Below are positions 1-64,000 of a stretch of 64,000 nt of DNA, in pieces. A model generated the notes under the pieces. That model searched no databases. It saw nothing but the letters and a program-made list of their open reading frames with translations, and was not told where the DNA came from. Source of the stretch: Bugula neritina (lineage: Eukaryota > Animalia > Bryozoa); contig OZ037765.1 in NCBI GenBank assembly GCA_964035545.1, positions 18,724,995 to 18,788,994 on the forward strand, written 5' to 3'. Position 1 is the stretch's first letter. Every line of letters starts with the position of its first letter. A program made the position numbers and the translations under genes.

Positions 1-1480
1 GATAAATGCATGCAAATCGCATATTCTACAGCAAAGCACATTTTCTGAAGTTGCAATGTTTACACTTGCAGGTTTTACTCACATGTTGTGCTACAGTTTA
101 TCATCATTTACTAAATCTGACAGCTCAGCATTATGCTATACACTATATTCATGTATATACAAGAAAGGTATTTGATGCCTACAATATGCTGTTAGCAGCT
201 ACTAATTGCTTTCTCACTGGGCTGCCGTAATCAGATGCATTTACTGATTGCTAAACAGGGCATTGTGTGATGACTGGAACTGTCAACTGATGAAATACAC
301 TTGCTTGTTATCTTCTTGGATAAGATCAATATTTTCTTATTTATTGCAACACAGCTAGAGAGAAATGTCTTATTTGTACATTTTATTTGTTATAATACAT
401 CTTAAATCCCTTCATTCACTGGTAAAAGTAACATTTGACCCTAAATTATACATTATACAATATTATACAATATTTGGTGACGAGCTTTAAAATTACCATG
501 GCTAAACCTATCAAAAGATGGAACATGTCATTTAAATTAGTTTTTTCTTTTTGGGGTTGTTGTTTATTTTTGGAGTTATTTACAAGCAGCTTTTCTTGAT
601 GCTAATTTGTGTTATAACTGTAATTAAAAAATATATTCTAAATTCGTAAACATAAAACAATTCCAAACTAAACAAAAAGATACAAAATGGTCAAAAACAT
701 GTTAGAGCACAGAAGTTATGAAGTTTGCTGGTTTGTGCAAGTTGTCTATAATAGAAAATTTAACATTCACGTAACCCAAGTTCTAAATCAGGAGATGAAG
801 CAATAGTATTGTGATTGCACATGCGTTGTGTTAAATAAGTATTATAACTTCTCGAATAACTGCAAATGTTTGTAGATCAAGCAATACTCTGATCCTAATA
901 GAATGCTCCAATCAAGTTCAAGTGTAGCTTCATGCACTAATTTTGAATATCTAATTAAATTGTGACACTATAATAATAATCATTAATAAAGTAAATATAG
1001 TTTTTAAAATTTAAATACATAAAATTTATTTAACTAAGAACTGACATTGCCTTGCTTCCAGAGTTTTCTTTTTTTTACACACATTTGAAGCTGCATTAGT
1101 TGTTACACAACAGTGGCTTCCCATATCTTTGCACTAGTTTTCTGACTGCTTTAATAGTTATGAGGAATTAGAGATAGATAATAGACATATACTGTCAGAA
1201 GAAATTATTGTTACCAGCTGCTGCTAGAACATTGTGCTGTATTACATCATAAAACAGTGTTTTCTAGGTGTTGAAGTGGCTATTAGAAAGTACATAACAG
1301 CTCAAAACATGCTCATTGGATGCCTTCAATGATTGCAGTAGCTTAGGTTTCCAGCTTATTGAGCAGCAAATTTAGTTTACGAAGGAGCATATAGATAAAT
1401 TTTTGTATGCATGCTGTATCAGTATAATTTGTATGCTTGTAGAGCAATTAAAGCAGTTATCTTCTCTCTGTGTATTGTAG

Positions 1481-4069
1481 GTGGTGGTTGTCATATCCAT
1501 ATTATTCATCATCATGTCAACTATAGGCTTAACACTGAACACTCTGCCTGAACTGAAAGTAAAAAATCCAGAAACTAATCTTCTGGAGGATAACAAAGCG
1601 TTAGAATGGGTAGAGACCATCTGCATCTGTTGGTTCACTCTGGAATATATTCTACGGTTCTGGAGTTCTCCTAACAAATGGAAGTTCTTCAAGGGATTTC
1701 TGAATGTGATTGACCTGTTAGCCATCTTACCGTACTTCCTGTCACTTGGCTTGCAGCACACTCAAAACACAAAGAGCACAATGCAGTTTACAACAGTCCG
1801 CAAGGCGGTACAAATCTTCCGTATTCTTCGAGTATTACGAGTACTCAAGCTAGCTCGTCACTCCACGGGTCTCCAATCCTTAGGCTATACTTTACAAAGG
1901 AGTTATAAAGAGCTTGGGCTATTAATGATGTTCTTAGCGATAACGGTGTTGATATTTTCTAGTTTAGCCTACTTTGCAGAAAAAGATGAGCCAATTACTA
2001 AGTTCACAAGTATTCCTACAACCTTTTGGTGGGCAGTAATCACCATCACAACTGTAGGCTATGGGGACATTTACCCTACAAGTACATTTGGCAAGTTTGT
2101 GGGTGCATCTTGCTGCATCTGTGGGGTATTAGTCATTGCTTTACCCATTCCAATTATTGTTAACAACTTCGCCGAATTTTACAAAGACCAAAAGAGAAAA
2201 GAAAAAGCTCGAAAACACAATGAGATAATTAAACTGAAACGGCATAAGTTTAACCCAGTAGCTAGTGAGTACACTATGACAGGGGCTGTTCACCAAATGA
2301 AAGATGCAGTACTAAGTCAGTTTCCTCCCAAATTCAACTATTCCAACACATTCCACCAAATAAGCAACGAATTTGGTGTCCACAGCTCAGCACCTGTTAG
2401 CTACACACAGGTGATCACTCTATTTTACTTTGTTTGCACTTCTTAAAGAAATTTTTGAACGCAGACACTTGTTTTTATCCAGAGTTTCTGAATTATTATT
2501 AACTTATTTTTATTGTGATTGATAGATTTTATATGTTGCCTACATAAGCAGTAGGTTAAATTTTTCATATAAATATTATAATTACCTAATTCGTAAGCAG
2601 CGACTCCTTTAGGATTTGTCCCCTCATCAGTGAGGAAACAGAGGCAACTTGAACTACATCTTTGCAATGCCAGAAACGTTATTACTTAATTACAAAATTT
2701 TAAAAGCTAGTTTGTTGATGTATGTCAGAGTGGTAGATCCAATCTATGGGTTGCAAGTCTTCCATTATGCAAATAGCTTAAACTAGCCATAATATGGTGA
2801 AAGGTGGCAGTTGCAGAATATCCATTATGGTCTTACAACTTAATCTGTGGACAGCAACTAATTAGTAATTAGAGATTTGTTCTCTCATGTATTATATATT
2901 TCGAATTGATTATTAGACATCATACATTAGTTATTCTATGTAGTACCAGATATATTATAAATTATATATGTTATATATATATATATTACATATTATACCA
3001 TATTCAATTTGTCACTCAATTAGAATAGTCTAATTGAGTGACAAATAGAAAATTATATATGTACCCTATATAGTATGTTATATATAATATATGTCTGGTA
3101 TTACATATATTAAGTAATGCTTGTAACAGAGTTAGTAGATGGTCATTATATAACCCAAAATATTATAATTTGCTGCTAGAAAGAGGATTCAGAGGTTGAC
3201 ATGCGGCAAACAAGCATAAAAGAGTCCAATGGAGATATTTCAAAACAAAAAGCAACTTTGAGTAAAGTTGAAAGCTGTGGCGAGGGTTAGTATCTTTTAA
3301 AAAGAGAATAATGCATGAGTTAGATAGGCAGCAGTTTTAAACCAGCTGCTGTGTGTTGTCAAGTATATATAAAAATTTCAAGCTGATTCCAACTTTATGC
3401 AATGGTTCAAAACTGTAATTGTGATAATAGATATTCTTTCTATTATATTTACTATGTTTTAAATAGCTCTTTTATAGATAATTTGAAATAATATTTAAAA
3501 CAAAAATTAAACTTTTGTTAAAAATTATCATGAAAACAAATGATCATAACATCTAATGAAAGATACTGCATTTTGCTAATATCTCAGTGTTGCAACACAT
3601 TTGAAGGATTTTTCAGCTACCTGACAAACATTTTTTGTAATATATTTCAGCTATACTTCAAATTATATTTGTCATAGCTATAGAATGACATCTATAACTT
3701 ATATAACTGATATTTGAAAATAGACTATAGTTTTCAGTGAGCTTACATCACAGAGAGGGGGCGGCTGGCTTTGGAATTGTTCAAGTTATCAACTAAAGCT
3801 CTGTTTATAGTAAAATAATAATATATTAAGAAATATAAAATGTAGAAAATAAATGAGAAAAATAAATTTTTTCTCACCTATTCTCATCTTCTTCGCTTTG
3901 TCCTGTTCAGGTAGCGGAAGGAGAAAATTAAATGCTATATATTATATATTATATCTACTAAGCTTACCAATATTGTATTGTTTTTTGAGATTATTGAGAA
4001 GTTATCTCACCAATGATTCTGTTTACAGATGAAGAGAAAGTTGGATTTATTCAGACTACTGAAACGTAA
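1481..4069 (+). CDS. Shab: Voltage-gated K+ channel, Shab/Kv2 family, 3' part. Exons 1481-2410, 3180-3285, 4029-4069; the N-terminal/T1 exons lie upstream of the window.
   Basis: The exon after the tgtag acceptor encodes S1-S6, including S4 ([15 protein letters not shown]), the TVGYGD filter, and the Kv2-typical [22 protein letters not shown] and [13 protein letters not shown]. Phase-compatible GT-AG joins (2411, 3180, 3286, 4029) lead to ...IQTTET-TAA. The last two small exons are less certain. Confidence 0.93.
2938..3105. mobile_element. Palindromic fold-back/MITE-like element in a Kv2 intron
   Basis: Central inverted repeat TTTGTCACTCAATTAGA / TCTAATTGAGTGACAAA (~3008-3046), with outer arms ATGTAGTACCAGATATATTATA / TATAATATATGTCTGGTATTACAT. 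Confidence 0.6.
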
Positions 4070-6204
4070 CAAGAAATTCAGAGAGTTTGAGAAGGACTAA
4101 AAATTCACACCCACCTTGCAGAGAGTTAACAATATTATATACAAGACCAAAGTAAAGTGATGTCATATTTATTTTCTCTAACAAAATAATTAGCAAATAT
4201 TATGTAATTCAATTGTTAAATATGACTATTACTAATAATAACATAAACTATATTTCTATCTTTCAAAGCAACAATTTTTATTTTATTTGAGTTTATTGAA
4301 TGATCACGAAGGAACTTTTTTGTAACATGTATTTAAAAATAATTCCAAATCTGTTGTATTAATTTTTCAACTGCATGCACAATGGTTTGATGTATTGTGT
4401 AAATTGTACTATTAACTTATTGCATAAAATGCTTAGAGATACACTGTATAAAGAGTGCACTGGTAATTATTTATTGTAAATACTTTATTTTGATCTCACC
4501 ATAATATGTTATGTAATCAAAGATGTATCTATATATACTGCTATACATTTGGCTTGCTGGCCACCACAAAAGGCTAAGTACTGTAACTGTTATTGTATTA
4601 AATTTCCTAGCAGCACATTTGGTTTATTTCAAAATTTTATCGATCCCTCAAATATAATCTTCCACCAATTTTGTGTATTATATTAATAATTAGTGTGAAT
4701 AGGGTTGTTATTTTAGTACCTACACAGAAAGTTTTTTATTCCTTAGTGCAAGACTTGTGCATTCTAACAAAATACTTTGCTACATCATATAAGTTGACAA
4801 ATGAAGGCTATATAATAGCCTTAAACTCTTACAATATACTCAAAGAATGATTTGTAACACAGTGTGTATGGCAGAGAACTGCTTGTATATATTATTATAT
4901 CAACTGTTCAAATATGCTCTCTACATAGTTTTTTTCAATTTGAATATAAGCTTTATATTTAAAAAAAAATTAAAATACTTTTGGCTTCGTGTTGTTTATT
5001 ATAATGCTTATATTATGAATTTTCAATTATTTTGCAGAATAGCTTTGTAATAACTATGTTCTTTACTGGGAGCTACATTTGTTCAAGATTGCATATATAT
5101 TATCACCAATTACTGAGAATTTTTAAGACTACAGACTAAATTAGAACTATATCCATTAAAGGCAACTTATTAAACTCACTTAGCTGCTCATCCTGGATAT
5201 AAATTTTATATTCTGTGAATATAAATAAGAGTTGTCTTCCCATAAAGTGTTGCTCATTGGCAACTTTCAGATCGACTCGGCTTTCGTGTCATAATATATA
5301 CACAGCAGTAATTAACAGGTGGGACACTATATTATAGTTAATCATGTCACAGCATAAAAGCCATGACAGACTCAACATATTGCATTATATTACATATTAC
5401 AACACACTACCACTTTTTATGAGGGCGTTTTATTTTTGTGCTAATCATACAAAGTATTATGAATTGTAAACAGAACTTATAGTACTACGCAATCTCAGGC
5501 ATAATTATTGCACAACTTGTTGATTAGTAGCTTTTTAAAAACTCAAATCAAAGTTATTACCTCCCAAAAATATTCCTATTGTTTAAATGCAGTAAACAAA
5601 AACTGTCCACTTCACTAGGTTATGGTTGAGAATAGAGCAGTAAGCTGTACTATATTTAAGAGAACTCATCAGTAGTGCACTGCTTTATTTTCCTATATTG
5701 TCATATATACTAAGAGAGTCAAGTGTTAGAGATATGTAGCTTAGTTCTCCTCTCTTTTACTTCTGCTCTGTTTGGGACATGGCAGGAATCAGAAATTACC
5801 AGCCCAAACTCTGTCTCAAATCTGGCAGTGCATGTGGCTAGCAATGCTTTCAACATTATCATTTGACTTGGCAAATTCAGGATTTTAAATCACATATACT
5901 CAGCTAAGCTCTTTCTAGTCACCCTTGCTCTAATAGAGATCTTGTATTATAGCTAATACAAATTGATGTTTGTCTAGTTCAAACTCTGTCATGGTTTCGA
6001 ATAAAAAAATTATCAGTAAAATTTGAAAAAGTGTAATGTCTTTTAATTAGAGATTGCAAAAACTAGAATAGGCTACAGGTGTATATTCTATTTCAGTTGA
6101 ACAATGTATATAGTAGCTATAGTGTAAAGAAAGATGTTTTCACACTTGTTACCAAATGCAAAGAAAAACTCTCATTTTTAAGCATGTCTGGCAAACAAAG
6201 TTAA

Positions 6205-6495
6205 ATCAATTCTGCTACAACTATTATGAAAACGATGTAACTTAATTTTTGGTTAGAGACAACTTTCATTACAATTTAGGAAATATAAAAAGAGAGAAGA
6301 CAAATCCCAGTATATCATGGTGATGAGGAATTACAACTTTCTTACACATATCAATTTTGCTACAACTATTTTGAAAACGATGTAACTTAATTTTTGGTTA
6401 GAGACAACTTTCATTACAATTTAGGAAATATAAAAAGAGAGAAGACAAATCCCAGTATATCATGGTGATGAGGAATTACAACTTTCTTACACATA
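6205..6495. repeat. Head-to-tail tandem duplication, ~145-bp unit x2
   Basis: ATCAATT(C/T)TGCTACAACTATT...CTTACACATA occurs at 6205 and again at 6350, nearly identical. Confidence 0.9.
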
Positions 6496-8279
6496 TATAC
6501 TTTTGCACTAGCTTATACTGTATTACAGTCCTACATAATAGCTATAATACATATGAAATAGCATCATTTCCTACTTTTAGTATTAGCTCAACATAGTAAT
6601 GACTTCATGCAGAGGGTGTGGACGACCAAAACAGTGGTGGATTCACACAATCATGCAAAGCCGGCCTATGCTGCCTAAATCTAAACCGAGTGTTTGGGCA
6701 AATTTTTTTTAAAACTGGGAGTTAGGCAAAAACTTCAATCAGGATCTTTGAAAGGTAAACAAAGGTGAACATAGTATGAAGACTTTAAATTTAGCAGTGG
6801 TTAAGGTTATGAGCTTTATACTTTTCATCATAAATTTGAAACTATAAAAGTCTTATGAAAACCTACAAAATTCTTGCGAATTCAAAGATAATTAAATATC
6901 AATTTGTAAACTTTTTAGACATTATAGAATTAAGAGTGAAAATTATGGGTTCACCCTAATGTAGTGCCATATATTAAATTACTTTAAAAATTGATGGTTT
7001 TGTGCTTTAAGACAACATAATGCAGTTGCATTAAGACATCCTGTAAATATTGACAGCTAAAATTGAAGAAGCTCATTATAGCACAAATTAATACACAAAT
7101 ATATAATTATGAACTATCTTTGAATAAGAAATTGTTGTGCTTGCTTTTTTTGACTTCTTTTAAATGATTGTACTCCGTGAAAAATGATTTTTGAGTAATC
7201 TATTGACATTGTGCGGAATGGGAGTTTTCGTTATCTTTTCAGATAAGCAGAGTCTGATAAAAAGAGTAGCTTGCAACATGCTTGTGTTGAATACTTGGAG
7301 TTGAAACTTCTAATTTTGTTTCAATTTACAACTATCAGAATCTTAGTAAGTCTTTAAAACAATGATTTGATTAGCACTAAAATTTAAATCTAACTGCAAG
7401 GTTAAAGCTTCAAACAGCAGTCAGTAGATACTGATAAAAAGCAAAGAAAGTTGTTTATCTAAGGAGTAACCCAGTTAAACTCTGACCAAAAAGCAAAAAC
7501 CAAGAAACCTCACCAAATTAGCACGACAAAAATTAAACATCTTTGTACATAATACATATATAATGCATGTTCTTACTGTTTAACATAAAAGAAGACTTTT
7601 AATTTTATTGTTGATTTAATTTAACAAGATGGCAGGGATATTTTATAGGTAACTGCAACTTTTAAAATATAGTCATCACATGAATGTGAGCAAAAAAACT
7701 ATCTGAATAAGTCTAGTTTTAGCTAAATATCTTATAAGGTATTGTACCCAATGCTAACATGATAAATTTATTTGCAGTAAACTATGTAGCTTCACCTGGT
7801 TGCCCAGTAATGGGGACATGACATTTTAATTAGGTTTGAAGTCACAACAAACTATATGCAATACTAGCAGGAGCATAGCAACTATCAAGGTACATAGTAC
7901 TAATATAATATATTCTTCTATAGTGTGTGCTATTCTATTTGAAAAGGAATATATTATGAGGTGATAGATTTAGTAATAAACTGGGTTATGCAATTGCCTT
8001 CTTTGCCTTTGCCTGCACCGAGAAAGATATTTTAAGGTGATAAAAGTGATTGATCACCTTTCCATGACTAAGATAGTTGACTAAGCAGTGATGCTAGCCT
8101 GTATAGACTGGTCATGCTTTTATCTAAGTACGTGTAACATTTTCTTGCTGTAAGATATGCTAGGCTAGATAAGGCAGCATGTGTTATTAAAACCTTCTTA
8201 TTAGTCTATTCAGCATAATTGTGTCTAGTGTATAAGAGGCAATGATATACACTAGTTGGCTGCAGGATAATCAGCTAGC

Positions 8280-8660
8280 AGACCACAGGTGCGAGGTAGA
8301 CTGCGTGGCGCTGAGCGATACTACACAGATATCATCATTATACGCTTAGCGAACCACATGTCTGTTAAACTTATATTCTTTAATCCGCGTAAGTAGAAGT
8401 TACTACTATACTAAATACCGATAAACGCGCTAACCTTGCGGATTGGCTACCAAGTCACGTGGTATAAATAACTACACGTGATAATAACACATGTAGCCGA
8501 GCAATGCAAATGCAGGTGTGCCGTAGACAGCGAGGCGCCCAGTGTGCGATGTGTAGGCAATGAATGCTACATCTACATTATATCAAACTGATTCAGCAGT
8601 TGGTGTCAGACTCAAAATATCCCAGCCTCTCATAGTCAGGTGTTGAAATAGTGAAAAGCA
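8280..8660. promoter_or_regulatory. Candidate Id/emc distal enhancer: BMP-responsive Smad composite sites plus an E-box cluster
   Basis: AGAC-N5-GGCGCC at 8525-8539 (reverse complement of GGCGCC-N5-GTCT) and a near match AGAC-N5-GGCGCT at 8298-8312. Several CAGGTG/CACGTG/CACATG/CAGATG boxes lie in a locally CpG-rich patch. Confidence 0.6.
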
Positions 8661-9534
8661 GATGTTCCGACGCCAGTGCTCGCCTAGTTTGGAGAGGTAG
8701 TTTCATCTAGTGTGCCAAATGTCAAGGAATTCCTGCTGCTGAGATACACTTTCATTTACAGGCAGATATTTCATTCTCAAGTAATATTGCAGCTGTTTAA
8801 AATGGAATAATAACATTTATGGCCATATAATTATTACCCCCTCAATCTCCCCATAAAGTTCTCTACAGCTGCTAAGAATATTATTCTGACTGCATTTTAT
8901 ACTTATGATCAAGTTCAATGTACAGATGGAAATGTCAGTAGCAGGCCATCTATTTCTAAAGCCAAGTATGGTAATGTTAGTAAAAATCTAATGATGTTGC
9001 CTTCCCAAGAAGTTCACAAAAATAGAAATTTTTTTGAATACATAATGGGGCATAACTTACGCTAGTAATAGTGAAGTTCATTACGTTGTAAGACATTTTT
9101 CTGAACAGTGTTACTAACATAAAGCAACATCGAGATACTGAATTGAACCTTTTACTGTAAATTGGAAATTTGGTAAATTGATGCTTTTCTTCATTTGAAA
9201 TAATTTGACTGCTTGATACAATAAAATTTCATTTGGAAAGAGAATAATTTTATTATGAATATAGGTCTTTTGTCAGTATTTTTACATTTAAAAAATAGGA
9301 AGCAAAATCCTATACATTTTCCGTAATTTTATCCTGTGTTGTGGTTAGCACTGTCTGTAATAAAGATTCTTCCGGTAAGGAATATGGTAACACGAAGGCT
9401 AATATCCATACTTTTATAGTTTTATGTTCAGGTTAAAAATTCTTGCAATCAATTTTTTTAAAATGAAATTTTCAATAATATAGATAGCTCCTGCTGTTTG
9501 GTATCAAAGCTGCCAAGGTAGCATACAATAGGAT

Positions 9535-9568
9535 CTCTCTCTCTCTCTGTCTCCCTCTCTCTCTCTGT
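9535..9568. repeat. (CT)n microsatellite
   Basis: Directly visible CT run. Confidence 0.85.
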
Positions 9569-10185
9569 CATGTTACCTTAAACAGACAGCGTAGGTTTAG
9601 TATGGTATTGAAAAGACTAATTAGTAAAAACATAGCAGAAAAATATGGGGCCTGCTTATGATGATTAGAAATATTAGAATAATCAACCATTTATTATTCA
9701 GGCACTTCAAGATTTAGAGGGTGGCAAAAGCCATGATGCTACAGTTGAAATTCATTAGTTTTTTGTTTCCTAAAAGTAATCAGACATTTTTCTCACAGGT
9801 GTGTGAAGTATTAGAGCAAGTTGAGACGAAACAGTGGCGCCAGCAGAGATTGTCTAAATCAATCTCTGCTACCCATTATTATATTTACTTATTTGGTTAA
9901 GAATTTGTAATTGATAATTGACACATGAGCAATCCGCAAGTGTATAAAATTATACTAGCCGCTACCTGCCTGGCGCCAACATTTTTTTGAGCAGTCTGAG
10001 CAAATGTACCAACAATATTTCCTTTTATCTCATTAACCACTCAAAATATTACTCTTATAATAATTATTATATATTCTCAGATTTGCATAGGGCTCAAGTG
10101 TTTTGGGAAGGAGCATTACTCATGATTGACATCCTATCGCTATAGCAGCCGACAGTTCGGAGTCTACCAACTGTTTGACTATTTG

Positions 10186-10581
10186 TGACGTCACGTGGTA
10201 TACAGCAATACTAGGCGCCGGCTAGACTGCCCAGCTGCAGTGCATGATTGAAATGACAGTGCCAATGTCAAATACGCCCCACCCTCTGAAACATTTCTTA
10301 GACTGAGTTTTGAAAATAGTGGAAAAAACGCAGCTTAAAAGTTGAAACATCTGTGAAATAATCTTTGAGAGGATTTTTGTCTCCAATGTTACACAAATAG
10401 TAAGCCTTTTGTTGTAAAGTCAAATGTCTATAGCTGAACCCAGGTGGGGAAACCCTTTGCACTCATAGAGTTTTATAACTACGATACACTTGATAGCCCT
10501 AATCTATTCCACTGCATTCCAGCGATTGTTTTGTTGGTTAATGTGGGCGGTGCTTATTTAGAGCAACTGCATGTATATAAA
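10186..10581 (+). promoter_or_regulatory. Id/emc promoter: CRE/E-box, GGCGCC, GC box and TATA box
   Basis: TGACGTCA overlapping CACGTG (10186-10197), GGCGCC (10214-10219), GTGGGCGG (~10543) and TATATAAA (10574-10581), about 100 bp upstream of the ATG. Confidence 0.65.
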
Positions 10582-10683
10582 GGCACGCAGCGTTTCACCT
10601 CCACATTGCATCGGCATACTTCGCTTAGAGAAACAAACTCTACTATTCTTTTTCACATAAACATACTTCAACTAAATCTCATC

Positions 10684-11356
10684 ATGAAGGCTACATATTT
10701 TGTAACAGCTCCATCAGCCAGATCAATTGATTTGAGCCGTGTACACCGAGAAAGTGGTAAAGTTAGAAAATCTACACACCACGACGCTAAAATGCAAGAA
10801 GCAGAACTTTACTTCAAACTCAAAGAGCTAGTGCCTACTTGTTCAGAAACCGATCAGCTGAGCAAAACACAACTTCTGCAAAATGTTATTGACTATATAT
10901 TTGATTTGGAAGACACCTTAGAGCTAAACATCACTCGAGATGACCAAATTTCCGAGTCTAAATCTCCATTTTCAGCAGTTCTTCCTCTTTCAGAGAGCTT
11001 TACTTACAACAATCAAACACATGAGGTAAGCATCGTCATCAGTGTAAATTTTTATATTTCACTTTGGCATGTACTGAGAGAATTTCAGTTTTTTTGGTGT
11101 TGGTCTAGTCCTTTATATACTTGCCAATTTATGGCCAAGTGATGTGCCTAAAGCTAACTGAAACTATTCATAATCATTTCATAAGTTTAACTAAAGTCTC
11201 TACCAACTTTTATTTTATAAGCTTGAAAGTTTCTTCTTAATTTGAGATGAAATACTTGCTAATTTTCTGAACTTTTTACTTGAATATAACGAATGCTTAT
11301 CAAACTGTTTTATCTTTTAGCAAATGGATGTTAAGGATGGCTTGAGAAAGGTGTGA
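10684..11356 (+). CDS. emc: Inhibitor of DNA binding / extramacrochaetae-type HLH protein without a basic region. Exons 10684-11025, 11321-11356; ~125 aa.
   Basis: MKA- start typical of Id/emc; HLH LYFKLKELVP...LSKTQLLQNVIDYIFDLEDTL; GAG|GTAAG donor and TTTTAG| acceptor in phase 0 to QMDVKDGLRKV-TGA; AATAAA at 11814-11819. Confidence 0.9.
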
Positions 11357-14300
11357 AGAGCCTCCAGTGTAATGCTGTGTTGTGTTCTGGTGGAGAACGA
11401 AGCCTGGCCGCACCCCCAAAGGTGGCCAAGTAATGGCGCTGTATGTGTTTTCGTGTAGTAAAACTCACGAATGATGTGAGCCAAGTGAGCAAACTGCAGG
11501 GAAGGAACTGTTGACAACTCTGTACTGGGAATGACTGCTATATCATTATTTTAGTCAGTTAAATGTTTGTATGATTAGTTCAGTGATTATTTGTAGTTAC
11601 TGTTTTTGTTCCAAGTCTCAATGCACTGTAATTATTTTTAATTTCTGATACAACCCTTCATTATTAACCTTTTCCTTCCTCCTGCTTTGTATTTACTACT
11701 GAATGTTGACTGTTCTGGTTTCTAAAATTTTTGCAATGTTGGTGTTGGATAACCACAGTTTGTAAACCCCTAGGGGTGTAAAGTATGGCATGTTTGCAAA
11801 TTGACAAGTGAGCAATAAAGATCAAAATGAGATGATATTACAACACGATTTTATTTTCCTTTCAATCAACATGATACCTGCACAAACCACTTGAATTCTA
11901 TCATGATAAATTTCAGCTTAATATTTGCACAACTTTAATATAACGAATAACCAGACAGCGATCTGTGATGAAGCCTACATAAAGGCGGTAACCACCTATT
12001 CTGACTAAATAAAATTATGCCAATTGTTACAGAACTTTGCCATTCTTTCAATGCTTGGCTTCACTGTTACCTAACAGCTGAAAGATGCCATAGTTGAAGC
12101 AATGCTGTAAAGTTCTATGGTGGTCTTGAGAGGCTGTAAAATAGGAATGCACTGACTAAATAATGCAATGGCTATAAACGAGCACTTCTCCCTCCAACAG
12201 ATTGCAAGGCCAGCTGGCCAACCCACCAGCACTCCAAAAAATCGTTTGATCTGATGACAAGCACACAGCTGTGCGCATCAAAACCCAAGTCTAGCCCCTA
12301 CTAAGAAAAAAAAGCAGTTTAATTAAATGGCATTTTATATATGGAGATGTAATTTTCAATTTACACCAAGATCTGAAAGGAAATAACTGCCATCTGTGCC
12401 AAACAGATCTTTATAACTAAACAAAATGGAAGCAAGTAGAAAAAAGTTTTCAAAGAAAATTTAAAAAAATTAAGATTAGAATAGAAATTATACAAGAGAA
12501 TACCGTTAATGTCAAATTTGTGACTACTTATGATATTCCAGTGTACGATTTCATACATGCTACTTTCATGTGAATGCAAATTTTCTGTTCTGTTTCTTTT
12601 ATCTAGATGTATGACTTTGCTGCCTCAGAATTTATTTTGTATTTTTAAAACTCCTTACTCAGGACAATTCCATCAGATTATATCAATGTTGATAAAAAAT
12701 ATTGGTAAGGAAAAGTTAAAGAAATGCTCATATAATTATGAATTAATTTCCAAATGTAAAATTGTTCTTTATTCATGAAGTCCTATTGGATGATACAAAG
12801 ATTTGCTTATAACTGTTCATATGGAGTCTGGCAAACCAAACAACAGTAAAACTTTACCTCTTTACAAAATTTTTCCTTTGGACATAATATGATAACTGAC
12901 TTTTCAGCTACTCAAATTGACTGTTGACACAAAAATAATTTGTTGGACTGTTTTAAACCTGATTATTGAACAGTGGTTATGTTTAGTAGTGAAATTGAAA
13001 CAAGGGGGAGCATATAAGTGCTAGACAGCAGGCTATATCTACCTACACTTTCTAGCTTCTATCAACTTATTCACACATCACTCTTTTTAGAATTTAGATA
13101 ATCAATCTACCCAGCTTCAGCTTTGTAAACTCAATACTGAAGTCAAAACAGCCTCAAGATTACTATTATAATAAAATCTTTTCAGTGATCAATAGTTTCT
13201 ATTAAATTGTGCAGATGCTAAAATATTTTTTACTAACTTTGATGAATTGATGAGCATATGTAATAAAATATTAATGTTGGTTGGCAGATGTGAGATATGA
13301 TCAATTGTTGTCAAGATGTTACACAGCAGCAACTCCAATAGCAGAAGGTTTTCAGCTATAGTATCTACTGAACAGCAGCATGCCGTCTGTATGCTGTGTG
13401 TATGGGCAGCTGGCCACACACACAGCACATCTGCCTAACTCTATCTCCTATTGATTTGGTGTTGGTGGTGTGTATACATGCATGTACAGTATATTATATA
13501 CAAACGGATCATCATTCGACCTACGTGCGACTTAGCCACTCAATCGCACCTGCATCTACCTATAACACAAGGCTCCACTGAGCGCAACCTGCTGCTGCCT
13601 TCCCTTGGAGTCGTCATCACCATAGCAGCAGCAGCTGGCTAGTTATTGATGAGTGCTGTCTAGGGAGTCGACCATAAGCACCATTAGTCAATATTTCTAT
13701 ATGGCTGACTGACTAAATGTACGACCATAATACAAGTTATGTTTGGAAAGATATGTTAGCATAATTGGAAATCTATAATTTTCTGCAATATTATGTTAGT
13801 CGTAATAACTAGAGTTTACCAGTTCCATGGGTGAAGTGAAACCTATTTTCTACAATATGGAGGCTTTAAAACAGATTTTCTTGTTTCTGCATATAGAAAA
13901 ATTAGGAATAAAACACATAAGGAAAACAATAAACTTAAGCAGACCACCCAAACTCAAACTTTGGCTGTATTCAACTTTAACTGTTTTGAGGCTTTTTTGC
14001 TTTTAGTATTAGAAACTCCAAAATCAAAGGCAAAATTTATTTTCAGTCGCTGAAAAACAGAGGCACCATTTACTAGTAGAAAGCTAAAATGTAACTGAAA
14101 GCTATAACCCTTCCGAACAACATTTTTACTGTACTAATAAAAGTGAATTTCTAAAAAATTTTTCACAGCATTTTTAGCTTGGAAATACACTTTTGTAATT
14201 ATAAATTCAAGGTTTGCTCTTAGGAAAGATTTGCAACTATTCAAAACTAAAAACTGTTTTTACATAATAAAACTTCTATTTATAAACAGATTTAAAAGCT

Positions 14301-17300
14301 ATAAAAATTGGAACTCTGTAATGTAATAGCATAGCAACCCTAGAAATAAAAAACTATGAATTAATACACTATTAAAATTAAATTTGAATAAAATATGTAT
14401 TTTCAGCTCATTATAACATTAAAATGTTGCAGACATTTAAATAAGGTTGAAATGAAATAGCAAACCAGTAATATATTTTTATTGTGCCTTCCAGTAAACA
14501 AAAATATATATGAAATGATATTCACACATTTGTGGGAACATAAAGACAATAGAAAAGATGGTGACAATAGTATATACACCTGCTGGGTATCATAATAAGC
14601 TATTGATACTGAAGCATGCAGTACAAGTATATAATATAAAGTATATTATACAACTAATGACATGCAAAGCAATGACTAAACAAGTGAGCTGTCATGATGA
14701 GAGGGTCCAGTTGGTAGACTCACACCTTTTCACCATGAGAACTAGACAGCCCCTGCCAATATCACATCTGCTATTTCAATATTTGTTCACAAGAAATTGA
14801 TTGCCAGTTACAAGCAACATATTGCTAAGGATATTGCCTTATATTATTATAATTAAACTATATTCAGATGTGAAAGCTATAGCCTATAGCTTTCTAGCAA
14901 CCACCAGCTGCACATAAACAGTGCAACAGGCTAATTTAGTAAGTGGAAGTCTGAGAAAGAAACTATGCCTCCTCACTTTTCAGTTTCTGCTATAACTCGC
15001 TAATCATTGCGGTGATGAATTACTTTTAGTATTAAATTGAGCAGTCAAAGAATTTAGTCTTTGAAGCAAGGATTTCATAACTCTGTCTCTTTTAGGGCTT
15101 GGGGTTTGGTCTTCAGTCAATGTCTACAATAATATAATAAAATTATAAAACCACATATTTTAGTACCAGAGAAATTGAATATTGAAGAAGACAAGCTATA
15201 CAACACATACAACAATAGTTAGATGTGTTGAAATAGTATTATAAAGTTAGTTTTCACACAAATCTGTAATCTAAGTGTTGATCTCATGAACAGGCCATAA
15301 TGATGAGCATATTCAAATAATATGTCCATCAGTGAGCATTACCCACAGCAAGCTTCATGCATATAATAGACCGTATTGTAAGTTATAGCATGCAGGCAGA
15401 TATTCATCAAGTGTTAAAACTTTTCTATTATTTTTGTTCATCTACACACCCAGAATGTCAAGATGAAAAATACAGTGGCGGCATTACAGAATGCAGTCTG
15501 GCGACAAGCAGCTGTGGGTTGTTGAAATACAAGCCAAATTATTCTTATTCATACTAGCATTGTGTATAAAGTTGCATTGTGCCGAGTTGTAGAGGCTGTT
15601 TTCACCTCTCTACGTGTTATTATAAGGCTATTGAAAAGGCACTTCTGACTTTCAATGACAGTAAAAGCCTGAGCAGTCGCTAACAAATGAGTGTATAACA
15701 ACTGTTTGGCCATTGGTTGCTTTAGTATACGACATTACTCACGTGGAAAGTAGATTTTTTATAGCTAATCACATACATATCCTCCGTATATTGACATGTT
15801 CATAACAAACACAAGCTGCAATCAATGACATTATTGTAGCCAGTCGGTCTCAAACGCACCTGCACGGCTGATAGCTGGCTACTCACAGCTCATAGCAGTA
15901 TATAAATAATCCGAATAATAACAGCAAACAGTTAGGAATTTCTCGGCTGTAAATATTACATTATTCAGTGCAAAGAACACGTGTTGCGTTTCATGACACA
16001 TTGCAATAGAATTAAATAGTTTCCCCAACAAATATGCAAGTATTGTTAAAGGTCAACAGTTCAGAAACCATAATCCAGCTGACAAATATTGCCTTTATAT
16101 TTATTACAGGAGCTTTATCTTTGAAATGAAGTAAAAGCTTCATACTTATGACTTGATTCAAAGTCATCAAAATCTTTTTTTACACAAAATCCCATGTGAT
16201 CTATTAATTGACAATTTATTATTAAACAACTGGTGTGATTTCTAAGACCATACCATAGCTGTTACACCACTAGATGGAGCATACATATGTTGATCTAATG
16301 GCAGCAAACAAAAGTCAGCATTGCCTCTAATCATAGCACTACGAGGTGGGGCTGTGCATGGTTGCTACACTGCATATAATTCATAGCTGTGCTGCTGCAA
16401 CTGTTTATACTGATAATAATTTAAAGGTGGAAGTGAGAGACAAGGTGTCTAGGGAGCACCTGTGCCAGGCTGTTACTGCTGCATATAGTATATAATGTGT
16501 GATAGCATAGTACATCATGCCATAAGTGGCTTCTTGTTACTAGGAAAGTAGTGCTGGATTGTGGGTCTAAATATTTGGTTCATACAAAAAATGAGAATGA
16601 AAAAGGCCTGTCTACTATAGTAACGTTTTTTTAGCCAAATTTGTGAAAATCAAATACTCCAAGTAGTCCATAATCTTCTATGTTTAAAACAATTAATAAA
16701 TGTATAGATGTGAAATTTGTGAATTTTTATAAAGTTCTTTTTCTTTAAACACGGCCATATTTGTGTTCAGTAGAAAATGCATGTTAAAACTCAGGTTTTT
16801 CATGACCTACATACCTCTAGGGGTGTTGACAATGTTATTATCAACTCCCCCTCTACACTGCATAGGGATGAGGCAATACATTTGTTTAACAATATTATTA
16901 TATATTGTTTTGTTATATCAAATGATGTCACTCTTTCAACACTTGATCTACCCTCCAACTGGTTCACATGTATCCATACAGAAAACATGCAGTTGAGCGT
17001 ATGGTGCAGACAGAAACAGGGTTGAAACATGGGCAAGCACCTGTTTAGCTGATGAGCCCAGCGCCTACATGTCTATTGTTAATACCACAACCTTGCCAAC
17101 ATCACACTACTCTACACACTACAGTTTATTACCACAAACAAGCAAATAATCTTGTACAAGCTCATAATAATCAATGATAATCAATGCCACCTTGACTAAG
17201 GCATAAAACAGCACTTGAGCTGGAAATTTTATTGCAGTGAAATCGAAATAATTAAAGTAACGTTAGCGGTTAGACAGGGTGTCTACGTTGTGCACATGTT

Positions 17301-20300
17301 CTTTCTCTATTTACTCAATCAAAAAAGCTAGATGTGGTTAAACAAAACAACGGTGATTATATTTAGTACAAAGTGTATCATTCATAGAGTATTATTTTGT
17401 ACTCCGGTGTGATATTCTTGGTGGTAGTTAGTGACTCCCCTATGTCTAGCAGATCTGTTTACAACAGGTGAAAGCTGAACTGCATTATTACACACAGAGC
17501 AGTAGGTGCACGTGGCTGCATTGCCCAGGGGAGGTTATTCCCATCTGCAACTAACTGTTCACCTATACTGTAGATGTAGTTTTTGTCTAAGTATAATTGT
17601 CAAAATATCAAGTTGAAAATTAGGTTTAAAACACACCTGCTGTATTCTAATAAGAGATTATGTTCACATGATGATAATTAGTAGTACAGTGGTTTCTAGC
17701 TGTACATTCGGATAGACCAAAGTCTTGTTAAATCGGAATTAATAAATATTATTAAAAGTAAATTGCTTGAATATTGAATGCAGTAATTAACATATTAGAA
17801 TATTTTGTTCCCCACTTTAGAGCTTATTGTTTCCCATAGGATGTAGTTTAATAGTTTCTCAACTTCAATTCTTCTAAAGATAATTATATAAAACAAAGTC
17901 ATTTACCCTACACCAGTGCAGAAGTTTTGAGCATGACATTCCAAAGCAAACAATATCGTATGACCAACATGCCCCATCATCATTTGTTATGATGAAATAA
18001 ACAATAAACAGAATGCAACTGGTCTTTCAAATCAAGCCACCTGTTTCTAGATACAATAACTATGACTCTTGATTCTGATTCACAGAGAATGCAACCAGCA
18101 GTGAGCCCTAGGTCAAGGCAAATGGCAGAAAACCATCAGCTGGCCTTCGACTATTTTAAAGCACCACAAGTTATACAACTCAATTTTGGCCAAGTTCAAT
18201 CACATTAAACAGCTAATATCAAAGAGATAATGTTGATGGGGAGTTGAAAGTAAGATTAATTACATCTGGTGAGAGGTGAAAATATCAAGTGTACATCCTT
18301 CACATGGCGCCACAAAGGATGAATTTAGAATATCTTTTACCAATTAGTGCATTGCTTTAGTTATTTTGGGTAGAGTGCCCCTAGCGGCTTACAGTATTAT
18401 AATATGCTTATAACAACTGACAGAGCACCATGGCAACAATATGCCAATGAGAGGGGGGGGGGGCACTATACCCCCATATTAAAGCAATACTTACTTTAGT
18501 TAGTGCTGGTTTGAGACAATAGAAGTATGTAAAAACAATTCCTACCAATATATTTCAACATATTGGCAGCAAATATCAAATTGGTTGAATTTAGGGGAGA
18601 TAACTTTCTAATAGCTGAATAATTCAATATAGTATTTGCTTGTGAAGTCATTTCATTTGAATGAATATTGAGCAAGCATGGGTGCTGTTGTCTTACATTT
18701 GGAACATATTGTTTTTCATCATCAAACATAATTGGTAACATTATAAATAATAAAATAGGTTACTATTTTTAATCAAAATACTTCTTTAAAAACTGAATTC
18801 CATAATATTACACAGAATTGTTAGCTCCAAGTGAAAATATATGCCTTTAATTGTAGATAAAATACAATTTTGTAATGCGAGATATTAATTAATCTAAAAC
18901 TAAATTACTACTTTCTAATTTAACATAAAATTAGATTATTAGAAACCCAACTCTTAGCCTACGGAGTTGGACCCTGGGCGTGGGTGACGACTCCTATTAG
19001 AATAGAGGAATTCATAAGTCGGAGCAGACAAACTGCACTGACTTATGGATGAGTTAATCCACAGAAAGGCAGACAGGAAGCATGTATTGGTGAAGGTAAA
19101 TCACTAGTAAGTATTCTTTTGGCGCCACTAATTGTTATCAGAAGACTAGCTTACAGACATTACTATGTTACTCAACACTCCACTGCCTGATTCAGAAATA
19201 TAGTCCTAGTTTTACCACCGCACAACCGTAATGCAATCACCTTTACTTAACGTGCAGATGTGTTAAGGCTATGGGTTTCTCAGGCTAAAGCGGTAAAAAT
19301 GTTTCTCACACTGATACAGGTTTACGACATTCTGATAGGGAAGATCTTCAAAGTGAAGTTGGTGGAAATTCAACAGATGGACTGTGAACAGGGTTTGGAA
19401 ATACACAATGCACTGATACCCTGATAAAGCAAGAGCTGAATCAGCACTAAAGTATTTCTATTCCATAAGATTAAATACTAAAATTTATTGTTTAAGAAAA
19501 ATATAAAAAACTATAGAAGTCTAATCATAGCATGCACATCACATTCCTCAGTGCCTGTATGCCACTTAACCTGAATCAATAATACCATTCAAAAACACGT
19601 AGACGGAATACAAAAACCACATTGACTAGCTCTTGGTTATGTATAAGAAATATGTGCTCACAGTTGAAGATTGTAGAATAATTATGGAAGATATAATAGT
19701 GCCGTGTAAATGTGACTGAAGAAATACCATCTAAACGGCTGCATCAGAGTTGAGAGTGAATGGGACACCTGACAGCAGACTGGCAAAGATTACTCTAATT
19801 GCTGTTCCATTAGGACGAGTCAACACAAATTTGAAAGGATGAAATCTCTAATTCATATAATTCATCATTACAAATAGAGTCACAGGTGGCGTGAAAAGCT
19901 AAGAGAGATGAATGGAACGTAATGATGGATAATTATAGGTTATCAGGAGTATTGATCATGCAATCATCTTACTGATGACTGACAACTCTTAGGCAAAGAC
20001 AGCTGCATCAAAGGCAGCGACTCGAGAAAGACATAGCCTCAGCTATTTACACCTCCTATAGGGCTTGTTCGAGTGGTTCTACACACCACCCTTGTTTCAA
20101 AGATATTTAACAAATAATGACAACTAACAATAAGCAGATGAAAGTTGCTTTCAGCAAATGTTGACAAAGTTTCCATACAAACTAACTGCATAATACTGCT
20201 TGTCACATGTTTGTGATTGGAGAGAAGAGAGTCAAGATACACAGGTGCTTACTGTGAAGACACATCTGTCTTGTGTACAGAGTGCATTACATACCCAGTA

Positions 20301-21004
20301 GTTAGCACTATACAAATGTCATGCCAACAGATTGTAGCATGACACACATAGCAGGTACCCCAGGTGCCCCTGAGTCAGCTCTCCCCCAACAACCAACTTT
20401 TTCAAATCTAATACCAAGTTGGAGGTATTCATTAGTACCGAATTTGAGCTATGTTATTAGAATGCTAATTATTGTAATATTTCACACTGCAAAGTATAGC
20501 ATGATGGTGTCACTTTATTGTACTGTTGTGTATAAATATTATGCATTACCCAGGTGACATGCTAAGCTATCATGTGAAATGTCCTCTAACAAGCAAATTT
20601 GAATTCTCTCACACTGTTGGGCATTGAAATGCTGCAATTTGTAGATTGCTTTGTTGCGTTGGCATGTAAATAAACTCAATATTATAATATATGTTACATA
20701 GAAGTACAAGCTGTAATCTCAACTCAAATCACTTCTCCTGCGGCATTCAAAGGAAATAACAAAGTAATTAGTCTCCGTCATTACATAAATGTCACAAAAT
20801 ACAATAGTCAGTGCTGATGAAAGCAGTAGGGAACACATGTCTTACCTACATTATTGTATTATTAGACTTTAGCTAAGTAGATGCTGTGAAACCTTCTCAA
20901 CATGTAATATAAACAACACAGCCTCAAGCAATAACTTAATAATTTTTTCAAAGCCTGTCAAAGCACAAATAGAATGAGAGTGCAGCATTCTTCAGTCACT
21001 CACC

Positions 21005-24000
21005 TGCACCTGGTTGTCAGAGGAACTGAGCACACTGTTAGCCTGTGGTCCAGAGCTATCACCCGTAGCCTGTGTCTCCAAGAGCTGAAAGTGCTCAGTC
21101 TGTAGTGATGACCATCTCAGCTGTCTTTGTATCTTCCTGGTGTCTTCAGGTGTCTGCAGGGATTGAGCTCGGCCAGCTAACAAGTTGAAAGCATTATTTC
21201 AGTTGGAGTTACCTCCCTTTATACTTTAGTTTGAAAAACATGAATCAATATAATGAATGCTATAGGTTTCCTTCATGTAATATGGTTGCTAATTTACCTT
21301 TTGAGATAGAAGAAGGAAATTCCTTTTCACAATTTAGAGTAAATCTATCATCCAAGTCAGCCATCAATTCTCCAAAACTCCTGTTATTTCCTCTACTTGG
21401 TGATACATCCATCCGGCTAAAACATTATTCTGTAGTTAGAGGTGTTACACACTACTATACCTACTGTAGTTAGAGATGTTACACACTACTATACATACTG
21501 TAGTTAGAGGTGTTACACACTACTATACCTACTGTAGTTCGAGGTGTTACACACTAGTATACATACTGTAGTTCGAGGTGTTATATACTACTATACATAC
21601 TGTAGTTCGAGGTGTTACATACTACTATACATACTGTAGTTAGAGGTGTTATATACTACTATACATACTGTAGTTAGAGGTGTTACACACTACTATACAT
21701 ACTGTAGTTAGAGGTGTTACATACTACTATACATACTGTAACACATTACCATTAAAATCTGTATACATCAGATTTATATAATGTAAAATACCGAAACATT
21801 TTTTGCCACTGGTAAATACAGTTCATACATTCATTGGTAAAAGGCCAGCTGGCTTTCAAGTAAGAAATTCCTAATGCTGGAAATGACATATTTCCCTTTT
21901 AGTAGCGACCATATTATATTCTATTTTAGAAGTACATAGCAACATAAATCATGGTTGAATACAAATACACACACAACATAATATTGATAATCTCTATGAG
22001 TAACAACCAAAAAGTAAAAACTTCCATAGGAAATGATCTATATTTATACTCATATAATATATATTTGATTATATTTATAATCAGGGACTATGACCTATAG
22101 AGAAGTCATTGCACTAGAGAAGTGGTAAAGAACACTATAACATACTCATGTCACACATCAACTTGAGAAATATCTGGGGAAGAAGGAGGGGGGGGGGGCA
22201 GAAAGCACACTAAGGTAGCATGGAAATGTGCTATCTATCTACTCCAAAGTTACTGAACAGAATATGATAACTCCCATTAGGATAGGTGACGGGTCATGAT
22301 GTCGCAGATTAAAATAAAACTAATGCATAGGTGTAGTAAAAATAATTAGATCGGTTAGGTCGATATATTCCCCAGCACAATAGATTGGCGGAAGGTGCCA
22401 AGTGTGTTTCTACTTCTCAAGGATTAACCTCATCTTAGCAGAAGATTAAAGTGAATGGCCTGGAAAGAGTTGATGAATAATCAGGAGGAGCGACTCTGAC
22501 TATTACTGAGTAGGGATCAGATGGCAGGGGGTGACAACCACATACTAGTTTATAAACTATAATCTGTAATAATAATGCAGCTATTGTATTATAAATCATA
22601 AATAGTTGCCAGGAGGAAAAGAAACTGCCTGTATTTCTTTATTTAACCGACATTTTGGCATTATAAACCTGACATAAGTTGTACAGAGAAATCAAAATGT
22701 CCTTAAGTACAGAACAAAGCCAATAGAATTCATGACAAGTGAAAAGGGATCAAGAATATGGTGCACATACATAAACACCTCAGGTGGTAAAGAGAATGTT
22801 AGCTAATAACTATTAATTAATAAAGTAAAATAATGACAGGCCTAATCGGCAAATGATGTGACAGATTTCCGTACCATGACACTGGAGCCAGCAGCTAGCA
22901 GTCACGGCATGCACCTCGTTACTGCACACCGCCAGGTGCTCCCAAAGCAGATGCACAAGTATGATTTTTTTCTATAAATCTTAAGGATTAGCTTTTTGCA
23001 TAATTTATTCAAGATCAATCTATTATTGTCTAATTGTTTTCACCAGTTGTGAGGCTGAAGATGGAGCCACTAAGTATTGTAGAGTCCTGGTAAACCAAAT
23101 TAATTTACACACTGCTGTATGCATTCAGCTGCACTGTAATTACTTATTTCAGATGGATATGGAAGTATATTTAAATGAAAATTTACCAGAAAACTAACGA
23201 GCTATTTCTTAATATGACACATGTAAACCAATATGCCTAGTGACACTTCACTCAGCTGTTTCCAAATCTAACATCAAAATTGGTCATTTCCCAACAGCAG
23301 TAGCCATAAAAGTTCAGCTGCAGATTTAAATACAATCTACCAGCTAGTATACCTGATGCACACTTGGCAGAGCTAATAGCTATTTAATGTCACAAATAAA
23401 ATAGGTAAAAAGTGAAAAAGATTAAGAACAAGAAATAAAAAAATATTCATGAGCAACCTATTGCATGGAAACATGGGAAGGTTGCATCTTAGTTAGAGCA
23501 AAAGATTTTAGGGCAAAAATTATTATTTGCATCGTTGTCGGATAAATTAATAGTAAACATGAGACTTGGTCCAATACATTCTACAGCATCACTTGGCCCA
23601 GTTTTCAACACAGTGTGGTGCTAAAATACTCACAACAGCCTTTTTCTTTTCTCGGTATCCGTTGCCCTTGACCTTTGTGGTCTCACTAAGGTAGGCTTAT
23701 CCTTTCCATCTGCCGGCTTTGTTATGACAAAGGAAAATGTAGGAAAGTTTTTAGATGGTGAAGACGGTGTTCTGGAAATACAAACATAGATGGAATGTGA
23801 CATAGAAATTTCTATAAAAATTATTATTATTATATTATAATGTAGATTTGTTTGAAGCAGTAGAATGTAGATGCATTATATAAGAGGTACCAAAAGGTCT
23901 ATCAAATACAGTTGATTGTCAGATCTTAAATCTTCATCAGCTAAAACAAGCGTAGGATGTCATAACAAGGCAGTGAAATGGGTGGGTGAGATGTTGACCA

Positions 24001-27000
24001 CACCAGCTGTTCCATAAAACACGTGCTTCTATCTTCTCACTCATTCATAAATTTCAAACAAGTTGAATATTACTAGCTGAGCAAGCTGTTCATTAATGAA
24101 AATATGATCAGGAACTATCTCATTGTGAAAGCCATCTCAATTTCATGGCATCAAAGATAAAAAAGATGAGGGGAGGGGGTGAGGGGAGCAGCTGAAGGAA
24201 CTTAAAAAGTTATAAAACTTAAAAGAACTATAAATAGAATGACATATGCAACAACAAAAACGCATTAATAGACATTAACATAAATGGAAGCTCCAAATAG
24301 TTTGAAGCTCTAATATATGTTTTATAATTTTGGCCTAAGGGTTTACCATCAAAAACATGTTATATCACACACCTACTATGAATAAAAGCAATGACGTAAA
24401 ACCTTTCTAGCATAATTTTGTGAAGACATTAAAAATATAAAGCTTGCGCAATAACGATTTCTTCAACTTTATTTCTACCTAAATGGCAAGCTGGTTCCCC
24501 CCCCCTTAAATAACATTTGTGAAAACCCAAGAATGCACCAAGGGCTAAAATAGAAATATTTTGGAAATAGTATTTTCCGTAAACATTTGAGTTTGAAGGA
24601 AATTTGCTCAATTTTCAGGACAAATTCTTCTTTCCCCCGCAAATATCTGCTGAAATCAAAAGGAATAGAGATACCGCATATCCGTAATCATAATAATTTA
24701 TAAGAAAAGTTGTTATGAAGATCTGGCACCTGAACTCGGTGGTTGGTTCATTGACATGGGCTTGTCTTTTCAAGTCTGCTCTTTTAGTGGAAGAGTTTGT
24801 GGTTAGCATGTTAGTTACGACTGTCTTGATAGAAAGTATGGTGGTCGTGGTGGTAGTACAACCATCTGAGGCAGGTGCGTCTTCAATTCTTACCTCTTTA
24901 TTCAAAGTAGCCACAATATGCTCAGCGTATCTGGCAAGCTGCACCAAAGTCTGTCTCTGTAAACCCAACAGGACAAAATCTAGTAAACAACATAGAAGAA
25001 CGCATACTTTAAGAAGTTCTGTTATTAATGACTATCTTGCACTTATTGTGTGGTGAGCTGCTAGCAGATGTCAGTCAATATTTCGAGTACATAACTCCCG
25101 ACAGACAAAATTTAATTAAAATGACATTTCACAATGTTGATTTCATTAGAAAAGTTTATTATTAATGGACTGTAACTGCCACAGACCTGCAGCTGTGTTA
25201 TATCAGGAGATGTAGCGAGATTCTCTATCAAGGGTGACAACTCCAGTTTAATGAATCTAGGTGCCATAGAGCATGAGTCACACTTGCTCAGCATTGTCAT
25301 TAGAGCACCTGCCAGATATACAAGTAAATACCATTATCTGCTATCATTAGCACACACATGTACTCTAACTCCAGGAATTAATGAATAATTCTCACCTGCA
25401 AAAAGTTACGACTAATCTGAAATTTCAGGCCTGCCCAGCTTATTAGTATACACTATACAGTGTAATGCAAGAGGCCTCATTATGAAATAGCTATAAAACT
25501 ATATGCAAATATTGTATGTAATTGAATAATATAACACAACAACTGGCAACACTATACCAATTACAGTTACAACACATGGCTGCTCAGGGTATAAGTTTAA
25601 CCATGTTAAATATGTGGAGAATGCATTGCAATAATCAGCCTTCAGTATTCAGCATGAGCAGATGTTCAACACAGATGTACTTCTGAACAGTTAGATATGA
25701 CATATGGAGGTGTCAAAACAACAATCACATACAAAACAAAAATGAGGAAAGAGATTTTTCAGTCTAATTTCAAAGCTATGAGCTAAATTTAAACATTTTG
25801 TAAATGTTACAAGTATGAATGTGATGAGTGAAATATGCGTGCCACAGCTGAGCATGACTACATATTCCCCACAACCAGGATGTGAATTCTTTATACAATA
25901 ACACTATTACTTTAGACGACTCATCTTATTCAAGCTTAAAAACACATTTTATTATCATGCCTTGTCATTTTACTCATGCTTTATAAAAAAAAAATTGTCA
26001 ATGAACAAACTGCATCTTTGATTGGCATTTTCTCAATAAGAGGAAAGATAAATCCAAATTTAAAGCTAAGTTATGTATGACAGGGCAGCTTTAACCAGTT
26101 TAGAGTAAGACATGACCATCTGAACTTACGGCTGACAATATCCAGTAAGTTGAAATCATTTGTCATCAGCTTCATGAGCCAATTGCATCTGGCTTCAGTA
26201 AACATTTCATCATGGATATTCTGTACCCACACAACCATGGCATCAAGGAATTGTGAGCACAATTCCTAGAACACATCATTGTACTTCAAAAAATAAGTTT
26301 AGAATTTATTTTGCGACATTCATGTTCCAGTATTTAAAGCAAAGGACCTGTCTATGTGAAAACAAAATACAGAGTAAAGCGTTGTTTATGTAGAGACAAA
26401 ATGCCTTAAAATGTAAAACCAGTACGTATTGCATTTTAAAGTATTGCCTTTGTGATATACATCAATATCATATAACAGTTTTAAATTAAGAAGGGACGAA
26501 TGAGTGTATCCCCATGAAAATCATTAAATTCCCCGAAAAAGTGAATTCCACATCCAGTAAATGAGCATCGGAATGACTAATTAGCTGCATCCAATTGTTG
26601 ATTGTGTAAGACGTTATACATGCCTTAACTCAACATAGTATCATGACCTCGAGTGTATACAAGATTACTACAGATTTAAAGTACACAAGGCTTAGTAGCA
26701 CAAGAATTCCTTACAGCTGTTGTTAGACCATGACTCACCACGCTTCCAGCGTTCCAGTGGGATTCCATGCACTGCTGGAGTAGCTCCATCACCCCAGGAG
26801 TGAGTGTGTGCAGAGGCTGACTCTGTTTGGAGAGCTGAGAGACAGCAGTAAGTGCTGCCCCCATCTGAGTCGAACTTCTCAGACCTTGTACGAGCAGCGG
26901 AAGTGTGTCGTTGAGACTCGTAGCAGGAGAACGCTTGGAGACCAACAGACAGATGTTATCCATGAGCAGAGAGAATGCCTGACAAAACATAGGAACTGAC

Positions 27001-30000
27001 TGTAAACACATGACAAATACTTGTATGCTGCAGTTGCATCATAATATTCACAGCTAATAAGCTTAAGACAGATATAAACAAGGCGTGAACAGATTATGTT
27101 AGGTGTGAGCTGAACAACCAAACTTTTATTTTCCTGCTATTGACTAATACTTTTTGTTTTGCAAAATAATGTTAGAGGAAGAAATGTTGGGGAATTTCCA
27201 GAAAACTTATCTACTAAATAACTTTTCTTCTTTCAAATACTCGCAGTTCATTTGGTATAATATTTGATTAGAATTGATTGTTGTTTCCGGTGTAATCAGA
27301 ACCGGGGCTCTCCATAAAAACTTTTATGAAATATGATTGATAAAAAAATAACAGAATGCAAAGATCAACTAAACAGAACTACAAGCATAAAATAGATCAC
27401 TTAGTTTTGGTTGTTATAAACCGAGACCAGTATTCTAATAGGTACTAGAAATGCTTTCATACAACATTTTATTTTACATTTCCCTATTCTAATGATACTT
27501 CCTTTTCTACAGTGAACGAACACATAGTATTAATAAAATACTGTATAAAATACTAATTAACAACCAGCTGTTGGCATTACATTAATTTAGAGTAAGAAAC
27601 ATTAGTAATATTCACACTTACCTGTGTACTAAAATCTGTAGCATTACAACCTAACATTTGATTTACGAGCTGACATATGCTGCGGACACAATCACACGAT
27701 AAATTTCTCGAGAGACAGGAAATGAGGGTTTGCACTACACCTGCGCATCTATTTCCTGTTTCAACTTCCTTTGTTAGAATAGGTAGCACATGGCAGACCA
27801 ACATTTTCTAAAAATGATATATGAACTACTCTTGCAAATGATTCACTAAATACTACACAGTAAGCTATCTAACATTATTATAATACAAGTACTAATTTTG
27901 AGTTTGTAAACTTAATAAGATTGTTGCTATTAAAAAATAGACACAACTGCATTAAATATGGGTGCCATATAAAGCTTGTCAGCTATACACTAGATCAGAA
28001 GTGGGCAACTCCATACACTACAACAGCAGACAACTCTAAAACTAGACTGGGCAATTTTATAATAAGAGTAGAATGATTAACTTTGACTATCTGACTACCT
28101 TATTATGCATAATATTTTAAATATTCAAACACACATCTACAAAAAAGTATTTAATTAAAGCTTTTAAAGGATTTTTGCTATGAAAATTTCACAAAGTTTT
28201 AAAACTCCATCGCAAATTTTTTTAAAGTAAGAGTCTTTTGATTGAACCACTAATTAGTCCAATGGTTTGATACAAATGTCATTCTTGAAAACATGGATAT
28301 TTACCATGGCTGACAAGATGTAAGGTATAGCTGTAGTTATGACATAATTTGGAGTTGTGTCCCTTACAAAGCCAGTCGTTTCTATAAAACTTTTATTCCT
28401 ACTGGGACTTGAATCCGAAACCTCCGGCTTGCAAACAGGCGCCCCAACCATTATACCACAGGGGCTGCTGGGAAATCTCAACATTACAAGTTCACAGTTG
28501 CATCCTGAACTGTCTAGGCTGGAGAGTTGACCCTTGTATGTTGACCTACAACCATCTCTACTTGTGAATATGACAGAATATTATTACCTGTGATAAATGC
28601 TTGGCACATTCGACCAGTTCATTAGAAAGAATGCTCTCTCTGTCACACTCTGGCAGATTGCCATACAAGTTTATCCTCTTCAAATATTTTATCAAAGGGT
28701 CGTTGTAATACCCTAGCTGCAAAAATAGAATTGCCTAACATAAACCATAATTATAATAATTGGCATACATACACTCATCAAAGCTTTTTTTCATAGAATA
28801 TGGTCTGTATACAAATTCAATGAAATGCATTAAAAAGCAAAAATATTTTAAACTGGTATACATTTTTTGGAAACACACTTGATGATAAAATGAGCGAAAT
28901 TTATTACAAATATTATGATTTATTGCCATCATAGTAGCCTGCTCGATAACGTGTTCCAGAGCAACGTATGGCTCAGCAGCATTTCTTAGCTACTGGCATG
29001 ATTGACACATGCTTGTACCAAGTTTGTATGGGACTCTGGTGCTTAGTCCCTTATGAACAGTTACACATGACAATGTACAAGACAGTAGAAGGCATTGGTG
29101 ACCCACCATAAGCAGCTGCTGTGCTGTGGGCCTCGTTTCTATGTCGAAACTAATGAGTTTAGAGAGGCCAAGCCTCAGACCTGGGGGTATTTCACACTTG
29201 ATGGCGTCATACGCTGATGACATCTACAAAACAAAACACAGTGCGTGATAAAAGTAATCAAATCATCTCCCCTTGATAAAACTCTGGATATTCAACACAC
29301 TTAGCCTGCAACACTTGTGTTGGTGATTGTATTATAAGTAATACTAACATGAAGTACAGTAGCACAACACTGAGCACTAGGTGTGCATTTTATACAGAAT
29401 AATAAATATAAGGTATTAAGTTGGTAATAAGCATGCGGCCACATTTCACTAATGATTAATCAGTGGCTTTCAAAACACAGAATGTTCTAACCAACGAGAC
29501 CATTCTATTACATTTTATAAAAAAATATATAAATTTAAACATCTGCATAACTATAACAAAACACACAAACTTTAACCCAATATAGTGAAAGCCTTCAATT
29601 GAAAAAATGTAAAAATAGCAAAAAGTCTTTAAAAGACTGAAAGTTTGAGCAGAAGGTCAAACCATTTATTATTCAAAAAGCCAATAATATAAAACATATA
29701 GGCAATGCATTAAATTGGTACTTTCTCTAAGGACAACATGCCTCTTACAACTGGCTATACAATTGCCTTGTTACACGTGAATGTTGCTATACTCACACTC
29801 CGGGTATACAGCTTCTCAACATCCTAAAAAAATTAACAGCAAAGTCAAGTCCCATAACTATGAAGTTCTTGAGTTACTAATAGAGAAGAGCTTCTTAGCT
29901 TACAACAGCACGTCTCTAGGGACAGCATCACCCTCTCTATTCCAATGTATTACAATGTGTAGTTAGTAATACATGCAAATATAATAAATTCAATATGGAT

Positions 30001-33000
30001 ACGTGAAGACTCACTATACTGACAAGATACATACATTAATTAGCAATGTAATAAAACATGTGCTGTTGCTGAAACATGCAACGATATGTGCAGTAATAAA
30101 TTATTTTTATAGTAAAAGCTGCCAACTTTTGATTGGAATAAAATATTACATTCAACAGGGATATTTTTGTAATATATTTTAATAAATACAGACTAATTAT
30201 GCCTACACACAGTAGAAACTATTTATATGGTAATACGTCATACATATTTAAGAATATGATTTTTATAGGCTACAAAATAGGATAGATAAAATATAACAAT
30301 AAAATAAAGAGGAGAAAACTACTAGCCTTAGCGGAATTCTGGCTAATAACAGACGTACTAGCTGTGCCTTCTATAAGTGAGATGCCCTGATTATAAACAT
30401 AGGTTATGAGCATGCCCAGAGAGAATATGTCACTTCCTTGAGTTGGCGTTGCCATCAATAAACAAGGGGCAGAGAAATTGATGTCTGGCTGCAGAAAGTC
30501 ACTGGTTAATGTGTCTGGCTTACGACTAAACTCCTGGAGAGACAAAATATCACACATGTTTATGCTACAGAGTAAAACAATAATCTAATTCTAACCATTC
30601 CTAATAAAGCATCAACTAATGGAGATATTATGCAATACAAAATAGTAAAACAATTTTCCAAAAAAGCCCATTGAAAAATGAAACCTTACAGTCAGTTAGT
30701 ATGAAAGCAATAACAAGGCAATGACTAAGGAAGTACATAATATGTTATTCTTGTTCTATTCAGAATTTACTCTAACATAAACAAGTAAACAATGATTCAA
30801 ACTTAAGATAGAAGACCACAATCTTCAAAGCCACAAACTGGCTATACCTTTAAACAGCATATCTTCAGTCACTCATCTTACAGGTTACATAGAAAGGAGA
30901 TTTTACTACTTGCACAAACCTTAAGATATTAACTAATGCAGAGTGACATCCAAGCCACTGCAGCCAAAACAATCTGAATTTTATCTATTCTTTTTCTTCT
31001 TCCACTAAAGAAAAAGCTTTGGTAACAAAAGCTAGATTAAGCCACTATTTTGCAGTTAAACTAATGGCCATTACTGTCTATTTCCCATAGATATATTAGT
31101 AAATTATGGATATGTCTGAATGCACATGTAACGTGACCTAAACGTGTAGAGAACGGAGTGTATTGCACTTGCTCATACCAGCTGATTAGGACACTCGGCT
31201 CTCATGATAAAATGGAATCCAGACAATCTCCACGATCCATTCTGGCAGATGATGACATTCCTCGGCGAGACGTCGCAATGAATCATCCCCTCATACAGGT
31301 GAAGGTAGGAAAGTGTTTCGGCTATGGTTACCACACCATACTTGATTTCCATTTCACTTAGAGTAATTTTCTATAGTGTAAGGTAAATAAGTCACAAGGG
31401 AATAGAGCCTGCTGGCATATATGAAAATTATTATCCTACTCCATAAAACAGAAGAGTTATCTACAGTGTGCACCTGTAAGGTGTAACCAAGTATACACTT
31501 CAAGCCAAATTATACTAGTCTGACTGGTATGAATAGACACACATATATGCAGGGAAAGGTCCTTTTTTAGGACTATATTCGCAGTTTGGAGGTTACAGTG
31601 GTTTTATTTCTACACCAGCTACAAAACTCAGCCAGTACCTGTATGGCAAGACTACATTATCATTCTAGTTTATAACGCCGTTGAATAATGCAATAAATGA
31701 GTAATCAGCTACATCTAAGAAGAATCTACCGGGTATTATGACGTATATATTACTACAGATAATCGGTGAAATTTCTGTGACGTGAAAGAATGTATAAAGA
31801 AAGAATTACGCTACATGTTTTTCACTGTTACATCAGAATGATAGTGAGATTATTACAAAGAGTGATATGAATATAGTAGACAAAACAATATGAATGAATC
31901 ATGGCCTTGCGGGTCAATGCAATTACAATTATTAATTACATTTTGTAAGATATATAGGTTGATGTAGTGACATGTTTTGAAAATAACACCTTTACAAGCT
32001 AATAGAAATTTTTCGAAAACAGGTCATGCAGAAAGTATTTATTGGGTTGAAGGCAAAAAGGGACTGTGCATTCATTGAGTTCGCGACTTTCTTACTATAA
32101 GCAACAGTAAACAGGGTTTCTCAGTATTATGGGTCACTTCACTTAACAAAGTACACACTGAAGGTCTTCATTTTTCACCTATTTTATTAAACTCTAGCTG
32201 CTTGTTTTCTCAAATTAATGAAGTGTAAACAAATAAATCAAATAATGAATTATTTATCAATTTTTGCTTCCTTTTTTGCATTTAATGTTAAATTATGGCC
32301 AAAAAACATAGATTTTAGTAATGGTTTTTGGATCACTGTTATTGAACCTTATTCAGGTGACAAAATGGCAATGATGGTGCACTTCATTATTGCATGATTA
32401 CCTCTAAAAAATTTTCTTATAGACATGTATATATTTGAAATTTTCATGAACTTCAACCCAATTTTAATTTTTTTCTTAATTTGTGAGTGTGTATTAAATT
32501 ATGTAAGTTGACCCTTATAGAGTCTATGGGTTACCACAAATTACACAAATAAATTGCAGATGTTGAGATACTATATTATGTAGTTGTGCTCCCGACTATA
32601 TTATATGGTACAGACAGATAGCTGGATAGAAACCCATACCTGCGTTTCCATGACTTCGCATAATCACTACATTTCCATTATCAATGGATTTTTTCATTCA
32701 CCCCATGGAACTAGTTAAATCGAATAAAACTGCAAGAAACTATAAGTTAATGCAAACCATAAACCACTATTAATCCGTACTGGCATGTCATGGAAACACA
32801 GCGAACTTATACAATGTAAGCCTGCATATTTATTGAGTCAGAAACTTTCTCCCAGCACACTATAGTTGCAGATTACAGGGTGTTACAATGTGATGGTACC
32901 ATTTTGTATACTGAACATGAAGCAAAACTTTTAAGTCAGCCTAAATATGTGAATTCTTATGCAATGAGACTAATTTGACGGAGGTTATTCACCTCTACAT

Positions 33001-36000
33001 CCATTTCAGATCTGGCATTTAAAAGTTTTTAGGTGAATTATTGCATTTGTTACAGAATTACAAAGTTTTTGTGTAATGTAAAATAGAAAATACCACTTTT
33101 TAAGCAAAAAGTATTGAGAAAATAAAGTACAGAACATTGGGGGGGAAAAGCTTTATTACAGCTATGTGTAAAATTTCAAAAGCTATGTTTGATTGTAATT
33201 AGAAAATATATCTATAACTGACTTTCTTTTGGAGCTATTTGATTGGCCAGTTTATTGAGCATCACTGCTGATAAAACTCAAATGGCCAAATACGGTATTA
33301 TGCAATTTGCACAATGGTGCAGCAGATATTTTCAAAAGAGACTGGAATGTAAGCATGTTTCGTTTTATAAAAAGTTACATGCTTAACATAGAAATTACTA
33401 CTACAACAGTGTCTTTTCACTTACGATTTGCTTCATAAAACTACATTTGACTACATCAGAATCTCAGCCGTGTATATTACAGTGTTACAGCTAATCAGGT
33501 AGTACACTTAGAACTTGCCTCTAAAACCTTCATGTGGTTCTTACTGATGTCAGAGGGATAACTTCCCATAATGTTAGCCAGACTACCAATCACAGGCTCC
33601 GTGGCATATGCTATGTACTTCCTGCAACAAACACTCAACATTATCCCCATCATAATGTAATGCGCAGCACACAATGAAAACTGTATTAAAATATATTCTA
33701 CATTTACATATATATATATATGCAACTATTAAATTTATACTATAATATATACAACATATACTATATATATCTAGTATCACTCGGTATGTAGTATACATCA
33801 ACTAGTACATAATACAGCATACATGCATCATAATTCATATTGTGTATAAAAATTTAAAACTTGGCATTATTTTAGCACATGGTTAATTTGATTGTATGAA
33901 GAGTACAGACTGACTGAAGACGCAGGGTGGGGCAGGGAAGAGGGTAGGAGACATGAAATGCCAGAAGTGAGTTTGCGGCAAGCAGGCTTACAAACTTATG
34001 ATGTGTATCGACAGGCATATGAGAATATGAGATATTATTAATGAGAAAATAATGACAATGCTAACAGTAATTGAGGTACTCAGGAAAAACTGGAACTTCC
34101 AAAGTAACTGATAGAAATGGTCAAGAATTTCTGCGACGTAGCAGCATAGAGAATAAAAAGTTATGATTGCAGAAGATTAGGTTAAATAATAATAATCAAA
34201 TATTAAGGATGTGTTTCATAAGATTTAGTTAGTCAAGAGGTTTAATTAATTTCTTTTCCCTATATATTTCACTCTATAAAACTCCATTATATCAGAAAAA
34301 TGAAGATATTGGTGGAGCTAATTTTAACACTGCACTGTGTGGTTAGAATTTATAATGACACACAGGGATACTAGCAGAAGAGTTTTTCTTCTATATTTTT
34401 GCTATTTGGAGTCAAGATTATGCTAAACACCCACAGAGGTGAAGAACAGTAGAGCCTCAATGTCCCTAAAGTGCACTAAAATAGCTTACGTAAATGTCAA
34501 CAGTGAGTAAAATTAGACTGTGAATTAGATTCCTTCTTGGTAGTTTAATGCCCACTAACGTCACAGTTACTTGACCTTGGTGTGTTTATAACTATGTGAT
34601 GTTTATTTATTTACTATTTATTCAAGTTGGTATATATACTAGGTATAATGTTGCTCACTAATGCTAATAGCTTACTGTACAAGACTTGTTGAAGGCATTC
34701 AAGCAAATCAAACATAAATTAAAATGACAGATAAATCACATATTTTCTAAAAATTTAGGCAATTATTATTATATGCAACATCCAGATTTTTAGCATTGAA
34801 AAATCTCTCTTAAAGCAAGCGTTATTGTGCTTGATTGAACTGCATGGATTTACCTATTCTCTTTGGCTGTCAGAATGACCTTCAGGGTTACGCTGCTGTA
34901 CTTCTGAATGTTGTGAGCCATGTCTACATGTTTCCGCACGTAATTCAGAATCGTCTTCTTCTGTTGTTTCAACTTGCTACAGATAGCTTTATCAAACACA
35001 AATACGGACACCTCCTGAAAATACACTAGCAGTGAAACAGTATCTTACAGAGATATAGCTAGCTGACAGAGTAGGACCACTTTCAATATCAACTTGCGGA
35101 AATGGATCTAAAATTTTTCCATGGACTACATGTGCATAACTTAAGGTGTCTGCGCTCTTTTGCGACAGAATTTTGTTGACTGTGCATTGAAGCAACACAT
35201 AAGCTGTCAAGAGAATCAAGCAGGTAAACAATTGCTTGCAGAGGTCATGTTATATTATGAATACACAATTAGTGCTGGACAAACTGAAGCAGACTAGAAT
35301 TCGATTACTAAAATTACTATTTTGGATAAATTTGACCATCAAGTGGACTAGTGACTAAAGCTGTTGACGAACGTTCTACTATATATACTGTAATTTACGT
35401 ACAGCGCTATGCTGCAATGCTATATATACATATAGTGCTATACATACATACATACATACTGTGCTATACATTTATACATATAGTGCTATACATACATACA
35501 TACTGCTCTATACATATATACATACTGTGCTATACATACATACATAGTGTACTATACATATATACATACTATGCTATACATATATACATATTGTGCTATA
35601 CATATATACATATTGTGCTACACATACAATTATACATACATATGATGCTAAAAAATACTATGCTATAGGTGATACATGCTAAACTATGCGAGCTGTTTCA
35701 CACAGCCATTGCTGACACAGTTTAGTTATGTTTGTAGGTCACCAAGCACAAGAGATATATTTAGTGATACCATAAAAGAAATATAGAGAATGTTTATGAA
35801 TTATTCTATTGATGCGGAACAAAAGGATTATGTTACAAGAAGGCACTAAGGTATTTGAGAATATAGAATGCCAAGTTGAAGTAAAACTTACAAAGTTCTT
35901 ACTTACGCTTAAACCTACCAGCATCTTTATTAATTTACTTGTTTTGCTTTCATATGAACACAGAGATGTGTGTGTAGATTAGTCTAATGAATTATTTAAG

Positions 36001-36242
36001 ATAAGTTACAGTAGAAGCCTACTCTCAGCTATACATGCTATTTATCTCACATCAATATAATATACAGATCCTACCGTGTCGGTGGTAGACAGTTTGGTTC
36101 TGTATATTTTCCAGTAGCCACCGGATGTCCCAATGTACTCTTCGAGTGGGAGAATACCAGTGAGAGGGAGATCTGTTGGTAAACCACTAGACTTCATGGT
36201 AAAGGGTAACATGATTGGTTTATTAGAAGATAGTATAACCAT
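21005..36242 (-). CDS. Divergent SCY1-like (SCYL2-type) pseudokinase with a helical/HEAT-like region. Exons approx. 36242-36075, 35014-34854, 33621-33519, 31370-31179, 30533-30327, 29223-29107, 28716-28588, 27807-27622, 26999-26739, 26265-26130, 25308-25187, 24956-24730, 23771-~23687, 23086-23044, 21176-21005; terminal exon uncertain (possibly 19420-19370).
   Basis: The spliced translation gives GGYWKIY...EVSVFVFDK, IAYATEPVIGSLANIMG, EIKYGVVTIAETLSYLH...MIHCDVSPRNVII...GSWRLSGF, QPDINFSAP...SDIFSLGM and RPTAQQL. These follow the SCYL2 motif order (WKIF, EVAVFVFDK, FCTEPVFASLANVLG, ETKYG, HGNITPEN, WKIMGF). The 3' exons are less certain. Confidence 0.8.
21430..21740. repeat. 34-bp minisatellite, ~9 copies
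   Basis: Unit TGTAGTT(A/C)GAGGTGTTACACACTACTATACATAC repeated head-to-tail without spacers. Confidence 0.93.
28397..28468 (-). mobile_element. tRNA-derived SINE head or tRNA pseudogene
   Basis: Minus strand GCAGCCCCTGTGGTATAATGGTTGGGGCGCCTGTTTGCAAGCCGGAGGTTTCGGATTCAAGTCCCAGTAGGAA has A-box-like and B-box-like motifs at tRNA spacing, but poor stem pairing. Confidence 0.5.
35410..35668. repeat. ~22-bp minisatellite (GTGCTATACATACATACATACT-like)
   Basis: Degenerate tandem units in an intron of the SCYL2-like gene. Confidence 0.88.
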
Positions 36243-37785
36243 TCCCTTAGGAGTTTACAATAAGGCTAAAGCCAGCAGTGTTATTCTCATAACTATTACA
36301 GATGGTGAAATGTATTTCAATACTAGATTTGAAAGCTGAAAGTAGAGAGTCCACAGGTTGATGTATCTTGAGACTGTTTGAGTTAGAAGTTCTCCCGCAG
36401 GTCTAAAACGCAAATATCATTTGCACTTGAGCATGGCTTGAGTACCTAGTACTGGAATGAGCTGAATTCGAATGATATATAATATTAACACATGATAATT
36501 TGTATTGAGATGCGCTCAATCAAGCGTGTCAATGAAAACAATGAGGATGAGGTCACTACCCGCTAAACTTTGCTGAACCGCGCTACCAAGATCAAGTCTT
36601 TCGTTCGCGTAGTTTTTTTTAATTAAAACTGTACTCAAATACACCCTTTATAGATTATAGGTCAAATATAAGTCAATATTTTGAGGAAAATTATAGTTGA
36701 ATTCACTGCTAAGCTAAATCCCTTCCCTCCTTCAATAGGGAAAGAGCATCTAAAATTATTGATGGTTTAGTCAGTAACCGGTGTTCTGCAAATGCTTAGT
36801 AACCACAAACAAAAGCTGACAACCCATAGGCTATTCAAGATTTTAGCTCATTTTATTGATTTTTTAAATTACTGTTCCTAGTCAGCTATGTTGAAGGAAA
36901 CAATCACCTTGCAAAATTATTGGTAAAATTATAAGTTATGTTTCTGAGCTGAAAAGACTAGATAATGCAAGCGAAAGTTTAACATAATTATTGGGTGTAT
37001 GCTGCTTTATCACTTTAGCCACATATTTTTAGATTACTTCAAGGCAATAAATGTTTCAGCACTTTCACATAATACTTTAGCAAATACAGGACCACAGCTC
37101 ACAAGAGAATACAACTTCTCACTATTAAAACAACACAACTTCAAGGCAGTACGTTGCGCTCGATCACAGCTAATCTACAAGGTGCAACCTTTTTGTGGTT
37201 AATGATATAGTAGAAGGATGATGGGAACCGCAATAAGACCACTATACAAAAAACTAAACTATTGCAACCAATAACTACATTATTACAATATTTTCATATT
37301 TAAGATTATTTTATTTCATCCCTTTAGACCACAGAAAGTAGCATTGCAGGTTGGGGTGGGGTGTGGAGGTGGCTCTGTTGATAGATCTGATGTGTACAAC
37401 TAATAGCAGAGTAAAGGTCTATGCCACACCATGTAATACTAAATTTAGAAACAGCTTTTGAAAAACTCTGTATTAATAAAATTTTAGTTTAAATTTAGAG
37501 TTTAGAAACAATTAAATTTTAATGGCCTATACCATCTATGTTTGTAAATAGATACTACTTAGTATAAAATTCATCAATAATTTAAAATGGACCACTCAGA
37601 AATTTAAAACACATTTTCCTAACGTAAAATTTTAGCGCCCCTGTGATGTTTTGAAAATCGAGAAAGTTTCAGAATATTTTGGTCATTAAAACTTCGCTGT
37701 AATTTTTAAAATCAAACCAAAGTTCAAATAAACATATAAAAAGATAAACCTGAGTATAATAGCGGGTGTTCAATTACCTGACTAA

Positions 37786-40700
37786 TCAAGGACAAGCATC
37801 ATGAGATCCTAGACCAGATATCAACCAGTAAGTACCATCAGAAAAGAGAACTACAGAGTATATATTGTCTCCATCCATCAGAAATCCATGCTCTTTGCTA
37901 CCCCAGCTAACCGGTGCATCAGCGAATCCATGAACAGTCAACACACACCACCCATGGGCCGGGCTATGCTCTCTACAATTTTATTAATTGACAATAACAA
38001 AGATGTTCAGTAAACTGTCTTGGCATATCTAATTTCTAATGCTGTGGTAAGGTATCAGTAGAAAGCATGCTTTTTTTGCCTTTTTCTTGCAGATTATAAA
38101 GCCTGAAGACTATTACAAAATTACATCATAATCAGGTATTTTTCAGAAACATACTCTGATTTGTTGTCTAAAATTTTGGCCAATGCCTGCATTTTCATTT
38201 AATCGGAGTTCCACATGTGCGATAACTTGTCGATATAAAGCAACATGTGTTAATTCATCACGGCTGGAAAACTAGCCACCATTAGATATTTTAACACTGC
38301 TGCAATGTTTATTGTATCAGGAGTTGGGAGGGCTGCATGCCTACTTCAATATGTAAAAAAATCACATATAACACATTTAATTACTTCGAAACTGTCTATT
38401 AGTTTGTATCAAAATTGTACGCTACATATTTTTACCAATTGTATAGTAATTTACTGCTGAAAAAGGTACATACGGGTTTGGCTATATTAGCGACATTTCT
38501 AATTCTTCTTTTCTCCGTTATGAAAACACATATATTACAATTAAATATCCAATTAAAAGATGTTTCAATAGTCAAAAATTGGCCGAGTAGGTCAACAATA
38601 GTTTGGATCTCTAAACATTTTATTTTTGATTTTAAATCTTGAAGATCCAGAATATTTGAGAAATTTCAAGGATGACAACTTTTTGTTATTTCAGATAGAG
38701 TTTTAGTTTGTTGAGCATAATATTGTTACAAAAAGTTGTTTAAATATTAAAGTAAGTCTATTATAACACTATTCAAAATTTTGAAAATAATTTCGATTCT
38801 AGAGGCGAAAACTTTCTGGCATTTCAGCAAATGACGTAACAGACATTTATGTATGGCTACAGCACAAGCTTACAAGTGAATAGATAGCCTGTGAGAACAA
38901 ACAATACCTGAGATGTTCCAACCGGCCTAAGATATCTGTTATAGAGATAAGACCTGTAACTGTTTCTCTAAAGACACCCTGAATGTGTTGATGAGGCTGT
39001 GGACACGTGTAGGTGGAGACATACAGATCTTCATCTTTCAGCTTATTTCTCTCTCTACATAACGTAGTACTGCATTCTATTTCACTATGAACGAGCATCT
39101 CGCATGAGATGATAATGCATGTGTCTTAAAATGATGCTAGAGTCTCAAGAACAAAAATATATCTGATAGAGTTTAAATTCCATTGAAAGCTATAATAAAA
39201 ATACTACTTCATCACTTATGACTAAAGGTTAGGGCAATACACATCACAGTATACATATTTAAGAACTTTAATATTTCCTCAGAAGTTTATTTTTTCTTTG
39301 GCCTATTATACAATTATTTTTCAGGATTTTAAAAATGATTATTTTTATTAGACAATTAAAAATTTTTCAGGTTACCAATTAAATACAAGAAACTTAATTT
39401 TTAATTTGGAAAAAAGCATTGGTATGCTTTAAGTCTTAAGACGTCAAAAAATGCAAATAAAAATATTTAGTCAGTGTATTATACAAATTGGTTTTCACTT
39501 TACAAAGTCTAAGCTTTTATAAACTAATTAAGCATTTATAGTTACAAGTACTTATGGGAAAGTGTTATAATTTTCACAATATTTATAAAAACAATGTACC
39601 AAAACTTGAAAACTAAATTTCCTTCTTTTAATAGAGTAATTCAACAAAGCATAACATAGTGAACCATGCTGCCTTTCATTGGTTTCTACCGCATCTGGAT
39701 ATAGCAAAATAGATAAAACTTTATCCTCTAAAACAGCACAGCGAAATTTACTTCTAGAGGAGTTTCAGCACACCACCAGTAATGCTTCAAATCAAAGCAA
39801 TGGCATCATATAAATCAATCGGATGACGGTGTTGAAATTTTCAGCAAAGAGACAATACTAGCTTTCATAAAAATTTAGGTACCAGGCTTTTTAATTAAAC
39901 ACTTATAATTAAACACATTATTCGCCTGCCTAACGTTTATATCACAGGAGACTGCACCCAGCCACTCCCACAGATCCAAGTAATCTGCACAGCCTTCAGT
40001 TTCATCTGATATATGATGTGGATTCAGTATAGGACATGTGACAACAGATGGCATATCCTGAGACGATAACTCCACATCCATTTCCTTGCATTTATACCCA
40101 ATAGACTGGAAATATCTGCATACTGACACTGGAGCTATTGACTCATCTACAACAGATTGTGATCAGTCAGACTGGAGAAGAGCAGTAGAACAGACACATG
40201 TATTCTATTCATCACTCAACATAGAAACAGTGAAAGACTTGCACTGCATACCTCATCTTTGCCTCTTAGAAAATACTCTCAATTTCCGATTTTCTAGAGA
40301 GACACATATTTACTCAAAATATAGAACCTATTCAGTCAACTTACTATGGTCTATAGCCTATACCATTGTGTTTTATTATGATATATTCAATAGTATATTC
40401 ACAGTGATTACATGAAGATGCATGGACCTGTCAGTGATGAACTTAGGGGTTCATACAAAACTCTTTTGGTTCAGATGGTTTTAATCTTGCATAGATCCAC
40501 TACGCTTAGTTGAAAATAGGAAAATTAATAGAAAAGACAAAGAACTGAACAGATTGTATAAAAAATTCAAATTACATAATTTTATGTGATTTGAAAATAT
40601 TTGCAGCAACTTCATTGGCTACTGATATGGAGGTGAATTATCTCAAAGGAGTCAACAAACATGACACTTTACACATATACGGTCTGGCACACAGGATTGA

Positions 40701-42476
40701 AACAAAAATTGAATAGGTTACCAGTTTTCCGAATACCAACTATTATAATAGAAATAGTAATTCAAACCCAAGCAACTGCATGAAAATGAGATGGTGTAGC
40801 CGGAACATTGTGCAACACAGAAAGGAAAGAAATATATACCCATAGGGGTCCACGTAAACACGACATTGTAGTATTGAGTATGACGCTCCGCAAAACAATT
40901 TCTTGCGTTTTCATAATTCTTTTTGCCCGGCTGGAAGAATGGTTTGGTGAGATCAATCTCTACAACTAAACAAACCAACAGCTATGTAACTTGATGACCA
41001 AATATCCAGTGGCTAATAACATCTGTGTTGGTAACAATACTTCAAATGCACCAGAAATTGCAACTAGATAACAGCCAAGAAGATTTTATTTAATTTATTT
41101 ATTTCAACCTATAACTTCATTGATGATGCCTGGCAGCATTAAATCATATTGCGTGATTAAAGACTCCAATACCAAAACACAAACCCTAAAACCAAGTCTT
41201 TTCCCTATAACTAATACTTACCGTATTTTGACTGGCTGCCCTTCTTAACATTATACGCAGAAGGTTTACCATCAATACCCAACTGCTGGTAAGACTGTTT
41301 AGTGAGATGGAGGATCAAGTGACCAGAAGGTGATACACTTATGACATCCTCGTCATCTATCTTACTGTGACAAGAGAGTAACTGCAGGGTGCCTACAAGT
41401 TAGTTCAAGAGGAGGCAGTTGTACTGTTCAATAGATGAGTGAGAATATTAGATAATCCAGGCAAAGTAACGCGAGCATAGCTTTTACTAAACACTTACAA
41501 TGACATAACGTAATATATGACAAAAGCTGGAGAGTATTGAATAGGTATTAATGATGATAGTTGTACACTAAAACAGCGATTCATTGCAAATTTTCGAAGA
41601 TCTGCTTGTTTTGCAGCTTGGTGCAAGTGAGTTTTTTGCTCAACCTAAAATATTATTGTTGGTTTAAATATAAACTTAAAACACAATATTTTATTTCAAA
41701 GACAGTTTTTCATGTTTTGAACTTTGATTACATCAGAGGAAACAGGAAGCCATAAGCAGTTATCTAACTCCACTGTATGCTGTATATATGCATACTAGAA
41801 TGTAGAAATGATTTCCTTCAAAACCCTAAGTTATGTAGGAGCATTAAACTTGTAACAAAATAAAACTGCATTACCTCTTTTAATAAAAGCTTCAATAAAA
41901 GCTTTGTGGATGAGTGAGCTAACTTGTATTCTTGCTTCAAAGTATTTGCTGCTTCCAATATAATTGAGGTTTGCTTCTTCATTACGACAATTAGGAATAA
42001 ATGTTTCTAACTGAAACAAAGACAAAATTCTGGGTTGTGGTGCATTGTAACAAAAAACATCAAAATGACTGCAATATCTGTTCATTCCAAAAAGAGCCAA
42101 AACAAGGTAGAATGTAAAATGCTGTTTTCTTATATTAATTATGCAGACCATGAAGAAAATGTTGTAAGAGAAAATAATTACGGTACAACTCATTCTATAA
42201 ATGCAAGCATACATAACTCCAAAACTGTACACAAGATATTAAATTAAATTGTCAGCTACTACAGAAAACTTTTGCAAAAGAAATTTAAACACAGATATAT
42301 TAAAAGTTTAATAATTTTCAACTCATATATCATTTAGATATAAAAGCACTTACCATAAAATTAAAAGGGTGGTCTTTTATATGTTTGTAAAGTTTTGACT
42401 GTGGATGGTTGATGTGTGACTGTTCAATCACTAGTCTGCTAGCAGGGCAGCAAAGGGCAGGAAGTGGAATAGACAT
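37786..42476 (-). CDS. RPP40: Ribonuclease P/MRP protein subunit p40. Exons 42476-42354, 42010-41875, 41392-41222, 40965-40840, 40146-~39930, ~39054-38908, 37972-37786.
   Basis: Spliced peptides match Rpp40 family motifs: LIHKAFIEAFIKRG, GHLILHLTKQSYQQLGIDGKPS, EIDL...GKKNYE, DLWEWLGAV, VSTYTCPQP, and the C-terminus WCVLTVHGFADAPVSWGSKEHGF...YWLISGLGSHDACP-TGA. Confidence 0.9.
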
Positions 42477-43569
42477 GAATAATAGCCTTTGTGACCTACA
42501 ATGGTGGTCCTTTATCAAGTTTTAGTTGCTATCTTTAAGTATTATTTAGATCTACAACTAAGGTAACTTCTAAGAAGGCATGTATAAATATAGAAGTGCA
42601 ACAATAAAATTCATTAAGGTTTCAAACTAACAAAACCTAACAAAAATGATTTGCTGCTGAACAAAAAATCCAACTTTTTCCTTAAATGTATGAGACGCAA
42701 ATTTCAATTTTCAACAGATGGTTCAGACTTGCCTTACAAAATATTTTCACACAGCAGCGGTTGCAGCAGTAACAAGAGCAGCAAGGACACAAGTAGTGGA
42801 GAGAAAGATGCTATAAAATAACACAATCTATATATTTCTGACTAGTAATGTTAGAACAAATATAATACTAATGCAATTCAGTTTCAAACACAGTGCAACT
42901 ATAGTTGGCACAGTGAATTTAAAAGTGACTGCTGGCACTGGTGTTAAAATTACAGTTACTGACTAGTGAATTGCAAATAATAATAGTGATTAGTTTTGGT
43001 ATAATTATTAGAGTTATGTTTATTATGAATAAAATCACTCTGATTAAGTAACTATGACCCTTATGTCAGTGTACAAGTCATAGATTGTCTGTTATCACAA
43101 TAACTGATGGACCTAGTATGTCAGCAACTGCACTGTGAAAATTGCTAAACTATACCTATTATTTCAAAATTTAAAAAAGTCTTAACCTCTATCATGATGA
43201 TAATAGTAATGAAATGACTATGAGTAAGAAACTGGCAAATGAGTATGATGATCACTCATTCACAATTTAATGATCATTAGAATTTAGGGAATCAGTATGA
43301 GCATCAGTATAACTATAAAGCAAAAGACTGATTCAATAACACAAAATGAACATTATTATTATGATAACTACCTTTATAAAAATATTAAATCAAATAAAGC
43401 AATTTAAATTAGAAGTTGAAAATATAATTTACTAAAGTTTTTATTTCTATAGACTCTTAGTACTACTATTACTATTACTACTAGATTACTTTTTAGATTT
43501 AGTATTGGTATTCAGTTTCACTATTCAACATTCCCTTACTATTAATATTGTCGCTTGAGTTTGAATTTC

Positions 43570-43755
43570 GGGAGTACCCATGATGTAGTGCTTAGAGTGC
43601 TGGCCTAGCAACCACGAGGTCAGCAGTTTGAGTTCAAACACCGACAGTAATGACAGAAAGGACAGAAAGGACATTCCGTACTAACTGTTTTTATGCCACA
43701 TCAGAAAGCCCCTAGCTCGCTTCAAAAAACCCTTTCTATCAGGGGTTCTCACAGT
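43570..43755 (+). mobile_element. Degenerate tRNA-derived SINE copy
   Basis: tRNA-like head (GATGTAGTGCTTAGAGTGCTGG...GTTTGAGTTC) and a 3' tail AAAACCC...ATCAGGGGTTCTCACA shared with 63780-63950. Confidence 0.55.
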
Positions 43756-44414
43756 GATTTAAGTTTGAATTTCAGTATTACTAAATAGTCTATTAGTATT
43801 AGATTTAGTATTCCTGTTTATCAGTTTCAGTTTATGGGTATATTTAAATTATTATTTTAAATTTTGGTATATTTTCATCTACCACAAATTGAAATATACC
43901 AGATCAATATCATTATGATTATCATAAAGATAATTATAATGATTAAATTTAATATTATAATCATTATTATAATAATGATAATGCAAATCACTAAAAATTT
44001 AAAGTAAATCACTATGAATAAATGACTATGACTATCGTCTATCTGTATTACTATTATTAATTGTAAAGTCACTTTAAAATGAGTAAAATCACTAAATTTA
44101 AAATGAAAATATTTAGCATTATGATATTCTGGTAGACTCGTACAGATAATGATACTCATAGTGATAGTTTGCTACTCATAGAGTATCTTAGCCATACTCA
44201 TAGTTGTACTCATACTGATAGTGATGCTGTTTACTTCAGTTTATTACCTCAATTGAGGCAGAACTTCCGCAGCAACTGGAATGTCCATAGGGCGGTCTCT
44301 GGTGACAGTTTATATTGGGCCAGAGTTAGCATTTGTTGTTGTGTAATTGTTTATTATATTCTCCGCGCATCTCTAAATCTTATGAATTTTTGCAGCAGAA
44401 AAATAATGCGACCG

Positions 44415-44790
44415 GAGTCCTAACTCATTCCTTGCCTCAGATACACTGTCAGTGCGTCCCTTCAGATAGCTTATGAACCGTATGGCACTGTTCTGGACCA
44501 GCTCTATATCATAATCATGCACCTTGCTTCTCGTAGCAGTATCCCAAAACTACATCTGGCTCTACATAATCAAGTATAGGCTAGTCTGTATAGGTCTGCA
44601 TAATGATAGACTTGTGTAAGCCAGTAGCTTAGCATCTTTTGAAGCATCGTGATCATACATCAATCAACTTTAAGTTTTGATTTCTCCAAGGACTTTCGGG
44701 GAGTTGGTACACTTCTCATTTATGTGCTGATCAAATCTTAGGTCTGACTGGATTGTTACCCAAAGGTATTTAGTATTTTCTGCCCATGAA
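44415..44790 (-). mobile_element. Decayed non-LTR retrotransposon (CR1/L2-like) fragment from the C-terminal part of ORF2
   Basis: The minus strand translates, with frameshifts, to KYLWVTIQSDLRFDQHINEK...KLLAYTSL..CRP..LDY..FWD...IELVQNSAIRFI, the KYLGV...AY.SL.RP.LEY...W...EL.Q..A.R signature of LINE ORF2 C-termini. Confidence 0.75.
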
Positions 44791-45054
44791 AGGCATCAGT
44801 ATGTGCCTGTGGTACCGAGTTTGTACTGATAGTCAATGTGATACTCATAGTCATAGAGTATCATAGTGCCAGGCCCAGTGTCGCTGTCAGTGAATGTGAT
44901 ACTCAAGTCATATTGATATTCATATTTATTTATTTATTACTCTGTATTCATATTGAGCTTGACATTTATAGACTTTGAGCCACTCTGACTCTACTAAAAC
45001 TAAAAGTAAAAGTTAAAACTCAAAGTCAAACTTAATCATAATGATAATTTAAAT

Positions 45055-45128
45055 CTAATACTAATAGTAATACTAATACTAATAGTAATAGTAATACTAA
45101 TAGTTATAGTAATTCACTAATAGTAATT
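45055..45128. repeat. (TAA/TAG/TAC)n low-complexity trinucleotide repeat
   Basis: Directly visible. Confidence 0.7.
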
Positions 45129-46088
45129 GAATTTTAAATTTTATTTTTACTCCAAATTCAATGAAGTTATTTTCAATTATATAGCAACTAGACGTAACTG
45201 TAATAATACAAACTGAATAACTAAAATACAATACTAAGCAATATTAAATCCTCTGTAAACTACACACTGGATTAAAAGCTACACAGCTTAAAGTTTAAAA
45301 CATTGTCAATATCATTGCGACTATTAAGTATTATAATACTACTACCAGACATGCCTTCTGTTGTTAGCCAGTTGGTAGAAGACACCTTCTTAAATAGTTT
45401 TGTATTCAATATTGATCTACATCCTACCTACGTACACTATTTTTAGACTAGATAGAGAGGGAGCGCTTAATATTTACTAACCGACAACTCCTAAAAACAT
45501 CTACGAGCTCATTGCGAGTGCATAACATCTCCTCAACAACATCTGCCCGCCCATTTTAGTCCTATCTTGCAATAATGAACCTTATTTTTCCTAATAAAGT
45601 ACAATTATTATAGTCTACATGTGTTAAATTTTCGAAATGCTTATGTTAGAGATGACTCGAAATTTTGCTAAGAGTCACATTAAAAAGTTGAACACTTATG
45701 CTGGTCAGAAATTTTTATGTTTGTAAAGCATGCAGTTGCATATTTTTAAAATAAAATTTAAAGGCAACTTTCTTTTTTCTAAATTATTGAAGTGTTTTGA
45801 AGAATCTAGTCTTGACCTCAACTTAGGCGACACATATTTCATCACCATTATGTTTCACAAACTTCAACTATTGAAACTGTGCTGAAAATGTGAAACTATA
45901 CTAAAATTCTGGCGTGTTTTAACAAGCAATTAAAATAGGTCAAGAATCAAGATAATTAATATGTCTTAAATTTTTGACATAATGGTGATTTGTAAACAAA
46001 TAGGCAACCTGTAGTAGCAACTTGAGAAACGTGTTTACAACTTATATTTGGACATGTCACACTTTTTAAACTCAACATTCAACTAGAG

Positions 46089-47794
46089 CAGGGGTGTCCA
46101 ACCTTTTCAGACCGAGGGCCAGTCTGCAAGTTTCAGCTTGAGCTGGGGGCCACAACATTTTTTTGTTTTTAAAATAAATTTTCAAGATTCATTAAACATC
46201 TGCAGGCCATATGCATTGTAATTATAAGCGAGGGCTAGGCTTTGCATGTTTATTAAAATCATAACATATTTGAATAGATATATATTATTTATGTGTGTAT
46301 GTGTGTATATATGCATTTAATTAAAATAGGTAAACAAGAAACATTTCATTTTTATTACTTTAATAATCAATAATTATATATGCATTTATGTTTGTGCATA
46401 AGAAATTATACATATATATTCATACAAAGTAAATATTCATGATTGTACATGCAAATTTAAACAAGATGTGCCAGTGCTAAGAGTCTGTACTCATATCAGT
46501 ATAGTTATATTTTACAACCATCAGTGAAACACTTGTGAGTACACAGTGAGTACCGTTTGCCTTGAACAATTCTGTTAATATCTGGTTTCATATTAAAACA
46601 TATAACCCTTAGTTACTGGACTAAGTGCTGACTAGTGAGTGAAGTGTAGTATTTATTTTGTGTATTTCATTTGACTGAAAATTGAAAGCTCAGAGTTCAA
46701 GCCTTCAAGCCATCTCAGTGCAGTGCAGCATCCAACAAGCAGTCAAAGGTCAAAGGTCAAGGCGATTACAAATTCCAAATCATTTCAGTACATACTCGCA
46801 CAAAATTCATTATAAAACAAAATTGTTTAGGCATCTAACCTTAAAACAGTATGTAAATGAAAACTAACATATACATAATAATATTTTAGTACTGCATAAA
46901 TGAAGTGGGTCAGGGATTCTTCAACTACTTATCTTTCACAATACAGTCAATAAAAGTGAGATCTCAGTTATACTTTCAAAAAAGTCTTGTCTCTATATGG
47001 CCTGTCCTGGTTAAATGTCTTTGAAATATCTGTCTGCACAGGATAGCTAAGGGCAACTTTTTAGCTGCAACTGCCTTGCTGAGGTTTGCATTGTAACTGT
47101 GTAAAAATTCAGTACCAGTAATAACAATCTTATTTAATTGAAGGCTACTAGAATCAAAATTTAAAAACTATGGTGTGAATCTTATTTTTTCTCAGTGCAG
47201 CTTTTTTGGAATTTTTTCATTCTTTTGAAAAGTTATAGAAAAAAACTGCACATTTTTGGCTAATTTTGCCTCAAAAGTTGATTTTTTTAGTACCAGTAAA
47301 ATATCTTAGCAGGAAAACATGATATCTGAATAAAAAAGCAATAACTTTTAGATTTTATATAAATTGTGGATTTATACACTGGAAATGGTATATTTCTTTT
47401 CAAGTAGTAAACACTGTGCATCACTTCACACTTCAGTGAACGCGTAGAGATGAGCATATAATATAGGCAGCTACATTACTATAAGTCACAGGCTTGCTAG
47501 CTAACAGACTATAATGACTAGCTTGCTGTAATTGGTTGTAGTTTGATCTCAGGCTAAACAATGACAAGTAAGCAACACGCATGCCACCCACAGAACAATA
47601 TTGTAGAAGAACTTAAACTACATTTTAATAGAAATTCTTAGTGGGATGCTTTCAACTATCCCATGTGCTGCTGTTTCAGGCTAGTTAGCAAACTTGATAA
47701 ACAAAAATTTGTAACTTGCTATACCTTTGGGGGGCCACACAAATATAGCTGGAGGGCCGGATCCGGCCCGCGGGCCGCCTGTTGGACAGCCCTG
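46089..47794. mobile_element. Non-autonomous hAT (Buster/Charlie-type) DNA transposon, 1.7 kb
   Basis: TIRs CAGGGGTGTCCAAC / GTTGGACAGCCCTG; perfect 8-bp TSD AACTAGAG (46081-46088, 47795-47802) with a central TA; GGCC-rich subterminal motifs; decayed transposase C-terminus on the minus strand at ~46690-46530 (FSQMKY..K/NKYYTSLTSQHLVQ*LRV...PDINRIVQGKR). Confidence 0.92.
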
Positions 47795-49751
47795 AACTAG
47801 AGAATTGATTGAACTGCTGCTATGAAATATTGATGATGTTATGAACATTAAACTAATTACTGCCAGATCTGCCAGCAGACAACTAACGTAATAAAAGCCA
47901 TTTCAGTTAAAAGTGCAGAGTTATAAGCTCTTGAACTGTCAGTCATAATTGTCACTAGGTAGTGTCTATGATGCAAGACTATGACTATTCTAGTAAAGAA
48001 TGAAGCATTTAACATATAATCCACATAGGATATGTATTATAACAGAACAGAAGTAGCAGAATATGACATTAATAAAAGAATAAACTTGAAAAAATAATCT
48101 GCAGATGCTATAGTAGTATATCTATGTAATAGTTAACACTAATTAAAGTGAGCATTGTGCAGACAAATCTCAACCCATATTGAGTTTTCTAAGATTGGCA
48201 ATAGGTTATAAATATTTCACATTCCAGAGATACACAGAATAAATTACTTATGAATAAAATATGAGAATGTGAAACAATTTCTCGTAGCATAAGATTACTA
48301 CAGTTTTCAATTTCTGTAGTTTTTCACTAGTCACACTAACACTTGTTAAGTACTATGATACTGAAGTTGAATAGATTACAACTCTGAAAGCTGGCTTGGT
48401 ACATTACATATGGGATAATTGAAAAACAGAGAAATCCCAACAGCTTCCATTCCTTAAGTGTAACTTGACTTCATTCATATACACTAATGATGACATGATG
48501 TGGCCCAGAAAAGATCTGCTGCTCAGCCCGGCATGAGTAGCATGCCAACTCGTCAATTATTGTCACACGACACTCGAAGTTTAATGAGGCCATTTTTCAT
48601 CAATCTGGCTAATAGTTGTTAAGCATGCTAATGATACTAAAGTTAAACAGACTACAGCCTTACAAGTTGATGCGGTACATTATGAAGCTTCAGGAGTGAG
48701 AGCTGGCAACTCTCATTAGCTTCTGTTTCTATTAGTTTTGCTTGGCAATTTCACTTCCTGTCGAGAGTGGTTTAACAAGCAGAAGCAGAAGGCTCTAGCC
48801 AGCACAATCTTTAAATGGAAGTGATCAAAGAACACTGGTGTTGACTGAGCAATTTAATCATTACTGGTGTAGGTCAGCATTGATTTATCTTTTTACAGGT
48901 GACCTTATTTTTTTGTTGAACAATGGTGGCAGTTGGCAGTACTCCATATCAGAGAGAGAACAACTCTTGGATACCAGAATTTAGTCTAGAAATAAATGTG
49001 GAAATATATAAATATTTGTAAAATATTTCGAGTTCACACTTTAAAAGCTTTCATTAACTTTTTATGTCTCATAAAGACATTCACCAATCGATGATGTTGT
49101 ATAGTACTTGTAATTATTGCTATCAATCTTATTATTGCTAAATAAAATTAAATCCCTGCTAGGATATGTCTCAAAGGTGTACAGTTGAAGAAATCAGTTG
49201 TTATCAGAAGTGACATTTAGAATAAAATATTTCGACAAGATTCAGTAAAACTGTAAGGAGAAGTTCTAAATAAAGCAAGAGCTTAGTATTTTCAGAATAA
49301 GACAGATAAATACACCCTAAAGGTGTGAGATAATCAAAGTACCATAAATATATGTCTGCTACCAAATAGGCCATAATTATAAAACATATCAAACTAGAGA
49401 AAAATATTTTAGTACATTTATGAGCCTCTAATTCTTGTAGATACTTAAAAGTATGCATTTAACAACACAAGCATATTTCCCTAATAGTGATGTAAGCTTA
49501 TAACGAAAGAGAAAATGAATAAATCTCTTACAAAAGCCTAAGACAACAGGAATTAAGACATCATCATAATATTATGTTGGATAATTTTTCAATTATAAAC
49601 TTAATAATACAAAAGTGACGGCATATAGAGATAGCATATAGAGATGGCATATGGAAAATATACAGTAAAATGCAGCAAAATGGCCAGACATTACCAGCTG
49701 ATACAATAAAACTCACACCAAATACTGTACTGAGCCAATAGAAAATACAGT

Positions 49752-52700
49752 TTATCCACACTTGCCTTCAGAGTCCATAGGAAACCTTCGAACTCTTTTC
49801 ATAGGTACAGGAAACAGTCTTCCTTCATTAATTATATTCTTGAAGAGTTTCCTCCAGTCTGGCATGTGGGTGGGAGTCGGTATAGGTTTCACGAGCATCC
49901 GGAAAGGAAGTGGACTTTTGAAGAACTTTCCCTGCTCGCTCTAGTGGAAAATTTTTATAAATATTATATCAGTAAAATATAATCGGTTTCAACAACAATT
50001 ATCAAAGCAAATATTTATTCTATCTTATATTCATTAGCCAAGATTACTTAATGTTAATGTGGGAATAGTTGCTACTGATTACATTATACTTGATGTTAAA
50101 GAATTTCTGACCCACTTCATTTATGCAGCACCAACGTATTTGTATTTATCTTAGCTATCGTATACAGACTATTTGAGGGTTGTATGCTCAAACAATCTTG
50201 CTTTATAAAAAAATTATAACAAATGAAGTGTGTCAGGAATTCTTTAACAAAAAGTTTATAGACTTAAAATAACAAAAATAGCTACAAAACTAGGAAGGCA
50301 ACATTCTTTTTGGATAAGAGTGAGCAACAAAAACTTCATAAAAAATGTTGAAAATAGTTCAAATTCACAATAATTATTTCGCTACATAACGGTAAGTAAT
50401 TATATTGTAATGGATTTCAGTAGTGCAATTAACAATTAGTTATATATCGAAAGGGTCGACTCTATGTTGTATATTATTGTGGAGATCGACTACATCGACT
50501 TCCAGTCGACTTGTATCTTATGGTCGACAGTGGCACCACTAATACCAGCCAATCAGGAAGGACTGTTAATTGATAGCAGGTGGAGCTAGCTACTCGTAGT
50601 GGAAGCACGCTAAGTAGCTAAGCCGGGCAGAGCAGCTTGGGACTTCGCTTAGAGTAGTTGTGTGTAAAGGCTCATTATTATGTAATCGTTCAATTCATGT
50701 TAGCAGTAATTCAATTCTTGTATCTTGTAAATAATAAACTTATCATAACGTAAATAACCTGGTGTAGTAGCTTTGTTTAAGTCGACCCACATAATATAGT
50801 GAATTGAGAAATTCACTACAATATGTATACCTTTCTTTGCAGCATATAATCTACAGATAACTTCATCATGTTGATCAGATTTTGAACTTCATAGACTCTC
50901 AAAGCACTACATCCAGGTGAAGAGGCACCGGAATCTTCTAGTTTCTTGAGCTCATTAATCTCCTTCATTACAGCAACACTTTCCTTGTGCACTTCTGACA
51001 GCATATCTGGAATATCTGCAGAATAAACCAGTGTGTTGTGTGTGTGTATGTTGTGTGTGTGTGCGTGTGTGCGTGTGAGTGTGTGTGTGTGTGTGTATGT
51101 GCGTGTGAATTGTGGTGTAATGGCTATTAATAGTTAAATATAACTTTAAAATGCTTAAAATGCTTTTGGTAAACCCCTTGCTTAGTACAGCTACTACTCA
51201 CTAGTTGCCTAGTAGTAGCTGAACCCTTTGCTTACACACCATCTCAACAGACAACCAACCTATCACACATTTACTTTATTGCATTCATGTAAAAATACCA
51301 CAATGTCTAATATCATCCTACCAACAACCATGCTGAGATCATCAGAAGCATTAGCCTTGGCTTCTTCAGTGTATACCATAACAAAATCAAACCCATTCTA
51401 AAAAGAAAAATGGTTTTATGAGGTCTTAAGACACAAATATATACTGCTAAAACTGCGACATTGTGAAACACTTAATGTGATGATGAATATGGGAATTCTT
51501 GATCGAAATCTAAGATTTGTATCATTTGAGTCTAACTGTAGAATCATTCTGTACGATTTATAGCAGTAAGTGTCCATCATAAATAAACTGAAAGCTGACG
51601 TGCAACTGGTGAATAATCAAATGCTAATAATGTCGAGCAAATATTAAAACACACTACAAATAAAATGTCTTTTAGTCAGTGTGAGAAACTTGCAGCCTTA
51701 AACTCAGACATTGTTGATGCATGCAAAATGATTTGATGCTTTATTTTGTCAGCTTGCTAAATGCACAAGTAAAGATTGAAGGGTTTATGCAATTTTTTTG
51801 TAGAATCAAATTGCTTGAGAAATAAAAACAATTACTGTGAATTGGGTATTAGGGCACTTTATCACAGCTGCAATAAGAAAAATAGGTAACCAAATATGAC
51901 TCAAGCTTGAAACTTTTAGGAACCAATTTTATATTAGTTAGATGTATGGCTAAAGAAACTGAAATCAAAAGAATCTAAAAGCGTAAAAACAACGTTTTGT
52001 AAGCATTAAAGTTCATACCTCTACTAGGTTAGTGTGAGGCTGAATAAGCATTCTGCTTTCATAATTTTTCACTCGAGAACACTGATCATGAGACTGGCAG
52101 GGTGGGTACAGCAGAGACTTGTCTACTGTTACAAGGGCATTCTCTTCTAGGTTCATGGTGCATCTACAATAAAGTATGTAATGTATTCAGTTTACTAGTG
52201 ATCAGTTTAGTACTATTACACTGTTCATACTTTAGAGACTTTCTTCTCCTATCAAAGCACACCATGTCTTCTACATCTAATACAGTGCTCCCTCATATCT
52301 CACAATTCTAGTTCTTACAAAATTCCATAGGTCATGAGAAGGGCTTGGACGCCTCCCCTTTTTGTGGCCTATGTATGTGTATGGGGACAAAATGCATGGC
52401 TAAATTTAATGGGTCCGTAAATTAAATCTGGTGTTCTACTATGTCACGAATCGAGGTTTCGCGACCAGCAGCTCAGTGGGATATGGAGGGAGTACTGTAT
52501 TATAAAACTTCAAAGAATTAATATCAGATAAACATATTGTAATTAAACAAATACAAAATGATAATACTGCAACCGACACGATGGCAAAAGGAAAAATCAG
52601 GAAGCATCAATGTATGGAGTATCAACGCAATCTAACAATTGAGAGCTGATCAAATAAATAAATTTTCACAGCAATTAGTCACATCTCTTATAACTAAAAA

Positions 52701-55700
52701 TCATACTGTTCCATTTTTATATGCAACTTATATTTGTTCTTTTCATCGAGTTGATTAAAAAACACTGTATGCGAATACGAAATGAAAATGTACCTTCTTA
52801 GAAAGATGTACTCTCTCAAACCAGATGAAAAATTTATCATCCAATGAATGCGTTCCAAAGAGCCGATAGTCTTCTTACAAATCATCTCAGTTTTGCTGTC
52901 CCATTTTCTCCTACTTATTGTGGAGTTCTATTGTGTAAATAATAAAAGTGGATTAATTGTGTACATCAGCATAACACCAACAATTAAGATAGTTCCTTAA
53001 CCTATTTTCATAACTAGATAAAAAATGAATCTTGCCTGCATGCACTAAAAGGCCATTTAAATTTTATCAAATAGTGATATAGTGTAGTGAGTAGTGCAAG
53101 TACAAATACAGGAATCGCCCTCTCCCTATTCTTGGAATACTTAGACTCTTATGTAGCAACCAATTAGCAGCTCCGGAAGATATGCTTCCGAGTCACGTGA
53201 CACTTCCCGGGTTAATAAGATTATATCACGTTGTTGTAAGCGGAGGCTTGTAGTAGTAACATGTGTTAGTAGTTGACTCTTGTATAGGATAATTTGATGT
53301 GATGTTTGTTTTATGCTTTATTGTGGATAATAAATATAATTACTCGACAGCTACCCTAGTAATTGATAACAGAATAACCAGCTAACTATACGCAAGTAAA
53401 TAACTCACGCTCAGTAATTGCACAAATTACTACAGTGGTGGCAGCAGTGGGATCTTGCGTATAGCAGTCATGGCAGAAGACGGCACGGAGCTACCCATTC
53501 CACTGAATGAAGGTGAGAGAGATAATGTTGATATACCTGTGGAACCAGTGGTGTTAGATGAAGAAGTGAGAATTCTTAGAGGGCATGGTGAAGATAGATA
53601 CCGGCTGAAGGCGCCCACCTTCACTGGCGAAGAAGCAGTGGAGCAGTTTATTCAAGAATTCCAAGATGTGATGGAGATTGCAGAATGGCCGCCAAGGGTG
53701 GCGTTGCTAAAGCTCAGGATGGCGCTGACGGGCAAAGCTAAGCCGTACGGAGCTGGACCTGACATAGACGGAATCTTTGCTTCCCTGCGGGCCCGTTTTG
53801 GCATCTCTCCCATAGATGCGCGGGCCCGTCTACAGAGGATGCGGCGTGATCCTCACACGTCACTAGAAGAGCACGCTGCCACGGTGTACCCATTAGCGCA
53901 GATCGCATTCCGCGATCTGCCTCCGGTACACCGTGAGAGGTATACCTATGATGCCTTCGTGCAGTCCATCAACGACTTGGGGCTCCACCATCAACTCCAA
54001 GCGAGGGGAGTCACCACAGTCGAAGATGCACTTGCGGTGGGAGAAGCCTATCTCTTGGCGACTCATATGCACCGCAACCGCGTGGCCTCCCGCCAGGTGA
54101 CCACGGAGCACTCTACTGCTCACACCGAAGTAAATGCGGAACCCTCCGCGGTGGCTAATGTGAACCAGATGTCACTAGTGTCAAAAATCTCACAGATGAC
54201 TGACATGCTAGATAAGCTGGTCACCACATTAGCCTCCCCAAGCCAGGTAGATACTGCCCGTGAGCCTTGCGGGCCGCAGGTACAATCACCAGACATGGGG
54301 CACCACTTCTGCTGGGAATGCGGAAGGCCAGGACATTTCCAGAGAAACTGCCCTCAACTCCCACCAGGGTTAAACTACCCCGGCCCGCAGATGTTCCCAC
54401 CTCCTGCGGGCCGTCTGTAAATCACCCAGGGAGGCCCGCGCGTCTGTCGCCCCGCTGGGCGCCGCGCGGAGATGCTGTGAAGTGGCGACCCCCGCGGCAA
54501 GTAGGCTCAAGCCACTCGCCGCCTGGGTCCTCTACGCCACTCCGGCACCAACACGGAGCCGGCAGACGGTTGACCACAGAGCCTGCGAGGGAAACGGTAC
54601 AAGCGCCGCAAGGCGTACCGCCCCAACCTCGGCAGCTGGTCAATAGTCGCCGCCAACCGTGGACCCCTCGACCCACAGCGAGGGAGGTGCAACCACGGCA
54701 CACTCAATTGCAGCCGCACGGAAGTAGCTACTTCCTGCCAGGGAAGTTAGCCGGCAAGCCTGCCAACTTCCTCCTGGACTCCGGCTGCACCACCAACCTC
54801 CTTAGCCGTCAGTTCTTTGACACCCTCAGCGCTAAGGTCAAGGACAGGTTGGCACCGTACGAGGGGGATCACGGCACCTTGGCAGACGGGTCGTGCATTC
54901 CCTTCTACGGCATTATTGAGCTAACTGGTTACGTCCGTAACCAGGCCATCCAAGAGACGTTTATCGTCGGGCAGCTCAACGAGGATGCTATCCTCGGGAT
55001 GCCATTCTTACAACGACACGGTTGTCGCATCGATTTCAGTAAATCTGCGATAATCATGGGCGACAAGGAGCTCGCTTGTGTCGATAAGTTTGGTCGTCCT
55101 CTAGCGGGAGCAGTGCAGGTAGTACGGAGCTGTACTATACCAGGCCACTCCCGGGCTACCGTCCGCTGCAAGGTAGACGGTGGCCAAACCTCTAAGTTGG
55201 GAGTTGTCGAAAGTACGCACTCGAGAGTCCAACTTGCCCGTAGTTTTAGCCGGCTCACGGGGCAAGGAGAGATCTCAGTGCAGTGTGTCAACCCCTTCTC
55301 AGAGACAGTAGACCTACCACCCAGATCCATACTGGGTCGCTTCCATCCTGTCCAGGAGGAAGCCATTGGGCCGTCGTCGGGAGCTACGACGGAAGGTCCT
55401 CAGCAGAGCCCGTCTCGAGGGCGGAGGACCGTCCCAACCCACGCCTCCCCTCCTCCAGGGACGCGTGGCTGCACAGGCAACGGGAAACGCCAGGCTATGG
55501 CTAGGTTGCCACATGGGTACAGTGAGGCGTTCAGCCACACAGACCACGGAGCCCGCCTAAATAGAGCAGGCTGCCGTGAGGTACCGCGGGCGGCGAGGAC
55601 CGCCCCTGCTCAGCCACTTCAACAGAGGGCTGACACGCCCCCGGAGGCTGCCCAGAGCCTCCGCGCCAAACCTGTATGGGCTGGTAACGTTGGGGAGCTG

Positions 55701-58700
55701 CCGAAGCTCCAGGAATGCCTTCCTGGGGTGGTAGCCGACGTGTACCGAGCGAAACAGGAGGGGCGACGACCCAGTAGTACACAACGGCGACAGGGATGCG
55801 CCGAGTTACGGCTGTACTGTCAACGTTGGAGCTCTCTGCGGGTCGGGCCAGATGGTCTGCTAACCATGACCTTGGCCACCAACAGCAGACAGCCAGTCAG
55901 GAAGAGGGTTGTCTGCCCAGTTGCCATCCGCCGGAAGTTGATACAAGACACTCACGAGGAGACTCACGGAGGAGTCCAAGGGGTGGTCACCAAGCTACAA
56001 CTCCGGTGGTACTGGCCTAACATGGAACGGGATATCCGACGCAGAGTGAGACGGTGCAAAGTCTGCCAGACCAACAAGCATAGCCGTCTCCCTGGTGAAG
56101 TGGGGCGGCAGACGCATTGTGTGAGAAGGTCTCGGCAGGCGGAGACTGTCAACCTGGCCGGAAACACCTCCATGACACGTCAGGAAGACTTGGCGAGGCG
56201 AGAAAGGCCACTTCCGTCCTTGAAAGTGCGCCCACCGCCCCCAACGTCAAGCCTGCCATCATCACCACTTCCGGAACCAGAAACAGGTCCGGAAGTGCAA
56301 AAACCCCCCGTGGGAGGGGCTCCGCAAGGAGATGCCAACATAGGACCAGCACCACACACTAGGCAACTTCCAGCGTGTCTCAGAGACTGTGTACGTGACC
56401 GCGGTATAAGCGGCAGTAACAAAAGTCTAGAGAGGCCTCGCGTAGGAAAACAGGCAAAGAGCCGTGGGAGTTGTGATCACCACGAGAATCTCAACTTTTG
56501 CCTCGGCGGAATCTCACACGAGATTCATCCGCTGGAAGTGAAAAGCCCTAGTCACGTTTCACAACCACGCTGTCCGGTCTTTTCCTATGTTGATGCAGTC
56601 GAGAGTAGACGTGCCAGTAAACAGTAATCAGATACCACTTTCATTCCAAAATGTCTTACTATTCTGGATCGAAGGATCACACTCGAGTGACCACCTCCCG
56701 GTCACGAAACCAGCCAACCTCTCTGTCTATGGAAGAAGAGCCTGTAATGGAGAATGGCATACCAGTAGTACTCCGCCGACGACACCGTTGGGTGTCACCC
56801 ACGACAGAGAGGAGAATTGAAGAAGCCTGGGGACCCAGTGGACCACACCGAACCTGCCAGGTCTGCTTTGAGGAGTGCCCGTCGCACCGCTCCTTGCGTT
56901 TACATGTGGATGCCCATTTCCTACTCCACTTCTGTCCCTGCGGCTTCCACGACGTCTACCCGTATCCCGTGACAGTACATAAGCTAAGCTGCTTCGCCGG
57001 AGAGAACCACACTGTTGATGAAGACAGTTTCCCCCTATACCTGGATGCCATCAAACCAGTCATCAGGAAGGCTATTACCCTGGCCGCACTAACGTCAGGG
57101 TTTCACGTACTGATACTATCTGCCCGCCATAAGTCCCCTATGGTTCAGGGCCCACCTCCTACCCCCGTCAACCCTAGCGACACCCCAGAAGTAGAAGAAA
57201 CAACCATATCCCGTATCACGGAGACCCCCGTAACCCCACCAAGACCTAGCCAGCTGGCTAACGTAGAAGAGCGGCTTCTAAGACTGCAAGCCGAATTCAC
57301 ACAACTTGCCCCTGACTTGCTGGATACGACGACAGGTCTATACCAGTTGAAAGACTCAGTGGGACGACTGAAGAGGCGGCTACGGGCCCGACAGGCTCGA
57401 CACCGAGCACGGTCGCTACAAGAAGCAGAGTCCAACCAATGAGAATGCCTGGGGTAGGCACCTTCGTTGAGCTATAGCTCGTTTAGGATATGACGAGCGC
57501 TCCGACATTGGCCCGCGTGCTGGTAAGCACCCTCTCTCTTAATAGCTGACTAGATGTGTGTGATCGATCACCCTGTTGTCTTCTAATGTAAACGTTGTCG
57601 TGTTTAACTATTTCTTTTCTTACTCTTTGTGGGTTTACTTATGAATATTTCCTTTTTGGATTATTGTATGGTTTTTCATTATGTTTTTTATTATTGTGTT
57701 ATCAGAAAGTAGGGCTTTCTGCTGGGGGGGACGGTGTAGTGAGTAGTGCAAGTACAAATACAGGAATCGCCCTCTCCCTATTCTTGGAATACTTAGACTC
57801 TTATGTAGCAACCAATTAGCAGCTCCGGAAGATATGCTTCCGAGTCACGTGACACTTCCCGGGTTAATAAGATTATATCACGTTGTTGTAAGCGGAGGCT
57901 TGTAGTAGTAACATGTGTTAGTAGTTGACTCTTGTATAGGATAATTTGATGTGATGTTTGTTTTATGCTTTATTGTGGATAATAAATATAATTACTCGAC
58001 AGCTACCCTAGTAATTGATAACAGAATAACCAGCTAACTATACGCAAGTAAATAACTCACGCTCAGTAATTGCACAAATTACTACAATAGTAACATACAA
58101 TGTCCAAAGAACTGGAAAGCATAAATTGGTAATTTCAATATTATAAAACTTAGTCTGTGTTAACCACAACAGTTTTAGCACACTAACATGCTGAGAAATA
58201 GACATACCTGCAAGGAGAAAAATGTTACTGCTGGAACATCTTTGTAACTGCCATGTACTGTAAAATAACACATTTTATAATATTTCAACTTTAGGCCCAC
58301 TTATCACTGATAGTAGAAAATGCAATAATAATTTATTAAATTAGATTCTGCTAAAAAAATTGTACAACACACACTATTGAAACCAACAACCACTACAAAT
58401 ATTAGCAATGTGTTAAACTCACTTTTATACTCCTTGGCAGGGCTGTCTTCCTTAGCCCGAGACCATACAGTCATAGCAGAGTACGCTTTCTCAAACGCCC
58501 AACCACTCAAATCATTCTTAAGAATGCTGGTTTCATAGCTTTCTTCTGAAGAATCGTCCATCTTAAAACTGGCATTCTCTAGAGTGTTGGTAATCTTTGA
58601 AGTCTCAACTTCAGACATTTCTTCCTCAGGGCTTATTTCTGATGGTGTAGAGATATTTTCTTGAGGTAATTCTTTAACAGAACTCTCCTCTTCAGCAGCC

Positions 58701-59601
58701 TCACTTTGAGAGAACCAATCCTCATAAACCTGAGTGTTGGAGGCACTATCTACCTCAAAGCTTTGTGACTTCAACACGAACTGAAGTTCTTTCATGGCGC
58801 TGGAAGAAATATAGTAAATGTTGTCGTAATAGAATATTTATAGAAAATATACACTAGTTCAATGAATCGATTCATACAAATTGGTATGATGAAAAAACAG
58901 CGAAGCTAAATTTTAAAGTTAGTACCTAAAAGTGTTACACTGCAGGCATATTTCACAAAATATTCACATCTTGTAGGTTTGCTGTGCATTTTAGGCGCAG
59001 TAGTGAAGAAATTGAGAAAGCCTAAGTTCTTTCAATTTCTTTCTAAAATTTCAGTTTGGGACGCGGGTTGAAACCTTTGTGAGCACTTTTGCTACATTTT
59101 TAATCTAGAGCACAGGCTTTTCTCAATTTCTCCATTACTGCACCTACCTCGGATATAACCCACAACTTACATGGATACAATAAACATCGCTATTTACTTT
59201 CAAAGTACACAATGAATCTACCTTTCCAATTCTTCTCTTGTTACAGTCCTTTCCTCTTCATCAGAAACCGCACTGACTGCTTCCTCAGGAACTTCTGGCA
59301 CATGAAAGTCACTATGACAGAACCTTTCATAGAAAGTCCTTCTAAAGTCATATTTATCTAAGAGTGGAGGGTCGGGAGTTGATGAACATGTCCGTCGTGA
59401 GATTTTAGTCAAGGTTGAGTTACTAAGTAGTCTTTTGTTTCGCTGAAACTCAGCGAAGTTGGAGCTAGATAATGTACGGGTCGACTGTTTGAAACAGTTC
59501 TTCAGCCTTCTTGTAACCGAGTTACAGGCTGCATTAGCAACCGACTTGCTGGCTAAGCCAAGTGGTGCAAACACCATTGCTAGCTGAACTAGCTGGTGCA
59601 T
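49752..59601 (-). CDS. STARD7: STARD7-like START-domain lipid-transfer protein, paralog A. Exons 59601(or 59577)-59222, 58799-58423, 58257-58208, 52927-52794, 52163-52019, 51397-51322, 51015-50831, 49940-49752.
   Basis: The Arg/Ser-rich N-terminus resembles a mitochondrial presequence. The spliced START motifs IHGSYKDVPAVTFFSLQ..SRRKWD..ERIHW..REYIFLRR..RVKNYESRMLIQPH..ENGFDFVMVY..IPDMLSEVH parallel STARD7 (VFGTYTDV..RKKWD..RVRSYESQMVIRPH..ENGFDYLLTY..MPDFLEKLH). All joins are phase-compatible. Confidence 0.82.
50094..50249. mobile_element. MITE with ~29-bp TIRs bounded by TTAA
   Basis: TGTTAAAGAATTTCTGACCCACTTCATTT ... AAATGAAGTGTGTCAGGAATTCTTTAACA; a related inverted copy lies at ~46770-46926. 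Confidence 0.75.
50406..50820 (+). mobile_element. Solo LTR (415 bp), Gypsy-type
   Basis: TGTAAT...ACTACA termini, 4-bp TSD ATAT (50402-50405, 50821-50824) and an internal AATAAA. The 5' motif AGTAGTGCAA is shared with the LTRs at 53083/57735. Confidence 0.8.
51031..51110. repeat. (GT)n microsatellite
   Basis: Imperfect GT/GC run just upstream (minus strand) of an acceptor site. Confidence 0.88.
53083..53434 (+). repeat. 5' LTR
   Basis: TG...CA direct repeat of 57735-58086; AATAAA at 53329-53334. Confidence 0.97.
53436..53453 (+). other. Primer-binding site, complementary to a tRNA-Leu-type 3' end
   Basis: TGGTGGCAGCAGTGGGAT lies 1 nt after the 5' LTR. Its complement ATCCCACTGCTGCCACCA resembles the eukaryotic tRNA-Leu(AAG/TAG) 3' end plus CCA. 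Confidence 0.8.
53470..54420 (+). CDS. gag: Retrotransposon Gag with CCHC zinc knuckle (316 aa from ATG 53470)
   Basis: LKAPTFTG...FIQEF...W...LRMALTGKA capsid-type motifs; CWECGRPGHFQRNC knuckle. Confidence 0.92.
   Translation: MAEDGTELPIPLNEGERDNVDIPVEPVVLDEEVRILRGHGEDRYRLKAPTFTGEEAVEQFIQEFQDVMEIAEWPPRVALLKLRMALTGKAKPYGAGPDIDGIFASLRARFGISPIDARARLQRMRRDPHTSLEEHAATVYPLAQIAFRDLPPVHRERYTYDAFVQSINDLGLHHQLQARGVTTVEDALAVGEAYLLATHMHRNRVASRQVTTEHSTAHTEVNAEPSAVANVNQMSLVSKISQMTDMLDKLVTTLASPSQVDTAREPCGPQVQSPDMGHHFCWECGRPGHFQRNCPQLPPGLNYPGPQMFPPPAGRL
54369..54413 (+). other. Programmed -1 ribosomal frameshift signal (gag to pol)
   Basis: G_TTA_AAC in the gag frame (54369-54375), a 5-nt spacer, then a perfect 10-bp stem CGGCCCGCAG/CTGCGGGCCG; pol is in the -1 frame. 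Confidence 0.8.
54369..56627 (+). CDS. pol: Truncated Pol, reached by frameshift: aspartic protease plus integrase HHCC zinc-binding domain; no RT, RNase H or integrase catalytic core
   Basis: FLLDSGCTTNLL...AILGMPFL (protease, Asp codon at 54777); HEETHGG...WYWPNMERDIRRRVRRCKVC (integrase zinc finger). No YxDD, RNase H or D,D35E motifs occur in the 786-codon open frame. Confidence 0.88.
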   Translation, partial: VKLPRPADVPTSCGPSVNHPGRPARLSPRWAPRGDAVKWRPPRQVGSSHSPPGSSTPLRHQHGAGRRLTTEPARETVQAPQGVPPQPRQLVNSRRQPWTPRPTAREVQPRHTQLQPHGSSYFLPGKLAGKPANFLLDSGCTTNLLSRQFFDTLSAKVKDRLAPYEGDHGTLADGSCIPFYGIIELTGYVRNQAIQETFIVGQLNEDAILGMPFLQRHGCRIDFSKSAIIMGDKELACVDKFGRPLAGAVQVVRSCTIPGHSRATVRCKVDGGQTSKLGVVESTHSRVQLARSFSRLTGQGEISVQCVNPFSETVDLPPRSILGRFHPVQEEAIGPSSGATTEGPQQSPSRGRRTVPTHASPPPGTRGCTGNGKRQAMARLPHGYSEAFSHTDHGARLNRAGCREVPRAARTAPAQPLQQRADTPPEAAQSLRAKPVWAGNVGELPKLQECLPGVVADVYRAKQEGRRPSSTQRRQGCAELRLYCQRWSSLRVGPDGLLTMTLATNSRQPVRKRVVCPVAIRRKLIQDTHEETHGGVQGVVTKLQLRWYWPNMERDIRRRVRRCKVCQTNKHSRLPGEVGRQTHCVRRSRQAETVNLAGNTSMTRQEDLARRERPLPSLKVRPPPPTSSLPSSPLPEPETGPEVQKPPVGGAPQGDANIGPAPHTRQLPACLRDCVRDRGISGSNKSLERPRVGKQAKSRGSCDHHENLNFCLGGISHEIHPLEVKSPSHVSQPRCPVFSYVDAVESRRASKQ
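56651..57442 (+). CDS. Retroelement ORF3: tandem zinc fingers + Pro/Thr linker + leucine-zipper coiled coil + basic tail (263 aa); function unknown
   Basis: ATG 24 nt after the pol stop; C69-x2-C-x12-H-x3-H and C95-x-C-x12-H-x3-C; heptad L/F/V repeat near the C-terminus; no signal peptide. Confidence 0.75.
   Translation: MSYYSGSKDHTRVTTSRSRNQPTSLSMEEEPVMENGIPVVLRRRHRWVSPTTERRIEEAWGPSGPHRTCQVCFEECPSHRSLRLHVDAHFLLHFCPCGFHDVYPYPVTVHKLSCFAGENHTVDEDSFPLYLDAIKPVIRKAITLAALTSGFHVLILSARHKSPMVQGPPPTPVNPSDTPEVEETTISRITETPVTPPRPSQLANVEERLLRLQAEFTQLAPDLLDTTTGLYQLKDSVGRLKRRLRARQARHRARSLQEAESNQ
57724..57734 (+). other. Polypurine tract
   Basis: GGGGGGGACGG immediately before the 3' LTR. Confidence 0.8.
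57735..58086 (+). repeat. 3' LTR
   Basis: Direct repeat of 53083-53434, followed by the ATAG TSD. Confidence 0.97.
58992..59146. mobile_element. MITE with ~32-bp TIRs, TA-flanked
   Basis: TAGGCGCAGTAGTGAAGAAATTGAGAAAGCCT ... AGGCTTTTCTCAATTTCTCCATTACTGCACCTA. Confidence 0.75.
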
Positions 59602-61878
59602 GATTCTGCAAAAACCATAATTTTCTTTAACTTCAACAGGCAGCAAAAATGATGCTTAAAATAACTTTATAATAAACCTAAAGAGTGAAATTGAAACATG
59701 AAAAAAAGGCAGGCTAATTGCATTATTATTAGCTACTAGATTATATATTAAAAATTGTGAGAATTATGAATCTACAAAATTAATGTGAAAGAAATGCCAG
59801 CAGACTTACAATAGTTGATTTCAACACAGGTTATTTCAGGTAATTTGTGGAGAAAACAGTAAACATTCAGTGTAGTTCAAGAAATTAGTGACAGTTAATA
59901 CAGTCAATTGTTACACTCAACTACAACAAAGCTTAGCAGAATTGATCTCTGCTGCACTTATTCTCAGTCATCTACAATAATTATATTAAGGAATTTACTT
60001 TTTAAATAAATGAAATTCCATGATTATGTCATCATTTAGTAGAAATAAATTTGTTTGGTGTCTTACTAACTAAGGATAACAAGTAGTAAGAAGGACCGAA
60101 AGCAGTAATTCAAGGTTATTATGTAAACAGAATATAAGCAATAAATAATGCAATGTGCTCATATAATTCTATGATTTGCTACTTGCATAGGCTATTTTTA
60201 ATATAATTTATATTTATTAGCTTTCTTATACTACTATGTTTAGGGATGAGAAAACACTTACTATTGGTTCTCTATAGTACAGGCAAATAGTAATCATATT
60301 TCAAACTCATTCTTCTGCCACATTTATCTATCAAACTTGGTAGTTCTATCAACTTCTTAACTTTTATAAAACAACAAATACTCCAATTCAACAGCCCAAA
60401 ATTACTCGTGAGGTTATATTTTTTTCAAAATAAGCGACTGAAAAATGTTCTAATCACATCACCTGTGCATCTTGTCAAAGGTAAAATATGACCCATGCAC
60501 ATGCAGTAAACATGTAAACAAATACGATGTATGATTAAAGATTCAATTTTTAAAGTATTTCAACTAACAAGCAGAAAACAAGAATTGCTGACTTACCTAA
60601 TTTGATGCCTTCTGACCCAAAGAATTGACCAAAATTGTGGAAAAATATTTTAAATTAAATTCCAGACCAAAAATAAATACCTAAACTAAATCATAAAATC
60701 AGATATTAGTAAACTGGAAATATTCCGCAGCATGAATTTGTGATATTTAACTTACTTTATTGAAATAAAACCAGAGCAAAGCATCAGTTTAGCACCAAAT
60801 ATTTACACAAAAAATTGAATTTCTCAAACACTACAAAATATACATGATGAATAGTTCGATAGAAACCAAAATCAGAATTGATAATTTAATATATTTTTGC
60901 ATATAAAAAATCATTGGCACCCAGAATATGTACATAAAAATCACATCAGTTTGCATATATTATATATCGGTGTGGGACTATCGAGACTGAAGTAGGTGGA
61001 GCATTACTAAAGGAGTTGCATCTCATAGCCTCTGATTATAGACTCTAAACTTCTAGGGGAGGAGATGACTCCAGACGTCTTACTAGTCTAGAAGATAGAA
61101 AGATGGTTAGGTGTGACAGAGTGAAGACAGTAAAATACAGTGTTATAGCATTGGCATAATTTCATATGTACATTTCATATATCTGACAGACTGTAGAGTG
61201 CAAGGAAAATTATACAAAGCCAAGTAGTGTTGATTATTGTAAATCGAGAAAGCATGTTCAGGAGTCAATAGCCCATATGTGGAGAAACAAATTTACAGCA
61301 TAAATAAAAAATCATTGCAATTTTATAGTTTAAAGTCTACATAAGAGGCTAGCATGACAAGATGTAATGATTTGGCATTTAGGTGATATAAACTTTTTTG
61401 ATAACCCAAAAACACTGAATCACATCTATCTTCAGCTCAACTTAGCAGAATATGTCCCAAAAATATGGAATTATTGACAACTTTATTAAAGTTTCTGACT
61501 TTATTCGATAAGATTTCATTCATTATTCTTGCAAATAGGACTAGGGAGGCAAATGGTGTCTATTCCATCACAATTTCCAAACTTACGATTTCCGAAACTA
61601 TAAAAAAAAACTACTCTTGTAGAAAATTATCGAGCTGGGCTAACAAAATTTCAAAATTCAGCCAATGAGAGTATATTCCCTGAACGCTAAATAACTAAAT
61701 AACTTGACAGGGAAAAGCAGGCATCAGGAACCTGTACTTGAATTATCTTGATACTTCTATCGATAAGTTTCAGCTTTGAGAAGATTAGTTTCAAAAACTT
61801 GTGATGAAATAGAGACTATCATGCCAAACAATAAAGGAAAACTCGAAACACTGTTGAAATTGGGCAACTCAGTCAAGA

Positions 61879-63305
61879 TTAGTGCTCCAAGTACTGCTTT
61901 GCTAATAAACTAGATTCGACTGCGAGACTACAGTCACACTGACCTCGATTAGACTCTGAGTAGTTACGGTGAACTCGTTTGAGCGGTATAGGTGTGAACT
62001 TTCTTTCGGTGAAAATGGAATGTAGATATTTGCTAAGATCAGGTAGCTGGGATGGAGGCTGGATTTTATGGATAAGTATGGGTCTGGCAGGGTTGGTAAA
62101 GGTGGAGTCATCAATTGCCTGTAACAAAAAAGTAGAGTTAATATGACTAACTGTACAATACTGTTGTACAGTTATTTAATTTTTCTTGTAACTTCAATAA
62201 TGATTATATTTAACAAACAATTGTTTTACAATAAAATATTTTCAATACAGAAGCTTATATAAGATACATTCAGATTACAAACATATGGCTGAAACATCCG
62301 CAGGCCTGAGAATTCACTTAAATTTCAGCACTTTCAGTAAATATTCATAAGAAAATATCACTTCAAGTTGATTTCTATAAATAATACATTAAAAGTTGGC
62401 TGATTGTGATATCTCAACAGGAAGTGACTCATGACACACTTCTTATGTCGTGAGAGAGTGACTAAAAAAATATAATTAATTCACAAAACAAAGCGTTAGA
62501 GGTTATGCTCTTAAACCTGCTACTCGAAATAAGGACTTATATCCACTCAGCCCACTTCATACCCAACATCTCACTTTATTGCTGTTTAGTTACAGATAGC
62601 ATGACCTAAAGGTTATAACCAATAACTACCCGCTGCCAAAAGCAATTATAAGAGCAGAAAAAAACTCACAGTCAACTTTGGGGTAGGAAAAGGATTTTTG
62701 TCATGACAATCGCCTGGAGATTGTTCTTCATACCCCAACAAGCCACCGGGTGATTGCTTATCTAGTGCTAGCTTCTGCCTTAATAGAGCCTCTTCTATGA
62801 AACCATGTAGCTCCTTTACTCGAGCATCTCCACATGTAGAAAGATCTGAATTCGCTGCTTTCAGCGCTCTGTAGTTGGACATTACCAATGAACTTTCTTG
62901 ACACACAGTTGACAGAAATCGTGGCAGACCTACACAGGTGAAACATATTATATGGTTACATTGTAGAGGTGAATACTCTGTCAGACCAATAGATCCGTGT
63001 ACCAGACTGAAAAGATGGATTTGGAGACATTGGCAGATGTTGATGTCAAGGTTGCTGAAATCTTTAAATAACTTACATTATTACCGTAGAGTATGATCTA
63101 AGCTTATTTAGCTGCTCATCAATAAATGAAAATAAAAATTTCATTATATCTATGGCTTTTTATCAACATACCTAATGTGACTCAAAAACCCAATGATATG
63201 AATTGGATCAAAGTATTTACCATTTCTCACTACTTTTTTGAGAGCATAATCAGGCATCCTGGTTTTAGTATCGTCTATATAAGTCATGATGTAGTCGAAG
63301 CCATT
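61879..63305 (-). CDS. STARD7-like paralog B, 3' exons 63305-63221, 62929-62670, 62118-61879; the 5' part lies beyond the window
   Basis: Spliced NGFDYIMTYIDDTKTRMPDYALKKVVRNG|LPRFLSTVCQES matches the START C-terminus of STARD7 (NGFDYLLTYSDNP...SSGMPDFLEKLH). Exon boundaries and phases match paralog A. Confidence 0.78.
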
Positions 63306-63779
63306 CTGAATAGAAAAGAAAAATTGCTGAATATACATTGACAGCAGTATAACATGTAAAGAAAAAAAGTTACACCGGTCTACAATAAAATGGAAGATTG
63401 AATTTGAATAAAATAGCAGAAGGTAAATTAAAACTTTAACAATAATTTGGTCTTGTAGATCACCAACCAAAAGATTCTACAATTCATAAATTAGAATAGG
63501 TTGTACTATAAACTTATTTTACAATGAAAATTGTAATTTTTATACTTTTGTTTATAATTTTTCCAACATGTGATCAAAGCAAAATAGCTTTTGTGAAGCC
63601 AACATTTTAAAGTCGCCGCAAACTGTTTGCTTTAGCAAGTATGACTTGAATTTGATGTGTCTTAAAAATAGTTTCTTTCAACTAGAAAACACTAAAAACA
63701 AAATAGTTTGCGTTGATCTACATGATAATTTAAAAAAAAACCCGTTATATTTTTATGACTAAAAAATTCATCAGCTACA

Positions 63780-63950
63780 GCTGCGGTTAAGTAATTGGAG
63801 CACTGGTCTAAAGTGCTAAGTCATAGGTTTGAAGCCCAACAGAGTCAGTGGTGATGTAAAGAAAAGCATCTAGTCATAATTACTCCTGCACTACTTAAAC
63901 ACAATTCTTAGTTTGCTTTAAAACCCCTACCATCAGGGGTTCTCACAAAG
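63780..63950 (+). mobile_element. Degenerate tRNA-derived SINE copy (same family as 43570-43755)
   Basis: B-box-like GGTTTGAAGCCC and the shared 3' AAAACCCCTACCATCAGGGGTTCTCACA. Confidence 0.55.
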
Positions 63951-64000
63951 ATAAGATAATTAAATTTTAAACAAATGTGAGAGTGTATAGAGTATAGACT

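Follow-up and report, generated by a model that had tools for sequence, protein, structure and literature searches.

RLG_Sabrina_SA of wheat and barley is a semi-autonomous Ty3/gypsy element that encodes GAG and protease without reverse transcriptase (RT) and integrase (IN); it is multi-copy and long-lived, evolves together with its autonomous partner, and has been read as contributing its own proteins (PMC9744471). In Triticeae centromeres, RLG_Quinta is paired with RLG_Cereba: Quinta arose a single time from the autonomous family, retains GAG together with a domain whose function is unknown, and shares its primer binding site (PBS), LTR termini, and polypurine tract (PPT) with the autonomous partner (PMC11302176). 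The element analyzed here, from the bryozoan Bugula neritina, resembles RLG_Sabrina_SA in that GAG and protease are kept while the RT and IN catalytic domains are missing. It differs from that plant element, which has neither the integrase zinc domain nor an ORF3, in that its host is an animal, that it has a −1 frameshift and still carries an HHCC domain, and that it includes a third gene, which contains an intron; it differs from RLG_Quinta in possessing a protease. The locus had originally been put forward as the best candidate in the window for an undescribed system, a reading that is not supported, because semi-autonomous Ty3/gypsy elements with GAG-protease or with GAG and an autonomous partner are known in wheat (PMC9744471; PMC11302176) and the Bugula lineage is an animal variant of that described kind. 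What is new is an animal (bryozoan) case of the semi-autonomous lifestyle, combined with an uncharacterized accessory gene.

Among animal LTR elements, mouse IAP I-delta-1, HERV-H, and chicken EAV-HP carry shared internal pol deletions and have spread by complementation in trans. The Bugula element is like them in its shared pol deletion, but they are vertebrate retroviruses; to our knowledge, constraint on their retained genes is not generally reported, and we know of none with a zinc-finger ORF3. The 3′ env gene of errantiviruses is reached by splicing, and Ogre keeps an intron inside a retrotransposon. The Bugula ORF3 recalls both, yet in contrast to errantivirus env its product lacks both a signal peptide and a membrane segment and matches only generic C2H2 fingers in fold. 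The mobile elements of bryozoans are, as far as we know, almost unstudied. The insert described below is very probably a young member of a semi-autonomous Ty3/gypsy-type lineage of B. neritina, which means that a lifestyle known from cereal genomes exists in a lophotrochozoan animal too. The evidence is unusually clean: the lineage has one origin, its copies have deletion junctions in common, purifying selection follows the protein domains, and cis signals are shared with RT-bearing relatives.

The window, by which we mean the whole 64,000-nucleotide stretch of B. neritina DNA that was analyzed (assembly GCA_964035545.1, contig OZ037765.1, positions 18,724,995 to 18,788,994, forward strand), contains a complete LTR element at 53083-58086, an insert of 5,004 bp. 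Its boundaries and cis signals are as follows, in window positions.

53079 to 53082, forward strand: 5′ copy of the target-site duplication ATAG, identical to 58087-58090
53083 to 53434, forward strand: 5′ LTR, 352 bp, with TGT...ACA ends and 0 mismatches to the 3′ LTR
53436 to 53453, forward strand: PBS, TGGTGGCAGCAGTGGGAT, beginning 1 base past the 5′ LTR
57697 to 57734, forward strand: conserved block whose end is the PPT; the RT-bearing relative L006 has almost the same sequence here
57724 to 57734, forward strand: PPT, GGGGGGGACGG, a purine run adjoining the 3′ LTR
57735 to 58086, forward strand: 3′ LTR, 352 bp, identical to the 5′ LTR at 352/352 positions
58087 to 58090, forward strand: 3′ copy of the target-site duplication ATAG, identical to the 5′ copy

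The direct TG...CA LTRs, the 4-bp duplication, the placement of PBS and PPT, the CCHC gag, and the retropepsin are those of a Ty3/gypsy element, and every feature named in the original prediction (LTRs, target duplication, PBS, PPT, gag, frameshift signal, and core-less pol) is present. The interior of the 5′ LTR aligns with the LTRs of other RT-less copies, and its last ~10 nt are also common to RT-bearing relatives. The PBS is kept in all loci compared, RT-less and RT-bearing; we take it to be complementary to the 3′ end of a tRNA-Leu, the window containing no tRNA gene to compare it with.

The first two reading frames are linked by a predicted −1 frameshift, ORF2 lying in the −1 frame relative to gag.

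53470 to 54420, forward strand: gag, 316 aa, one CCHC zinc knuckle
54369 to 54375, forward strand: heptamer G_TTA_AAC of the −1 frameshift, in frame with gag, kept in most family members including L006
54381 to 54413, forward strand: predicted 10-bp GC-rich hairpin after a 5-nt spacer
54267 to 56627, forward strand: ORF2, the pol remnant, a 786-aa open frame read as a Gag-Pol fusion via the frameshift
54738 to 55016, forward strand: retropepsin (protease) domain, with Pfam and PDB matches and the motifs LLDSGCTTN and AILGMPFL
55056 to 55361, forward strand: unnamed beta-rich domain 3′ of the protease (AF2 pLDDT about 80-95)
55599 to 55625, forward strand: deletion junction 1, RT and RNase H gone, located by comparison with L006 and P0150
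55917 to 56084, forward strand: integrase N-terminal zinc-binding (HHCC) domain, Pfam PF17921 (E=1e-14), with a PFV integrase match
56100 to 56224, forward strand: deletion junction 2, integrase catalytic core gone, about 0.9 kb of L006

GUUAAAC followed, after a 5-nt spacer, by a 10-bp stem is also how the frameshift site of equine arteritis virus is listed (PMC3835772). In the Bugula element the hairpin appears in both the minimum-energy and the centroid predictions, and it is kept across the RT-less clade, where the only changes are G-U compatible. Retropepsin and Integrase_H2C2 are the only named domains of ORF2. When the element was searched by tblastn with full-length relatives as queries, no remnant of RT, RNase H, or rve was found in any frame at E<=1. 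The AF2 model of the protease, whose motifs are conserved, matches DDI1 and retroviral proteases; the beta-rich domain that follows has no Pfam match and is common to RT-bearing relatives, and the His and Cys residues of the HHCC domain are conserved. Deletion 1 corresponds to about 1.3 kb of L006, or residues ~390-915 of the full-length relative P0150. The order PR-RT-RNaseH-IN, absent from the window element, is present in its relatives P0150, P0152, L006, and L008, and the element is therefore a derivative of a family with that order. Inspection of both deletion boundaries in L006 for GT...AG, which would point to splicing as the origin of the deletions, revealed no clean sites, the boundaries being blurred by divergence.

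A deletion of this kind could have arisen in one autonomous element and left a single dead-end copy. Such events are common in LTR elements, and the nearest copy, L001, is 99.4% identical to that in the window (0.6-2% diverged). However, L001 is a distinct copy from another sample, one of the near-identical copies in B. neritina samples, and it carries the same deletions. The same architecture with both pol deletions recurs in the diverged copies L002/3, L004, L009, L010, L011, and L012, even where identity in the ORF2 protein is only 58-63%, and the deletion-junction sequence is common to the RT-less copies. In a tree of the protease and following domain (12 RT-less rows, 12 RT-bearing rows, and 5 outgroups), the RT-less rows formed one clade (support 100/98) nested among the RT-bearing ones. 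A one-off fresh deletion, which the original prediction had named as its refuting case, is excluded by these shared deletions, shared junctions, and the single clade, and its probability is practically negligible; the expected recurrence of the same deletions in several copies was borne out. Judged from the sequence comparison, the RT-less lineage demonstrably arose once, from an autonomous gag-pol-ORF3 family via two internal deletions. We infer that it lost its own RT/RNase H/integrase core long ago and that relatives must supply these functions.

Selection on the retained genes was assessed by pairwise dN/dS on local alignments that included dead copies, with bootstrap intervals; broken copies were compared by in-frame local alignments with stop codons dropped, and for copies with an intron the exons were compared by reference, with the intron-less reading supplied by the window copy. 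The RT-less sub-lineages are separated by a dS of about 0.4-0.8. The lowest ratio was that of ORF3, the most constrained gene of these elements (about 0.1), while gag gave 0.18-0.42 among RT-less lineages and the protease 0.14-0.37 within the RT-less clade. Ratios of 0.39-0.61 were obtained for ORF2 residues 271-447, which include the post-protease domain, and of 0.32-0.72 for residues 455-606, which take in the integrase zinc domain. Values close to neutral were obtained for the pre-protease stretch (0.64-1.1) and for the C-terminal tail (0.5-0.9). These ratios demonstrate, at the level of coding sequence, clear purifying selection on gag, protease, and ORF3 during RT-less diversification, as had been anticipated, and weaker selection on the post-protease and integrase zinc domains. 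Three open frames under selection also rule out a TRIM or LARD, elements with no coding capacity.

The same constraint could be explained if the element were a passive parasite, mobilized in trans with its own proteins dispensable and its apparent conservation due to recombination with autonomous elements or to RNA-level selection. Retroviral and Ty Gag can work in trans. Moreover, ORF3 synonymous divergence reaches 1.7, compared with 0.5-0.7 in gag and pol for the same pairs, and between the window copy and L001 it is 0.07 in ORF3 and 0.01 in gag and pol, suggesting module exchange by recombination. On the other hand, the RT-less copies are monophyletic in the protease and following domain, so that there has been no recent import of this part, and the gag and ORF3 identities to RT-bearing loci are lower than those among RT-less loci. 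Constraint also tracks protein domains, folded domains being constrained and proline-rich linkers near neutral. We regard passive parasitism as unlikely and favor a semi-autonomous lineage that would use its own Gag, at least in part, and its own protease.

The third gene and its features lie as follows.

53510 to 53518, forward strand: candidate splice donor AAG/GTGAGA, exon end at 53512, phase 1, gag codon 15
56651 to 57442, forward strand: ORF3, 263 aa, open and intron-less in the window copy, with 133 homologues
56675 to 56676, forward strand: exon-exon junction, at which the other sampled copies have the conserved ORF3 intron
56828 to 57130, forward strand: ORF3 zinc-finger domain, a C2H2 finger followed by a CxC...H...C finger and, after that, helices
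57251 to 57436, forward strand: ORF3 C-terminal long helix, heptad Leu pattern, Arg-rich end

A spliceosomal intron interrupts ORF3 in every sampled copy except that in the window, where its absence is exact to the base. In L001 it is a 180-nt intron (GTGAGT...TTTCAG) at exactly the equivalent of 56675/56676; L004, L010, and L006 have about 290 nt at this site, and L002 has the intron with a mutated donor. The "intact extra ORF" of the original prediction is therefore open in the window copy, but only through loss of the intron seen in all other sampled copies. Because the intron is missing exactly, the window copy was reverse-transcribed from spliced RNA, and it stands as a natural record of a spliced RNA that was retrotransposed. 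With intron and acceptor gone, this copy may be unable to make normal ORF3 mRNA. All loci, the RT-bearing L006 among them, keep the candidate donor at gag codon 15, and in protein P0011 gag residues 1-14 are fused in phase to ORF3 residue 9 onward; we infer from these sequences that splicing probably proceeds from this donor.

The intron loss also bears on the age of the insertion. If the lineage were extinct, the identical LTRs would have to come from gene conversion or a recent duplication of an old insertion, and a point in favor is that six of the eight sampled RT-less copies are broken, all three frames being open only in the window copy and L001. Yet exact intron removal needs a recent RNA-mediated event, and extinction is also at odds with three open frames in a 5-kb element, a perfect 4-bp target duplication, and a second open copy 0.6-2% away. 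We consider extinction highly improbable; the identical LTRs, together with a distinct copy 0.6-2% diverged elsewhere, point to recent activity of the lineage.

ORF3 exposes an unannotated accessory gene family, encoding a two-zinc-finger coiled-coil protein that has no Pfam family and carries a conserved intron. In its predicted organization, tandem zinc fingers are followed by a coiled coil and a tail rich in arginine: the AF2 model shows a beta-beta-alpha finger and a helix at residues 201-262 with pLDDT up to 97, the zinc-finger Cys and His residues are invariant, and a profile comparison with the PDB yields matches to tandem C2H2 fingers. A Pfam search returned nothing, and a fold search with the model gave nothing at E<=0.001, only local C2H2 fingers. 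An envelope was considered and rejected, given a hydrophilic N terminus, a maximal 19-residue hydropathy of 1.47, no signal peptide or membrane segment, and no fold match. The gene had been thought to be the element's own regulator. It is, however, inherited from autonomous ancestors and carried by RT-bearing relatives, so it is not specific to the RT-less lineage, and its domain is also found in several gypsy families (L014) as well as in other organisms. P0193 is a distant ORF3-domain protein; a protein search with P0218 returned only unnamed proteins. A scan of JGI metagenome contigs with ORF3 peptide patterns yielded no relatives, Bugula samples being evidently absent from that collection. 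By analogy with complex retroviruses, ORF3 might be a Rev/Rem-like factor made from spliced mRNA that chooses element RNA to escape splicing and be packaged, with gag, protease, and ORF3 kept for the element's own packaging identity as a true satellite of the autonomous family. Searches of Pfam, folds, and PDB profiles revealed no homology to any known regulator, and we find this proposal unlikely; if true, ORF3 would give an invertebrate Ty3/gypsy clade its first regulatory gene in the style of complex retroviruses.

Helpers were sought by PBS, LTR termini, and PPT, the criteria applied to Quinta and Cereba (PMC11302176). The expectation that shared signals would identify a partner held for two RT-bearing relatives in the same genome, L006 and L008, in which the PBS and the 3′ end of the LTR match those of the RT-less copies exactly or almost exactly; in L006 the PPT block is nearly identical as well. 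Since these signals are the same, RT-bearing relatives of the same genome are the likely helpers. L006/7 and L008 are themselves broken by frameshifts and stops, and in Bugula samples no pol >735 aa was found at >=50% identity. Because the loci fetched include no RT-bearing copy of the close family that is intact, a live helper is assumed. A scan with the 22-nt LTR end plus PBS returned only unrelated sequences, including the gypsy-like loci L018, L020, and L034; L013 is a full-length distant relative whose sequence stops soon after pol.

In the semi-autonomous cycle that we propose, the element's Gag would form at least part of the particles that package its RNA, its protease would mature them, and RT, RNase H, and integrase of related autonomous elements would copy and insert the element. 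ORF3 would normally come from a spliced subgenomic mRNA starting with the first 14 gag codons, and would act on nucleic acid to the benefit of the copy encoding it.

The contig is not of human origin: the host DNA is 33% GC, a Kv2-like exon that lies in the window differs clearly from the PDB's mammalian Kv2.1 chains, and near-identical copies of the element are found in B. neritina samples.

The insertion at 53083-58086 of the window (+ strand) spans 5,004 bp, with a GC content of 50-60% versus ~33% in the host DNA, and carries the following features.

53083-53434 and 57735-58086, + strand: LTR pair, identical at 352/352 positions, termini TGT...ACA
Both sides of the LTR pair: perfect target duplication, ATAG
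53436-53453, + strand: primer binding site (PBS), 18 nt, separated from the 5′ LTR by one base
53470-54420, + strand: gag, 316 aa, with a single CCHC knuckle
54267-56627, + strand: ORF2, the pol remnant, in the -1 frame to gag
54369-54375, + strand: in-frame frameshift heptamer G_TTA_AAC, with a 10-bp GC hairpin 5 nt downstream
56651-57442, + strand: ORF3, the zinc-finger accessory gene, 263 aa, open
57724-57734, + strand: purine run of the polypurine tract (PPT), adjoining the 3′ LTR

The anatomy in the original prediction was confirmed throughout, including the LTRs, target duplication, PBS, PPT, gag, frameshift signal, open ORF3, and a pol lacking reverse transcriptase (RT) and the integrase (IN) core. 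The PBS is presumably complementary to tRNA-Leu. In ORF2, the only recognizable domains are a retropepsin and the N-terminal zinc domain of integrase (HHCC), and tblastn with full-length relatives as queries revealed no remnant of RT, RNase H, or the integrase catalytic core (rve) in any frame of the element. The same arrangement, GUUAAAC separated by 5 nt from a first stem of 10 bp, is listed as the frameshift site of equine arteritis virus (PMC3835772). Upstream of the insertion, at a distance of 2 kb, is a GT dinucleotide microsatellite with ~39 repeats (51031-51107).

An RT-less element could be a single fresh deletion derivative of an autonomous one or a member of a replicating lineage with many copies sharing the same deletions, as originally predicted. 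Near-identical and related copies were drawn from two JGI samples, whose records are labelled AY690838, an accession cited for the mitochondrial genome of Bugula neritina; homologues numbered 133 for ORF3, nearly all in these two Bugula samples, and 48 for ORF2. The diverged loci L002/3, L004, L009, L010, L011, and L012 share 58-63% identity with the window copy in the ORF2 protein and 72-77% in gag, and all of them retain the order gag, protease, HHCC, ORF3 without RT or the IN core. Relative to RT-bearing relatives (loci L006/7 and L008; proteins P0130, P0150, and P0156), two deletions were identified, one that removed RT and RNase H (~1.3 kb in L006, corresponding to residues ~390-915 of P0150) and the other the rve core (~0.9 kb). 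In the alignment, a derived sequence at the first junction is common to the RT-less proteins, the RT-bearing relatives run on into RT, and P0141 represents an intermediate form. A maximum-likelihood tree was then built on the protease and the next 180 residues with 12 RT-less, 12 RT-bearing, and 5 outgroup rows (P0133, P0134, and P0155, which do not cover the region, were excluded), and in this tree the RT-less rows form one clade (support 100/98) nested inside the RT-bearing family. The diverged copies with the same deletions, the common junction sequence, and the single clade rule out a single fresh deletion, and the RT-less form is a lineage with a single origin.

The closest copy, L001, is 99.4% identical to the window copy over gag-pol and 97.8% over ORF3, where the codon differences are 13 synonymous and 4 non-synonymous. 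Among the sampled RT-less copies, all three frames are open in these two only, and each gene of the remaining six is interrupted by 1-5 stops or frameshifts. The L001 assembly (1-4770) is circularly permuted, in the order ORF3-LTR-gag-pol with one LTR, which probably reflects LTR collapse in assembly; a circle with a single LTR or a tandem array is a less probable reading. About 1.2 kb downstream of the old RT-less copy in L002, six tandem 117-nt units lie inside a 384-aa ORF (10465-11349).

Selection on the retained genes was estimated as pairwise Nei-Gojobori dN/dS within the RT-less clade, using in-frame local alignments projected onto window codons with stops dropped, so that the values include the decay of dead copies. 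The original prediction expected dN/dS below 1 in the ORFs of a replicating lineage, and such values were obtained for gag (0.18-0.42; window pairs ~0.2, 95% CI 0.12-0.34), protease (0.14-0.37), and ORF3 (~0.1). Within ORF2, dN/dS was 0.39-0.61 for residues 271-447, with intervals below 1, 0.32-0.72 for residues 455-606, which include HHCC, 0.5-0.9 for the C-terminal tail, and 0.64-1.1 for the proline/arginine-rich stretch preceding the protease. The protease motifs LLDSGCTTN and AILGMPFL and the HHCC residues are all intact. An AlphaFold model of the protease and linker has pLDDT values of 80-95 across residues 13-226, and its protease part resembles DDI1 and retroviral proteases in a structure match. 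A second, beta-rich domain is predicted with confidence after the protease (ORF2 residues about 264-365, window 55056-55361); it is also present in the RT-bearing relatives but is not named in Pfam or PDB. These data indicated that the retained genes are under constraint after RT loss. In the same pairs (window versus L004 and L009), dS is far higher in ORF3 than in gag/pol (~1.7 versus 0.5-0.7), and the corresponding values for window versus L001 are 0.07 and 0.01. This several-fold excess suggests module exchange by recombination.

ORF3 also yielded direct evidence of an RNA intermediate, through an intron that adds to the original account. In L001, the gene starts with a mini-exon of 25 nt (ATG and 8 codons) followed by an intron at 140-319 (180 nt, 38% GC, GTGAGT...CTCTTTCAG), and precisely this stretch of 180 nt is missing from the window copy, in which the exons meet at 56675|56676. 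All other sampled copies, whether RT-less or RT-bearing, have the intron. The ORF3 exons of intron-containing copies were compared by reference: L004, L010, and the RT-bearing L006 keep the mini-exon, donor, and acceptor around an intron of ~290 nt, the donor is mutated in L002, and at all loci other than the window the ORF3 alignment begins only at residue 9. The joined mini-exon is absent from every homologue among the matches listed. Since the intron is missing so exactly, the window copy was reverse-transcribed from RNA from which it had been spliced out. A second splice form may be represented by P0011 (261 aa), in which gag residues 1-14 are joined in phase to ORF3 from residue 9 onward; at the joining point in gag codon 15 (window 53512|53513, within 53510-53518), a consensus donor, GAAG|GTGAG, is conserved in all loci. 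Judged at the protein level, P0011 appears to record a spliced subgenomic mRNA for ORF3, either as a copy in the genome or as a called ORF, and the sequence fits an mRNA that would borrow the gag start, as seen in many retroviruses. The window copy may fail to make this mRNA because the intron acceptor is gone.

The idea that ORF3 is a special gene of the RT-less element did not hold, as RT-bearing relatives carry it too (50% identity in L006/7), with more distant versions in L008 and L014. The latter (2359-5635) belongs to a different Bugula gypsy family, 42% identical in the IN region, in which a zinc-finger gene of the ORF3 type follows integrase, so that the accessory gene predates the element family studied here. 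A family alignment revealed a first, C2H2 finger with invariant C69, C72, H85, and H89, a second with invariant C95, C97, H110, and C114, and then a proline-rich linker of variable sequence leading to a C-terminal helix that is conserved. The AlphaFold model (mean pLDDT 63) comprises a beta-beta-alpha finger, two helices, and a helix at 201-262 (pLDDT up to 97) with a heptad Leu pattern, ending in RLKRRLRARQARHRARS. ORF3 has no signal peptide, membrane segment, Pfam family, or fold match, and generic tandem C2H2 fingers were the sole matches to a finger-domain profile. When 1.8 billion representatives were searched with a profile, 128 proteins were returned; these include unnamed proteins, 150-600 aa long, with versions of the finger domain that are ~30% identical.

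Autonomous/non-autonomous pairs in wheat have been judged by the PBS, PPT, and LTR termini they have in common (PMC11302176). When cis signals of RT-bearing relatives in the same samples were compared with those of the RT-less clade, these relatives, candidates for the partner anticipated originally, were found to share the PBS, TGGTGGCAGC(A/G)GTGGGAT, and similar LTR 3′ ends (ATTAC(T/A)ACA versus ATTATAACA). In L006, the 38-nt block that ends in the PPT is almost identical as well, and the first LTR bases are similar (TGTAGTG versus TGTGGTG); the LTR interiors are no longer alignable. Since the RT-bearing copies obtained are broken themselves and the fragmented assemblies of the Bugula samples yielded no long pol belonging to the close family, we only infer a live helper. 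L018 and L020, gypsy elements of unrelated metagenomes with pol ~30-33% identical, have the same 22-nt LTR end and PBS.

In vertebrates, IAP, HERV-H, and EAV-HP have deleted forms that spread in trans. Semi-autonomous Ty3/gypsy elements are known in wheat (PMC9744471, PMC11302176), where RLG_Sabrina_SA encodes GAG-Pro but neither RT nor IN (PMC9744471), and RLG_Quinta, derived once from RLG_Cereba with the same PBS, PPT, and termini, encodes GAG and an unknown domain (PMC11302176). The Bugula lineage is of the same kind, in a new phylum, and differs in its retained integrase zinc domain, frameshift, and intron-bearing zinc-finger accessory gene. Its genomic RNA would yield Gag and, by -1 frameshifting, Gag-Pol*, and particles would be matured by the element's protease. 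RT, RNase H, and IN would be supplied by related autonomous elements that recognize an identical primer, PPT, and LTR ends; the helper's integrase assembly may take up the HHCC fragment, and ORF3 may act on nucleic acid. As gag, protease, and ORF3 are constrained, the element's own proteins would be expected to favor its own RNA, via cis-preference or sub-family-specific recognition.

Elsewhere in the window, a Kv2/Shab-type potassium channel exon (1481-2446) differs clearly from the mammalian Kv2.1 chains in PDB; together with the copies of the element in the Bugula samples, this identifies the contig as bryozoan rather than human. Its 2054-2167 portion gives an above-threshold Rfam match (65 bits) to the K_chan_RES RNA-editing signal, which may reflect only conserved pore-region coding sequence. 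A 232-aa ORF at 10444-11142, with a helix-loop-helix DNA-binding domain, is probably an exon of a host bHLH gene.
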